Assembly: GCA_000934665.2 (NCBI GenBank)
Contig: KZ538559.1
Coordinates: 1-62,088 of the forward strand
From: Catajapyx aquilonaris
Lineage: Eukaryota
Direction: 5' to 3'
DNA: 62,088 nucleotides
Below the pieces are notes generated by a model. The model did not search any database. It was not told where the DNA came from and was given only the letters and a program-made list of their open reading frames with translations. Of the stretch, positions 1 through 62,088 are shown piece by piece; position 1 is the first letter of the stretch, and every line of letters starts with the position of its first letter. Both the position numbers and the translations under genes were made by a program.

Positions 1-3000
1 CCGCGGGCCTTCCTCTCCCAGCACGCGACCGCAAATGAAGCCGCATTGTCCTACTCCATTATAAGGAGGTCACGCCTTCCCGGAAAATGTTTTCTTGCAG
101 ACATGCTGTGTCGCCTCCGATATATGCCCAGAAACATTCGCGGAAAGCTGGGATGAACAATCTGTCCATGGAACGTAATTTGCGCTTTGACTGTTAGCTA
201 AATTCCGCACCAGTGCAGATAATGAGGCAATTTTTTTTGAATAATTAAAAATCCGGGCCAATCAACTCGGGACAAAAATATGCCGCTAATTTCATTTTAA
301 ATGTGTGCCCACATCAATATGCGGTGCCGCTTTTTTGATGAAGGGGATGTGTCACACATATTCTTTGAGATTATGTATGTGCTTTTTTAAAAAAATCAAT
401 GGCGGTTGAAGCGAAAATTGGAGGCTCTGTCATTCAGGCATAAATTTTTTGGTCTCTAATTAAAGAATGTGGCAGCATGGAAATTAGTGGATGGATTTCC
501 TCAGATACAGCCAATTAATAAGCTGAACATCAAATTAAGCTTCATTATGCTGCGAAGGTAACTTGGGCGTGAACCTACAAAATAATGGGGCCTCGCTGAG
601 ACACACAGAAACTCCTGCATCAAGTCCTGACAACAGGACAACAGCATTAATGAATCGCGAGGTTGCTCTGCACTCTAGCCCTGGTGGCTTCTCCTGTAAA
701 TATTAGACATCATTTGCAATAAGTTGCGTCGTAGTACTTGCACTATACGCATGTTTCCATGGAACTTGGGCGACACAAAGTTTCAAGTGGTTTAATTAAG
801 TGCCCCATTTGCCCAATTTTGCACTACCACACTATTCAACTGCACAGGCAGTTAGGCTGAACTTCTGGGCTTTGTACAAGTATATGGATTACTCTGTATG
901 TTGTAGGAATATTTTTTGGGTTATTATTTTTATGTTTTATTTTGCTATAATTTGTTGATGTCTTACTGGTCCTATTTTACAATCATTAAGAAAACCATAA
1001 TTACACAAATTGTTGCCGAGTCGCTTTCCCGAATTTGAACACTCTTCTGCACTGCAACGTAGTAAACATGCAGTACAGTACATAACAATAATACAAATGT
1101 ACAGGGACAGGATTTTCCCTGTCCATTCACCTTACCCTATCATTTCACACTAAATCAAAAATCGGGTCCCCTGCATATTAACAATTCCATACACACTAAT
1201 TCGCACAAATCCACCGAATTCACGGCTTACCCCGATATCTCATTAGCAGCCCCCCCGACTCTGAAACCATCCAACGATGAAGCAAGCCCCTCGCAACGAC
1301 ACGAGCACAAAAATCCTTGGGAACCCGCCTCAACTCAACCAAACTCGCAAAAAGCCTTCTTCCGGAGGGCAGGACACCGGTCAACCACTAATCCGGCATT
1401 TAAAAAACCGTGCCTATAAGTCCGGATTCAAAAAAATGAGATTCTGTCTCTCCCTCCCCACCCTCCAAAAGCTAAGCCTCCATGATAGGAAAAGGGTGGG
1501 TCCGGCTCACTAAAATACCTCCATTTCCTCCGATGGCTGGGGAAAACCAGGTTATTAAGCCCAGGCATTACGCGTATGCAAAGGATGGTGCAGTATACAG
1601 AGAGAGAGCGGGTGCAAAAGCGGCCATCCGGCAACCCGACTTGGCAATGAAAACGAGAGAGGAGACGCCGACGACGCCATCATACAACTGCCTGAATGTG
1701 CGGGAGGGAAAAGCGTCCCGGAGATATGTCGTCGGAGGGTAGGGTGTAATTAGAAAGAGAGGGGAGGGGGGGAGGCATGAAAAGTGGTCGGTGGCTTGTT
1801 TTAATTGGGGGTCCTTAACGCTGTGGTCATACACAATTAATCTGTTTTGTTGGTCCGCGGGTGTCGCTTGGGACCAGATTAGAACACATGAAACCAGTGC
1901 GCGGAGGGCGTAATCGGAAGGAAATGGTTGAGTGGAGGCGTGTTTGAGTTTCATTTGTCCACTTTTTTTTGTCTGATGATTTAGGGATAGGAGGAGGGAT
2001 TGTGCTGGTCATTATTGGCCACGGATTAGCGTTTACAATAAAATTAGGGATGCAGTATCATCGGGGTTGTTTGAACAGCTCGGTTGCAAAAATTTAGTGC
2101 GGCTCAAAAATGCGAAAAATTGGTGACACACTCCCGATAGCACCGTGTAGACATGCTGCTGTAAAATTTGAATACCAAATGTGATGGGAAGTAATTCATA
2201 ATCAGATATTCTTTAATATACTTTCTTCGTTTTTTACTTTCATTTGTCATTATAGTTGCAATTCGTTCTAAAATATCCAACTAGACAGTCATTTCCTTCA
2301 CATCACACGAATGCTGGTGTCACTCGTTTCAAAACAAACTTCCAACCAAAGTAACTGAACACTATCTTCTTCCTTTGTGCACATGAACTAACTATCAGTG
2401 TGGCTTTCAACTTTCAAATGATTTTACGATGAAAAGATACAGTAGGAACCACCTGGCCTATACCTCATTACTGGCACGATTCGTTTATTACATCCTGGCA
2501 TTCCTATATGAAACCAGCCAATACGAATTTGTATCGCACACCGCACAAGTGAAAATTGCGTTCACATATGAAGCCAGTAGGAGCGTTCTTTCAACATATT
2601 CGGGGTGCACACTGCACAGTCCCACAAAAATGCAGCGGGAGAAAGGCGGAACATGTATATAGGGTCTAACACACGAAGTACAAAGTCAAAGGCAAATTTG
2701 CACTCGGTCTCGGCCAGTGCATTATGCAATTTACGAGCGTATAGGAATGCGGGGAAGTACATATCGGCTCCGCACAGAAACCAAGAATGCATGAATGGGA
2801 ACTGAGGATTTCGTAGACGAGCAGGCGTTTGGAATGGCCAAGATTGACCTTTCCTTTAGAAAAAAAATTGCACGTTCTCAATTTACATGCATTTATAGGC
2901 ATAATTATAGAGTAAGTTATAGTAGGCAGAAGACCACTAACAATGATGATTTTTGGTTTACTTGTATTTACACCAGTATTTTTTGCTGTCATCTGATGAA

Positions 3001-3345
3001 GTCCATGTATAGTACTAAATATTCATAATGAGCCAGCAAACCAGAATTTGCTTTCTTCACTAGCACGAAAACTTTTCCGTCGATTATCTCGAAACTGTTT
3101 CGTTGGACTTTGTGGAGTTCTCCACGATATTGTACTGTACATGGTATATATTTCTATATTTCTTTGAACGTCCACACTGATTTAGCCTCAGTGCTTACGG
3201 CAAATCTCGTGTGGGCTCAACTTGTCCACTTGTGATAAAAGCAAAGGGAATTATGTGGAAATGAAACTGTTATCATCCGAATTCCAATACAAGTCTCTTG
3301 GACCCGCTTCAAGCGGAATGGCCTACTTCGCTTTCCTCTATTGAT

Positions 3346-3480
3346 CCCCCCCAACCCCCACCCACCTCTTCCCTCCCCCTTCCCCCTCAGCCCTTGCTTA
3401 ACTCCCCACCCACCCACCCACCCACCCACTTCTCCACTCCTTTCTCTCTAACTCCTAATCTCCTCATACTCCTTTCTCTC
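3346..3480. repeat. C-rich, pyrimidine-rich low-complexity tract including (CCCA)n
   Basis: Many C runs, then a CCCA tandem run at about 3405-3428. G-rich on the transcribed minus strand. Confidence 0.85.
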
Positions 3481-6400
3481 AGCCGGCAACGCCATCTTAT
3501 CACAATCTTATCCAACCGTTACTTTCACACCTGAGTTACGCTGTTTCGCAAATATGCCAAAGTGATATACGATATTTAAAGTATGCATCGCAGATATTAA
3601 ATAACGAGCGTTCTCATGGTACGCTGATGAACCACATGGGTTACAATATGAAGCAATCACAATGAGCCATTAGAGTAGCAAGTGAATACACAGTAATAAC
3701 AATAACGCAATAATTAGCCTTTGTTGGAAAGCATGTATAGGCTGCATCTGTAAATATACCACATAAATTGATGCATATTATAATTTAATTAGCTTGTGAA
3801 TAATGATGTTTCGTGCCTGTTAACGAGGTCATTTTGATGTCCTTCGATTGGGAGTACAGATGTAGAACAACACAGTCACATATGTACAAACCTTAAGGGG
3901 CAAAACACGGAAAAGCAATGTACGTGCTAGAAAATGTCTCTCTCTCCAGTTTTTTCCCTTCCATTTTATTATCCGTCACAAAAAGTCAGACATCATCAAC
4001 ACGCTTCATGTCACATAGGATCTGATCAATGAACCGGGAGGATAACCAGCACGTTATTTTTAGCCGCCATAGCCCCGGGTACACAACCCGGACGTCCCCA
4101 CGTAATATCACTACCAAACCCCAGTGATTGACGCCAATAAACGCCGGAACAATCAGAAAACATAATTATTGCAGATTGAAAATAGATTCTCCCTGCAATA
4201 ACTGGATCGAGGTCCCCAACCTGCGATTTATCACACTGAAACATGTCAGTCAGTACAGCGCACTATTTTAATATTGTGTTCACATCACATAAGTGAAATC
4301 TTTCCTCGGGCAAAATATTAATCCATATTGTCCCATATTTTTTGTCTAAATATGTGTCTAACCATGCATGCAAGTCAACCCCCGTCACATGTGTGGGCAA
4401 CCGTGTCTTTAATCCTAACCAATAGCCCTGGCGCGTCGGTGTGGGTACAAAAGCCTGGGGTTGCTACCCACCCCCCAGTTCAGCATCAGCCCAACGGTAT
4501 GATAAAGTGTAGTCATTTACCTAATCCCATGATAGGGTCCGTATGCAAATGCAACGCCTGGCCTTCCGCATCGTTGGCGCTACATGAGCCTTACTTTCTC
4601 CAAGTTTGACACGAGCTTAGCTACGCATCGCTGCCTTCGGCTACTGTAAACTTAAATGCAGCTCAGCCCTTGGGATTGTGATGGTGGGAAAGTGGGAGAG
4701 ATATAAAGCGACCACAGCTAAGCAACTTTGAATTGGAAAAAGGGTTAAAGTCATGCGATATATTATTTTTTGTCTTGATTACGCACACAAAAGGGACGGA
4801 CTTAAAATTAAGATATATCTGGGTTACATGTACTGAAAAATGGTAATTTATTGAAACTACTTGTAGCACGTAATATTCAGTGTGTTAAATTTGCATAGTA
4901 CGTTACTGGGTCATATGGTCAAAATATGATTAAATAGCCTTTCCTCTGAGTTGCTCAAAACCTTATCGATTTCATGCAGAAAACAGAGGCCGGAATTTTT
5001 GCAGGTGTTGGACATGACTTCACCTTTCTTGCTTCACAATTGACTACTTAACCTCGTCGTGGTGCACGCAACATTTCGCTTAAACTGCACTACCAGATGC
5101 TAATTATTAATGAGGTGGACTGGATGGTTGAATTTTTTTTTTGCTTTTCCCGGACATGTTTTTGGGGGTTGTTCGAAGCAGGATGATTCATATCCATACG
5201 CATCAATTTCGATTAGACCTCCGTCAGTTGTCTGTCCCGGTCCGGGAAATGAACGTATAAGTTCTCCCCAAAATCGATCGGGAGGAGATAGCAGCAACTT
5301 TCGGCCTACCATTCATCAAACTCAACTTAAGAAAGGAAACAAGCCATTCTTCAGAGACCGGTGAAGGTTTTCGTGATGACAACCGAGATGTTTCCACGCA
5401 CGTGGGCCAAAAATCCCCCCCTCAACTACACGAATCATCTTTTCCCCCCCGTCTTCCTTGGGTAAAAAAAGCCTATGAAATCGATGCTCCGAAAAACTTC
5501 TTCGGGTAAGTACAGGTTTACCATCACCGCGTTCTATAGACGCACTTCAGCCGCCCCCATAATAACCTGCACAGTGGGAAAGATTGATAAATGAGGCTGT
5601 CGGTGGGCTTGCCTTGGGACGCATGCACGCAATTCCCTATTCTTCCCCTCTTTATCTTCCTGACAGCAAAGGGAGACCCCAGCAAATAGAGATGGAATTG
5701 TGTGCTGCGGCTCCTGATATTTTCTGACATTCTAATAAAAGACCCAACATTCAATCAAACGTAATCCTCGTATATATGTGTGGAGAAGCAGAGGTCGACA
5801 TTCCCACAGTTTTTTTTTTCTTCTTCTCCTATCTTCTTGAGTCAGTGAACTACAGTGCACCCACCCAAAATCCACCTCTTCCCCATCCAATTAGCAACCG
5901 GGGATTGTATTCACGCCGGTGCTAACCAAGTTAGAGGCTTCTCAGGCCGCCGCTGGGGGAAATCCGGGCGTGCTAATGGATGCGGGGGAGATGGGGGCTG
6001 GGAATGGTGGAGTCTGCTCCTCTGGGGGAACCTGAGACGAAATGGGATGGGATGGAATGAGATGGGCGATGCCCAAAAATATTTCAGGTCAGGAATTGCC
6101 TCATAAGCCGGACAGCACGATCCCTCAACTGGACACTCCCCATTTTTGGTAACAAATAGTGGTGACAATGCGTGACTGTACCAGCTGCCTTGATGGTAAT
6201 GTCGGGGCCAATTAGTCCAGAGGTTTTTCCCCCCTCCTCAGTTCCAAGAAAGTCGGAGAAATGGAGTGGAGAGGGTGGGGGCCTGGCAATTCTTCCCTTG
6301 AGATCAATTAAAGGGGATCGTAATCTGAGAGAAGGGCAGTCGGAGCTCGTTATAAAAATGCGCGTCTAACGCTGGGCGAGTCAGGAATTACTGGGCGTAT

Positions 6401-7013
6401 GGCGTGGTTCAAGTGTCGCTTGAAATTTAATACCCCAGAGGAATTGCCCTGTCAGACCAGAAGTTAGCCTTATGCATTAATTAGCGCCAATAATTGAGCA
6501 TCATGCTCAGAAAAATGGCCCCAATCTTTCTGCAGTTTGCTTAGAGGCAAATTAATAAATAAATACCATGCTGCCAATGGTGGTATGAACGTGTCTTGCA
6601 GCAAAGAATATTTTTAAAAGGTTTGTCCTGTACGAGTATACATTCCTTTTACACTGTATATTGTGAAACTAGTATTATCCGGAATAACCGAAAGAAAAAT
6701 CCACAAAGCTCAAAAATGGCCTAAAATGTATGTCATGTACTACGTTCGCATTATCCGAGAGAAGTGGGTGTAACAACACAAAAAAATTCTGGCCCGCTTC
6801 CGATCGTGTGAACCCAATATTATTATGTGAGTTTTAGACCAAAATCACTCCGGCAAAGCGTGCAAAACATGTCATGTACTCTCATTGTTGCAATTGGCAC
6901 TGTCCAAAAACCGATCAATTTCCACAAGCCGTAATTCCCCCTGTAATCCACCACGTCATCACAGATCTACCCTTGGGAATGCAATTATTCACATGCGTTG
7001 CCCCCCCCCCCCC

Positions 7014-7023
7014 NNNNNNNNNN
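7014..7023. other. Assembly gap (N10) inside a poly-C tract
   Basis: Ten Ns flanked by C homopolymers. The true length is unknown. Single Ns also occur at 26895 and 28845. Confidence 0.98.
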
Positions 7024-9087
7024 CCCCCCCCCTGCAAAGCACGGTCGATAATAAAATAAGTGCCGAAAATTGGCCAGAATATGATCTGCATGCAGTATGT
7101 AAGTGACGTGTTAATTATATAAAACCTGAGAAGAAACGGGGCGGAACTACATGTTTATATTGTCAGTCAAAAAGGGCTTGGTTTCGTATAGAACACAGTG
7201 TAGCACGGATTTTGGCCTACATTTCTATTCACAGGGGGAAAACAGGCTCGGATTAAATTACTGTAAGAACCTTTAAAAAGCCTTTTTGGCAAGGAGAATG
7301 TCTCTGTAAAAGGGCTTTCCCGCTGCTCTTTACCATTGCCATAATTATTTGAAGACGCCTATTAATGGCGTGCAACGGACTAAAACCTTTTCAGGGGGCC
7401 TGGTATGGAATGGATCGTAAGAGATACGGCGGATACACAGTGTAGCCAAATGAAGTGCTCGCTGAAGGAAGATGGCATCATAAGGCCTCCCCCAATATTA
7501 TGAAGGTCTGCTCTTACTTTCTCATCCTTCATTAAGGGCTCCGTGTGGAAGAAAACGTGACTTCAATTTATGGAATTAAAACCCGGGTTCGTACCTAGCA
7601 TTAAGACCTGTTCAGCGTCTTTCCCAAGACTGGCAGTGTGTGGCAAAATGGGGGAGCGATAGGATACTAGGACATCCCGAGGGATTAAAAACTCATCATT
7701 TGCAGGCAGCCAGGAGAGGAGGGAGAGGGGATTCTCCTCAATATGGCATGATGGAACGGAGTTTCAAAAGCACGTCCTCTGGGCTCCACTCAAGAAAGTC
7801 GCCGCTTCGAATTCTGAACGAGAAAGGATGTCACTAGGGAGCTACAGTGTGCAAGTAGAGGACAATTATTACTGCTCACAGTGTGTGTACACAACTGCTT
7901 GCTTTGGAGATGAACTGGTTTTCTTTCTAATTTTGATAAGAGGTGGTGTGAATTTACCAGGAGCTGCATATACACATTGAAACTGCCTGATCACTTTTTT
8001 TTATACTTCTGCTCCACCTCCCCACTTTGGAATCGGGTTTCTCCTAGAAACTCCACCGATTCTGCACTCCAGCACTTGCGATGCAAATCAGGGAGAGACA
8101 AAGTTCCACCTTCCACCAGCACAAAAAAATAACGCGAGTTCTTCTCCTCCAGACACGGTAAGCATCGGAATCGACGGATCCAATCTCTCAGAAACTTATG
8201 CCCCGATATGTGCAATCCGCAAAACGTCAGATCCTTCCAACCTTTGAATCCGCACGGTTTTGATTGGGTGTCTGCTGTGTATGCGGCAACGAAAGTTTGG
8301 AGCAGACTTTACCAAGAAGGAGCACCTCTTGGAGTAACTAACCCCCACTTTGTACACGCCTTACAATTACAGCTTATAACCCGGCACCGGTGTCAAAAGA
8401 ACCCTATCCAAAACTTGCCTATTGTGATACCCTGAAAAGCGGTGTCTGTGCAAGGTGCAGAGTGGCACAAAAGCACCAGCACCAGGAGTACAAGGTGCCC
8501 CCATCCGACCAAAGTCGCCTGGATCTACTGCCCTCAAACTCATGTCTATTCATCCATTGTGGAGTTGGAGGGGGGTATAGGCAGAGGGTAACCCGCAATC
8601 CGAAAGGGGGAAAGAGGGGTGTGGGCTAAAACCGCTTGTCGGCCTCGGTTCCATGGATATGGACACACGGCGCTCTCCGGGGTTCGGGGGTCAGCAGCGT
8701 GACGGAGGTAAAAAGCCTACTTGATTTTTCATCTCCATCCGCGTAATGGAGTGCGGATTCCCGGACAAAAGCTGGAGTAAGGCGCGTTCCAGTCGTCGGT
8801 TACTAAGAGAGGGAAAGCGGGTAAGGCCTCTCCCTTCAAACTTGCCAAGCAATGATTTTCTTCCTCTCAAGCTCAGATTCCTCTCATCCGCAAGCGACTA
8901 TTATGTGCCCAATTTTTTTTTCTCCTTTCCTTGGCCTCGTAAGTAACAAGTTTAAGTTGAGCTCGGTTTCGAACACAGCCTCAGAAACCTTTCCATCGCG
9001 GGATACCCAATTGACTTATCCCACTTAATTTACGACCTGCGAGTGACAGGGGGTTACACCTCCAGCTATCGCATTGCGGATATTCTG

Positions 9088-9251
9088 TCACTGCTACGGT
9101 TGTAATAACATGTAACAGATACCGCTACAAATCACTGCTATTTTAACAGCAATCATTGTTAGCCGAAAATCGCCGACTCGCTGATGATAACAGTTACAAT
9201 AGCGTATAACTGCTATTAATCACTGCTACTTTTAGCAACAATCACTGTTAG
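9088..9251 (-). repeat. Degenerate cluster of ATCACTGCTA motifs (reverse complement of the 32.9-kb minisatellite core)
   Basis: TCACTGCTA 9088, ATCACTGCTATTTT 9131, ATAACTGCTA 9206, ATCACTGCTA 9219, ATCACTGTTA 9241. Segment 9130-9162 resembles 9218-9251. Confidence 0.7.
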
Positions 9252-9303
9252 TATCAAATCAGCCCTAGTTTTATAGAAGTGAGGACAGTGAGTGTGTACT
9301 TAC

Positions 9304-9514
9304 CAACCACGTTGAGATGGATGTAATGACTCATGTGCGGCGTTGTGCTGATCTGGCACTCGTAGATGCCCGAGTCCCTGTGCTGGGGGTACTTGATCAT
9401 GAGCGTCCAGTCCTCGGAGTGAGGCTGGTGGATGGCACGGAAGCGTTGATCACTCGTGTACGTGTACCGACCAACCGTTAGCAAGTGGATGTCGCGATGT
9501 CTGATCCACGACAC
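9304..9514 (-). CDS. dpr9: Coding exon of a Dpr-family IgSF gene, second part of Ig1 (VSWIRHRDIHLLTVGRYTYTSDQRF...DSGIYECQISTTPHMSHYIHLNVV)
   Basis: The translation carries the Dpr Ig1 signatures SWxRHRDxHxLTVG, YTSDQRF, WTLxIK and DSGxYECQ. Acceptor on minus is CTAAC...TCTTTGCCTTTTCGACCCAG|GTG, with the branch point at 9547-9543. Donor is GTG GTT G|GTAAGT. The exon is 211 nt (70 codons + 1), phase 0 in and phase 1 out. Family call is firm; the dpr9 orthology rests on recalled similarity to the fly protein and is less certain. Confidence 0.95.
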
Positions 9515-9609
9515 CTGGGTCGAAAAGGCAAAGATTCGCACGGTTAGAAAACGCTGTCGAATTCACATTCACACAACAACACATAAGGGGACTAATCTAC
9601 ACGTCATAC

Positions 9610-9622
9610 TACAGGGTGTTCC
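9610..9622 (+). mobile_element. Possible solo Tc1/mariner-like terminus (TACAGGGTGTTCC)
   Basis: TA followed by the CAGGGTG terminal motif. No partner end was found nearby. Confidence 0.2.
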
Positions 9623-9750
9623 TTTCCTTAAATTCAACCCAGACTTTCAATCCGATAAGGGCGAGACTTTTACTCAATACGACCAATTCAGCTGACATCG
9701 TTGGCGCTTCCAACAAACTTTTACAACTTTTTGGGAACTGCCCATCTTTT

Positions 9751-9768
9751 TTCTTCTTCTTCTTCTTC
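9751..9768. repeat. (TTC)6 microsatellite
   Basis: Read directly. Confidence 0.9.
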
Positions 9769-12700
9769 TTTTCCTCCCTTTTTCTTTCTATCTCCAAAGA
9801 TCCACTCAGAAAGACGCTGATCCGTGCCAAAACAACGACCTACACATGCCAAGAGCGGGGGGTAGTCATTTTGATGAAAGTCTGTCGTGACGCAAGGTGA
9901 AGGCTTGGTGATTGTGATTCGATTCCAACAATGGTAATCACCACCCCTGTGCGCCATCAAGGGACGAAGGGTGGTGAGAGTAGGGTGGGGGTTTTGCTGC
10001 TGTTTCCCCCCTTGGCCCACCCAACGTTCCTCGCATTTGGTTTCGATCACATCGAGCCATGTGGCAAAGGCCCTTGGGGACAGATTGCCTGCCAGTTTAA
10101 CAACAATTTTCATTTGGTCCCTGGGGCGCTTCCCCTGCGCCGTCCGAATATTTTCCTGCAAAAATACACCGCCACAAACGTGTGGCCTCCACTCTCTTGG
10201 GGCTCATGACACATGGAAAACCAAGCCACCCGACTGCAGTATTATGTACCTGTCGTGTGCTGCTAACCTAAGTGGTGGCAAAGCAAACTCGTTCATTCGG
10301 GCCCCTGACTCGGTTTCCAAATTGTGGTTCGCACTTTTATGCTGCCAGTTGAAACTGAAAAATGCTGGAAATGCGACATGTCTCAGACGCGTTTAAATTT
10401 GAATCAACGAAGTTAGTCTCATAAAGGCGAGGTAGGTAACAATATTGATGCAGCCACCCTTAATCACCGCAAATTGACTGTTGACTCAGTGTCAGCCTCG
10501 TTCACGTTAATGTCAATAATTGCTCCCAATGTCGCTTTATTTGAGAAGAGTCAAGAGCAGTATCGTGATGACAGTCAGGTCGATAACGATGCAGTTACTT
10601 TGGGTCTGTTAGCATTGTAGTGTGTGTGGGGGAAATAATTACATATTTTTGTATTCAACACCTAGGAGTTGGTGTGGTGTCGACAGTTTGTTTCGTTGTA
10701 CATGTGGCGCAAACATTCGTTGAGCAAACATAATTTCAGAAATTGGTCGGGGACTCCTGAACAACAATTTCGTTTCCTGTTTTCAGCTTGTTTCCTAGAA
10801 ATATGCATCGATCCCAAACGCTTCTTCGAATAAGCTCGAATATTTTGTACTCGTATTGAACGCAAACCAGCAAACGATAATTAAAATAACAAGGTCTGCC
10901 AGCAACGGAATGCTAATGTCCAGTGCACCACCAACAGTTGTAAATAAAACATCATTACCCTCTGCGTGTGCCAAACCCTGCAAGTAGTGCTTGGGGCAAT
11001 TATGAATATTTATTTATTTATTTATTATATATATTTATTGAACACACATTGATATGGCAGAGCCCTCTTGGGGGGACGGACACATTTTAATATATTGTGG
11101 ACAAAATAATTATTGTGTGTCCAAATCGAGCATCATTGGTATGGCCATACTTAAACCAGTACCCCACACAATAAGGCTCATCCGGCATAAATAAAATTAA
11201 GCCAACAGAATATTTAAAATGCATGGCGAGAATATCTCCTTATTTCATTAAGGATGCGTGGAAGCTGCGGGAAACGGTGCAATAACCCCCTCCCCCCCCT
11301 TGGTCCCCCGCCTTCCCCCACTTTTCTCCCTTCATGCTCAGCATACTCATTCCATCACGCCATTTCAGAAGTGCCTCCTCATTCTCCAAGAAAAGAAAAG
11401 GGGCGGTCCGTCACAATTTACAAACCAGCCGGAGAAATTGTTTCAAAATGTTTTTCACTTCAATTTTCTCCGGCTTGGCAAACTTCGGAAAGTGGGGGAA
11501 GGAAGGAAGGAAGGGGGGAATGAGGGAGTTGAAAGGCGTGAGTGGAGAACTGCTGCAACACAACAAGCAGCGGAATAAATTGGAATTAGCGGCCGGCGTG
11601 GATTATGGAATAGATAATGAACATAGACTTGCCCGTCGTCTGTTTTGTTGCTCAAAGGAATGCAAAATAGTCCTTGACGTTTTATTATGGTTTTTTTTCC
11701 AGCGCAAAAAAACAACTTATTAATTCCGGCTCGGTCCGCGTTTGATTCCAGGAATGATCAAAACTTAATTTTTCGATCAGCACAGAGACTCAGTTATGCG
11801 GATTTGGCGAGTAACTTTTTCATCTCCGTCGTTACATGACCGATTATTTCAAAAATGGAAATGAAATTGGTCCGGCCTAAACGTACAAAGTAACATTAAT
11901 ATTTCAATATACTGTAGTGGGCCCCGCAGCCCTGTTGTTTAATCGCGCACTAAACCGCGGATTGGAATTACCGAATTTTGCACTCCAGACCTCATTTTGC
12001 CTATTGGCGCGCAAGATTACTCATTGCGTCCATGTCAATATCTCTTCAGGTACGATGCACATCAAAATGGGAAAACATACGCAGGGTGGTGCACTGCATT
12101 CAAAATATTCCATTTGTTGAACCATTTCTAGTTGTTTTTAGGTGCTATACGCATTGTGTTTGGACATGAGATGAAACACAGAAAAAAAGACGCAATCTCC
12201 TTTTCGAGACTCTGAATCCGTCTCGCCCATGGGAGTCGGCTTAAGCACCCACTTCAGCTGCGATTCCTTGCCCCGACAACCCCTTTTCAACGATCCATCC
12301 TGTTTCAGCAATGCTTTTTTCCTTGATGTGCAACCATCATGCACCTGCTTGCTTGTTTTTTCACGCACAGTGTTGGGACAACAGAGGCTTCCTTCCACAA
12401 GAATGCAGGGTGTATCGACCTTTTGGAGAAGGGACGAGTAAGCGTTCTGGATGCATTTACATACTAGAGGAGACTAGATAGAGGGTAGATATGGGTGTGC
12501 GCAGAGAGGCAAGGCGGCAGGCAGCGCCGCTCTGATGAGCAAGTCGATAAACTCAGACGTTATAAAGGGAAGGGGGTAGCCAGTATTTGGGAGGAAAGGT
12601 GTTGTGCACATCACATAATGTAACTTTACAGTCATTAGTGGTAGCATCGAAATTATTGATGAATTAAACATATCAACATACATTTCATGTTAAAATTCAG

Positions 12701-14137
12701 TTTATATGCAGTTGTGAAATTAATGCTGCTGGCCATTGATGTAAGCACCACTCCTGACTAATTACCCATCCTCGTTTATAACCACATAGATTCTCTCTCA
12801 AGTATTCCCCGCTCTGCATAAGTACCCGCCAATTCTGCAATATTCTCGTCTCACTCTTCAATATTACAGTCGGTTTCGCCAATAATCCATATACGGTATA
12901 GCTCTGTTGATTACCTTAATAGGTGTTTGTCACTGAGCTTAGTACCTTACGTTTCAAAAATTTCTCACAAATTTTCAAAAGCATCGTTTATACAAAATAA
13001 TGACAATACGTCTAATCACCTCTGGGATATTTCAGTCCCTGAGATTTCAAGAGTTATTATAGATTCGTGAATGATTACTGGGGAACTCACACAGTAGTGC
13101 ACCTGGCGGATTACATATAGTTATTACATGCACTGTAATAAGCCACATGAATTACAGTTTGCTTATTATTCATTTTTACGCCGGTTGCGCCAAGTCGTAA
13201 ATATTATTCATAACCACCTTGTTACATTACGCTCTGCAATACACGTACTGGATTAATCTGACCAGACGCAATGGTTACTGACCATTTAAATTATTCATAC
13301 CCGAAGCCCATTCAATGCATGTAGTAGAGAACCTAACTCATTTTTTCCTTGCCAAAAAATGAGGCCACCGTCGTCGAGGGCTAGGATGGACTGGTGGAGG
13401 TGGGGACACACCCCATGGCCCTGACTGGGACTGAGCGTTATGCGGCACGACGACGTGAGGCTCCAGGAATAATTCGTACCACGTCTTATTCATATATGTT
13501 GTACATGCACGTGCATGGAGAGAGGAAAAGTGGTGTGAGAAGAATCCCTGGAGTTCTATTTGAGGATTTTTATGAGATCTTTCAATGGCAGCGTTCCGGC
13601 GAGTATTCCAGGCCCGCCTGGTCATATCGAGGCGAGATTCCCGACCAGAATACCTAATGTCACCCTAACCCCTCCTCCCATAACCCACCTCCCAAATCAA
13701 TATTCCTTCATCTCTTTTTCGAGCCGGACATTCGGAGAACATCAGGCCGAGGGGGAGATAAAGCAAGTGCAAAAACATTAACGGACTTCAACCCCCCCCC
13801 CCCACCTCTCAATGGGGAATAGCAGTGGGAGGGGTCCTCTCCATAGACTGATCGAGAAAAGATTGAGGGCAAAAAGGGTCATTTCCAGGACTCCTTCCTA
13901 TTACGACCTGGAATATTTTACGACTCGTCCTGCGGGAGATGAGACCAAAAAAATGGGGAAGGAGGAAAAAAGAGAAAAAGAATCACATGTCAGTGCTATT
14001 AAGGACTAAAAGCAGCTGAGGTAGCACTAAATCGGATTTCTAGGGGAGGCATATAATATCCCTCTGGACAATTGCTTTACGGAAAAGCGTGATCTTTGCT
14101 AAGGACTCCAAGTATTTTTTTAGTTCTTGCGGGGCAG

Positions 14138-14250
14138 TAATGCCTTTTGGAGGCAACTAGTCGATTGCTAACCTCGTTATTCTTTCTACAGTTTGTCTGC
14201 AAGAGATCGCGGGTTCTAAATCGACTAGGGTAGTTTCCCTAAGGAAATTA
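14138..14250. repeat. Long imperfect inverted repeat (fold-back)
   Basis: CTAGTCGATT (14157-14166) pairs with AATCGACTAG (14219-14228). Further pairing outside (TAAT/ATTA, CCTT/AAGG, GGAGGC/GTTTCC) and inside (AACC/GGTT, TCTT/AAGA). Confidence 0.65.
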
Positions 14251-16167
14251 AAACCAGCCCGGGTTGGAATCATTACTAAAATAGGTCGACTGGGTTAATC
14301 TAATTGTACCTGCACTTTTCTTAGATTTCTCCAGCTGTTAATTTTCTTCAGAGCAAAAGTTGATTATTTACGTATAGTTTGCAAAAATTCCAGACTTGCA
14401 ACAAAATCGATGGTATTGCGATTGAATGGAAAGAAATTGCGAATATGGCGTCCTGCGGGTGGTATTCGCTGAGGTGAGCGTATGCTTCATAAAATAGAAA
14501 AGGGCTTTACCCTCCCGGCTGAAAGCGCTCATGAAAGATTTACCTTTGACCACAAACTCTTCTTAATCCTGGCCGCTATTGATCGGGTTTAACCCCGTTG
14601 CCAAATCGAAACCATGGCCCCCTTCCCACCACCCTCTTCTCCTATCTCCCGTTGCATTATTCAGCGGGGCTCGTCTATGATTCCAATGGGCGATGTTAAT
14701 CATCGCGACTCCAAAGGGTCCTCTTCCACCGAATTACAAACAGTCCGCTGAAACTTTATTGGATCCGAGAGTCGTGTATCCAAATCGAGGCGACTACACT
14801 AATTGGAGATGTTGTGGGTCACCGAGAAAAACCTTCTTAAAGACTGGTTCTAAACAGGTGGCTAAATTTTTGGGGGACTTAGAACACCTCCGTGAAATTA
14901 GATGCAGCATGGCAGCCCCATTGCACGCAACGTCTGCTTCTTATTAACATTGATCCAAAGAAACCTCGAGTCATTTTTTCTCTTTCATATGCAGAGAGGG
15001 GGAGCGCTCTTTATATCAGGGACTGCAGGAAATATCTCGGTGGAACCATACCCTTGTTTACTGCACGGTCCACTTTTAATTATTTGTGTAATGGCTCTCG
15101 TCATATACGTTGCAGTCCTCGTGACGCTGCGTAACCCGAGCGCATCGTAATTATATTTTATAATGACGTCGGGATGAAAAAAGCATGTTGCTCGTTTTTG
15201 GGGTGAGATGACCACAGAATGACACACATTTTCGAAACTAAAAATTGCGGTTGCGCCAAAGGCCCTTATTTCTAGTGCGCTATGCTGCAATTCACGTGCA
15301 ATCGCACTTTTCCAACAAATAGACCAGCAGTCAAATAAAATCTGCGATAACTTTTCAAAAAACCCGGGTGGTATATTTTCCCACAGGCAATGTTTCCTCA
15401 TTGACCTCGAATTAATCTCTCATGGGAAAACTTGCCCTATTCCACCTACCCTTTTGGAAAACGAGGCAGTTATGCATCTTTACCTCTCCCTCCTTCCCAG
15501 CACCCGTCCGAATTTCCGGCCGTATTTCAAAGCGTGCCAGGAGCCTCCTGCCTTAAATCAGACCCGTGTACCTGCCTCAGAAATTATGGCGCTTCCTAAT
15601 GACGCCAGCTCCGGGGATGCATCGCCAGCAAATTGCGTCTCGCGGCGCCTGGATCGAGGAAGTGGGCTCGAATTCCTCCTCTTTTTGCCCCCCCTTCTAT
15701 CTCTAAGTCTTATTTTTTTCCACACCAAAAACGACCACGTGGGAAGATGCGCCTTCTGATTGCGGTGTCCTTGTTTGCCCTGATTTACGCGAGGGGTATG
15801 CAACCTTGCCCAGTAGTGAGTGTCGCTAATCTTTTTTTCTTTCTTTCCAGAGTCCCCCTCCCGGAAATTTACTTTCTGCTCAGGTTCCTTAGCGGCCCTG
15901 CCAGATACCTCATTTCACACCCTACCAATTTCCTTCTGCAGCCTCTCAACCCTCGTTCATCACAAGCGTGCCAAACCGGGTCCTAAGCGCAATTCCTCTC
16001 AAGATCTGGAGGCGACAACGCGGCTCTTCCCACGTTTTCTCCCAAAGTCCACACCCTCATCTCATCATCATCCCCTTTTTGGGCCTTCCCCACACTCGTC
16101 TTATTCTCAAAAGCCCACCCATCTCTTGCAAGAAGGGATCGATGTGTCGTTTCAATCCGTGCTCATG

Positions 16168-16217
16168 TACAGGGTGAGTCACTACATCCGCCAAAAGATG
16201 AAATGACTCACCCTGTA
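16168..16217. mobile_element. Miniature Tc1/mariner-type inverted-repeat element (46 bp plus TA flanks)
   Basis: TA|CAGGGTGAGTCA-22 nt-TGACTCACCCTG|TA. The perfect inverted repeat extends to 17 bp (16165-16181 and 16204-16220). CAGGGTG termini with a TA duplication are typical of insect Tc1/mariner elements. Confidence 0.6.
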
Positions 16218-19200
16218 CATTTCACTCACACAAACCTCACTTTTTTATTTTTTAAAAAAAGCTAACATATCCCACAGTTCAATTCGGATCACGCGACAAT
16301 CGTGAGTGGTGGGGATGGAACTGGGGATAATCGTGGCAAATATTCATGCTGCATTCTTTGGACCTTGGTTTTAATCAGGTTCCTTACAGTCTGGTTCAAG
16401 AAAAAAAAAGAAAGAAAGAAGAAGAAAAAATTCGGGCGTGACTTGAAAGAAGGAAGTTAAGGCGAACGCAACACGCAATGCATGCGAAATTCGGAGATAA
16501 GGTATTAGTTCCGTTCGTTGCCCTGCACCCAAAATAGGTTAACTCGGCCCAGCAGCATAGGGAGAGACGGGAGAAACGAGAAAGCACAAAAAAAGAGCGT
16601 TTGTTTGAACTTGAATTTCACCCACCCCACCCCAACCCACCCAATCCAAAGAAAAAAATCAAGCTGCAAGGTGAATCTTTCCTATTTCATGCAAGGAGAA
16701 ACTTTCAACTATCTGAGCCAGAGACAAAAATCTGATACACTTAGTATTCCGGACCTTGCTTTTTCATCTTGTAACACAAAAAATGGGATGGGAGGAAGAA
16801 AACTTGCATAAATATTTTGTGAGACCACAATCAAATTCCGCAGAAGCTCAAGATGCATACAAGAGCTTCATAATCTCGAGGAAAAAAAACCCACATCCGG
16901 ATGTTTCAGATAAGTTGAATATTAGTGCTCATCTGTGTACAAAATGAGATTTTATAGGTCAAAATTCATCTGTCATCTCTTTTCGCATTAAAAGTTGAAC
17001 CCAACGGTCCAGTTGCATCAACACAAATTAAGCAGAAATGTTAGACGTAATTGACTATTTATGTTCAAGCAAGGCGTCATGTTTCTTTTGCATAAAGAGA
17101 GCAATATACAAAGTGCGTACAGTACACCCAAGGCAATGCCAGGCCAAGCAATCTTTTGTTGTGGTGTTCTCTTTGTCTGTTTCCCACTCTATAAAAAGAC
17201 CAGGAAAACGAGGTAGTGCCATAGTCTTTGCCCTCTTAATTTTCGGCGCAATTCGTAATTAAATTTGTAAATGAGCGGTTCCGTGCCTTGGGCTGGTTCT
17301 AAAAGTCAGAAGAAAAGCTGGATACGCGCACTCAAAGGGGGCTCCGGAATGACTTGGAGGCAGACTAGCAGAAAATCCTCTCATTATCCCCGCCGATTTC
17401 AATACTAAGCGCTGGATGCCCCTAATCCTCCTCCTCCGCTTAATCCACTTCAGAAAATTGCCTTCTAATTGAAGCAACAAAACTTGAGGCGGGAGACACA
17501 GAGGGTGACAAAACAAGTGACGCAATTATATGGCAAAAAAAGAGAGATTACAGTTGGAAAATTGGGCGGTGGTCATTACCTTGCGTTTAAACTCGATTGT
17601 TGTTGGCGCACTTCATCTCACTGTGTATAAACCAGTTCTCCAAATGAGGATTCCACAAGTGACAAAGCGCACGGTCAGTTGTGCTAAACGACAAACAATC
17701 GGGCGCGATTGCATGAAACAAGTTTAACCCCACGGCACTACATGTGGCAGCATCATTTTGCTCGGGGCGGTTCAAACGATAGCTCGGTTTGGATGCTACG
17801 AACTGTGCGAAATGTACAGTGAATTTAATTCCGATTCGTCACCCCCTGTACTTACGACAAGCATATTCACATTGCGTAATTAATATACCATAAAATAATG
17901 TGAATCATTTTTATAAAATAGCCTCATTTCCACTATACTATACGTCTGTAAAACAAAGGCCGATTCTACGGAAGTAAATGAACGCAACAAACCCAAAGTT
18001 TTAAGATAAACTTTTCAGAATCAGTCATTCAAGTGTGTACCGCCATAGACATTGTTCGACCATGTTTGTAATGAATACAATCATGCAAATACCTGCATTG
18101 TCACACCTGAGTTTATACCAGGAAACCACGAAATTTTTTCCGGACATATCCTGCCCCCATTTTTCGATTATGGAGAATATCCGGAGCAGTCTTAGCTTCA
18201 TCTCCGGCTCCGTGCGAGAAGAGGCCCAAATCCCCTTTAAATCCGGAGGAGGAAACGCGACCCGAATAGAACGCAACTCTTCCAGATTACAGTTGGCCCC
18301 CTGACAGTTCATTACAATATATAGAGCTCATTATCATATAATCTGGCGCTATGTCGCCCGGTTTTTGCCAAGAAACGTAACTAATAATGACCACAAAACA
18401 TGGCGAACATTATCATACACATATTTCTGAATTAGCCGCCAAAAGTAGTGCGCCGTTAATGTGAGAGCATCATATAAGGGAGTGGGACGCGATATTTTTG
18501 GGGCTAAAAAGGAAATAGCTACTTGCAAATTTCCTCCCAAAAATTGCGATTTAAAATTAATAATAGGCAAACAGTTAATATGAATCGGACTGACACAAAG
18601 TCTGAATAAAATCAGGTCATCAACATTGCAAAACAATTTGCACAATCTCCAGCTGGAGGTAATGTAGCGAGTCAAAATATTGAATGAAGTCTATTTTTTT
18701 CCTTCCCATTCTTTTCGATCCATTGCTGAACAACTGGAGCGTTGATTTTTAAATTCGGTGAGTTCAGCAATCTGTCAAAATATAAGAAAAGCATCTTCAA
18801 GCCCTCCCCCCTTTTTTAAGAAAATGAACGCCCAAGGCACAAAAGGAGGAAGATAACTTTGTAAAAAAAAGAAGACAGCAAGCAAATAAAGCTGCAGACC
18901 CAAAGTGTGACGCCCCTGCCATCCGGTAACTGCCTGGGAGGAACTTTCGCTCAAGCATCCATCTTTTTTTCTCTCGCAAATTACACTCCAGCTATGCAGT
19001 TGATTCCATATCAGCCCAACTTTTTTTCCAACTCTGGAACGAAGAAAATGTGCCGTTAGTTCCGGGGACGGCAGATATATCGACGAGACTACGCGACTTG
19101 CTGATTTGCGGTTCAGAACGGAAATGAAATGGAATTCACTGCAGTGTGTAATGATGGATGACCCTGTTTTCATCACGTTTTGTTTGACCTAACGCAAAAA

Positions 19201-22200
19201 TCTGCGTCACTAAAAAAACAGGAAAGGAAATCCTGTCCCTCAGGAGATTCGTTTCTCAAATTCAAGTATCCAGCTGCGAATCTCAAAGTCCTTCTGGCCA
19301 GCAGAACAAGTGGAAAAGATTCCCCGAGCTGCCTAACCTTTTCTAGCTTGCATCCCGAAGTTTCGCCTGCAGCCTGCAGAGAGTATAGACCCCGAATATT
19401 ATATGGATTCGTGCAGCCTCCGGTGGGAGATATCTGAAGAAATGGCGACCCGTTTTTTTTGCGAATCTGAAGAGAAAGGTCGGGGCAGTATGCATTCGAT
19501 GGTAGTTCGATTTGGACTCCATTGCTTTTCAAATGCGACGTGTGGTGATGAAACAACCCCGAAGGTCGCTTATTTGAACCAATATTCTATCAGTCGCTAC
19601 ATGAAAAGAGAGGATGTTCCGCTCAGCAAGAGATGATAGATGCAGTAGATATTATCGGCTTTTTTTTCTTTCTTTCCACCTCTCTCACACAGAAAACGGT
19701 CTAGTAATCGAACATGAAAAAGTGGGTGTGAAATTGGCGTTCTTTTGAAGATGGAGAAAGATTGATGCCCTGCATATCTGGAGTCCCGTTAATAAAATTG
19801 GTTTTGGGATGATGAAGCCGGCTTAAGTCTGGTTGCCGCAACGGAGAGAAAAATGGTGCAAAGACATTGAAAAAAAATTTATATATATAAATCAGAAGCC
19901 GCATATCCGAACTGCATCGAGGGTTGTATACGGCAGCCGCCAGTTGGAATCACGGACCATTGCCCAACTCCTCTGGCTTTTGTGCCGCTAACATCCCTGC
20001 GCTTCCGCTATGCAAACTTTCCCGGGCTCAGATAACTAGCTCTTGCAGACATTGGAGCGTGTTTCCGCGGCTTTTCGCCTTTAGCCTCCGGAATACGGGA
20101 TTTCTGCAGCAAAAATGAACCGGGGGAAAAGCCTCGGAGACCCCCGAAAAAGAATACACGCCGAAAAAAATGGCGAATGGAAAAAAAAGTCGTTCCACAC
20201 ATTCGCATATGACTGTTATGACGGGGCATGAATTTTAAATAAAACCAGAGCTCTTGATGAAGGCTCCGGAAAACGCCCCCAGAAAAAACCCGGCCGCAAA
20301 TTCTCTTTAAAAAAAATTTCATTAAGCTCACGAATTGGAATCCGCCGCGTCATGTTTTTGCGCCGACTGCTGAAAACGACGGTTCCTTTTAACCCGAAGA
20401 AAGCAATATGAAGCTGAAGAGTACAAGTAGAAATTACTTCCGGAAGTTCTTTGCTTTCTTTGGCGTTTCAGACGCTTTTCTCTGGGTGACCTGATATGAA
20501 AATATTCATTTACACAGCATCCGGTGTAATTAAGCTTTTAAAAAATCTGCGTTCAAAATTCGGCATGCTTCGCACATAACAGGCAAGAAAATGTAACCAT
20601 CCAGTCGTCATCTTGCACGCTTCGCAGCTGGAAATCTCCTCAGCAAACAGGTTGGGGCCTCTGGGTAATCTGTCTCCAGCAGGTAAATAGGTCCATTAAA
20701 GCTGTGCTTGGCGTTGCGAGTCCATACAATGACAAGAGTTTGCGACAAATACGCTGACAGCTTGACATTAAGCACACAAGGCGGCACCCTTGGCAGCCAA
20801 TATTAGGCCTGCTCTGCAACACAGGTTCAGCTGATGTATTTACAGCCCCTGCTTCAAACTGGCAGTTATTAATAATTCAAGTCCTGAAAAACTTGGTTGC
20901 AAAAATGCGGTACACGGACCTGTAATGGATGCGCAGGAATTTTTCTCAGACCAAGTCCATCGTTCCGTATCGGTGCACTGACCCTCTTTTTCCTTCCTTT
21001 TTTAAAAAAGAAGGGTGGTCCAGTGGCAGCATCCAAGGATCGATCTCCTGTCCGCCTCTGATTTGTAACTCTCGTTAGGCCTTAATACTTTATTCAATAG
21101 CCGGCACATCCAGGAGAGATAGGAGGAAAAGGCTGGGAAAAGGAGAGGCTGTGTTAGTACTGACCATATTTGAAACGATGATGGAGATTGCAGAGTCCGC
21201 ACACTCTCCGGATCTCGTTACCTAGTCCTCCACCCAAAGATCCGGAGTTCATCTTTTTTAAGCAGACCACAAAATGTGTTGGTATGTATGAAGCATCCTT
21301 GCGCAGGAAACTCCTAGAGATTTGGGTCCAAAATTTTTGGGAAAATCCGCTCGCTCAATTAACTTCTATATCCGATGTAAGATAATTATCACCCAACAGT
21401 CCCATAAGCAACTAGGGCTTATGTCGCTGGATTTTTTCCCCAGTGCGTGTTGTAAAAAAAAGTGGAGGGTCGCTACAGAAATTTGCATTAATCTTCGTAG
21501 GGTTCTAATGAGTGGTCGCAATTAGGGAAATACGAACGAACGCGAATCATAAATTCATCCTACGTCGGTGTTCTAATCATCCGCCCGGCGTTTATCCAAT
21601 GAGGGACTACAAAATGGCACGTTATCTGGTAATGTTACCAAAATGGGTGTGTAAAATGACAGGGAGAGAGACAAGAGTTTAATTTAATTAAATTTAATGA
21701 CCTGTAATCTTATCGCAATTGGGAGTGGCTGGTTTTAATTCAATCTATTGTGGCCATAATGAAAGTTACTAAAGCAATTGAGATTCTTAAATATTAATGT
21801 TTTTGCACCTAAAATTAGCCGAATCACTATCTCAATTTGGGATTTTAGCACACTTTAAATGCCAATAACTAAAAACTGCCGAGTACATAATTCGACCCAT
21901 ATTTTTCCAATCGCAGGCACACAAAAAATGATGCAAAATGATCGCCATCAGTCGCATCGCGCAGTTGTTCGGCCCATAACCGCTTTTCATGCACTGTTAA
22001 AGATTACAATTACCACAAATCCATTCGATTTCACACAAATTCAGCTGGTTTATTGAACCATGCCGAGCACATATGGCGCCCCGATATTAATTTTGTTTAC
22101 TACATGTCCACTCCCGCGTTGATATCCCCAGTTACTACTCTGTTCTCTTCATCTGCCTTGATACACAATAGCTGGGTGACACACTACTGATGACAACAAA

Positions 22201-22304
22201 TTGAAGGGGGGAAAGACTGATCTAACGACAGACAACAACAATTAGAGGGCGGAGATGAAATACGACTAGAGATTTTCGAAACTTGAACGAACCGGCTGGC
22301 TCAC

Positions 22305-22483
22305 CGTTCTGTTGCCGAGGTTCTTGACGCGGCAGTTGAGATACGCCGTTTTGCCCAGAAGGGCCGTGACATTTTTGGAGGCCACCTTGTCAAAGAACGG
22401 ACCGGTTCTTGGGGTTGTTGAAGCGCCCACGTCCAGTCCATTGGGTTCTTTTGGACGAGCTGTTTCCTTCAGGTACGAAGACG
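22305..22483 (-). CDS. dpr9: Coding exon of the same Dpr gene, linker plus first part of Ig1 (SSYLKETARP...GPFFDKVASKNVTALLGKTAYLNCRVKNLGNRT)
   Basis: Contains the Dpr motif PxFD...NVTALLGKTAYLNCRVKNLGNxT with the first Ig cysteine and the sequons NVT and NRT. Acceptor is TGTTTTCTTGTCGTTTCAG|CG (phase 1) and donor is ACG|GTGAGC (phase 0). It joins the 9514 exon in frame as NRT|VSWIRH. 179 nt. Confidence 0.93.
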
Positions 22484-22536
22484 CTGAAACGACAAGAAAA
22501 CATTTCAATAACAATAGCCACAAAAAAAAATCGGTG

Positions 22537-22686
22537 TTGTACTCCAGAGATGGCGACACGATTCGGCTCAATATCAGTGCCTCCATCTACCAGCCAGATT
22601 TTCGTCTATTGATCATTATGCTCAAGAGATGGCGGCACCATTCGGCTCATTGTGAGTGTCGCCATCTATCGGCCCAATTTTCGTCC
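22537..22686. repeat. Two tandem copies (79-bp period) of a hairpin-forming unit with AGATGGCG arms
   Basis: AGATGGCGACACgATTCGGCTCAatatcaGTGCCTCCATCT at 22548-22588 and AGATGGCGGCACcATTCGGCTCAttgtgaGTGTCGCCATCT at 22627-22667. Both copies are followed by ATTTTCGTC. Confidence 0.9.
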
Positions 22687-25600
22687 TTTGATCCTCTCTC
22701 AGCCGCTTACACCTCCAGGTGGCCAAGACTCGGCCAAAAGCAAGCGGAAAGGCCCCATCATATGGACACCGCTCGCCACTTTCCCTATCCACAACTCTCT
22801 GGATGGAAACACGACCGTAATTCAATCTGCGAGGCAGCCCCCCCTAATGGCCGGTACATTTACGTCCCCAGCTAGCTCTACTGTGATATGGGTAGGGGAG
22901 GTTGGGGGAGCCCTGCACAGTTAGCCAGACATAGAGCAAACAAGCCCGCTGGCTGTTGTTCACTCGCAGCAGGCGACGACCGACACCAACCGCCCCCGAA
23001 AAAGCTTTGGACCACTCTAATGGAGTCTTAATACAAAGTTTGGCTCGCGCGGTCGCCTCACAAACACCTCGCCTCGTCCCATTTCCTGTCCTGCTTAATG
23101 TTCGCGTCATTGGGACAACCCTCAAAAATTATGCCCAGGTCCTTGACCCACATTTTTGAGGCGACAATGGCGGACCAACGCGAATAAATAATAATAGTGA
23201 AAAAAGGTCAATTCTGGAGGGAACAAAAGAGGATGAGGGATGAAAATATCGCTGCAACTGAGCGGTAATTTCCGATGCTATAAAACGCAGATTTATGCCC
23301 ATCGATTTGCTACAGTTCCGCTGCTGCCTGTCATAGGGGGTGGAGGAGAGGGGAGGGGGGGGGGGGAGAATTGCGAAATTGCGTTTGCGCGCCATCACCT
23401 TCACTTCAATACATCTTTTTCTGGTTGTTATGCGACGATCTTCGGGAACGGAATAACGCTCGTTTCGGATTTAGTGGGGCGAGATTCTGCATCGGGAAGA
23501 TTGGTGGTACCGGGTGTCGGAAAATGACGAGTCGAATAATGCTGCAGAAATAGGAATTTCATTTGATATGTATTTTGTGCGGTCATCAGATCAATGTTAA
23601 TGATATTCCACTGAATATTCTCCTAGGAATTAATTTTGTGTGATTTATATCCATTTCCACATTTTTACTCTGATGGGGAGGGACTCGGTCTCAAACTCGT
23701 TTTACCAATGATCTTCCAAAAGGTACAAAGTGAATTTATAATATATTTTGTCACGATTTATTTTAATTTTTAGAGTGCATAATCGACAGGTGCTCTAAAA
23801 TGCATAAAAAGTCTCGCCCCACTTATTTTGAACTGCCACGTTAAGCCTGCATTTCGATATTATATCGCATAATGTGAAGCCACTCTCTAAGGGGGGCGAG
23901 CCTAATCACAGGGGGGCAATAAAATTACTTTTTAATTAACCACTAATCCAGTAATGCATCACTCATGCTGTCAGTATCCTGACAAAAACAGTTGGCACTT
24001 GGGAGCGTACCAATGCTTTTGATACCCCTGGTGCAACAGCTCATCAGTTGAGGTTTCATCTGCATAGTGCCTATATTGCAGTGAGATCCGGCACTGCCGC
24101 AGTTTGACGCCGACATGATTTATTGTGATAAGCATTGCTTCCGGCTATGAATTTGTCACTTTTTGCCGTGATTACTTATATACAGTATACTTTCATAGTT
24201 TATTCTTTCTTGATATCAGGGTATAGTTTCCAGCAAGATAAGCCCTGCTCACACCAGCCCAGATATCTCGCACTTTCAAGGTGCAACAATTACTCGAACA
24301 AGTCGCAACATCACACCATCACCAAAACACTCCATGTGTCGGTTCGCCGCCCAAGAACGATGCCTTCCTTTTGTTAGCTCACAGTCACTTGAAAAGCCTG
24401 CCCTCCAAAATGGCTCTCTCTCCAAGTCAGTTTCTGGGGGCCTCGACGAATCCGAGTATTTTCATACACACGGGCAATACAAAAGGAGTGGATGAAGGCC
24501 CCCGGAGAAAGGAGAGGGTGGGTTTCACTGGCGCAATGAACAGTCAGTCCTCCTCCTCTCTCCAACTCCTCTCGTTCGCATTCTGCCCCAGGCTCCAGCT
24601 CCATGGCAGTCTGGAACTCATCAGCACCGAATGAGTTCTCCCCCACCACCCTGGCAAACCCGCCTTTGTGAAGTCTAGAAGCATCCCCCTTGCCTGTAGG
24701 AGACCCTGTGCACTATCCCAAAAAAAGAAGAAGGGTTGATATTGCCGGTTGGTCCTCCTGAAAAGGGTTTGGCTTTTCCGCACCAACTCACGTCCGGGTT
24801 GGATACTTCCAGGGGAGGTTGGAGCATGTGTACCGGCTTGTATGCAGTCAATCTCCTTGAATGTTAGACGCCACTTCCGACCAAGTGTGTCGGGCCCGGT
24901 TGTACAACCTTGGCGGAGGTTTTGGCAAAGTAAGGGGGGTTCTGAGAGACGCAGGGGAGCGCCCAAGGAGAGGGAGACCTAATTGGGACCGGATCGATCA
25001 GAGCCGCGCCTTGTAATAACATGTAGGCCTACCGGTGCCGGCTCAAAGTTGGTCCTAGTTATGAGGTCGATAAATTTCGGCTCGGATGTACCTGGTCATT
25101 TGTTGAAAAAAATTACCTGCAATATTCTGCAAACCATGCCAATTTTTATAAGAGTATTTAATAACCTAATCATATATGGCGACAAGGGGAGGGAAAAACA
25201 AGGAAAAAGATCGAAGCACTTGGGCTCAAGTATTCATTGCATGAGAGCAAATAGTTTTTAATGAGGTTGCTGCCATTCCTCTACCAAACTTTTCAAAGCC
25301 CCGGCGTCTTCTACTCAGTAATTTAACAGTAAGGGTACCATCACTCAAAAAATGCATTAATTAGGCAAGGAGAAGCTCCCCCTCTCTTGACTGCATTTTT
25401 GCCCTCTCCTAGATACTAAAAATCTATTCCTCCCTTGCATAAACCTCTTCCCTCAGCAACCCCTTGAAGGATGGAGATGTATATTACCGTGTATATACAG
25501 AGAGAGAGTAAAGGGAGATGAATATTATCGCCCTGGCTCTTTGAAGAGAGTCGGCCACGACATTTCCTAATGGTGAAGATGGATTGCTTCAACCAGTGTG

Positions 25601-28600
25601 TAATGTGCCGCTTTCAGAGTTAAGGGTAATTTGCTCCGTGGAAATTTCAAGTAAGAGGTTCGACGCAAGTGGTTTGAATTTATAATGGCGTGAGACAGGG
25701 TGCCGTTGTAGCAAAAGTTTTCCATGTGGGTTTTTTTTTTTGCTCTCAAGAAAAAAGAAGAAAAAATGAATGTGAAGGTGGAGAAGAAAAGAAACTGTAA
25801 ATTTTAAGGTGATGCCAACTGGGAAATTAGGAAAAGTACGAGGCTTAGTGTAACTGCATTAGGGATTCGGCGTGGACCATAAACCACATTGAGGTATCCC
25901 ATCAATCTTTCATATTTTTTAAGCGCCGCCATGAGAGTCGGAGAAGTTTGTAGCAGAAAAAAGAAATCAGAGCGGTAAAAGTGCTAATTAATCACTGAAA
26001 TGATGAGAGAAAAACACGGGCCGTTATTTTCCGCTTCTTTTGGTTCTAATTTCAGCAGTTAATTGAACGAAAATCTAGCAGAAAATAAACCCGAAGACAT
26101 TATAGTGATCTGCATGGCTTCATACAATATTCTAGCTTACTGTCGAGACATTCACTATTTTTGTCATCTATTGCATTCCAACTCATGGTCTTTTGTTTGT
26201 CGGCCTGTTTGGCTGTGGAAAAGAGCAGAAAGCAAAGCACGTCTGAGGTGTGGTGTTTTTCCTGCAATCCTCTTCACACTTGTCCTGACGGGGAGAAACG
26301 AGTTGAGGGACAAGCCCTCCATCAAATCCTACTTCTAAGCGTAAAATTGTAGAAAATGGGGAAGCAATGGGCGTGTCTGGTTCACCCAGTTTTGTGGCGG
26401 TTTCAGGCGGGCCTTTCATTTATCAAGAGCTGTCCGCTTGGGAGATAGTCCCTTTTCATAAAACATTTAGGCCCTCGTTTCCATCAGCAAGTAAGGAAAC
26501 GCAGGCGATTACAGTTCCCTCCGCATTTTTTTCTTCTTCTTCTTCCTGTGTGACACAGAGTCCCCGAACGACTTTTTTTTTTGGGGGGGGGGAGGGTGAC
26601 AGGAAATTCAATATCGCTCATCTGCAACAGGCGTTTACACATCGACTCCTCTTTCGCAATTTCTAGGCCCCTTCGGATCGGTAGCGCCAGGGAAAAGGAC
26701 TTGACCGAGCACAGACCTGTAAGCAGAACCCAAAATTGATTTGCTTTGTGCAGAAGGGAAAGGAATAAGGTACGGAAAAGGGGCGACATCAGGGGTAGAA
26801 ACTTTTTCTTATCTGTCGGATTGCTAGGGATTCTGCTCCCCTCAATTCCCATAGCTTACAAGGCTTGATCCTCCCAGGTTTGTACAACCGACAGNCCCCA
26901 CCGTACCTTACATTCACGTATTTTAAACCCCCCTACCTCTCATCCCAGGCCCATAACACAGGATCACCGCCTTGGGCCCGAATCTATCATCGTTTCCTGT
27001 CGGATTTCCCGATATACGAGCAGAACGTGCCGCAGAGTCTAAAGTTTGCTCGATGAATGGTTGATCCGAGTAAAAGCCTCCCATAGTGCATGCCGGATGC
27101 GATTCTCCTGGTTATTCGGAGCCGAGGTGTGTATCACTTTTTATGCGGTTTTTTACCCCCTCCCCTGCCATAGCCCTCCCACCTTCTGTTCAACCCTCCC
27201 TCGAATCTTACGAGATAAAGGCTGTCGTAAAGCTATCAGGCCAGAGTGCTAAGCCCGATTGCTGGGATGCGGGAAGCAAACCTGGTCGCGATTTACGTGC
27301 ATGTAAAAACCCCTTCCGGATATATATCCTGAAAAAACGGTGTCAACAGAATCCATATAGGGTTGAAGCGCTTTATATTAATTCGTGCAATTTCTTCTAG
27401 AAGTTGCCTCATTTTACGTTCATCTCCTTTAATTACATGCCAGAGTACAAAACCAGTACAAGCTCCAACCCGAACTAGTATCGGTCCCAGCGATCTTTTT
27501 CCATGAGCAAAAAGCGCTTTTACCACGGCTTAACTAGCACCTTAATGATGTTCGGTCCAACAAAAAGCCCTCCCACCCACCCCCGGTACATGGACACACC
27601 CATTTCGGCCGACACTTAAACGTCGCTGTTCATCGCTGATAAGCAAAAGCGCTTAATGATCCGAATGGGTCATTGCCGACATGGGATTTGAACCGTTTTT
27701 GGGGCCAGTTTTATTGCGGCTTCTAGCTGGGTTTTTTTCCCACTCTTTCTTCTCTATCCAGAACTGCAGTGGTCTGCCTCGCCGGTGCTAAAAAATTCAA
27801 GACCCGTAAGCCCGCCAAGTAGTAGGGCTGGGTTTTGCTTCCTACTGGGTCTCTCAGGAGTCCTCCCCAAGAAAGCCCCAACCCAGAAGCGACTCCAGTT
27901 TAAGCAGTCAATGCTGCAATAATAAATCCCGGAGGCCAAATTAGGCCAAAATGCGCCGGGGAGTCAGCTGATGCGTTGCGAGGCATTAATAATAATGATT
28001 TGTAACCACTCCCCCGTTTTGTGGGGGTGCAAAATGGTTCCTCCTTTATTACTGACTTAATTATTTTTTTGTAGGTTATCACTATTTCTTCACACTTGAA
28101 ATAGCCTTTGGGGCAATTTTCAAGTGACTCAGTAGGACCTATAGGCCTACCCAAAAAATTCGTATGATTTCATATTTCCATCAAATCGACTGAAAAAAGA
28201 TAATCAATTTAGAGGATTTTTAATCCAAGGGAGTGGGTACTATATCTCAATTTGTAAATGGCCAAAATACCACTCATATTTTGAAGAGTATTACTCAATA
28301 TTACTCAATAGAATAGGCTATTTAAAAAAAATCATTTCAAAATATTCCCGGATAATTATATCAGGTGCAAACTGTAATCTCTCAAAATAATGTTGCGATT
28401 AATTATTTTTTCAGCTTTCAGTAAATAATACTTAGGGCCTTTGCATCACAACTAATCAGGCAGAAAATCTTTAATTATCAAAGATTTCCTGTCAAATGTT
28501 GGAAATTTTCTCTAGTTTCATAAAACTGTCTGTTAGTGAGCCTGCTGGATGGCATCTTTGTGATTTATCCTCAAATCAGATTTAAGGAGGTGGCTTATAC

Positions 28601-28998
28601 ACGCGAGATGGAAAAAAACGAGGCTGCATTTAAACTCTCTTTTCATCTTAGCAATCTCTCCTCTCTTTTTTTTCCTTCTCTCTTATCTCTCCTCAGTTCT
28701 CTTTGAAAGCCGCGGGAAATAATTCCAAGTTCTGAAAGTCAGCAGGGTCTTGCTGGCGCAGCAGATGTTAATTTCCAACTTAGATCGTACTTTATTTACT
28801 GGTAGATCCGGTATTTTCTCTCGGCAAAAGAGAGAGAGAGGGGGNAACCCTAACCATTTCCAGTAATGAGATGTGTTTGGTATTTTTTCTCCCTACGTTC
28901 GATATTTTCCAGCCAAAAGTGCAAACCACAGGTCCTAAACAGGATTAGAGTCGCACAAACATAGCTATTATGTGGGAGTGGGGGAAAAAAAAACTCAC

Positions 28999-29068
28999 GC
29001 ACATTTCGAGCCTGTGCTTTGGCCTGTATTTCACAGCTTTTGGACACCACGACGCACTTGCAATCCAT
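28999..29068 (-). CDS. Candidate upstream or alternative first coding exon (MDCKCVVVSKSCEIQAKAQARNV + 1 nt)
   Basis: ATG at 29068 is followed by 70 nt to C|GTGAGT (28998-28993). This phase 1 donor is compatible with the phase 1 acceptor at 22483. No signal peptide and no homology evidence. Confidence 0.25.
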
Positions 29069-32000
29069 GATTCCCCATTATCACTTCGGAAACAAAGCCA
29101 TAGATTTAACCTGAGATTATGCAGGATTAAGCATGATATTGCTCAGCAAATTGAATACAGAACTTCGGGACAACTATCGGAAGCCTAGTAGCTTTTCTTC
29201 GCCGAATTCAGTAGCCGTTATCCTGCTTCAAGAACTGTTATTATTTTTGAGGTTTGATTCCGGAATTTTCTTTGTCGGATTGACATATAGTGCAGGAGGC
29301 AAGACGGGCCATTACCGCCAGCGACATCTTTATCCCAGACTTTGGTCCAAGTCTGAAGCCTTAAGTTGCGAAAGCGGATCACGAAAAAGTGCGCTATATC
29401 TGGGGCTGGCCGAGTGGCAACCGCCGCCCGCTTGTCACTTGGGAAAATGGTGCTCTCCGATCGAAGTGAGACAAATCCGAGCGGTTCTCCACCGGGCGTG
29501 CACTGCCGTTTCATCAAGCCAACTCGACTGCTCCTTTTCTCCACCAGAAAAAAAGAGGAGAAGAAAGAAGGAGTAAGGATTCGATTTGGTCTCACACTTT
29601 TCACCACCTTCCAAGTCCAGGAGAGTGTACACCCTAGCCGAAGACGAACAAGAAATTTGTAGTGCTTTTTTTTGCCGAACTCCGAGACAATTTTCTGCCA
29701 ATCAGACTCCGTGATGCAGAGTGACAAACCGAAATTTCCGCCGGAGTAGACGTAATCAATGCGAACCAACTCGGGCGCACTCGCGTTCTTTCTTTTTCTT
29801 TCCTTTGGCCCTGTCACATTCGTAAAGGCTTGTCGGTCATTGTTGACGTTTCTAGCTCTTGCTTTTTCATGCGCGTGACGAACAGTGTGCGTCACTATAA
29901 TAATGGTCACAAATTTGCGGTACATTATTTACTCCCACTATTATACCTGTGGTAAAATTGGATTATTCTGATTAAGATCAGAGCTGCTAAGAATTGAATC
30001 ATACGATCGGCCTAGAGATTGAGCACACTTCCATATGAATCATTGAGACAAGCCATAACTTCAAATGTCTAATTAACACAGAAGTCGCATGCATGTTAGA
30101 ACTTCATGAGTCACTCCTCCGTGTTCATATACGAGATAAACGATCACATATGCAGGAAACTATTCCGAGTCATGTTCAGTCCACTGTTTACTCTTTGGAC
30201 CCCGTGCGGTGAAAATAGCCTGCTTGTGTATAGTTTGATATTCAGCGAGATAATAAAGAGCTTGCTTGCTGTGCTGATGTTGTCAGTCGAGCGTCAATCA
30301 ATTTCTCTCGGAACCCCCAAATTTTTGTGAATATTGCAAGGTATCAGATAGAGCACGATTAACTAACCACGCCGCTTCATAACCTAAATTGATATACTGT
30401 AAGTAATATTAAAGTATATGCACTGATTGTAACCTGTAATAATGGGTAACTCTTTATCAACCCCACTTTTAATCCCCAGTATGTTAAGCCGCTATTACAC
30501 TGGATCGACAATTTATCTAAAGCCGGATAATAATATTCGCATATAACATGTAAATGACATAACTGAGCATTTTTATTGCGTCATTATTTTTCAACATTTG
30601 TGATAAGATGTGCTTTATCAGCATCTGCATCATGATATTAATAATTACACTCGTTGTGTGAAAGAGTCGCGACTCCCTTCTCGGTTCATTTTTATAAATG
30701 ACTAAATATGCTGATAACATAATTCACATCAAAGGAAATGCGTGGAAATTAAGCGTAATTGGCAATACGGTCGTTAAAATGGGGGTGCGAAGCGGAAAAT
30801 CTCATGATTATTCACTAGGGGGAAAAAAATCCTGGCGAGACGCACTCAAAATCTCCCCTTTGGAGTATTAAATCCTAACTTTTCCTCCAACCCCCCAGCT
30901 GGCTAGAGACATTAATATTTTTTTACTGCGTGGGAAGCAGACACTTTTCGCACCTTGCACGTCTCTGGCCATCTTGGGGGATGGTTTTATCTCCACCCAA
31001 TCACCAATGAGGAAGCCTGTTCACGGCTACCAGTCACGCCACGTTGACTCGAAAGCATGACTTGGCTATGGAAACAGCGAATAGCTATCGCTGCATAAAG
31101 TGCTGTAAATATTCTGCACTTTTGTGCAAATTTAGAGTTTAAAGTTGCAGTTAGTGTACGTCGTACATAAAATACCACTTTCTAAAATAATATTAATGAC
31201 TAATATGTAAAGACATGATGCTATCAAGAGAAAGATTGTTTATCCCAGGAACCATTTTAAAAGTGAACTCGAGTCGCTTTATTTTCGCGAGTTTGTTGGA
31301 GCCGAGTTTTGCAATTGCGCAAATAACTCTTCTGTCTCTCTCCGGAACAGTGATGCATGGTCATGTTTTATTAGTCCAGAAGGAGCCTGATGCGAGAGCG
31401 CCATGAAAATTGCAGGCACACGGCAGTCCTGCTTTCGGTAATTGCATCAGTACTCATCAAAGCTTCTTCGCAAAGTGCGATGAGGTTTTAACGCTATTTA
31501 TATTTTGCGCACATGTATAGTTGTTAGGATGTTGCAAAAGTTTTCAGAATGATTGCGTCAGTACGCCGTTAGATAGACCCCTATTTCAATCTCTGTAGCT
31601 CATTATTAAAAATGTGGGGCCAGAGATTGGCATACTTGTAACGTGATTAATTATAATCTGCATCAATATTTTACTACTGAGTTTACAATATTTTTTGAAG
31701 GGAGCAATCCGCAGAACAGTGCAGATTTACGAAGCAGTTCAGTTTTGGCACGGCGAAAAGCAAATATTTGTGCAGCGGATATATTTTTATGAGCCACTGT
31801 AATATTACGCTGCAAAAATAAATAAGCTTACATGCTGCTGTCCAGACTGTGAGGGACTGAGGGTTACATACTTTTTTGCGATATCCAACACGTTAGCTTT
31901 GCAAAACTGTTTCCACGCAAAATTTGACTCGACTGATACTAACTATTGACTGTTGTTGCCAGCACATGAAAAACAGCGGGAAGCAGTATATAGGGCATAT

Positions 32001-32903
32001 GCATAAAGTATCCAATCAAACATGACACCAAGAGCAATGCACTGAGCGTGTATACTGTGTAGTTCAATAACATAGATTACATTATAGAACCACACATTGT
32101 TCATACTCGTACTCAGAGAGTTGTCTTGTTAATTTTTTCCACGCCGATTCTGTTCACTATAGGCTATTAGTTGCTAATTGTAGCGTTAGCTGATTCGTAA
32201 CGGCATTAATTAATATCACATCTGCTAATTTATTCATATCGCTATTTAATTAAATTTTTGGACCAGTTCTCACGAATCTGCCAACCACAATGTTTCAACA
32301 GGGGAATAATTGGGAATGTAGCCCAAAGTGGATGCTCTAACACCATGTCACATTTTTTTATGGCAAAATTCCTTATTTTCATGCCAATCCCTGGAGCAAA
32401 CCCGTAGAAAGAAACCCTGGCCCGTGTCTTGAGGGTAACTCTGTTGGCCGGATCCAATCCCCATTCATCTTGTGCCCAATTCGCGCCCGGGTTGGAAACA
32501 AAGACCCGGGGAGCAGCCTCTCCTTCTTCTCCCGAGTCCGACAAAACGAATAGTCGTCGGGCCAGCGCACCCACGCCTTTCTCCTGAGCGACGGCGACAA
32601 GACCTAGCATGAATATAAGGCGTTTTCTTGGCGACCTGCTGAGGAAGATTAATGCCCGCTTTACCCAGCTGGGGACCAATCCGGGCACGAGGAAGTGGTT
32701 CTGAACCACTTCGCCCACGCTCAGTCATTCCGACACATTCCCAGACAGATTCATTTCGCCTTCCTCCTCTTACTAAGTGTTTCTTCCGCCCGACTTGTCC
32801 AGAACACTGTCTCTTCCTTTCTCTGAGCTGCTAACCCACTTCTACTTGGGGTGGGCCAAATGGGGCCTTTTTGGATAACACACTGGCCAGTCAAGCAGGT
32901 ATC

Positions 32904-33043
32904 AAAAATAGCAGTGATTATCACCACCGTCACTCAAATTAGCAGTGGTTAATAACAACTTTACTCAAATAAGCAATGATTAACACACCAGCTTGTAAAA
33001 TAGCAGTGGTTATTACTACTGTTACGCAAAATAGCAGTGATTA
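32904..33043 (+). repeat. Minisatellite, five copies with ~31-bp period, core AAATAGCAGTGRTTA
   Basis: AGCARTG starts at 32910, 32941, 32972, 33002 and 33033 (spacing 31, 31, 30, 31). Confidence 0.9.
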
Positions 33044-36000
33044 GTTTTCTTTTGGCACTTTATCTTTCTCCGAATAGGTTTATTTTCTGTTTGTCTGAAC
33101 TGATAGTATCACTATCTCCCGCACGACCTGAGTGTGGCAGGAGTGTGCAGAGGGAGTATGCGCCATCTATCATTGAATATTAGTACTGCATGGTAAATCG
33201 GCGGGCCATCTCATTAATGTCGTTTGATTGTCACTGTCATATTGATTACGGATTTTTCCCAATTTTGGCAATGGATTCACTACTTTCATAAGGTTAGAAT
33301 AGTTTAGAAAAACAGTTCGATCGCGATATTTAGCGTCTGTATAGTGATTGTTTCTTCCTGAAGATTCTATACGCAATTTTGGTACACTCTTGCTTGCTTC
33401 ATGCACTGGGGTCATAATCAAACAGACATTATCCGTGCTGATAGCTCGTGATAGTACTGGGAGGCTAATTCAGCCCACACCTCCTGTAAATTTGCGCAAA
33501 TCCCACCCACCTTTCCCCACCCTACTACTTAGTTTGGGAACGGCTTTTCTTACAGGGGGTACAAACTTAGTGCAGTCCGCGGCATGGCTGGGGCTCTCAT
33601 AATGTAAAGAGCTCGTTTACCGCTATTATACGGAATGAGTGAAGAACATTACCACCGGATATTAGGCCATGCTCACCGTCTTTCTTTGCCTGCTAACGAT
33701 TATTAGCAAATTTTCAGCTCCTTTTTTTCCTGCACCGGAGGGAGGGGGGTTCCGGAGATGGGAATTTATTTGCAGGGCCATTTTCCTCCATCCAGAACAA
33801 CTGCACACACTGCACATATTGTATAGTCTGTAAAGCAAAGCACACTGTGCCATAAAAGCATTTACATCCGACGCAGGCTTCCTGTGAGCCCTGTGTTGGC
33901 AATGTGCGAGGAGAGAGTAAAAATGGGTGGGGGTTTCAAAAAAAATATATGGCGGGGGTGTCCGAGCCACTTTGCAATTCCAGTCGTGTTTATGAAAAAG
34001 TTTTTGCAAAACTGGCTGAACAGCACAGACTCATCTCTCACTAAACAAAGTAGACGATTTCGAGAGGGAGGTCGAGCAGGAAAGGGGAACAAGAGCTGAA
34101 TATCAATGCTTCAAAAAGTGCGATGCGCAAAAATTTGCACTTTGGGACAGGTTGACAAGTTATAATAACGAAAGGCAAAATTAGTTGTCTCTCCCAAAAT
34201 GCGAGCGGGGATATCACCCAGGAAAAGTTTTTCACGCCTGAAAATAATGTGTACGCAGTGAAGAGACGCTACCCCTTGACATTATTTGCCCGTGGGATAC
34301 GAAAATGAGTTTTAACGTTATATGCCATTCACTTAGAGAGGACTCATTACTCAACATTTCGCCATGCGGCATGAAAAATTAATCACACAACCCGATAAGC
34401 ACTAATTGCATGCAAAATTTTGGAGGGAAGAAAGCTCCAATTATAAAAGGGTATAATTAGCGAGCCAAATCCTTTTAGGCGAAGTGCACAGGACGGTCCA
34501 AAAAAACAACAACGTAAGAAGCTGGAGAAGACGCGCAATTTTCATTCTCGTATGGAGAATCCCTTAATAACAACAGCTTAGTGGCACCGATGTCTCTCTC
34601 GCTTTGGGGACTCATCATCCAGTTTTCTTCCGTCTTTTGATGTGTTCGGGAGGAACTTTGGCTGCTCAATTCCCTGTGGCTGCAGGCAAAAGAATTTGTA
34701 GACGCTAAGCACGAAGGTCTTGGGAAATCGGAGCTCCACTTTTATGCCTGAAAGCGCCTAAACGGAGTCATCTTTGCATTAGCACGGCTGTTTCACTGCG
34801 CCATTTGCAAAGAAAAGAAAGTCTCCCCCCCCCTCCTCCCACTCGACTTAGATTTAATTAATTTAGAGTGTGGACTAGTCGGTGGACCGGAAGGGAGACA
34901 GCGATATCCGCTTTGGAAAAGTAAGGTTTCAAGCCAAACTTTTCTGAAGGATTTGGTTATCAACGCAATTTTTGGAATGATTTTGCTATCAGGAGGATCC
35001 GTTTGTTCGTATTAAATTTTTTTTGCCATAAAAACTAGAATATACACTTGATATATTAAGCTGGCAGAAAGCAAAAAGTCTAGCCATCTCCGGGGCAGAT
35101 GATGATTCTCGAAAGGTCAAGCGCCCTTTATTCTTTGAAGGTTTCCTTCATCATCAATCATTCCGCCACGGATCCGCGGAAAAAGGAACATGTAATGCTT
35201 TAAGTGGTTTCCTTCTCCACTTTCCGACTCTCAAAAAAATATCTGGCGAGTACCCTGGAGAGCGCAAAAAGCTGAGTACTACGACGGTTGTAATTGAGCT
35301 TCTACAAAAACAGCCCCAGTTATTTCAAAAGGTCACTTAAAGCTGCGAGTGCATCAGACCACACATTACTAATGCTAGACATGGTCTGATATCGACAGCA
35401 TGCGGGCAGCGTGTCACCCTGTACTTGTCGCAGGTTTTAAGCAGTGGTGGGCGGTGATGTCTGGCGACACGACCTGTTTGACATCGGATTGCAAAGTTCC
35501 CTGAGGTTCCATGCCAGCCATTATCTCTCAAACAGCCTCCCGTGTTTGCCATTCAACACTCCCCCAAGGCCCTGTATCCCCGATCAGGATCGCAATATCG
35601 GGTAAATTGTGCGTTCCTGCGGATCCGACACGCGTCAATTACCGAAACTTGTTAACAATAACGGAATTCGATAGCTGATTCTAGTAAATTAACTAGGAAA
35701 TGCGTGGATTCTAGCAACTCGCCGTTTCTCTTCTTCCATCGATTCAACTTGACTCGGGGGCCATTCCGCCAGTTGTTTTCTATTTTTTCTCCACCGCTTC
35801 TCCTCATTCCTTCCTTCCTCTTCCTCAGCGATTCTTCTCCTCGCTCACTCTTGTTTATCTTTCACTTTCTTCCAACTCTACTCCAGAAGTGGGGTTTCGA
35901 GGGGAGGAAAGCGAGGCAAGGGACTTGTTAAGAGCAATAGAAAGAGAATCGATGTGGAGCAGGTGAAAGTCCACCTATTGAATAAGCGTTCTGGAAACAT

Positions 36001-37564
36001 CCATGCCAGACGAGCAACAAAGTCGGCCATGGAAGAGCCGCATGCTACGTTAAATTTTAACTGCAAACCCCTCGGACTGAACTTTGAATTAAACAAGGGA
36101 TTATGGTCTGGCGAATTAATTCGACTCAGAGAATGGGTTATGTGCGTCAACAAGTAACTCAAATGCTCGTATTTGCTACCTGAAATACAGGGTAAACCAC
36201 AACAGTACGTAAGTATAGATAAACTACTTAGAATGTTTACGTCTGTGTAGAGTGAAGAATGTTGTTCCTGTGAGATAAGGGACAAATTCATGTAACTAAT
36301 TAATAAGCTGCATATTTGTATTAATTGGGCACGCCTTTATAAGGAGAAATTACCATGTAACCCCCTGTTATGCGGTGAACCACCCGGTGGGAAATGCTCG
36401 TCTACAAGGCCCAGCAATGTGTTTGAATTGCAGGCCCCTCATATTATATGATTAAGACAAAGCCCTTCCCCTGCGTTGTTTTCCTTATTGCAATGCACCA
36501 ACCGGCTGCATCGTGCTGTTCAAATATACAGCACTTTATCCCAATATTGTTGGGGGGAGTGGAAATCTCAGGGGACATGAATTAAGCAGTAGCAAGCCAA
36601 GCTTGAAAGTACAGTGAGGCACACTGCTGCTCAGAGTGGTCGTTAGTTTGCTGTAAAGCCCATGCCGTCCCAACCAAGTAGTGTCCCAAGTTACTAAAGT
36701 GTGCGCTGAACGGACATTGCCGGATATCCGGTATGGCAGCGACTTCATAACTGCACCGCGATTCGAGAAACAGGACCATCTCCAAGCAAGTGTCATTTCC
36801 TCCAATGCAACTATAGCAGAAGGAATGACAAGCTTTAGTGACCGAGTCGTGGTCCAACACTGCTACATTATTTTACATTTTAATACACTATATGCTAATA
36901 TGCATAACCTCTTGGTGGCCATTACCAGCACCAGAGATGACTTTTTTTTGTGCCTGTCATGGAATTGTCCCGCTTCTTCTGACATCCAGCTAATTCCAAA
37001 TTACACCACGATCCTTTCCCGCGGTCGCACCAAACTTAATTTTGCTAATCAGCCTGTAGGTGAGGGATAAAACCATCACATTACGTGTGTACAACAGGAC
37101 CTGCACGCACATAAATTCAGCAGCGGGTTCCAGCTAATAAATCTCCCAAGGCAAAATCCGCAGTCCCATTCTTTTTCCCTCTTGCAAGGACCTCTCTCTC
37201 TGCTATGGCTCCTGCCCAAAAACCCTGCAGGGAATCAATAAGCTCCATATTTTAAGCTTCGGCCCCGAGGATTAAACGTTCTAGGAAGCAGGTCTCCCCC
37301 CATCGTGACACGATGGAGCGAACATGGGGGGGTGCCCATGCCGGAGGAACCCCGTTTCTTGCTAATTTCCTAGTCCGAATCTCACGCAAATCCGCCTGCC
37401 GGGCACGCGAACCCTGAAGGGGTTTTTAGCCGCCCGAAAAAGGCGGTTACTTCAAGGGCGAACCAGGGCGTCACCGCTTTTCCAACGCCCAATTTTCACC
37501 CCTTTTTCCGGGAGAATAACCTTCCGACCTGATTAAGGCGCGCCAGCCCCGCGAGCACCACATG

Positions 37565-37593
37565 GAGCTAGGCCTAGCACCTAGGCCTAGCTC
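37565..37593. repeat. Nested palindrome GAGCTAGGCCTAG-CAC-CTAGGCCTAGCTC
   Basis: 13-bp inverted arms. Each arm contains the self-complementary 10-mer CTAGGCCTAG. Confidence 0.9.
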
Positions 37594-40500
37594 GTCCCTG
37601 CAAGGTGCGGATCTAGGATGAAGAAGATTCTCAATTTTAGCCTTCCCCCTGTGGAATTTATAGTGTGAAAAGGTCACTGTGGAGGCTGCGCCAGACCGGA
37701 AGTAATTAGGTCACCCACTTGGACCATTAGCCTCCCAACTTCCTTTAATCGAGTCAGTTGCCATGGGGCAGGGCCCCATTCATTTGGCGGCTGTTCCGCT
37801 CACTTGAAGCAGCTGTAGTGGGGGAGAGCAGATGGGCATATTACGATAGGGATCGCACTACAGGAAGCACCAGAGGTTAGGCTGGTCCATGGGCCATCGT
37901 GTAATAGGCCAAAGTACACATTTTCACTGAAAGAATTTTATTTCAATATATGATACACTCAGAGTTCTGCTTGAAGGAACTGGAACGAGTGCTGCCGCCG
38001 CACTTCTCATCTGTAGAAATCAATGGCAGATTGCAGCAGCACCTTGGCATTTCCCCGGCGCCCACCATCTCCGGCGCGCATAATTTAGCCTAATGAGAAA
38101 GAGCTGAGGCGTCGGCCTCGATAGCCTCCCGCGGCTTCGGATTGCAGGAAAGCTTCCGCACCTATCGCCTCATTTATATTGATTATCGACGTCTTTTTCT
38201 TCCCTTTTTTTATAACCCCCACTATTATGAGAAGGGGATGCCTCAAGGGTGGTCGAAAGTTGTCACAGTTCTCCAACGGTCCCACAGTAAAGTAATAATA
38301 TTCAGCCGATTTAATCTCTCGGTGGGACACAAACATGCCATAATCGAGTGGCGATAGTCGACGTTGATGACGAGACCGGAAGCAAACAAACTTATCTGGC
38401 GGAGCAGCATAAACCCGGGTCGAGCTGGGTGGAGAGGGTATATACCCCCAGCCGCAGATTACATTATTGACAAGCCCGGGTTTTAAAGTGGGCCACTTCC
38501 TGGCACGTTACTAGGAACACGACGTCCAATAATGCAATATTTGGTCTTGCTCATTATCGAAAATGCGACGCTCCTGCCTGCATGATACGCCCCGCGTATA
38601 TACTCTGTTTTATTCACCGTTTCGGTATGCCCGATAAGACATCTGGCGCTCAGATCAATTCGGTGAAAATGGTTCGGTCAGCTCTCTCCAACCCTTTATT
38701 ACAGGGAGCCTCCAGTTCTTGCCTTTTACTGCAGGAATTGTCGCTGCTGGTGAACCCAGAGTGCACGTATAATCCCCATGTAATTTCCCTGATGAAAGAA
38801 TGGGTTACTCCGGATTATGGAGGAGCGTCGCCCTTAATGGAAACAGAGAACTAGTGCAGTTCTCAAATTTTACTCATCTCTGCTCGGAATCGAACCGCCT
38901 CCAAGTGGCCTCCACGGTTTGTACACCAGCAAACCCGAATTATCGGGCGCATATTAGTCGTAATCCGGGCCCAACCTCCCTTGAAAATTTTTTATGTTGC
39001 GAACGTGTCCCAAGTGCTGGTCATAAATTCGCTAATTCCAGTTTTTTGCAAGCGGACACTGGTATCTTTTTAACCGACTATTTCTCCGGTGCTGACCTGC
39101 ATAAGTGAGCAGTTGCTGGGAGTGTAATAACAATAAAAAGTGGGTCATTTTATTGCCCTAACCTGCTTCTTGATGTGGGTTAAGTCACGTCAGAGGGCGT
39201 AGCTGAGGTGGTCAAAAGTCAAAGTGATTTAAATCACATTCTTGCCTCCCAGCTCAGCCACAGCCTAGGTATAACTGGCAGGTATAAATTGTGGGGCCGT
39301 GCTTCACACCGAGAGCAGAATTACATTCCTGGAGTGAACTTTATATGCACACGCCAAAAGGACGCTGTCTGTATTGGATCTGACACATTGCAAGGTGCTG
39401 GAAAATAACTTGCATTCACATTACCTGCAGGGTCAGTAATGCAACTCTGGCTGCAACACAGTGGGAACAACTGGGACCTCAGATTTATGCCAGGTTTGAG
39501 CAGGGAAAGGGTTTCCTCGCGATGTAACGAGTACCAGCTGTGTGTGCTCGTAACCATGACGCTCTCAAATTGCTACGTTACACCCCTTGCCGCACTACAG
39601 GGTTTGGAGGACAGGACACACTTTCGCCTCACAGCATGCGAAAATGCGGGGGCCCCTGTCTAGGATGTAGTAGCTAAAAATATGCAATAATCGCTCTAAA
39701 AATTCGCGACCCGTTCTAATTAGACGGGTGGGACTGAAAAAAATGGCATTAGGCGGAAACTTTGTGTGTTGAGAGCCATTCCCGTCGAATTAAGCAGCAA
39801 GGGTCAATTTCACCCGGGGTCCCTCCACTCTCCTGGAATACTTCCCAAACTGCGCTGTACGCTCCACTAAGGCTATTGCACACGTTCCATTTAATTGGGA
39901 AGCTCGGCCGCATCAATAATTAGGGACTACAAGTGTAGGCTTTTCTCCCACATACTGGCTCTCCACTCTGTTACATGGCATCCTCTCATTGTGTCCCCCG
40001 CATGTGTTGGTCAAAAACACAATTAAAACATTCTGCCCGAACAATGATTGATGCAAGCTGTCCAGGCAGCTCAAATATTTAAAAAAAACTAGTGGTTATA
40101 GCTCGAAATTAAATTTTTTACACAGTCACAAAATATCGAAATATTCTACCATTTTTGACAAGGAGGATGGCTGGTTTTTACCCTCTCGTTTTTGGCACCT
40201 TGGTTTGAAGATCGTGTGAAAATTCGGAGCACGTTTAGGTCCGAGTGGAAGGGGCTGGTCTGAGCGTGCCAAGCAACCTCGTCTTCCACACCCCTGCCCT
40301 TTTCCTCCCTTCAGATGGGGAGAAAAGAAGTGGGGGAAGGAGGAGAACGCACACGTACCAAAAATCCGGCTCAAAAATGTATTTTTCCAGCCCAAAAAAT
40401 TTCAGTATGTATGACGAGAAAAGTGGATTGTCCGGATTTAATTTACATACAAGTTCTAAGCGTTAACGTAACTTTAAGCAGTGCACACGGGGGTGCATAG

Positions 40501-43500
40501 GTTCAGTGTAACTGGTTGCTAGGATGAACAACTCACAACTTCTTAGTAGGAACAGCAGCAGCATACCATCCTGTATGCATAGGAGAAGGGATGAAACTTT
40601 AAATGAGGAGACTGTCAAGTATAAAGCTGCGAGCCGTACTTTTGTTCCTCGGCTCCAATCTAATTATAATGGAAGACTCGTGGAGCAAGAGCTTTATATA
40701 TTTTTTGTTATATGAGATCCGATACAGAGGGAAGTGGGGGGGAGCTATCGGTAAGTTCTTCAAGCTAAATTTCACTAAGCAGCTTCTGGAATGCCAAACT
40801 GAGAGACGGGAATCTCCGCTAAATATCTGTTTCGGAATTTCTGATCACGCCTAAAGTTATTGGATGAAAAACAAGGCGCGTATCTGCTTCACGAGCTTAT
40901 GAATCGCTGGAGGAAAGAGCCTGCCGCCCTTTTGTTTCACGAAAAAAAAAATCAGGTTTGCGCCAATTGAAAACACTAAGTGCAGACTAATTCTAAATGA
41001 CTTTTCCATGTTCCATCCATATGAATTGTGTGAATGAGGTATTCTTTTGTCCAGTTATATGAATCGAGCGACAAACTTTTTTTTCAGCCCCCCCAGAACC
41101 GCATTATGGCAAAGGTTCCCCCGGTGTGATAACACCAGCATTAATTTGAGGGACCAGCTGAATATATTCCGTCTCTCACGTCCCAGGAAACATAATACGA
41201 CCCGAAAAAAACACACGTGAAATCGGTCAGCAGCCACCCCACAATTTCCATTACAGCCAGTCCATATCCAGGGAGCCGCACAGGGGCAATCAGTGAAACC
41301 GCTTATTCATTACCACTGGCACGGATGCACCTGCTAGCGGGCCCCTGTAGTATACGCGTGTAATATAAGCACTTGGAATTATGCGGGGTTCAGTCCAGAG
41401 GTCGTACACCTACAAAAAAAACGAGGTCATTTTCGCCCCGTTTTTAGTTTTTTTGGCATTAATCGCGCTTGAGTTATGGAAGAAAAAGGCGGCATCAAAT
41501 TCAGTAATTCCTGGCAAACAAGCGCAGGACAGCAACCCTGATTTACAACAACAGCTGTTTGGAGGGCCTGAAATTGCTGGGGGTAAAAACGGTTCAGTGA
41601 AAATCGCTGTTGCGAGTGGACATGTTAGTCCTAAAGTTTTGTTCTGATATCGCTGAAACTGGAGACAAATTATGCTGCCATTAATTCAAGCTAGGTAACT
41701 AACAGTAATCGCTGCTACTAACATTTCGCTGCTACTGGACCTTCAACATAGTAGGCTACTGTAATTGCTCAAACTGCAACAGTTATCTGTGACAGTGTGC
41801 TAGTGTTGGACAGGAGAATCCGAGTCGAGATTCCGGAAGCGGCTGGGCAGCCTCTTGAATGAAGAAGTCTATGGAGAAGTGGGGTCCTTCTCGTGCAGGC
41901 ATCTCGATTACAGTGTCCAAACTTCAACAGACTTCTTTGCCGATCTCCGGTAACAGTATGCGACAACGTTCCACCCTAAACTCTAATCGACCCCTATAGT
42001 TGTTGCAAGGTCCTAATGTTATTGACAATACCTGAATATCTACAGTTGAAGCTGAAATACATCGTTCTATTTTTTTCCTGATTGCTACAGTGCAATGGAA
42101 GTATACTACTTGTAGTAATTGAGGTGCTTACGTGTAGTATGCTCTCCTGCATTTTTTGGCTCCCCTAGTACACGGATGAGTGCTCTGGAAATGATGTGCC
42201 ACTTCACCTGGGAGATTGACAGCCCAATTACAATTGTAGAAGTACTCTGAGTTCAACGTCGCCCAAAGCCCGGATCCAGCCCCCAAAAACCTCAGGAAAA
42301 TCTTGCCCTAGCAGCACGGTAAATGGGGTCGTGGAACATGCTTGTTTACAAATGCAACGAGGCCCGGATGGATAACATCACACAATTCCGTGGATGAGTT
42401 TCAAAGTGCGGGGAAAGGGGCCCAAAAAAATTCCTTACATTGTGGGTAAAAATTTGTTGCGCAGGAAAGTTTCAGGGGGAAAGTTTTGGAGCCATGCTTG
42501 CAGGCAAGGCAGAGTGGCTTTACAGTATTAATCACAAACTCCTATGACGCTGCAATAGGTGGGTTGTGGTAATTGCATGTTACAGTGAACCCAAATTGGG
42601 AAATGCGCGCTCTAGTGAAGGAGCATGGTAAAAAAAGAGGAGCCAGAGTTGGCCTCAATCGTCTTTAGATTTTTTTTGCTGCAAAGAGCGAAACCAGGGC
42701 AGAAAACTTTTTTTTTCCTTAAAAGCCTAAAGCAAACGGCAGAGAGGGTTTTCCATTAAGGTTCTGGAATTGGGCTGCAGGTATGCAGGCACCATTGGCT
42801 GGTTTGTGGACCCCCCCAATCCCAGCCAGCCAACCGACGAAAGAAATACGTTGGCCAATCTCATCCGCTGTTGGTTTCTTCTTCCCTTCTTTTCCTCCTC
42901 CTCTACATTATGCAAATAGTGGGAAGCGCGTCTGGAGTGAGACAATCTCCGGAAAAGGAAAAGCGAGAGAATGGCGGCCAACTTGGACAAGTACGAAGAA
43001 GGAGAAGGAGAGAGAAAAAAGGGACGTCACTATCCCCTAATGGGAAATCTGAATTAAGCGGAAGACACTTGCGCAAAGGAGTCTCGACTCACAGTGAAGG
43101 TTTTAAAGGTTGTGGAAATATTTAGCAACCAGTGACTGAAAATTGAGTTTAGATTATTGTTCCAATAATTGATCCAATTGTGTAAATTAATACGTCGCTG
43201 CCGAATCGTGAGAAATACTGTGTTATCCAGATGGATGTTTACTTTCTATGGCCGTAAAAAAATCTATTTCTAGAGACTTTTTCAGACACCCGGTTGTTGG
43301 GATAGGGCGTCCTCTTTCCTTGGCATAAAGGGGGTCTGACAGACGACCCTGCTTTCCTTTTAGGGAGGTAGAAAGTGATGTGTAGAAGCCAGGTTTCGTG
43401 TCACAAACAGGTGCGTCCTGCATGGTGTCTCCTTCTTGCCAAGTCACTGAGAAGAGTCACTGGGGACCGGAGAAGGATTTTTTGGAATAGAAAATTTTGG

Positions 43501-46500
43501 ACTGGAAGAAAAACAAACACGCACATGCTTTTACGCTACATATGCAGGACAATTCGGTTAATGCCTTAGATTCCTGACGACTTTTGAACCCTGCAAAAAA
43601 TTATATTGCAAAAAGAACAGAGGGTTGACTTTCTTTGGCAAATATTGATCGTCTCATCGCTGTCTTCCAGCTGCGTTAGTCTCTGTAACAAAATATTCAC
43701 TGTTCTGCAGCCGCCTTTCATAGTGGAAAGTCAATACTATGGCGTTTTTTCTACTTCAGTTTCTGTGGAGTTACCCCCATCCTCGTGCCTTCCAAAGTCA
43801 TCGGGAAAAAGAGAGGGAAAAAACCGAAAAGAAGAAGAAGAAAAATCCCAGTTTCTAATTCTCTCTGAGACACGAATGGATCCACCGCAAGGTCGGACGA
43901 GCTTTTGAAACTTGCGTCAAGTTTGTTGAGTGAACTTAATCTCAGACCTATATAGGTCTATATCCCCTCATTGGGGGGGAGGGCTCGATTTAGCGGATGA
44001 GGTGCCACGATTTTGCTTTTCATCCCCACTATCCCGCTGGGACCGTCTCCATATTTGCCACAAGCCGGCTCATTTGCTGCCATTAATAACTTATCCGGGC
44101 TATTCAATTACCTGGAACGTACATCGAGTCTCATAGTCTCGCAATAAAGGTGAGGTACAATCGACATTGAAATCCTCAGTTGTTTACATTATTGTGTTAT
44201 ATAATCTGGTCTTGTCCTTTTAGCTCAAACATTTCGCAAATTCTAATCATAATTATATGAACCAGTTTCGTTGTTCTAGATATTGCAAGACTGCTTTGTG
44301 CTTCCTGCAAACTTTTTAACATTAATCCGCAATTGTTGCAGGATGATGATTATTTTTGCAGGTTCTTGTTATGCCAGCAGTATATTCCGTCTAACAATGG
44401 GCGCATTTTCAGGTGATGGGCCAACGCATTGAATAGCTTACCATTTTTAAAACCTCCAACAAAAGGGGGCAAAGTCCATGGTTTGATAATTTGATTATCG
44501 CACACCCTCCCAGCAGTTCACAATTCCGTGAACATATGCACGAATAATCCCCCATATTCGACAGGAAAATTGATTGGATGGGCACACAGAAAAGAGCACG
44601 TAGCGTCTGACAAGGAAGGAAACACGGGACACATTCCTCTACGAAAACAAATCACCGGTGCGGCCTCACTCTGACGGTACACACGCTCTCAATTACTCAT
44701 GTACTTTGCCGCAATTTACCATCCAGTAAAAAAAACAAGTGTTGGATCAGGAAGGAGTTTAATCGTTTTGAAGCACGAAATTAAAGTGTCCTCATTAGGA
44801 TGTTTTCTAAAGCAACATTTTCTCCAACCGATACTTCCATGCATGAGGGCTTTAAATTGTTACAACTCCATTGTAGCGATGACAGTAAAATGAAATATTT
44901 GAAAGGCTTCCGGTCAAACATTTTGTTTTGCATACAGTAACCACAACTCCAACTTGCAGCAAGTTGACTTTGCGCTCATTAAATTCCAGTCCCGATATAT
45001 TATGCGCGGACTCAAAAAATCCCCCCCTCCCCTCTCAAACTTTTTGACTCCCAAACCCAAACAGCGCAGCTCATTTATTTGTACTATACGAAAAGTCCAT
45101 ACGCACACACTAACAATAGTCCATCGCCGCTTACAAACTTCCCCGTTAAACCCGGGCGCAAACCATCTAAATAAGGGCATTAAAAAGGCGTGTCCCACTT
45201 ATTCATTATCAGGTTGCCGTCCCGATATAAAGTGAACCGTATCCCTCGTTCCCAGCCATTCCCTAACGACGCACCTCGTAACCACATCATCCCTTCAAAT
45301 TGAAGGTAATAGTTTATAAATGGCGGAATCCTGTTTATTTTACGACATCACGAACGCGCTGTCACCAGTCCACTAATCTGGTGACAGCCGTCCGGGTAGG
45401 GAGGGTAGTCCGCACTAATCATGCGGGACATAACAGCCAGGCTATTCGGCATCATTGCGCACAATGCTCACTTAGCTAATGGTAATTGATGACAGCAAGC
45501 TTTTACGGGGTTTAGTCGACCATACTGTCCCTTGATTCTTTGGAGAAAAAAAAAACTTGCGTTTTTTTTCGCCTTCTGCGTTTATGCCAGCACTTTTTGT
45601 AATGTGGGTCCGAAATGGGCATCGGGGCGCCGAATGGACCCACTAGCCATCGGGACATTGCCACTTGGCTCCAACCTCACAGGAAGAAGGATCCTTCCCT
45701 CTGGATAAACACGCCCTCTGGGAGTTGGGGGAGGTTGAAATGGAAGTGGGGAGAAGAAAAAAGAGAACTAGAAGGAAGAAATTGTACCCAGGATACGCAC
45801 GTTAAATGGATGGAGAAATTTTCAAATGGCCAAGAAACGACTAATCAGAAAAATGGTTCTCTGTGTCATCGCGTGGAATCTCATAATTTTTAAAATATTC
45901 CTCTCATTGCATTGTGTAGGTATACAACATGGGATGATAATTCAACTTAAATATGTGGATAGTATGTTTTTCCATATCAAAGTTTGGAACCTCCTGGCTT
46001 TTCCACCCTGCGTATTGATTTGGAGCTTTTTGAAGGTACACAAGCGAGGATTGGGGAATGAAAAGAAGACACGGATGAGAATGAGAGAGAGAGATCCAAT
46101 CCGATATTCAAGCCCCCACCGAAAAAGGGGATAATGAAATGCAGCTGTCAGGAAGCATTCAGCGGATGTCATCTGTGTCAACACATTTGTGCGTGTTCGT
46201 GTGTTCGGGAAGGTACGTGCACCAAATATTTATTCGTTCTGTCAAAAAAAGTGGATTCGGATCTCAATTTTCTCTCCAGAATAGGGTTTCGCTGCATGGG
46301 GACATGTGACAGGAACTACAATAAGAGAAAAAATTGCACAAATAATTCCGGGTCTATTTTTTGGGTGCTGTACACTCCCACAGTCGGAAAAGGAAAAACC
46401 TCAAACTTTTTTCAGCGCTTGTTTGTTATTGTTGATCAGTATGCAGTATACATAGAGTGGTTGTGGCTTACATACTCATCGCTCCATCAACAACAACAAA

Positions 46501-47261
46501 TGTCAAGCCACAGCCTCCAAATACCTATTCGCTTGCACCGAAAACAGGTTAAAAGTTCGGCCCAACTGGCTCTAAATTTGCGAATATTTGACAACACGCA
46601 GCCGATATTATTGAGAGTAAATATTAATATATACCTAGAGGAAGATCATGTTCAGTGAATTGCAAAGCCGCGTGGCCTTTAATATTTTATTACGTCCAAT
46701 ATAGACGTGGCATACTGTAGCTTCAAGTTTATTCGAGCTAATAATCCGTCCCAGATGGTAATATGAGCGATTTTTTGCTAATAATATCAGCTGAAAATTT
46801 GATGATCAGTTGAAATTACTGTTCTTTCATACAGAATGTGGCAGTTGCATCTTTGCGATTTTATAGTGTAAAGTAATCACAAATTCACTGATCATTGTAT
46901 GTACGCGTATCACTCGTTGGCCATGAAGATTGCAAAAAAGGGGGCACTTGTCCTTAAAATGCATGGCCGTTCACATCACTGCCTTAAACTGTTTACGCTG
47001 GACTAGAGAATATTAACGTCATTCTTTTAACTGCACGAGTGTGCACATAAGTGGATGACAAATTGGAGCGAAGATGGCAGTGACGACCCCTCCTTGCTGC
47101 ACGCCATCGATAATGGTGTGTCCTCCCATCTCCCCCTCACCCATATTTAGTTGTGGACACGTGAGCAGACCATAAATCGGATTAAGTGCCTCTTATCTGT
47201 ACATAATAAATTCCTCACCCTCCCTTCCCTCGTAAGTTAACCCAGAGTGAAGTTTACATAC

Positions 47262-47632
47262 GGCCAAACAGACAGGGATTTCCTCGGACCAAAATGAGCG
47301 AATGAGAAGGGCTTGGGGAAATCTGTTGTGCTATTTTTGGCTCTGATATTGTCGCAGCTATTGTCAAATCGCAGTTGAAAATAGCGGATGTTAGTTTGCT
47401 ACGTTGCTGGTGGGGGGAAAAAACTTATAAGTTAGTTAGTTTAAAGAAGTTTTCTTCATAAGGCCAAAGCGATAGGGATTTCCTCATATCAAAATGAGCG
47501 AATGAGATGACTGCAGGACATGGGAACAGCTGTTATGCTATTTTCGGCTATGAATATTATCGCGGCTATTTTCCAATCGCGGTTTAAAATCGCGGATGCT
47601 AGTTTGTGATGTTAGTGGTGGAAAAAAACTAA
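47262..47632 (+). repeat. Diverged tandem duplication with ~200-bp period
   Basis: GGCCAAA...AGGGATTTCCTC...CAAAATGAGCGAATGAGA...GCTATTTT...GCGGATGYTAGTTTG...GGAAAAAA occurs from 47262 and again from 47462. Confidence 0.9.
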
Positions 47633-50600
47633 CGTTCGGTCACGGCTGTCCAGTTCGAAGCAGCAGACCTAGAATTGGGCTTGCAACTCCCGCAAGGATC
47701 CATCACGTCAGAGAAAGCCCGCAGCTGGCCAGAATGGAAGTGTGGGAGGGTGGGCCTCTCTCTCTCTCCCCTTTTGCAACGTGGCCTGAGAGACAAAAAG
47801 AACCAGAAAAATCCCTCTCTAGAGACGGAGTCATGGCCCCCCTCCAATCATAATGGAGGCGGCTTTTTTTTTTTTGCTAGAAACTGGCCTGTTCGCAAGT
47901 GGACTTGTATACTTGTTGGGGAGGAGTGGGATATATAAAGGTCCGTGGAGAAGACCGCAACGCAGCTCATTTCCTCTTTGGACCACGTACTCACCCCTGG
48001 AGGATAAGCACATGCGGGGCTGACCGCGTATCCAGGGGAAATATGGCCGGCTTTGAAGGGGGGGGACAAGGAGGGCTGAGCATCAGGGAAGGGGATCTCT
48101 TACGTTGTCTTGTCATTTATTCAGGCTCAATCATACTTCTCCGGGGATTGAGGGCGTGCAGGGCCCAGGGAGGATTACGTTAGGTCGAACGACAAGATTA
48201 TGGCGGTGTTCACGGGGGAAGGACGTATGATAAAAAGGGCCCGATTGTTGCTTGGGTGCTGAATGGGGCTTAGTTGCGTAGTAATACGGAGTCTAAAAGT
48301 CGGCGTATTTTTCGTCAGAAGGAATATTCTAAGCTCGACATTTCTTCATGAGAAGGAATGAATGGGGAACATGCTTGTGCCAGTGAAGTGGTTTTCTTCT
48401 GAATAATGCATGCAGAATGAAATCGATTTAAATAAACTGCGCGATGCATAGCTTCATTCCTGACCTACAATATTGCAGCGCATTCTAGCATGACCGGTTA
48501 TGCATATTAGGATGGATATTATGGCCATTTCACCAGGCCAGTTTTGAGCTCAAGTGAACACATGAAATGCAGATTGTGCAGAGGTACAATGTAATGATTT
48601 TGAGATGTGAAGGTTTGAAGTGTGATGATTACATTATCCCTTGTCGGATCCATTTTTCAAACATTTGTATTACTTGATATATCAGCTGATTTTTCCATGT
48701 GCCGTGCAACATACTGTGCATTTACTCAAATTTGACAAAATGTCATCTGATGGAATTTACACGTTTCACAGCCTTCACTGATATCAGGATAAGAACGGCG
48801 CAGAACCCGCAGCTTCTTGATTTACAACCGACTACTCTGAATAATGCGGCATATAAAGTAGGACATCACAAACCACGGATAATAAAGCCAGTCATTCAAG
48901 GTGTGTGGCGTTAGGAAAATCCCGAACCCTCGGGAAGTGCCAGCTGCACACAAAAGTCCACTTTATGACTCATCCTTCAAGGAGCCTTTTCAAGACGTCT
49001 GCTTCTCATATACAAGTGCACTGGCTCAAGTGCATGCAGCAGCAGCAGAAGGCATCGGTTTTTATCTGCTATGGTGAAACAGTTCCTGGCACAACAATTT
49101 CCAGGGCCTTCTGACTATATACCGTAATGCTCATGCCGGCGGAAGGAGTTGCAGGAAGAGAGCGGGGGAATGTATCTTTCTGAATGAACTGTTAAATGAA
49201 AACGAGTGAAAGAGCAGGCTGTTCGGAATTTTAACAGTTTCCCGACATTAAAATGAAAATACATCCCATCAATTAACACATTAACGTGACTATTTCTGCC
49301 GTTCGCATGACTCTGCTATAATGAATCAAATTAGGCCCGTTTAATAAAAAAACTCTTTGGTTACAGCCGGAATGGACAATGACATACACTGCACTGTATC
49401 TCTGTCATTCATTCAAATCAATTGAGATGTCACGAACATAATCAGATCCTACAGTTGAAATAATTGGCCGAGGCATGACCACACGAAAGCCTCCCTTTTT
49501 TCAAACTAAAAATGTGCTCTAGTCCAACCGCTAATTTAACGCAACAGCTGCGGATATACAACCAGTCAATACGTGATCCGGAGAGATATAAGGATAAGAA
49601 AAACGTAATATTCTCCAGCCCTCCTAAAATTATCCAGCTGCTTGCTTCCAACTTTCTCTAATTTGAATACGAAAGAATTCAGCGAAGGTCCCCCTCCAAT
49701 ATTATATACGCACAAAGTTAAGTTTCCTCTGAGAATTCTCCGCCTTAGCAAAATACCTGCGGGCTACCAAGGGAATCCTCTTCCATTTGTGACGCTCGAT
49801 TCAAGATTCTCCTGGAGAGAAAACAATAGCATATAAAATTTCTGCCTTGAGAGCGAGACAAGAGCTGGTTTCTGATTGGCCTTAAATCGAGTAATTACTA
49901 TATTTCAGATTTGGTCAAGTAATACACTTTGGGTTGCGTATAACTGGGTGAGAGCCTTATGCTCCTCCTGAGATTCTCCGCTAAACCTCAAGCTAATTAC
50001 TTGGAGGTTTCTCCCGGAGGGTAATTGGGTTGCGAACAAGAGCCGGATGTAGCTGTTTCGCCAAATGTGCTTGCGGAGTGGACCTCAGTCTAGCTTCAGA
50101 GGGGGCTGACATTTTTATTTTTCCTAACTGTTCGCAGCTCTTTACAGCTACAATCAATAACAGCTCTTTATAGCCGTGACAGGATAATTGCTACTAGCAT
50201 AATTTACTTTAGACATTTTTTCCTTTCAACAATCCAGCTTAGCATCAGTCAATCTCGCAGAAGACGCCTCACAAAGAGAGCAGCGATCTGGCCAACTAGG
50301 GCACAATATTAACGCGGGACCAATGCACAAAGGGACAGCAAGTGGTACGTGCATGAGAATCGGGTATGATGGAGGGTGGTGGTGGGGTGGGAGGGCTAAC
50401 CAAAAAAAAAAGTCAACATGAGCGGACAGGTTGCGAATTATCGTCGCTGGGCGCTGCCACGACGGCTATACTTTGACCATCACGCGAAGCCGCTGCCTCA
50501 ATTTTAGCGCCACGAAAGGGCCGCGTTTTGAAAAGTTTACCCATGTTTTACCCATACTTCCGCAGAGTATTACTATTTTTTTGGTAGTAATGACACCGCA

Positions 50601-53600
50601 TGTACATAGATAAGCTGTGGAAAATCACACGCTGCCAGAATGGACTGTCCTAGATTTTTTTCTCTCTCGGACGATCGTTGTATACATGCCCTATTGAGCA
50701 CGCTAAATATATTGCCCCAGATATTATTTTAGGGCATGTCGTGGTTATCGACAATCTTATTACTCATGCTGTAGAGTGGTGGTTAAATTAATTTGAAAAA
50801 TGCATACATGGTCTTCCGCTTGCTGCAAAATTTAACAATTCAGCAACCATGAATTTGTACAAGTTGCATCGCCGCCCCACCATAAATGAATGAATACTCC
50901 AGGCTGGAAAACATGGGTTTACAATCAGTAAATTAACGCACTAGCCGGTTGCACTACATCTTTCATGCGGTACATGTCCGCCCTCAGTGTTCGCACAAAA
51001 AAGAGAGAAAGGGCCGACAATGCTCTCTGGGAGTGTGTGTTCAGTACTATCAAAAGGACACGACCAGGAGGATTTTGGTCCACGAGATCACGGCTGGGAT
51101 CAAGGGGATTTCCACATATAGGAGGACCAGAAATGAAAGCTTTTGATGACAAAATAACTGTCTGGCCCCCAACAGTTATGAATTCTACTTGCGGCTGATG
51201 TGTGTCCCCTGTGATGCGTATTCATTCCTTTCACAAAATGCAGCCGTTTGATTTGGCTTCTGTACCGAGCGAATACAACTATTCGAATTGGAAGGGAGAC
51301 TAATGCACCTAGACGTAATTATACCATGAGCTGGCCGGACACTCCCGATTGGCCAGTTTGAACACGCCCCTGGAACTTTGGGGAATTAATTACTTTAGGC
51401 TGCTTTTCCCAGGCACTCCCTCCGGTAAACAAGAAATTCCGCTGGTGAAATTACTTTCTGTAAATAGGGCTGCAATATATGTGATGCAGTGTGGTTGTTG
51501 CTATAAAGCTGCTGGGATTATGAGCGATTGTGTTACGTTAAGAAGATTGCAGAGATTCATTGGAAGTAATATGAAGTTCCACATTGATAACATTCATGTT
51601 TTTGTGCAAGTGGATTAATAAACACATTCGGCTGAGTTGATATTTCATTTGTGAAAAAAATAGTTGAATAAAATATGGTTCCCAATTTGGACAGCGGATA
51701 TGAAACTGCATATGCATATAAGATAAAATTGCACTGGAATTAATTTGTGATTACACAGCAAATAGGTCAATGAACGCTGCAGTTCAATTAAACTGTAACA
51801 ACTTTTTTACACTTTAGCACTATCCAAACAGATATACAGTATGTTATGTACACTTCCTTCCGCGCTGTTCAACAATAACCATGTTATGACTCATACTATA
51901 TGCTTTAAACTGTCAGCAAAATTTTGATTCCTGGCAGGCAAACATTGTTTGTCGCGATTAACTTCTTGATTAAGTTTGACACATGTCACGCCCGCTTTGG
52001 CAAGAATTGACGCTATCATAATCCAAACCGTGCACTGAGCAATGTAATGCTGGTGTTGTATAACCATGTCTTTTAGAGGTTAGACGACTTCTTGGAAAAA
52101 ACTTTGATTCCGTGGTCGCCTGTTCGATCAATAGTCGCTGTGTGTAGCCTTTCTTAAAGTTGGATTGCAAAATGTTTAAAACAATTATTGCGGTTTGCTC
52201 TATGTACAAATGAGACGCCCACACTCCTACAGGGGGAAAAAACACCTACACCTATATTGCTGGAAGAGAGGCGAACCTATAAGACCCAATCTGGTGCAGT
52301 AAAGCGTCGAAGCTTTAAAGCTTATCAGCCAAATACTGTTATCGTGCCCACAGTGTGAAAAGCACAGCACTTACTTCCAGCCCGATTCACTTAATGACGT
52401 ATAATTCCCCAGGAACGAAGCGAAATTGCGAAATCCGGACCCCCTCCAGCAGGCCACAGGCTCCTAACCCCCCTCCCCCCATCCCTCCCCATCGAAAATG
52501 CTTGCAGGTAACAGGCACTGCAAGACATGTAATAATATTACCTCCCCTAGCAGACTGTTCGACATGCAAAAGCTCCTTTTCAAATGTCTTTCATATTGTG
52601 TAAGAAGATGGGGGGGATCTCACGTCTCCCCAGAAAACAATTAATCAGAAAGGAATCTAATAGCATTAAGGGATCGGTTCTAAAGGAGAGTTGCGTACGT
52701 CCCTTTTCCTTGCTAATTCCGCAAGAAGAAGCAGCAATTCTCCTTCTTAGAGGAGTTTGTTTGCCTCCGGAGCAGACAGAAAGAAGAAGATTTTTTTTTG
52801 GAACAGGAATGAAGTTCGATCTTCTTGGAAACTTTATTACTCTGCGCCTAGGCTGATTAACTGTGGAGGTAGGCTTGTTTTTTTCTTCGCTAGATTTAGC
52901 AGGATATTGAGATCTTCTGAGTGAATGAGACTTGGGGGGTTGAAGGAGGGGAGAAAAGTTAAAGTTAAAAAAAAAAGTTCACAATTATCTGCACGAACTT
53001 CACTTTCTGAATGTGTCAGTAATTTCCTCCTGTTGCTCTCTACTTCCCGAGCTAATTGAAGATAAAAGTTTCGCAACTCCTGGTGGCTCACTCAATTTGT
53101 TCCTCGGTCCTACATTTTGGGAGCAACGATGCAATTTCCAGAGAGTGACTCGGTGAGACGCAATTCAGGAGGCTCGAGACAGGCTTCTTTAACATATACA
53201 AAAAAAAATCAAACGCAAGCCCAGAAGACTTGACATCCGAACCAGACCAATTTTAGAAAAAGAGGTAGATCTACATCCTATGATTGTGTTGTCTATTGCG
53301 GAAGACAGGAGTTTAAAAATGGTGTGCTTATAATGATTTAATCGATATTTTTTAAAGGGGAGAAATGATCCACATCTGGCCAAAATGAACTTCAGGTTCA
53401 GTGTTTATGTTGTTAGCTCCTCGTTAGAAATCAATATTGGTTAGGTCTTCTACATAATAATAGGCAGCTGGTTCCAGCCCAGATGATAATATAAGGCTCT
53501 AACGGCTGCTTATGCGTAGAGTTGTGCATATCTAGGCCAAACTGTAAATTATCAGTGTCTGGGTCAGTACTATTATTCTACTGTATTTTGTACTCAGCTC

Positions 53601-54247
53601 GGCCTTGCCGTCTAATGCACGTACATGCACTGTACATGCACTGTACAAATATTACAACGGAGATTCTGCAAGTAGGTCGCACTCCTTTCAAAATACATTG
53701 CTAGTATAGATAATAATTACATGCATTAATGCAATGAAGAACATTAATTTCTGAGCTGCATATGACCTCCATACTTCATGAGTCATTTGCACAATGGATG
53801 GGCAGTAATGCATTTTCAAACTGCATCCGATTTTGCTTTTTTTAAACTTAAGTGTACAGAGCGTAGTACCCTAAAGTCGTTTCAATTCTTGTCGGTGATT
53901 TCGCAATACTGATGTTTCAGATGATAGCCTAAGTTCCGTGTCGCTTTGAAGGTCAGAGTGCAGAAGCAACTGTCAAAGCCTATTTTCAAAAAAAATTGTA
54001 TCGCCATTATTGCCATTTCCTTTCTAATTTACACTGATGAGGAAATTAAAATGTGATATGAAATTATTCCCATATTTGTGGCAAAATGGCCAATTGCGCT
54101 TCTACCATTCAAAATATGAGATGAGTGGCGTACCTTTTTCGACAGACACGTAATGGACACGCTAAATAAAATACAGTCCATTCTGATCAAAGGTTTGGCT
54201 TTTATAAATACGGCATATAATGTTTACAATGTCATTACCCTACAGTC

Positions 54248-54271
54248 CCTTCATTACTGCAGTAATGAAGG
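54248..54271. repeat. Perfect 24-bp palindrome CCTTCATTACTGCAGTAATGAAGG
   Basis: 12-bp arms with no spacer, read directly. Confidence 0.95.
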
Positions 54272-57100
54272 CGGGTTTTACTGTCACCTTTTTTTATGAC
54301 GCATGTCAGGTCACTTTCAGCAAGGGTATAGGGTGAACCAAAGTGCTGTAATGAGATACCGCTACATCTAGTACCTTTCAACTTTTGTAATGCGATATGC
54401 CCACCCAGCCCAGCATTATTTTTGAAGCACCTCAGGGTTAGCTGACCCTTCCAAAATTTTAACGCAGCTCTTTTTCACACACTATACACAGGAAGGCAGG
54501 AAATGTGAGCAATATATAGATTCTGCTATTCTTTTTGCTTTTTCTATTATTTTTTTTGTCAAATAAAACCCAGCACCCTCCAACTCAATATGTCAGATTT
54601 ATTGGAAAATGTGGTGAGTCAAGAGGGTGGTGAAACGTGTGTGCAACACAGTCACGTGTGCATATATTTGCATGAATATTATAGCTTCCAGGTCCTTTGG
54701 AAACAGGCCGAAAAGTTTCACATTTTAGTCTACTTTGCATACCACGACCGCGCAGTTCCGACATTGTACAAATGCTGCGGTTTCCGCAAAAAAGATTGCC
54801 TTTTCCCCCTTCCCTCTAGTTTCACTCCGATATACTCCGTTCTGTTGATTTGAGTTGCGCCAACTGCGTGTCCAATGACTCTACTGGAAAAGGACATATT
54901 TTGCAGGATAAAGTTCCTGAAAAGACCTGGACATATTCTTCAGATGTTTAGACTTTCATTTGAGATTCGGTCCAAAGATGCTGAAAAGAGCATGTTTTTG
55001 CTTTAGGTGTATTCATCCCCTTTCTTCGCATACACTTGAAAAGGAGGATTCTTTGACAAGCTTTATAGCCCCAGAGGCTTATTAAATTGGGCCCCAATTT
55101 TCGGAACAGGATTATTGTATACAAACATGGGTAGCTTTCCGAATGGGGAGACGTAGCGAGATGATTTTATTATGTGGTTTTGGGCACACCTGGTCGTGTC
55201 GATAAAAGGGACCAGGGGAATCCCCGCAACTCAAACAGCAGAAGACAAATGGAACTTATTTGCTTTCCAAGTCCCCCCCGCAAGGCGTCGATTTGTTTTC
55301 GTTCGTGAAAAAGACTCGAGGTTTTCTTACCGCCTTGTTAATTGAGCCTGTACCTATGGCACTCTGAAATCCTGCAAATGTGCACATCAGGAAGCGTAAT
55401 CAACAGCAAGTAGCGGTTTTCGATGCTTGTTTTAGTGCGAAAACTAACCCTTTAGCAGCTGCAATAGGTTTTGTGCGAAAAGGCAAGGAGAAGAGCTGTA
55501 AATGCCGGGGGTTAGAAGTCCCTCGAGGCGCCACTTGGCCTAATCCGCACTTCTTATTGCCACATTTCCTTCAAGGAGCCGGAAGCCTCCAGACAATGTG
55601 ATTATATCGCCCTCTTGGCCCAGGGAAAATCGGGGAATTATTGCCCCACCCTAACAATGCCACAGAATAAGCTTGTGAAACGAAATACCGCCGGGATGAT
55701 AATTCAACAGGAATAATTTATCATAAAGGAGCGCACACAAAACAGTACAGGCCGCATATAAAACCTTTTTAATCAAGGTGACGTGTAATCTGAGGGCATT
55801 AAAATGTACAGCTCTAATCAGGTTCTAGTGCAAGCAATGTTTTAAAGTGTTCGTATAAAAGATAATCTCAGTTCTTGTAGTTGCCGCTACATAAATTTTG
55901 GCAAGCCAGGTCCTGACCAATAAGGGGGGCAATAATTACCTTCCATATAGGTTGGAACCGACTTGTGAAATTGAACTCTTCGGTTCTATACCCGGGGATT
56001 ATCCACCACGCATCACAGGTTGCCAAACAATTGCGGGTGGATTTAAAGGGACTTTTTGTGCCTTTCAAAGGCTCGCGTAACACGCCATCCGCCTGTCAAA
56101 GGCTAGCTTAGTTTGATCAGTAACATGAGGAAAATTCCGGGGGAATCCCCTTTATGACCACCAGAGAACTCATGCGGCAGCAGTGCAAACTTCTGATAAT
56201 GTTTGCCTATTATGATATTTACGATCCTTGCAGACGGGACGTTCCAATAAAACTTTCCCATAGCTATATACATCCCTCAATAAATTTGGGCTCGTTTAAT
56301 ACGTCATTAATTTGATTCCCATTCCCCTGGCTGATGGGTCGCAATTATAAACCTTGCCATATATATACGGTGCTGCCTAATGATATTTGTGTCCACAAAA
56401 AAATGGCGAAATAACACCATTCATCATTCATTCATTTCGTCGCGGCATAGGTAGTTGCAAATTAAGCCTTCAACTTTTCTGAGCGTCTGGTAAACATTCG
56501 AGTTGAAAATTTCTGCATTTTCCAGCTAGCAGAGTCGCATAGCAGGGCTCCAGAGCCCTGGAAAATGTCGCCGCATGTTGTATAAAGAGTTATAGCCGCG
56601 GGGCAGTAATAACGTGGACGAAAAGGGAAAATGGGAGAAATGTGAGAAATGGACGCCATAAAAGTCGGACGGATACAACTTTTTCCCTACAAGTGCTTTG
56701 CAGGACGGAAAAGAGCTTTCACCCGTGTTATTAGCTCGAAATCAGCACTACTTGCATCGTGATAAATATCCTCCAGTCGACGTTGAGAAAAGGACGAAAA
56801 ATGGCCAAGTGAGACAGCTCACAAAAGGAGCAACAATGTGACACCAACGCCAACGGCACAAAAAAAAATCGCCTCCGTCTGCCCGAATTCTCTGATAGCT
56901 TTTAATAGCACGTGAATGCGGTACACATTTCCTACTTTTATCACACAGCTTCGGCCCGTTTACTGTCCGCCGAAAAAGCTCCTAAAGATTTATCCCGACC
57001 GTCCTCCCCTGCAATGACTTCTAATTGACAAAAATAATAAAATTGCAACGGGTGCTAAAAATGTCGTTCCAGGCACCGAAACCGGTTGGTTTCTATCGGC

Positions 57101-57169
57101 ACTTACTTGATGAGAATCGCCATCGTCTCAACGTTCAGCTTACCTGCAAGAAAAGAAAGAATAGGTTAG
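57101..57169 (-). promoter_or_regulatory. Putative recursive splice site (ratchet point) with a 37-nt cryptic exon
   Basis: Minus strand reads CTAAC-CTATTCTTTCTTTTCTTGCAG|GTAAGC with the junction at 57144/57143, then a second donor CAA|GTAAGT at 57106. Same strand as the dpr gene. Confidence 0.7.
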
Positions 57170-60100
57170 AACTCATGCTATATAATCATGTATCAGAGAT
57201 ATATTATTATGGAGCCGTTACGCGATCAACACAACAATGCCCTTTAAAGAGTCTAACGAGCATTATCAGTCCGGGCTCATCCAGCTGGAGAGAGAGTCAT
57301 TTCAGCATCAAATTCTATTGCCGTGCCGGAACAAATTTAGATAACGTAACGACAAAAGAGTACGGTAGCAGACGTTTAATGATTCATTCCGGCCGCTAAT
57401 TGGCTCATACTCGAAAACATCTGAATGCCTCCCTCCAAATAGACGCTCAAATTCTCATTACCAAAAGCATGGGTTGGCTATTAAACAAAACGTGACGCTG
57501 CCAGCAGCATCGCTGCGGTGTGAAGCTCATATAGCAGGAACCCCCCCACTCTCATTTTATAAGCAGATAATTATTGGCACAATTAATTTGCTGTAATGCC
57601 GCGTCACTTGATTTACAAATTGAACGCCCCCATTTGACAACCAGTAATCGACCGGACGCACTTAATAATTAAAATATTGGCCATAAGGTAAAAGCTTCAG
57701 ATCATAGCAGTGGCGTCTAAAATATTTTGCAGTGCTAATGTAATCTAGCAGTTTTTTATCACTAGTGCGCACGTTGTTGAACATGTCATCAGCATTTATC
57801 CTGGGCCAGTATCATACTTGACACGTTGGGAGAGCAGGTCCAATTAAAAGGGATTTTTTTCGGACATTACGCTGGGAAAATCTGGCCCAAGTGCACTACC
57901 GGTACGAACATTGTAACGCAAAAAAAAATATCAATTTACATCCGTCAGCGTCCGTCGTCGTGTTTTAAAAAAGGTCACTTTTTGGTTGCAGCAATGCGTT
58001 ACAATACTCATTTTTGCGAACAAAAGCTGCAGTCATTTGTGTACGGCCGCCTTAGGTGCTGATCATCACTCACTTTTGCGTGACTTGCCACAATAAGTCC
58101 GAAACAAATTACTGAAGCGCTGATTTCTCTTGCTCGCGGATTCCGGCTAGCTCGCGCTTGCTTAAAAAAACTGCGAGTTTTTTTAGAGCGGTTTGTAAGC
58201 GAGAAAAGACATGGAGTCGGCCACTAATTTGCACCCTAATGGCTGTAGAAACTGATCCGATTGACAGGTTTCATCCCATCAACCAGCCTGGTCCCGCCTT
58301 CACAGATGGTTGTCTCATCTCATGATTCACAACCTTATGACTTGAATTGCCACACTGTGATTTGGAGTCCCTTTAAAAAATATTTCTGAATGGTTCGTCA
58401 AGTAAAGAGTAGCCTAACACATTTTGGCCACTGGTCAGCTTCCCCCCTAATCTCCCTCCCCCACCTCCAGAGCTGACCACATTATCAAGCCCGCCAATCC
58501 CACCACATACACCACCAAACATATTCCCATACACATCGATAATAGCTTGGGTGATATTGTGCCAGTTGGGTGGGCTCTGCCGCAAAATCCGGGGCACCAT
58601 TAAAGCGGCGATGGTATCCAGTGGACCGAAAAACCTACCCATGGGACCCAGGGAAACACACACACATAAAGCTGTGTATTCGGTTCTGGTAAGAAAAAGG
58701 AGTAATAACATCTTCCGCCTGATTATCCGGAGTAGAGTGGATTAAATCCAGTTGGGCGACGGGGAAAAATGAAACGCAAGATGCAATTAGGGGAGGGTTG
58801 GAAGGTTGTTGGGGGAGGGAGGGGGGAGGTAGAAGAATATAAGGGACCTAGAGACTTCGGGAGTCCCAAAGCCACTTTTGTTGGGACTGCTGCTGTTTAC
58901 TCTGATTCGAGTGGGAGATTTGGAAAAAAGGCTGGTCAAGTCCCTTGGGGGTGACCCATTGATTGGCCCAATATCAGTTCGTGTGTTGGGGGTGGGGGGC
59001 AAAGGGACGGGGGGTCAGGTCATTGATCTGGGAGATGTGGGGTTGGATTATATGAGCAACTGTCATAACATAGGGTGAGGCAACGCTGGATTGAACAGTA
59101 TTGGAATATTGTCTGCTTATTTGGAGTACTAACAGACCTTAATAGCAAATTGGCCATGGAACATTTAATTTAATAATAGTGTGTTGCGAAATGGCTGGTT
59201 GCACTATTTTGCGCGTTAATAATTCAGCAGGTTTATCTGAAAATATTAAGGCATGAATGGGCTTGGAACAATTAATGCATTAGCAGCTAATATTTTTACA
59301 ATTGAAAAGTAACTGGTTAGAAATCAGCTGACGTGGAACACACTGATTAATGCAAAGGTCGGTTAATAATTACGAGAACAACGCATTAATTTTAAATGCA
59401 AGCAACCGGGATCGAACTAACAACTGGTGGTAACCGATACGATTACTTGACCGACCGAGCAAGTTGGCAATCAATAAACAATGCAATGTTGCCTCACTAT
59501 ATACACCCCCATCAGGCGAATATTTGCTCCAAAATTCATCAGTATGGAAACTTGACCAGTGTTTCCATCAATCTCCTCAATTCAATATGTATCACGCTAA
59601 TGAACCTGTGTGTAGTTATTAAATTGCATACCGTTCTGTAACTACCCCAATTAAAATTCCAATGTTGAGCCTAATGAAGTACGAATATTATTCATTCATT
59701 TTTCCCAAGCTATGAAACCAGGACCATTCCGCCTCGAGCTGCCCTCACCAAAAAAAAGTTCCGGACTCAAATTTTTTGGGGAACACCCGGAATAATAATA
59801 AAAAAAGTTGGTACCTTCCCCCTTTTGCTTTACCCGCTAATGTGTAACCAGTCTGCCGTTATACCCGCCGATTTTGAAGCCCGCACCCAGCAGCTCGCCA
59901 CAAAACTTAATTAGCTTGCAAGTTGGGCCAGGATGGACAGAGACCAAGTGTGTACATTGCTGCCGTGGGAAAGCCAGCTCCCGGGGCTGTTGTTTTAAAT
60001 TAACATCCATGGCTCAGGTTGGCCCGAGAGACACGGCCTTCAGCTAATGACAAACGTGTGCAGTATAATTTTCCTCCCAGCAGTTATCACGAATTAAAAC

Positions 60101-61396
60101 TGTTTCTTACACTGGCACAAAATAGGATCATTCAGCAGGACGTATCGAGCAAAATAATTGAAACTGGGAAGTTTTAGTGCCTAATTGGATCCTAACTTGT
60201 AGTGGTTAGGGAAAACCGAGTTTTAAACCCGGAGATTTAAGTGCAGGGGGGCCATTATGCATTGACTTAGCATATTTCATAAGAGCAATGGGAGCAAAAC
60301 ACCGGGGCTCCTCCCGAACGAGATTTTAAGTCCTGCTCGCAAATCCGGTTTTTGCAAAAAGGAGGAGCTGAGGGAGGATTTTCACTGCGCACTTCTTCCT
60401 GCCCAAATCCTGCAATCCAGTGGAGAGCAATAAAAAGAGGGGGGAGGAAATAGCATAAAGAAACGTTTTACAGCCGAATTAATCACGAAGACTGCAGGGC
60501 TCATTAAGTAGCAGAAGCCTATTGCCTGTAGGAACAAACCATAATCTCAGTATACCTACTGGAAAGTTAGTCAGGTGAAGTGATGGTTACTAGTTACACG
60601 TTGTGCGCACTTTTTCAATAAATTCAGAGGTGTGAGGATTAATGGAGGTAAGACTAAGGTTACTGTGTCACAGAGCAGGTGTCTCCTTGCGCATTGCAGA
60701 TACTGTGCGAAAAGCATTTGTTAAACTATTTTTTATAGACATACAGTGTAGGTACATTTAGAAAGAAAATGTGGCAGATAATTACTTTTCCAAGGAACAG
60801 AACTTGTCTACAGTCTACAGTGTAGCTGTATAGCTAGTAATTATTGTTGTGTAAGAACCATGACTATGATAATTTACCCTTTTTGCATTGAGTAACAGCA
60901 ACTGTATGAACTAACTGCAGGCCAGATGTACAGTACAAGCAGCTCCTCCAACTCTGCATAATTTGAAACACACCAAGATGGGTATAAAAAACTAGGTAAG
61001 GTATATATAGAGCAAAAACATAGCACATAATAGCATCTTTTTACCGCAGCCTGCAGCAAATGGGCTATTTTATAGCGGAGGCAAAACATTAGTCTCCACA
61101 AATATAGGCGCCTGGGCAATTAGGTACAATTAAAGAGACAAGTGTGCCCTGGCACAATTCGGCCAACAAGCAGACATGTTTCTCCCTGTTATTAGGCCGC
61201 CTACCAATTAAACGCACTAAAGTAGGCCCCGCACGGAAAAGTACAGAATGTGCAGATGTGAATTATTTCTGCTCCGCGTCGCATCTGCAGTATCGAGGGG
61301 GGGAAAGTGGTGCCCAAAATCTGCTGTTTACCCCACTAATCAGGCTCCGGATATCGAACGATCGAGGGTTATATAGGAGTAGGGGAGAGATTGGAT

Positions 61397-61416
61397 AGAG
61401 AGAGAGAGAGAGAGAG
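61397..61416. repeat. (AG)10 microsatellite
   Basis: Read directly. Confidence 0.9.
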
Positions 61417-62088
61417 GCTGCAGCACCAGCATAATGTGGTCTGGCGCAGGGGCAGAAGAGGGGCAATTGGCAATTGGCAAGATGTGTTTAATGTTCCATT
61501 CGAGCGTGCCTCTCTATACCCCTAGCGTTAAGAATAATTAGACATCATGTGACGTGGTGGTATGTTGTCCACTCTGGCCACAGGTTATATGGGCCTGCGG
61601 TGAGCCAGATTTCCAACCCTTAACCCGCAACACATGATACGTCTGCTTTAAAAGGTAGGTGGGAAAGTTCATAGAGGATTGATAAGTACCGCGAGGTGCA
61701 TTTTGCTCTAAGGGGCCTCGCAGGAGCCTTCAATTTCTTCCCGAGGTCTCCTGTGCATAATGAACGGAAAGTAATGCTCCCCATAGCTGTACTACCTTCT
61801 TAGTGTTACCTGCTGAAGGCGCCTATACCCAAAATGGAAATGTTGACTCCGACGAGACGATAAAAGGGTCGCGTGCGTTGCAAGGAAAAAGCAGGCTGTC
61901 TCATCTGGCTTCTTACGTTAGCCAAACAGAGAAATTGTGGGTACATCTAGGGTGGGCGATAAGAGCTGCGTGCTGTGTGTTGTAACTTCTACACTCAAAA
62001 AAAGGATATGGCTGTGAAAGCAAATAATTTTTATCAACCGCATTTTAGCTGTCCCAGATGCAAGTTCAGCTGGAGCAGGCATGTAGTT

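Follow-up and report, generated by a model that had tools for sequence, protein, structure and literature searches.

A candidate recursive splice site and its putative 37-nt cryptic exon, probably within a long intron of a dpr9-like gene

The question raised by this locus is whether an acceptor that runs directly into a donor, at position 57143 on the minus strand of the 62,088-nt stretch of DNA analysed here (the window), would allow a long intron of a dpr-type gene to be removed in steps. The first-pass annotation had interpreted the region 57101-57169 as a recursive splice site, or ratchet point, followed by a cryptic exon. A re-reading of the minus strand reveals that all of its coordinates for this region are correct.

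Anatomy and rarity of the junction at 57143

The elements of the candidate site, in the order in which they are read on the minus strand, are as follows.

57165..57169, minus strand: branch-point-like CTAAC motif, read directly; likely branch A at 57166
57148..57164, minus strand: polypyrimidine tract, 17 nt with one purine; score 8.9 bits
57144..57147, minus strand: acceptor GCAG, AG at 57145-57144; 10.5 bits
57138..57143, minus strand: putative ratchet-point donor GTAAGC, GT at 57143-57142; intron part 3.5 bits
57107..57143, minus strand: putative cryptic recursive (RS) exon, 37 nt, out of frame; contains an ATG at 57123-57121
57101..57106, minus strand: donor of the putative RS-exon, GTAAGT after CAA, GT at 57106-57105; 5.4 bits for the intron part, 5.6 bits in full

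The acceptor CAG abuts the donor GTAAGC directly, which gives CAG|GTAAGC on the minus strand. The candidate branch A at 57166 is located 23 nt upstream of the first base past the AG (57143), and the zone from the CTAAC motif to the acceptor is free of AG. Ahead of the GCAG, the stretch 57165-57148 has a C or T at 17 of its 18 positions, and a TT (57149-57148) is found at -6/-5 relative to the acceptor boundary. Scans for Pfam and Rfam families, tRNAs and repeats return nothing at or near the junction, and no repeat covers it.

The AGGT tetramer occurs 355 times in the window (188 on the plus strand and 167 on the minus strand). When these sites are filtered for a pyrimidine content of at least 80% across 15 nt, a YAG and a donor identity of at least 5/6, the junction at 57143 is the only one of the 355 that combines a strong acceptor with a strong donor; this uniqueness had previously been claimed for the minus strand and extends to both strands. 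In a log-odds ranking of all 355 sites, with matrices that were set up from approximate splice-site frequencies of general knowledge, are not species-trained and serve for ranking only, the 57143 site scores 14.0 bits (10.5 for the acceptor and 3.5 for the donor), and the runner-up sites score 3.4 bits on the plus strand and 2.8 bits on the minus strand. At 10.5 bits, the acceptor at 57144 outscores those of both coding exons found in the window (5.7 and 5.8 bits).

A loose consensus pattern of the site matches once in the window, with 0.20 matches expected, and at least one match is present in 18 of 100 shuffles. Among windows simulated with a second-order Markov model, none of 400 contains a site of at least 14 bits and two of 400 contain a site of at least 12 bits, the top score being 13.1. 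This null is not too strict, as it yields the same number of AGGT tetramers as the real window (354 versus 355) and a larger number of mid-scoring sites (a simulated mean of 5.6 sites of at least 3.4 bits, versus 2). The longer motif AGGTRAG is present just 6 times in the window, and the tracts ahead of the other five copies score 0.6 bits or less, four of them being negative. Tracts of the 8.9-bit grade are found at about 153-305 of the 124,106 window positions. Donors of the GTAAGT grade number 12 on both strands together, which corresponds to a chance of approximately 0.013 that one is located 15-150 nt downstream. It is very unlikely that the motifs combined at 57143 came together by accident within one window; the site itself was picked after the fact, from a large scan of many windows.

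Apart from 57143, the window is rather poor in mid-scoring AG|GT sites, and a second-best score this low is observed in 8 of 150 simulations. The shortage is found on both strands and is therefore not obviously the result of selection on one transcript.

The dpr9-like gene and the region upstream of its first Ig exon

A tblastn search with five insect orthologues identifies two coding exons in the window, both of which are on the minus strand, and all further matches in the window have E values of 0.21 or above.

22305..22483, minus strand: coding exon for the first half of Ig1, 179 nt; starts in phase 1, donor GTGAGC at 22304
9304..9514, minus strand: coding exon for the second half of Ig1; tblastn E = 1e-41 to 1e-43

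The exon at 9304-9514 is 92% identical to Drosophila proteins named dpr9 from several species, and its identity to orthologues of other insects is 89-96%, with a Bombyx protein at the top (96%); its match to the Pfam V-set domain has an E value of 2.5e-5, which falls under the curated cut-off. The exon at 22305-22483 exhibits 83-92% identity over the conserved 37-41 residues and is closest to proteins of a sciarid fly and of Lepidoptera. By the similarity of these Ig1 exons, the gene can reasonably be described as a dpr9-like member of the two-Ig dpr (defective proboscis extension response) family, and it shares its strand with the site. The view of the gene comprises the two Ig1 exons inside the window, with the second Ig domain past position 1. 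Protein searches with both exons return no identical protein, although many Drosophila species are represented. The source is not a Drosophila, and the ratchet-point rules from Drosophila are therefore used here by analogy.

Several side observations were made on these exons and introns. Four residues (I/L-N-M-Q) are present between the Ig1 half-exons in Lepidoptera and absent from the window, a beetle and several insects, which suggests a lineage-specific micro-exon or a shifted splice site. In a Choristoneura fumiferana record (P0001), the first Ig1 half-exon is present twice in tandem, which explains the odd top E value of the protein search; the doubling reflects an exon duplication or else an error in the gene model. 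Runs of N at 7014-7023, 26895 and 28845, 12 bases in total, are small assembly gaps in introns.

The exon that begins at 22483 is preceded by a T-rich tract and a TTTCAG acceptor, starts in phase 1 and lacks a start codon. In an alignment of 25 orthologues, the boundary at 22483 coincides with the point where signal peptides end, before a motif of the (S/G)AQRE type, and one orthologue isoform has a lone Met joined straight to this motif, as expected for an exon boundary. The phase-1 start and the conserved boundary require an upstream exon that ends in phase 1, and this is probably a signal-peptide exon. A scan of the window for such exons (an ATG, a hydrophobic stretch and a phase-1 donor, with loose filters) reveals 15 candidates. 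Nine of these are on the minus strand and upstream of 22483, and each has a weak donor; the 39.6 kb upstream of 22483 contain no signal-peptide exon convincingly like those of the orthologues. The 57143 site is on the strand of the gene, 34.66 kb upstream of the phase-1 acceptor at 22484, and because no convincing signal-peptide exon is present in these 39.6 kb, the site is probably intronic in the dpr9-like gene. In the most economical reading, the upstream exon is probably located past 62088, which would make the intron at least 39.6 kb long.

Three open reading frames in this region were considered and set aside or rated lower. The minus-strand frame at 52469-52565 begins with an ATG, ends in phase 1 and encodes GEVI at the same distance from the Met as in lepidopteran signal peptides, a likeness that is probably due to chance; with its G-rich run and weak GTTAGG donor, it was judged unlikely to be a signal-peptide exon. 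If this exon were real, the start codon would be located downstream of the 57-kb site. Alternatively, the acceptor at 22483 could be read through and the protein could start at ATG 22586, in a frame that resembles a signal peptide. This alternative is rated lower, as the frame owes its hydrophobic core to translation of the T-rich acceptor tract and has its N-terminal part inside a 79-nt tandem duplication, and as the orthologues place an exon boundary at 22483. The duplication itself (22542-22693; 1.9 copies of the 79-nt unit, 80% matches) is immediately upstream, in the sense of the gene, of the 22483 acceptor. A hydrophobic minus-strand frame that follows the distal donor (57026-57094; 43% over 23 residues, E = 6.7, no in-frame start) was attributed to chance.

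From 22.6 to 62 kb, none of the 112 open reading frames of at least 75 aa reaches the Pfam cut-off, and one of them has a sub-threshold match to DUF4250. The whole window contains no Rfam family and no tRNA. By T/A and G/C skew and by the counts of AATAAA and ATTAAA, the known intron is not separable from the region in question, and these measures do not distinguish the two strands. A 31-nt tandem repeat is present at 32905-33043 (4.5 copies, 66% matches), and no function is suggested for it.

Proposed stepwise splicing, its consequences and competing explanations

In the best explanation of the locus, to which we give about an even chance, 57143 is a ratchet point whose 37-nt cryptic RS-exon lies in a long intron ahead of the first Ig exon in the dpr9-like gene. 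While 57.1 kb is being transcribed, the TTCTAAC branch site, the tract and the CAG, together with the GTAAGT, would define the 37-nt exon. The upstream exon would be ligated to 57143, by which the first intron segment would be removed and a donor of the form (exon end)|GTAAGC would be recreated. The regenerated donor would be spliced to the acceptor at 22484, which would take out the 37 nt together with the remaining 34.66 kb, and the site would leave no trace in the mRNA. If the distal donor at 57106 were used instead, the 37 nt would be retained, with a frame shift and a stop 43 codons later. Transcription through 57143, the use of the site and the order of these steps are what we infer by analogy with Drosophila.

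The consequences for the reading frame follow from the positions of the exons. Only one of the three frames is open across the 37-nt exon, and it corresponds to an upstream exon that ends in phase 1. With such an upstream exon, a transcript that included the 37 nt would change frame and meet the stop inside the 22483-22305 exon, 87 nt before the end of this next exon and with at least one further junction downstream. The first-pass annotation had predicted a frameshift upon insertion of 37 nt, and its arithmetic is right. Its proposal of recursive splicing holds with respect to anatomy, strand, rarity and frameshift; a search of the window did not find the upstream exon that it presumed.

In the scoring of the splice sites, the acceptor, previously described as strong, reaches 10.5 bits. 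The putative ratchet donor GTAAGC does not clearly exceed the distal GTAAGT of the putative RS-exon in strength, which is unusual. The intron part of GTAAGC scores 3.5 bits versus 5.4 bits for GTAAGT, and its full score would be 7.0, 6.7 or 4.8 bits with an upstream exon ending in CAG, AAG or ACG, respectively, compared with 5.6 bits for the RS-exon donor. These near-equal donors are the sole observation that points to 57143 as an on/off switch for a synaptic-specificity molecule, an idea that had been put forward earlier and is speculation. In a more specific form, which we consider improbable, 57143 would act as a regulated binary switch, and the outcome would be set by the upstream exon or promoter that is joined to it. 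One upstream exon would regenerate a strong donor, and the 37 nt would be removed; with another, the distal donor would win, the frame-shifting 37 nt would be inserted and the message would be destroyed. If this were true, the level of a synaptic-specificity receptor would be set at a splicing step, far from Drosophila. A further, equally speculative idea is that the core is ancient; a family of seven metagenome contigs, described below, carries the same 20-mer.

The 37 nt may also be an ordinary small exon that starts with GT by chance, either a 5'UTR, alternative or poison cassette exon or part of another, unannotated minus-strand transcript such as a lncRNA, which would be spliced conventionally through the acceptor at 57144 and the donor at 57106. 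An excellent acceptor is separated by 37 nt from a distal donor that is also excellent, this donor is at least equal in quality to the proximal one, and the ATG (A at -3, G at +4) would provide an upstream start if the exon were in the leader. However, with 6 AGGTRAG in 124,106 positions, a donor of 5/6 identity right after the acceptor would be a rare coincidence in itself, and exons that begin with a donor consensus are by definition RS-exons. The exon also does not keep the frame of the coding exon downstream, and a search for an exon that bridges the ATG and 22483 yields one candidate passing the filters, which is not hydrophobic; an ordinary exon is a rather unlikely explanation. The outcome of the bridging search also argues against the idea that the 37-nt exon is the constitutive first coding exon and that the ATG at 57123 is the true start of the dpr9-like protein. 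The good context of this ATG and the encoded Met-Ala, which is like the starts of lepidopteran orthologues, are in favor of such a role, but the exon ends in phase 2 from this ATG whereas phase 1 is needed, a direct join leads to a stop, and the contribution to the protein would be just five and two-thirds codons. We regard this start-exon role as highly improbable.

Finally, the splice-like motifs could have arisen by chance in non-transcribed or antisense DNA and have no function. The site was chosen after reading, with many windows scanned; the loose consensus appears in nearly a fifth of the shuffles, the window holds no upstream exon that could be found, and the tract TTCTTTCTTTTCTT is of a low-complexity kind that arises easily. 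Against these points, none of the 400 simulated windows reaches the score of the site, the CTAAC at the right distance is combined with an AG-free zone and with a perfect GTAAGT 37 nt on (approximately 0.013), and the site is on the strand of the gene. A functionless chance assembly is judged unlikely.

If the recursive site is used, Drosophila-style recursive splicing with cryptic-exon definition would extend to another lineage and to the dpr synaptic recognition genes, in parallel with the recursive sites in long introns of vertebrate Ig adhesion genes. Weakening of a single 6-base donor should then convert a silent step into an insertion that shifts the frame, as has been demonstrated in flies for kuz and Ubx, and the site would offer a precise handle for knock-down of the gene or for natural loss-of-function alleles. 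If the site is unused, it would be a striking decoy, and the question would be how so strong a site is ignored.

Similar sites elsewhere and comparison with known systems

When metagenome contigs were scanned with the 20-base core of the site, 11 loci were returned, four of which are unrelated singletons. The other seven (L001, L003, L004, L006, L007, L008 and L011) form one family with three sequence variants, in eukaryote-like DNA with a tRNA-derived repeat downstream (about 400 nt on each side of the match). The family carries a TAAA/CTAAAC motif ahead of the core at the same distance as in the window, TGAAC just after the donor as in the window with an offset of one base, and a GTGAGT donor about 63 nt downstream. 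The core is part of a block of approximately 300 nt that is conserved where the upstream flank of one variant is unalignable. Identity between the family and the window is 80-83% over 41-51 nt around the core, of which 20 bases are forced by the search. The architecture at 57143 is thus present elsewhere as well, in what resembles a ratchet point of another organism. It could represent either an orthologue of the candidate site whose flanks have diverged or another member of a class of motifs that look alike by function.

Among the papers found for recursive splicing together with dpr, none concerns the fly dpr genes by title and abstract. The term "dpr" is absent from the available portions of the supplements of Pai et al. 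(2018) and Joseph and Lai (2021), which hold mostly S2-cell data and thus say little on this point. For insects beyond Drosophila, the available literature offers one example, from a locust, which was predicted with a Drosophila matrix and is supported by U2AF65 immunoprecipitation.

NMD-coupled poison exons are similar to the 57143 exon in that inclusion of the 37 nt would cause a frameshift and a stop before a further junction. However, poison exons need no donor at their 5' end, and inclusion of the 57143 exon is hypothetical. The Ubx exons mI and mII (51 nt) share with the 57143 exon a donor consensus right after the acceptor, and the proximal or the distal donor is usable after ligation. 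They are frame-preserving and ultraconserved, whereas the 57143 exon is 37 nt long, frame-shifting and leads to a stop.

In reviews, vertebrate recursive sites are described in CADM1, CADM2, OPCML, NCAM1 and ROBO2, all neuronal surface genes of the Ig type, together with the ideas of a "binary switch" by donor competition and of premature stops. Although these sites belong to a different phylum, their descriptions there agree with 57143 in an Ig-superfamily neuronal surface host, a YAG|GT with a downstream donor, and a premature stop upon inclusion.

The closest comparison is with the ratchet points of Drosophila. In the Duff preprint, TT is present at -6/-5 in 196 of 197 ratchet points, branch points are mostly located from -36 to -21, host introns measure 11.3-132.7 kb and the removed segments 2.6-63.6 kb, and the sites exhibit strong local conservation and a bias toward neural genes. 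Conservation of the acceptor|donor core amid poorly conserved flanks is the most powerful discriminator in print for such sites. According to Joseph and Lai (2021), each intronic ratchet point has a short cryptic exon (approximately 50 nt) that is recognised first and is generally out of frame, and the ratchet donor usually beats the donor of the cryptic exon; in kuz, Ubx and Bx, a weakened ratchet donor leads to obligatory inclusion and to loss of function, and in hth the cryptic exon is skipped despite a weaker ratchet donor. An enrichment of recursive sites in first introns is stated by Pai et al. (2018). The typical host is a long first intron in a neuronal gene, a profile that is counted in favor of the recursive reading.

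Drosophila ratchet points are known from junctions, saw-tooth coverage, lariats and conservation, whereas 57143 is known from its sequence, and its donor differs by a C at +6 and by not being clearly stronger than the RS-exon donor. The 57143 site nevertheless displays the sequence features of the Drosophila sites, namely an AG|GT abutment of a strong acceptor and donor, TT at -6/-5, the tract, and a short out-of-frame exon with its own donor. The A of the CTAAC motif at -23 falls, as a motif match, within the published branch range. The probable host interval of tens of kilobases in a neuronal gene would also be alike, and the 34.66-kb segment that the site would create and the length of the presumed intron fit the Drosophila ranges, for which reason they are counted in favor of the recursive reading.
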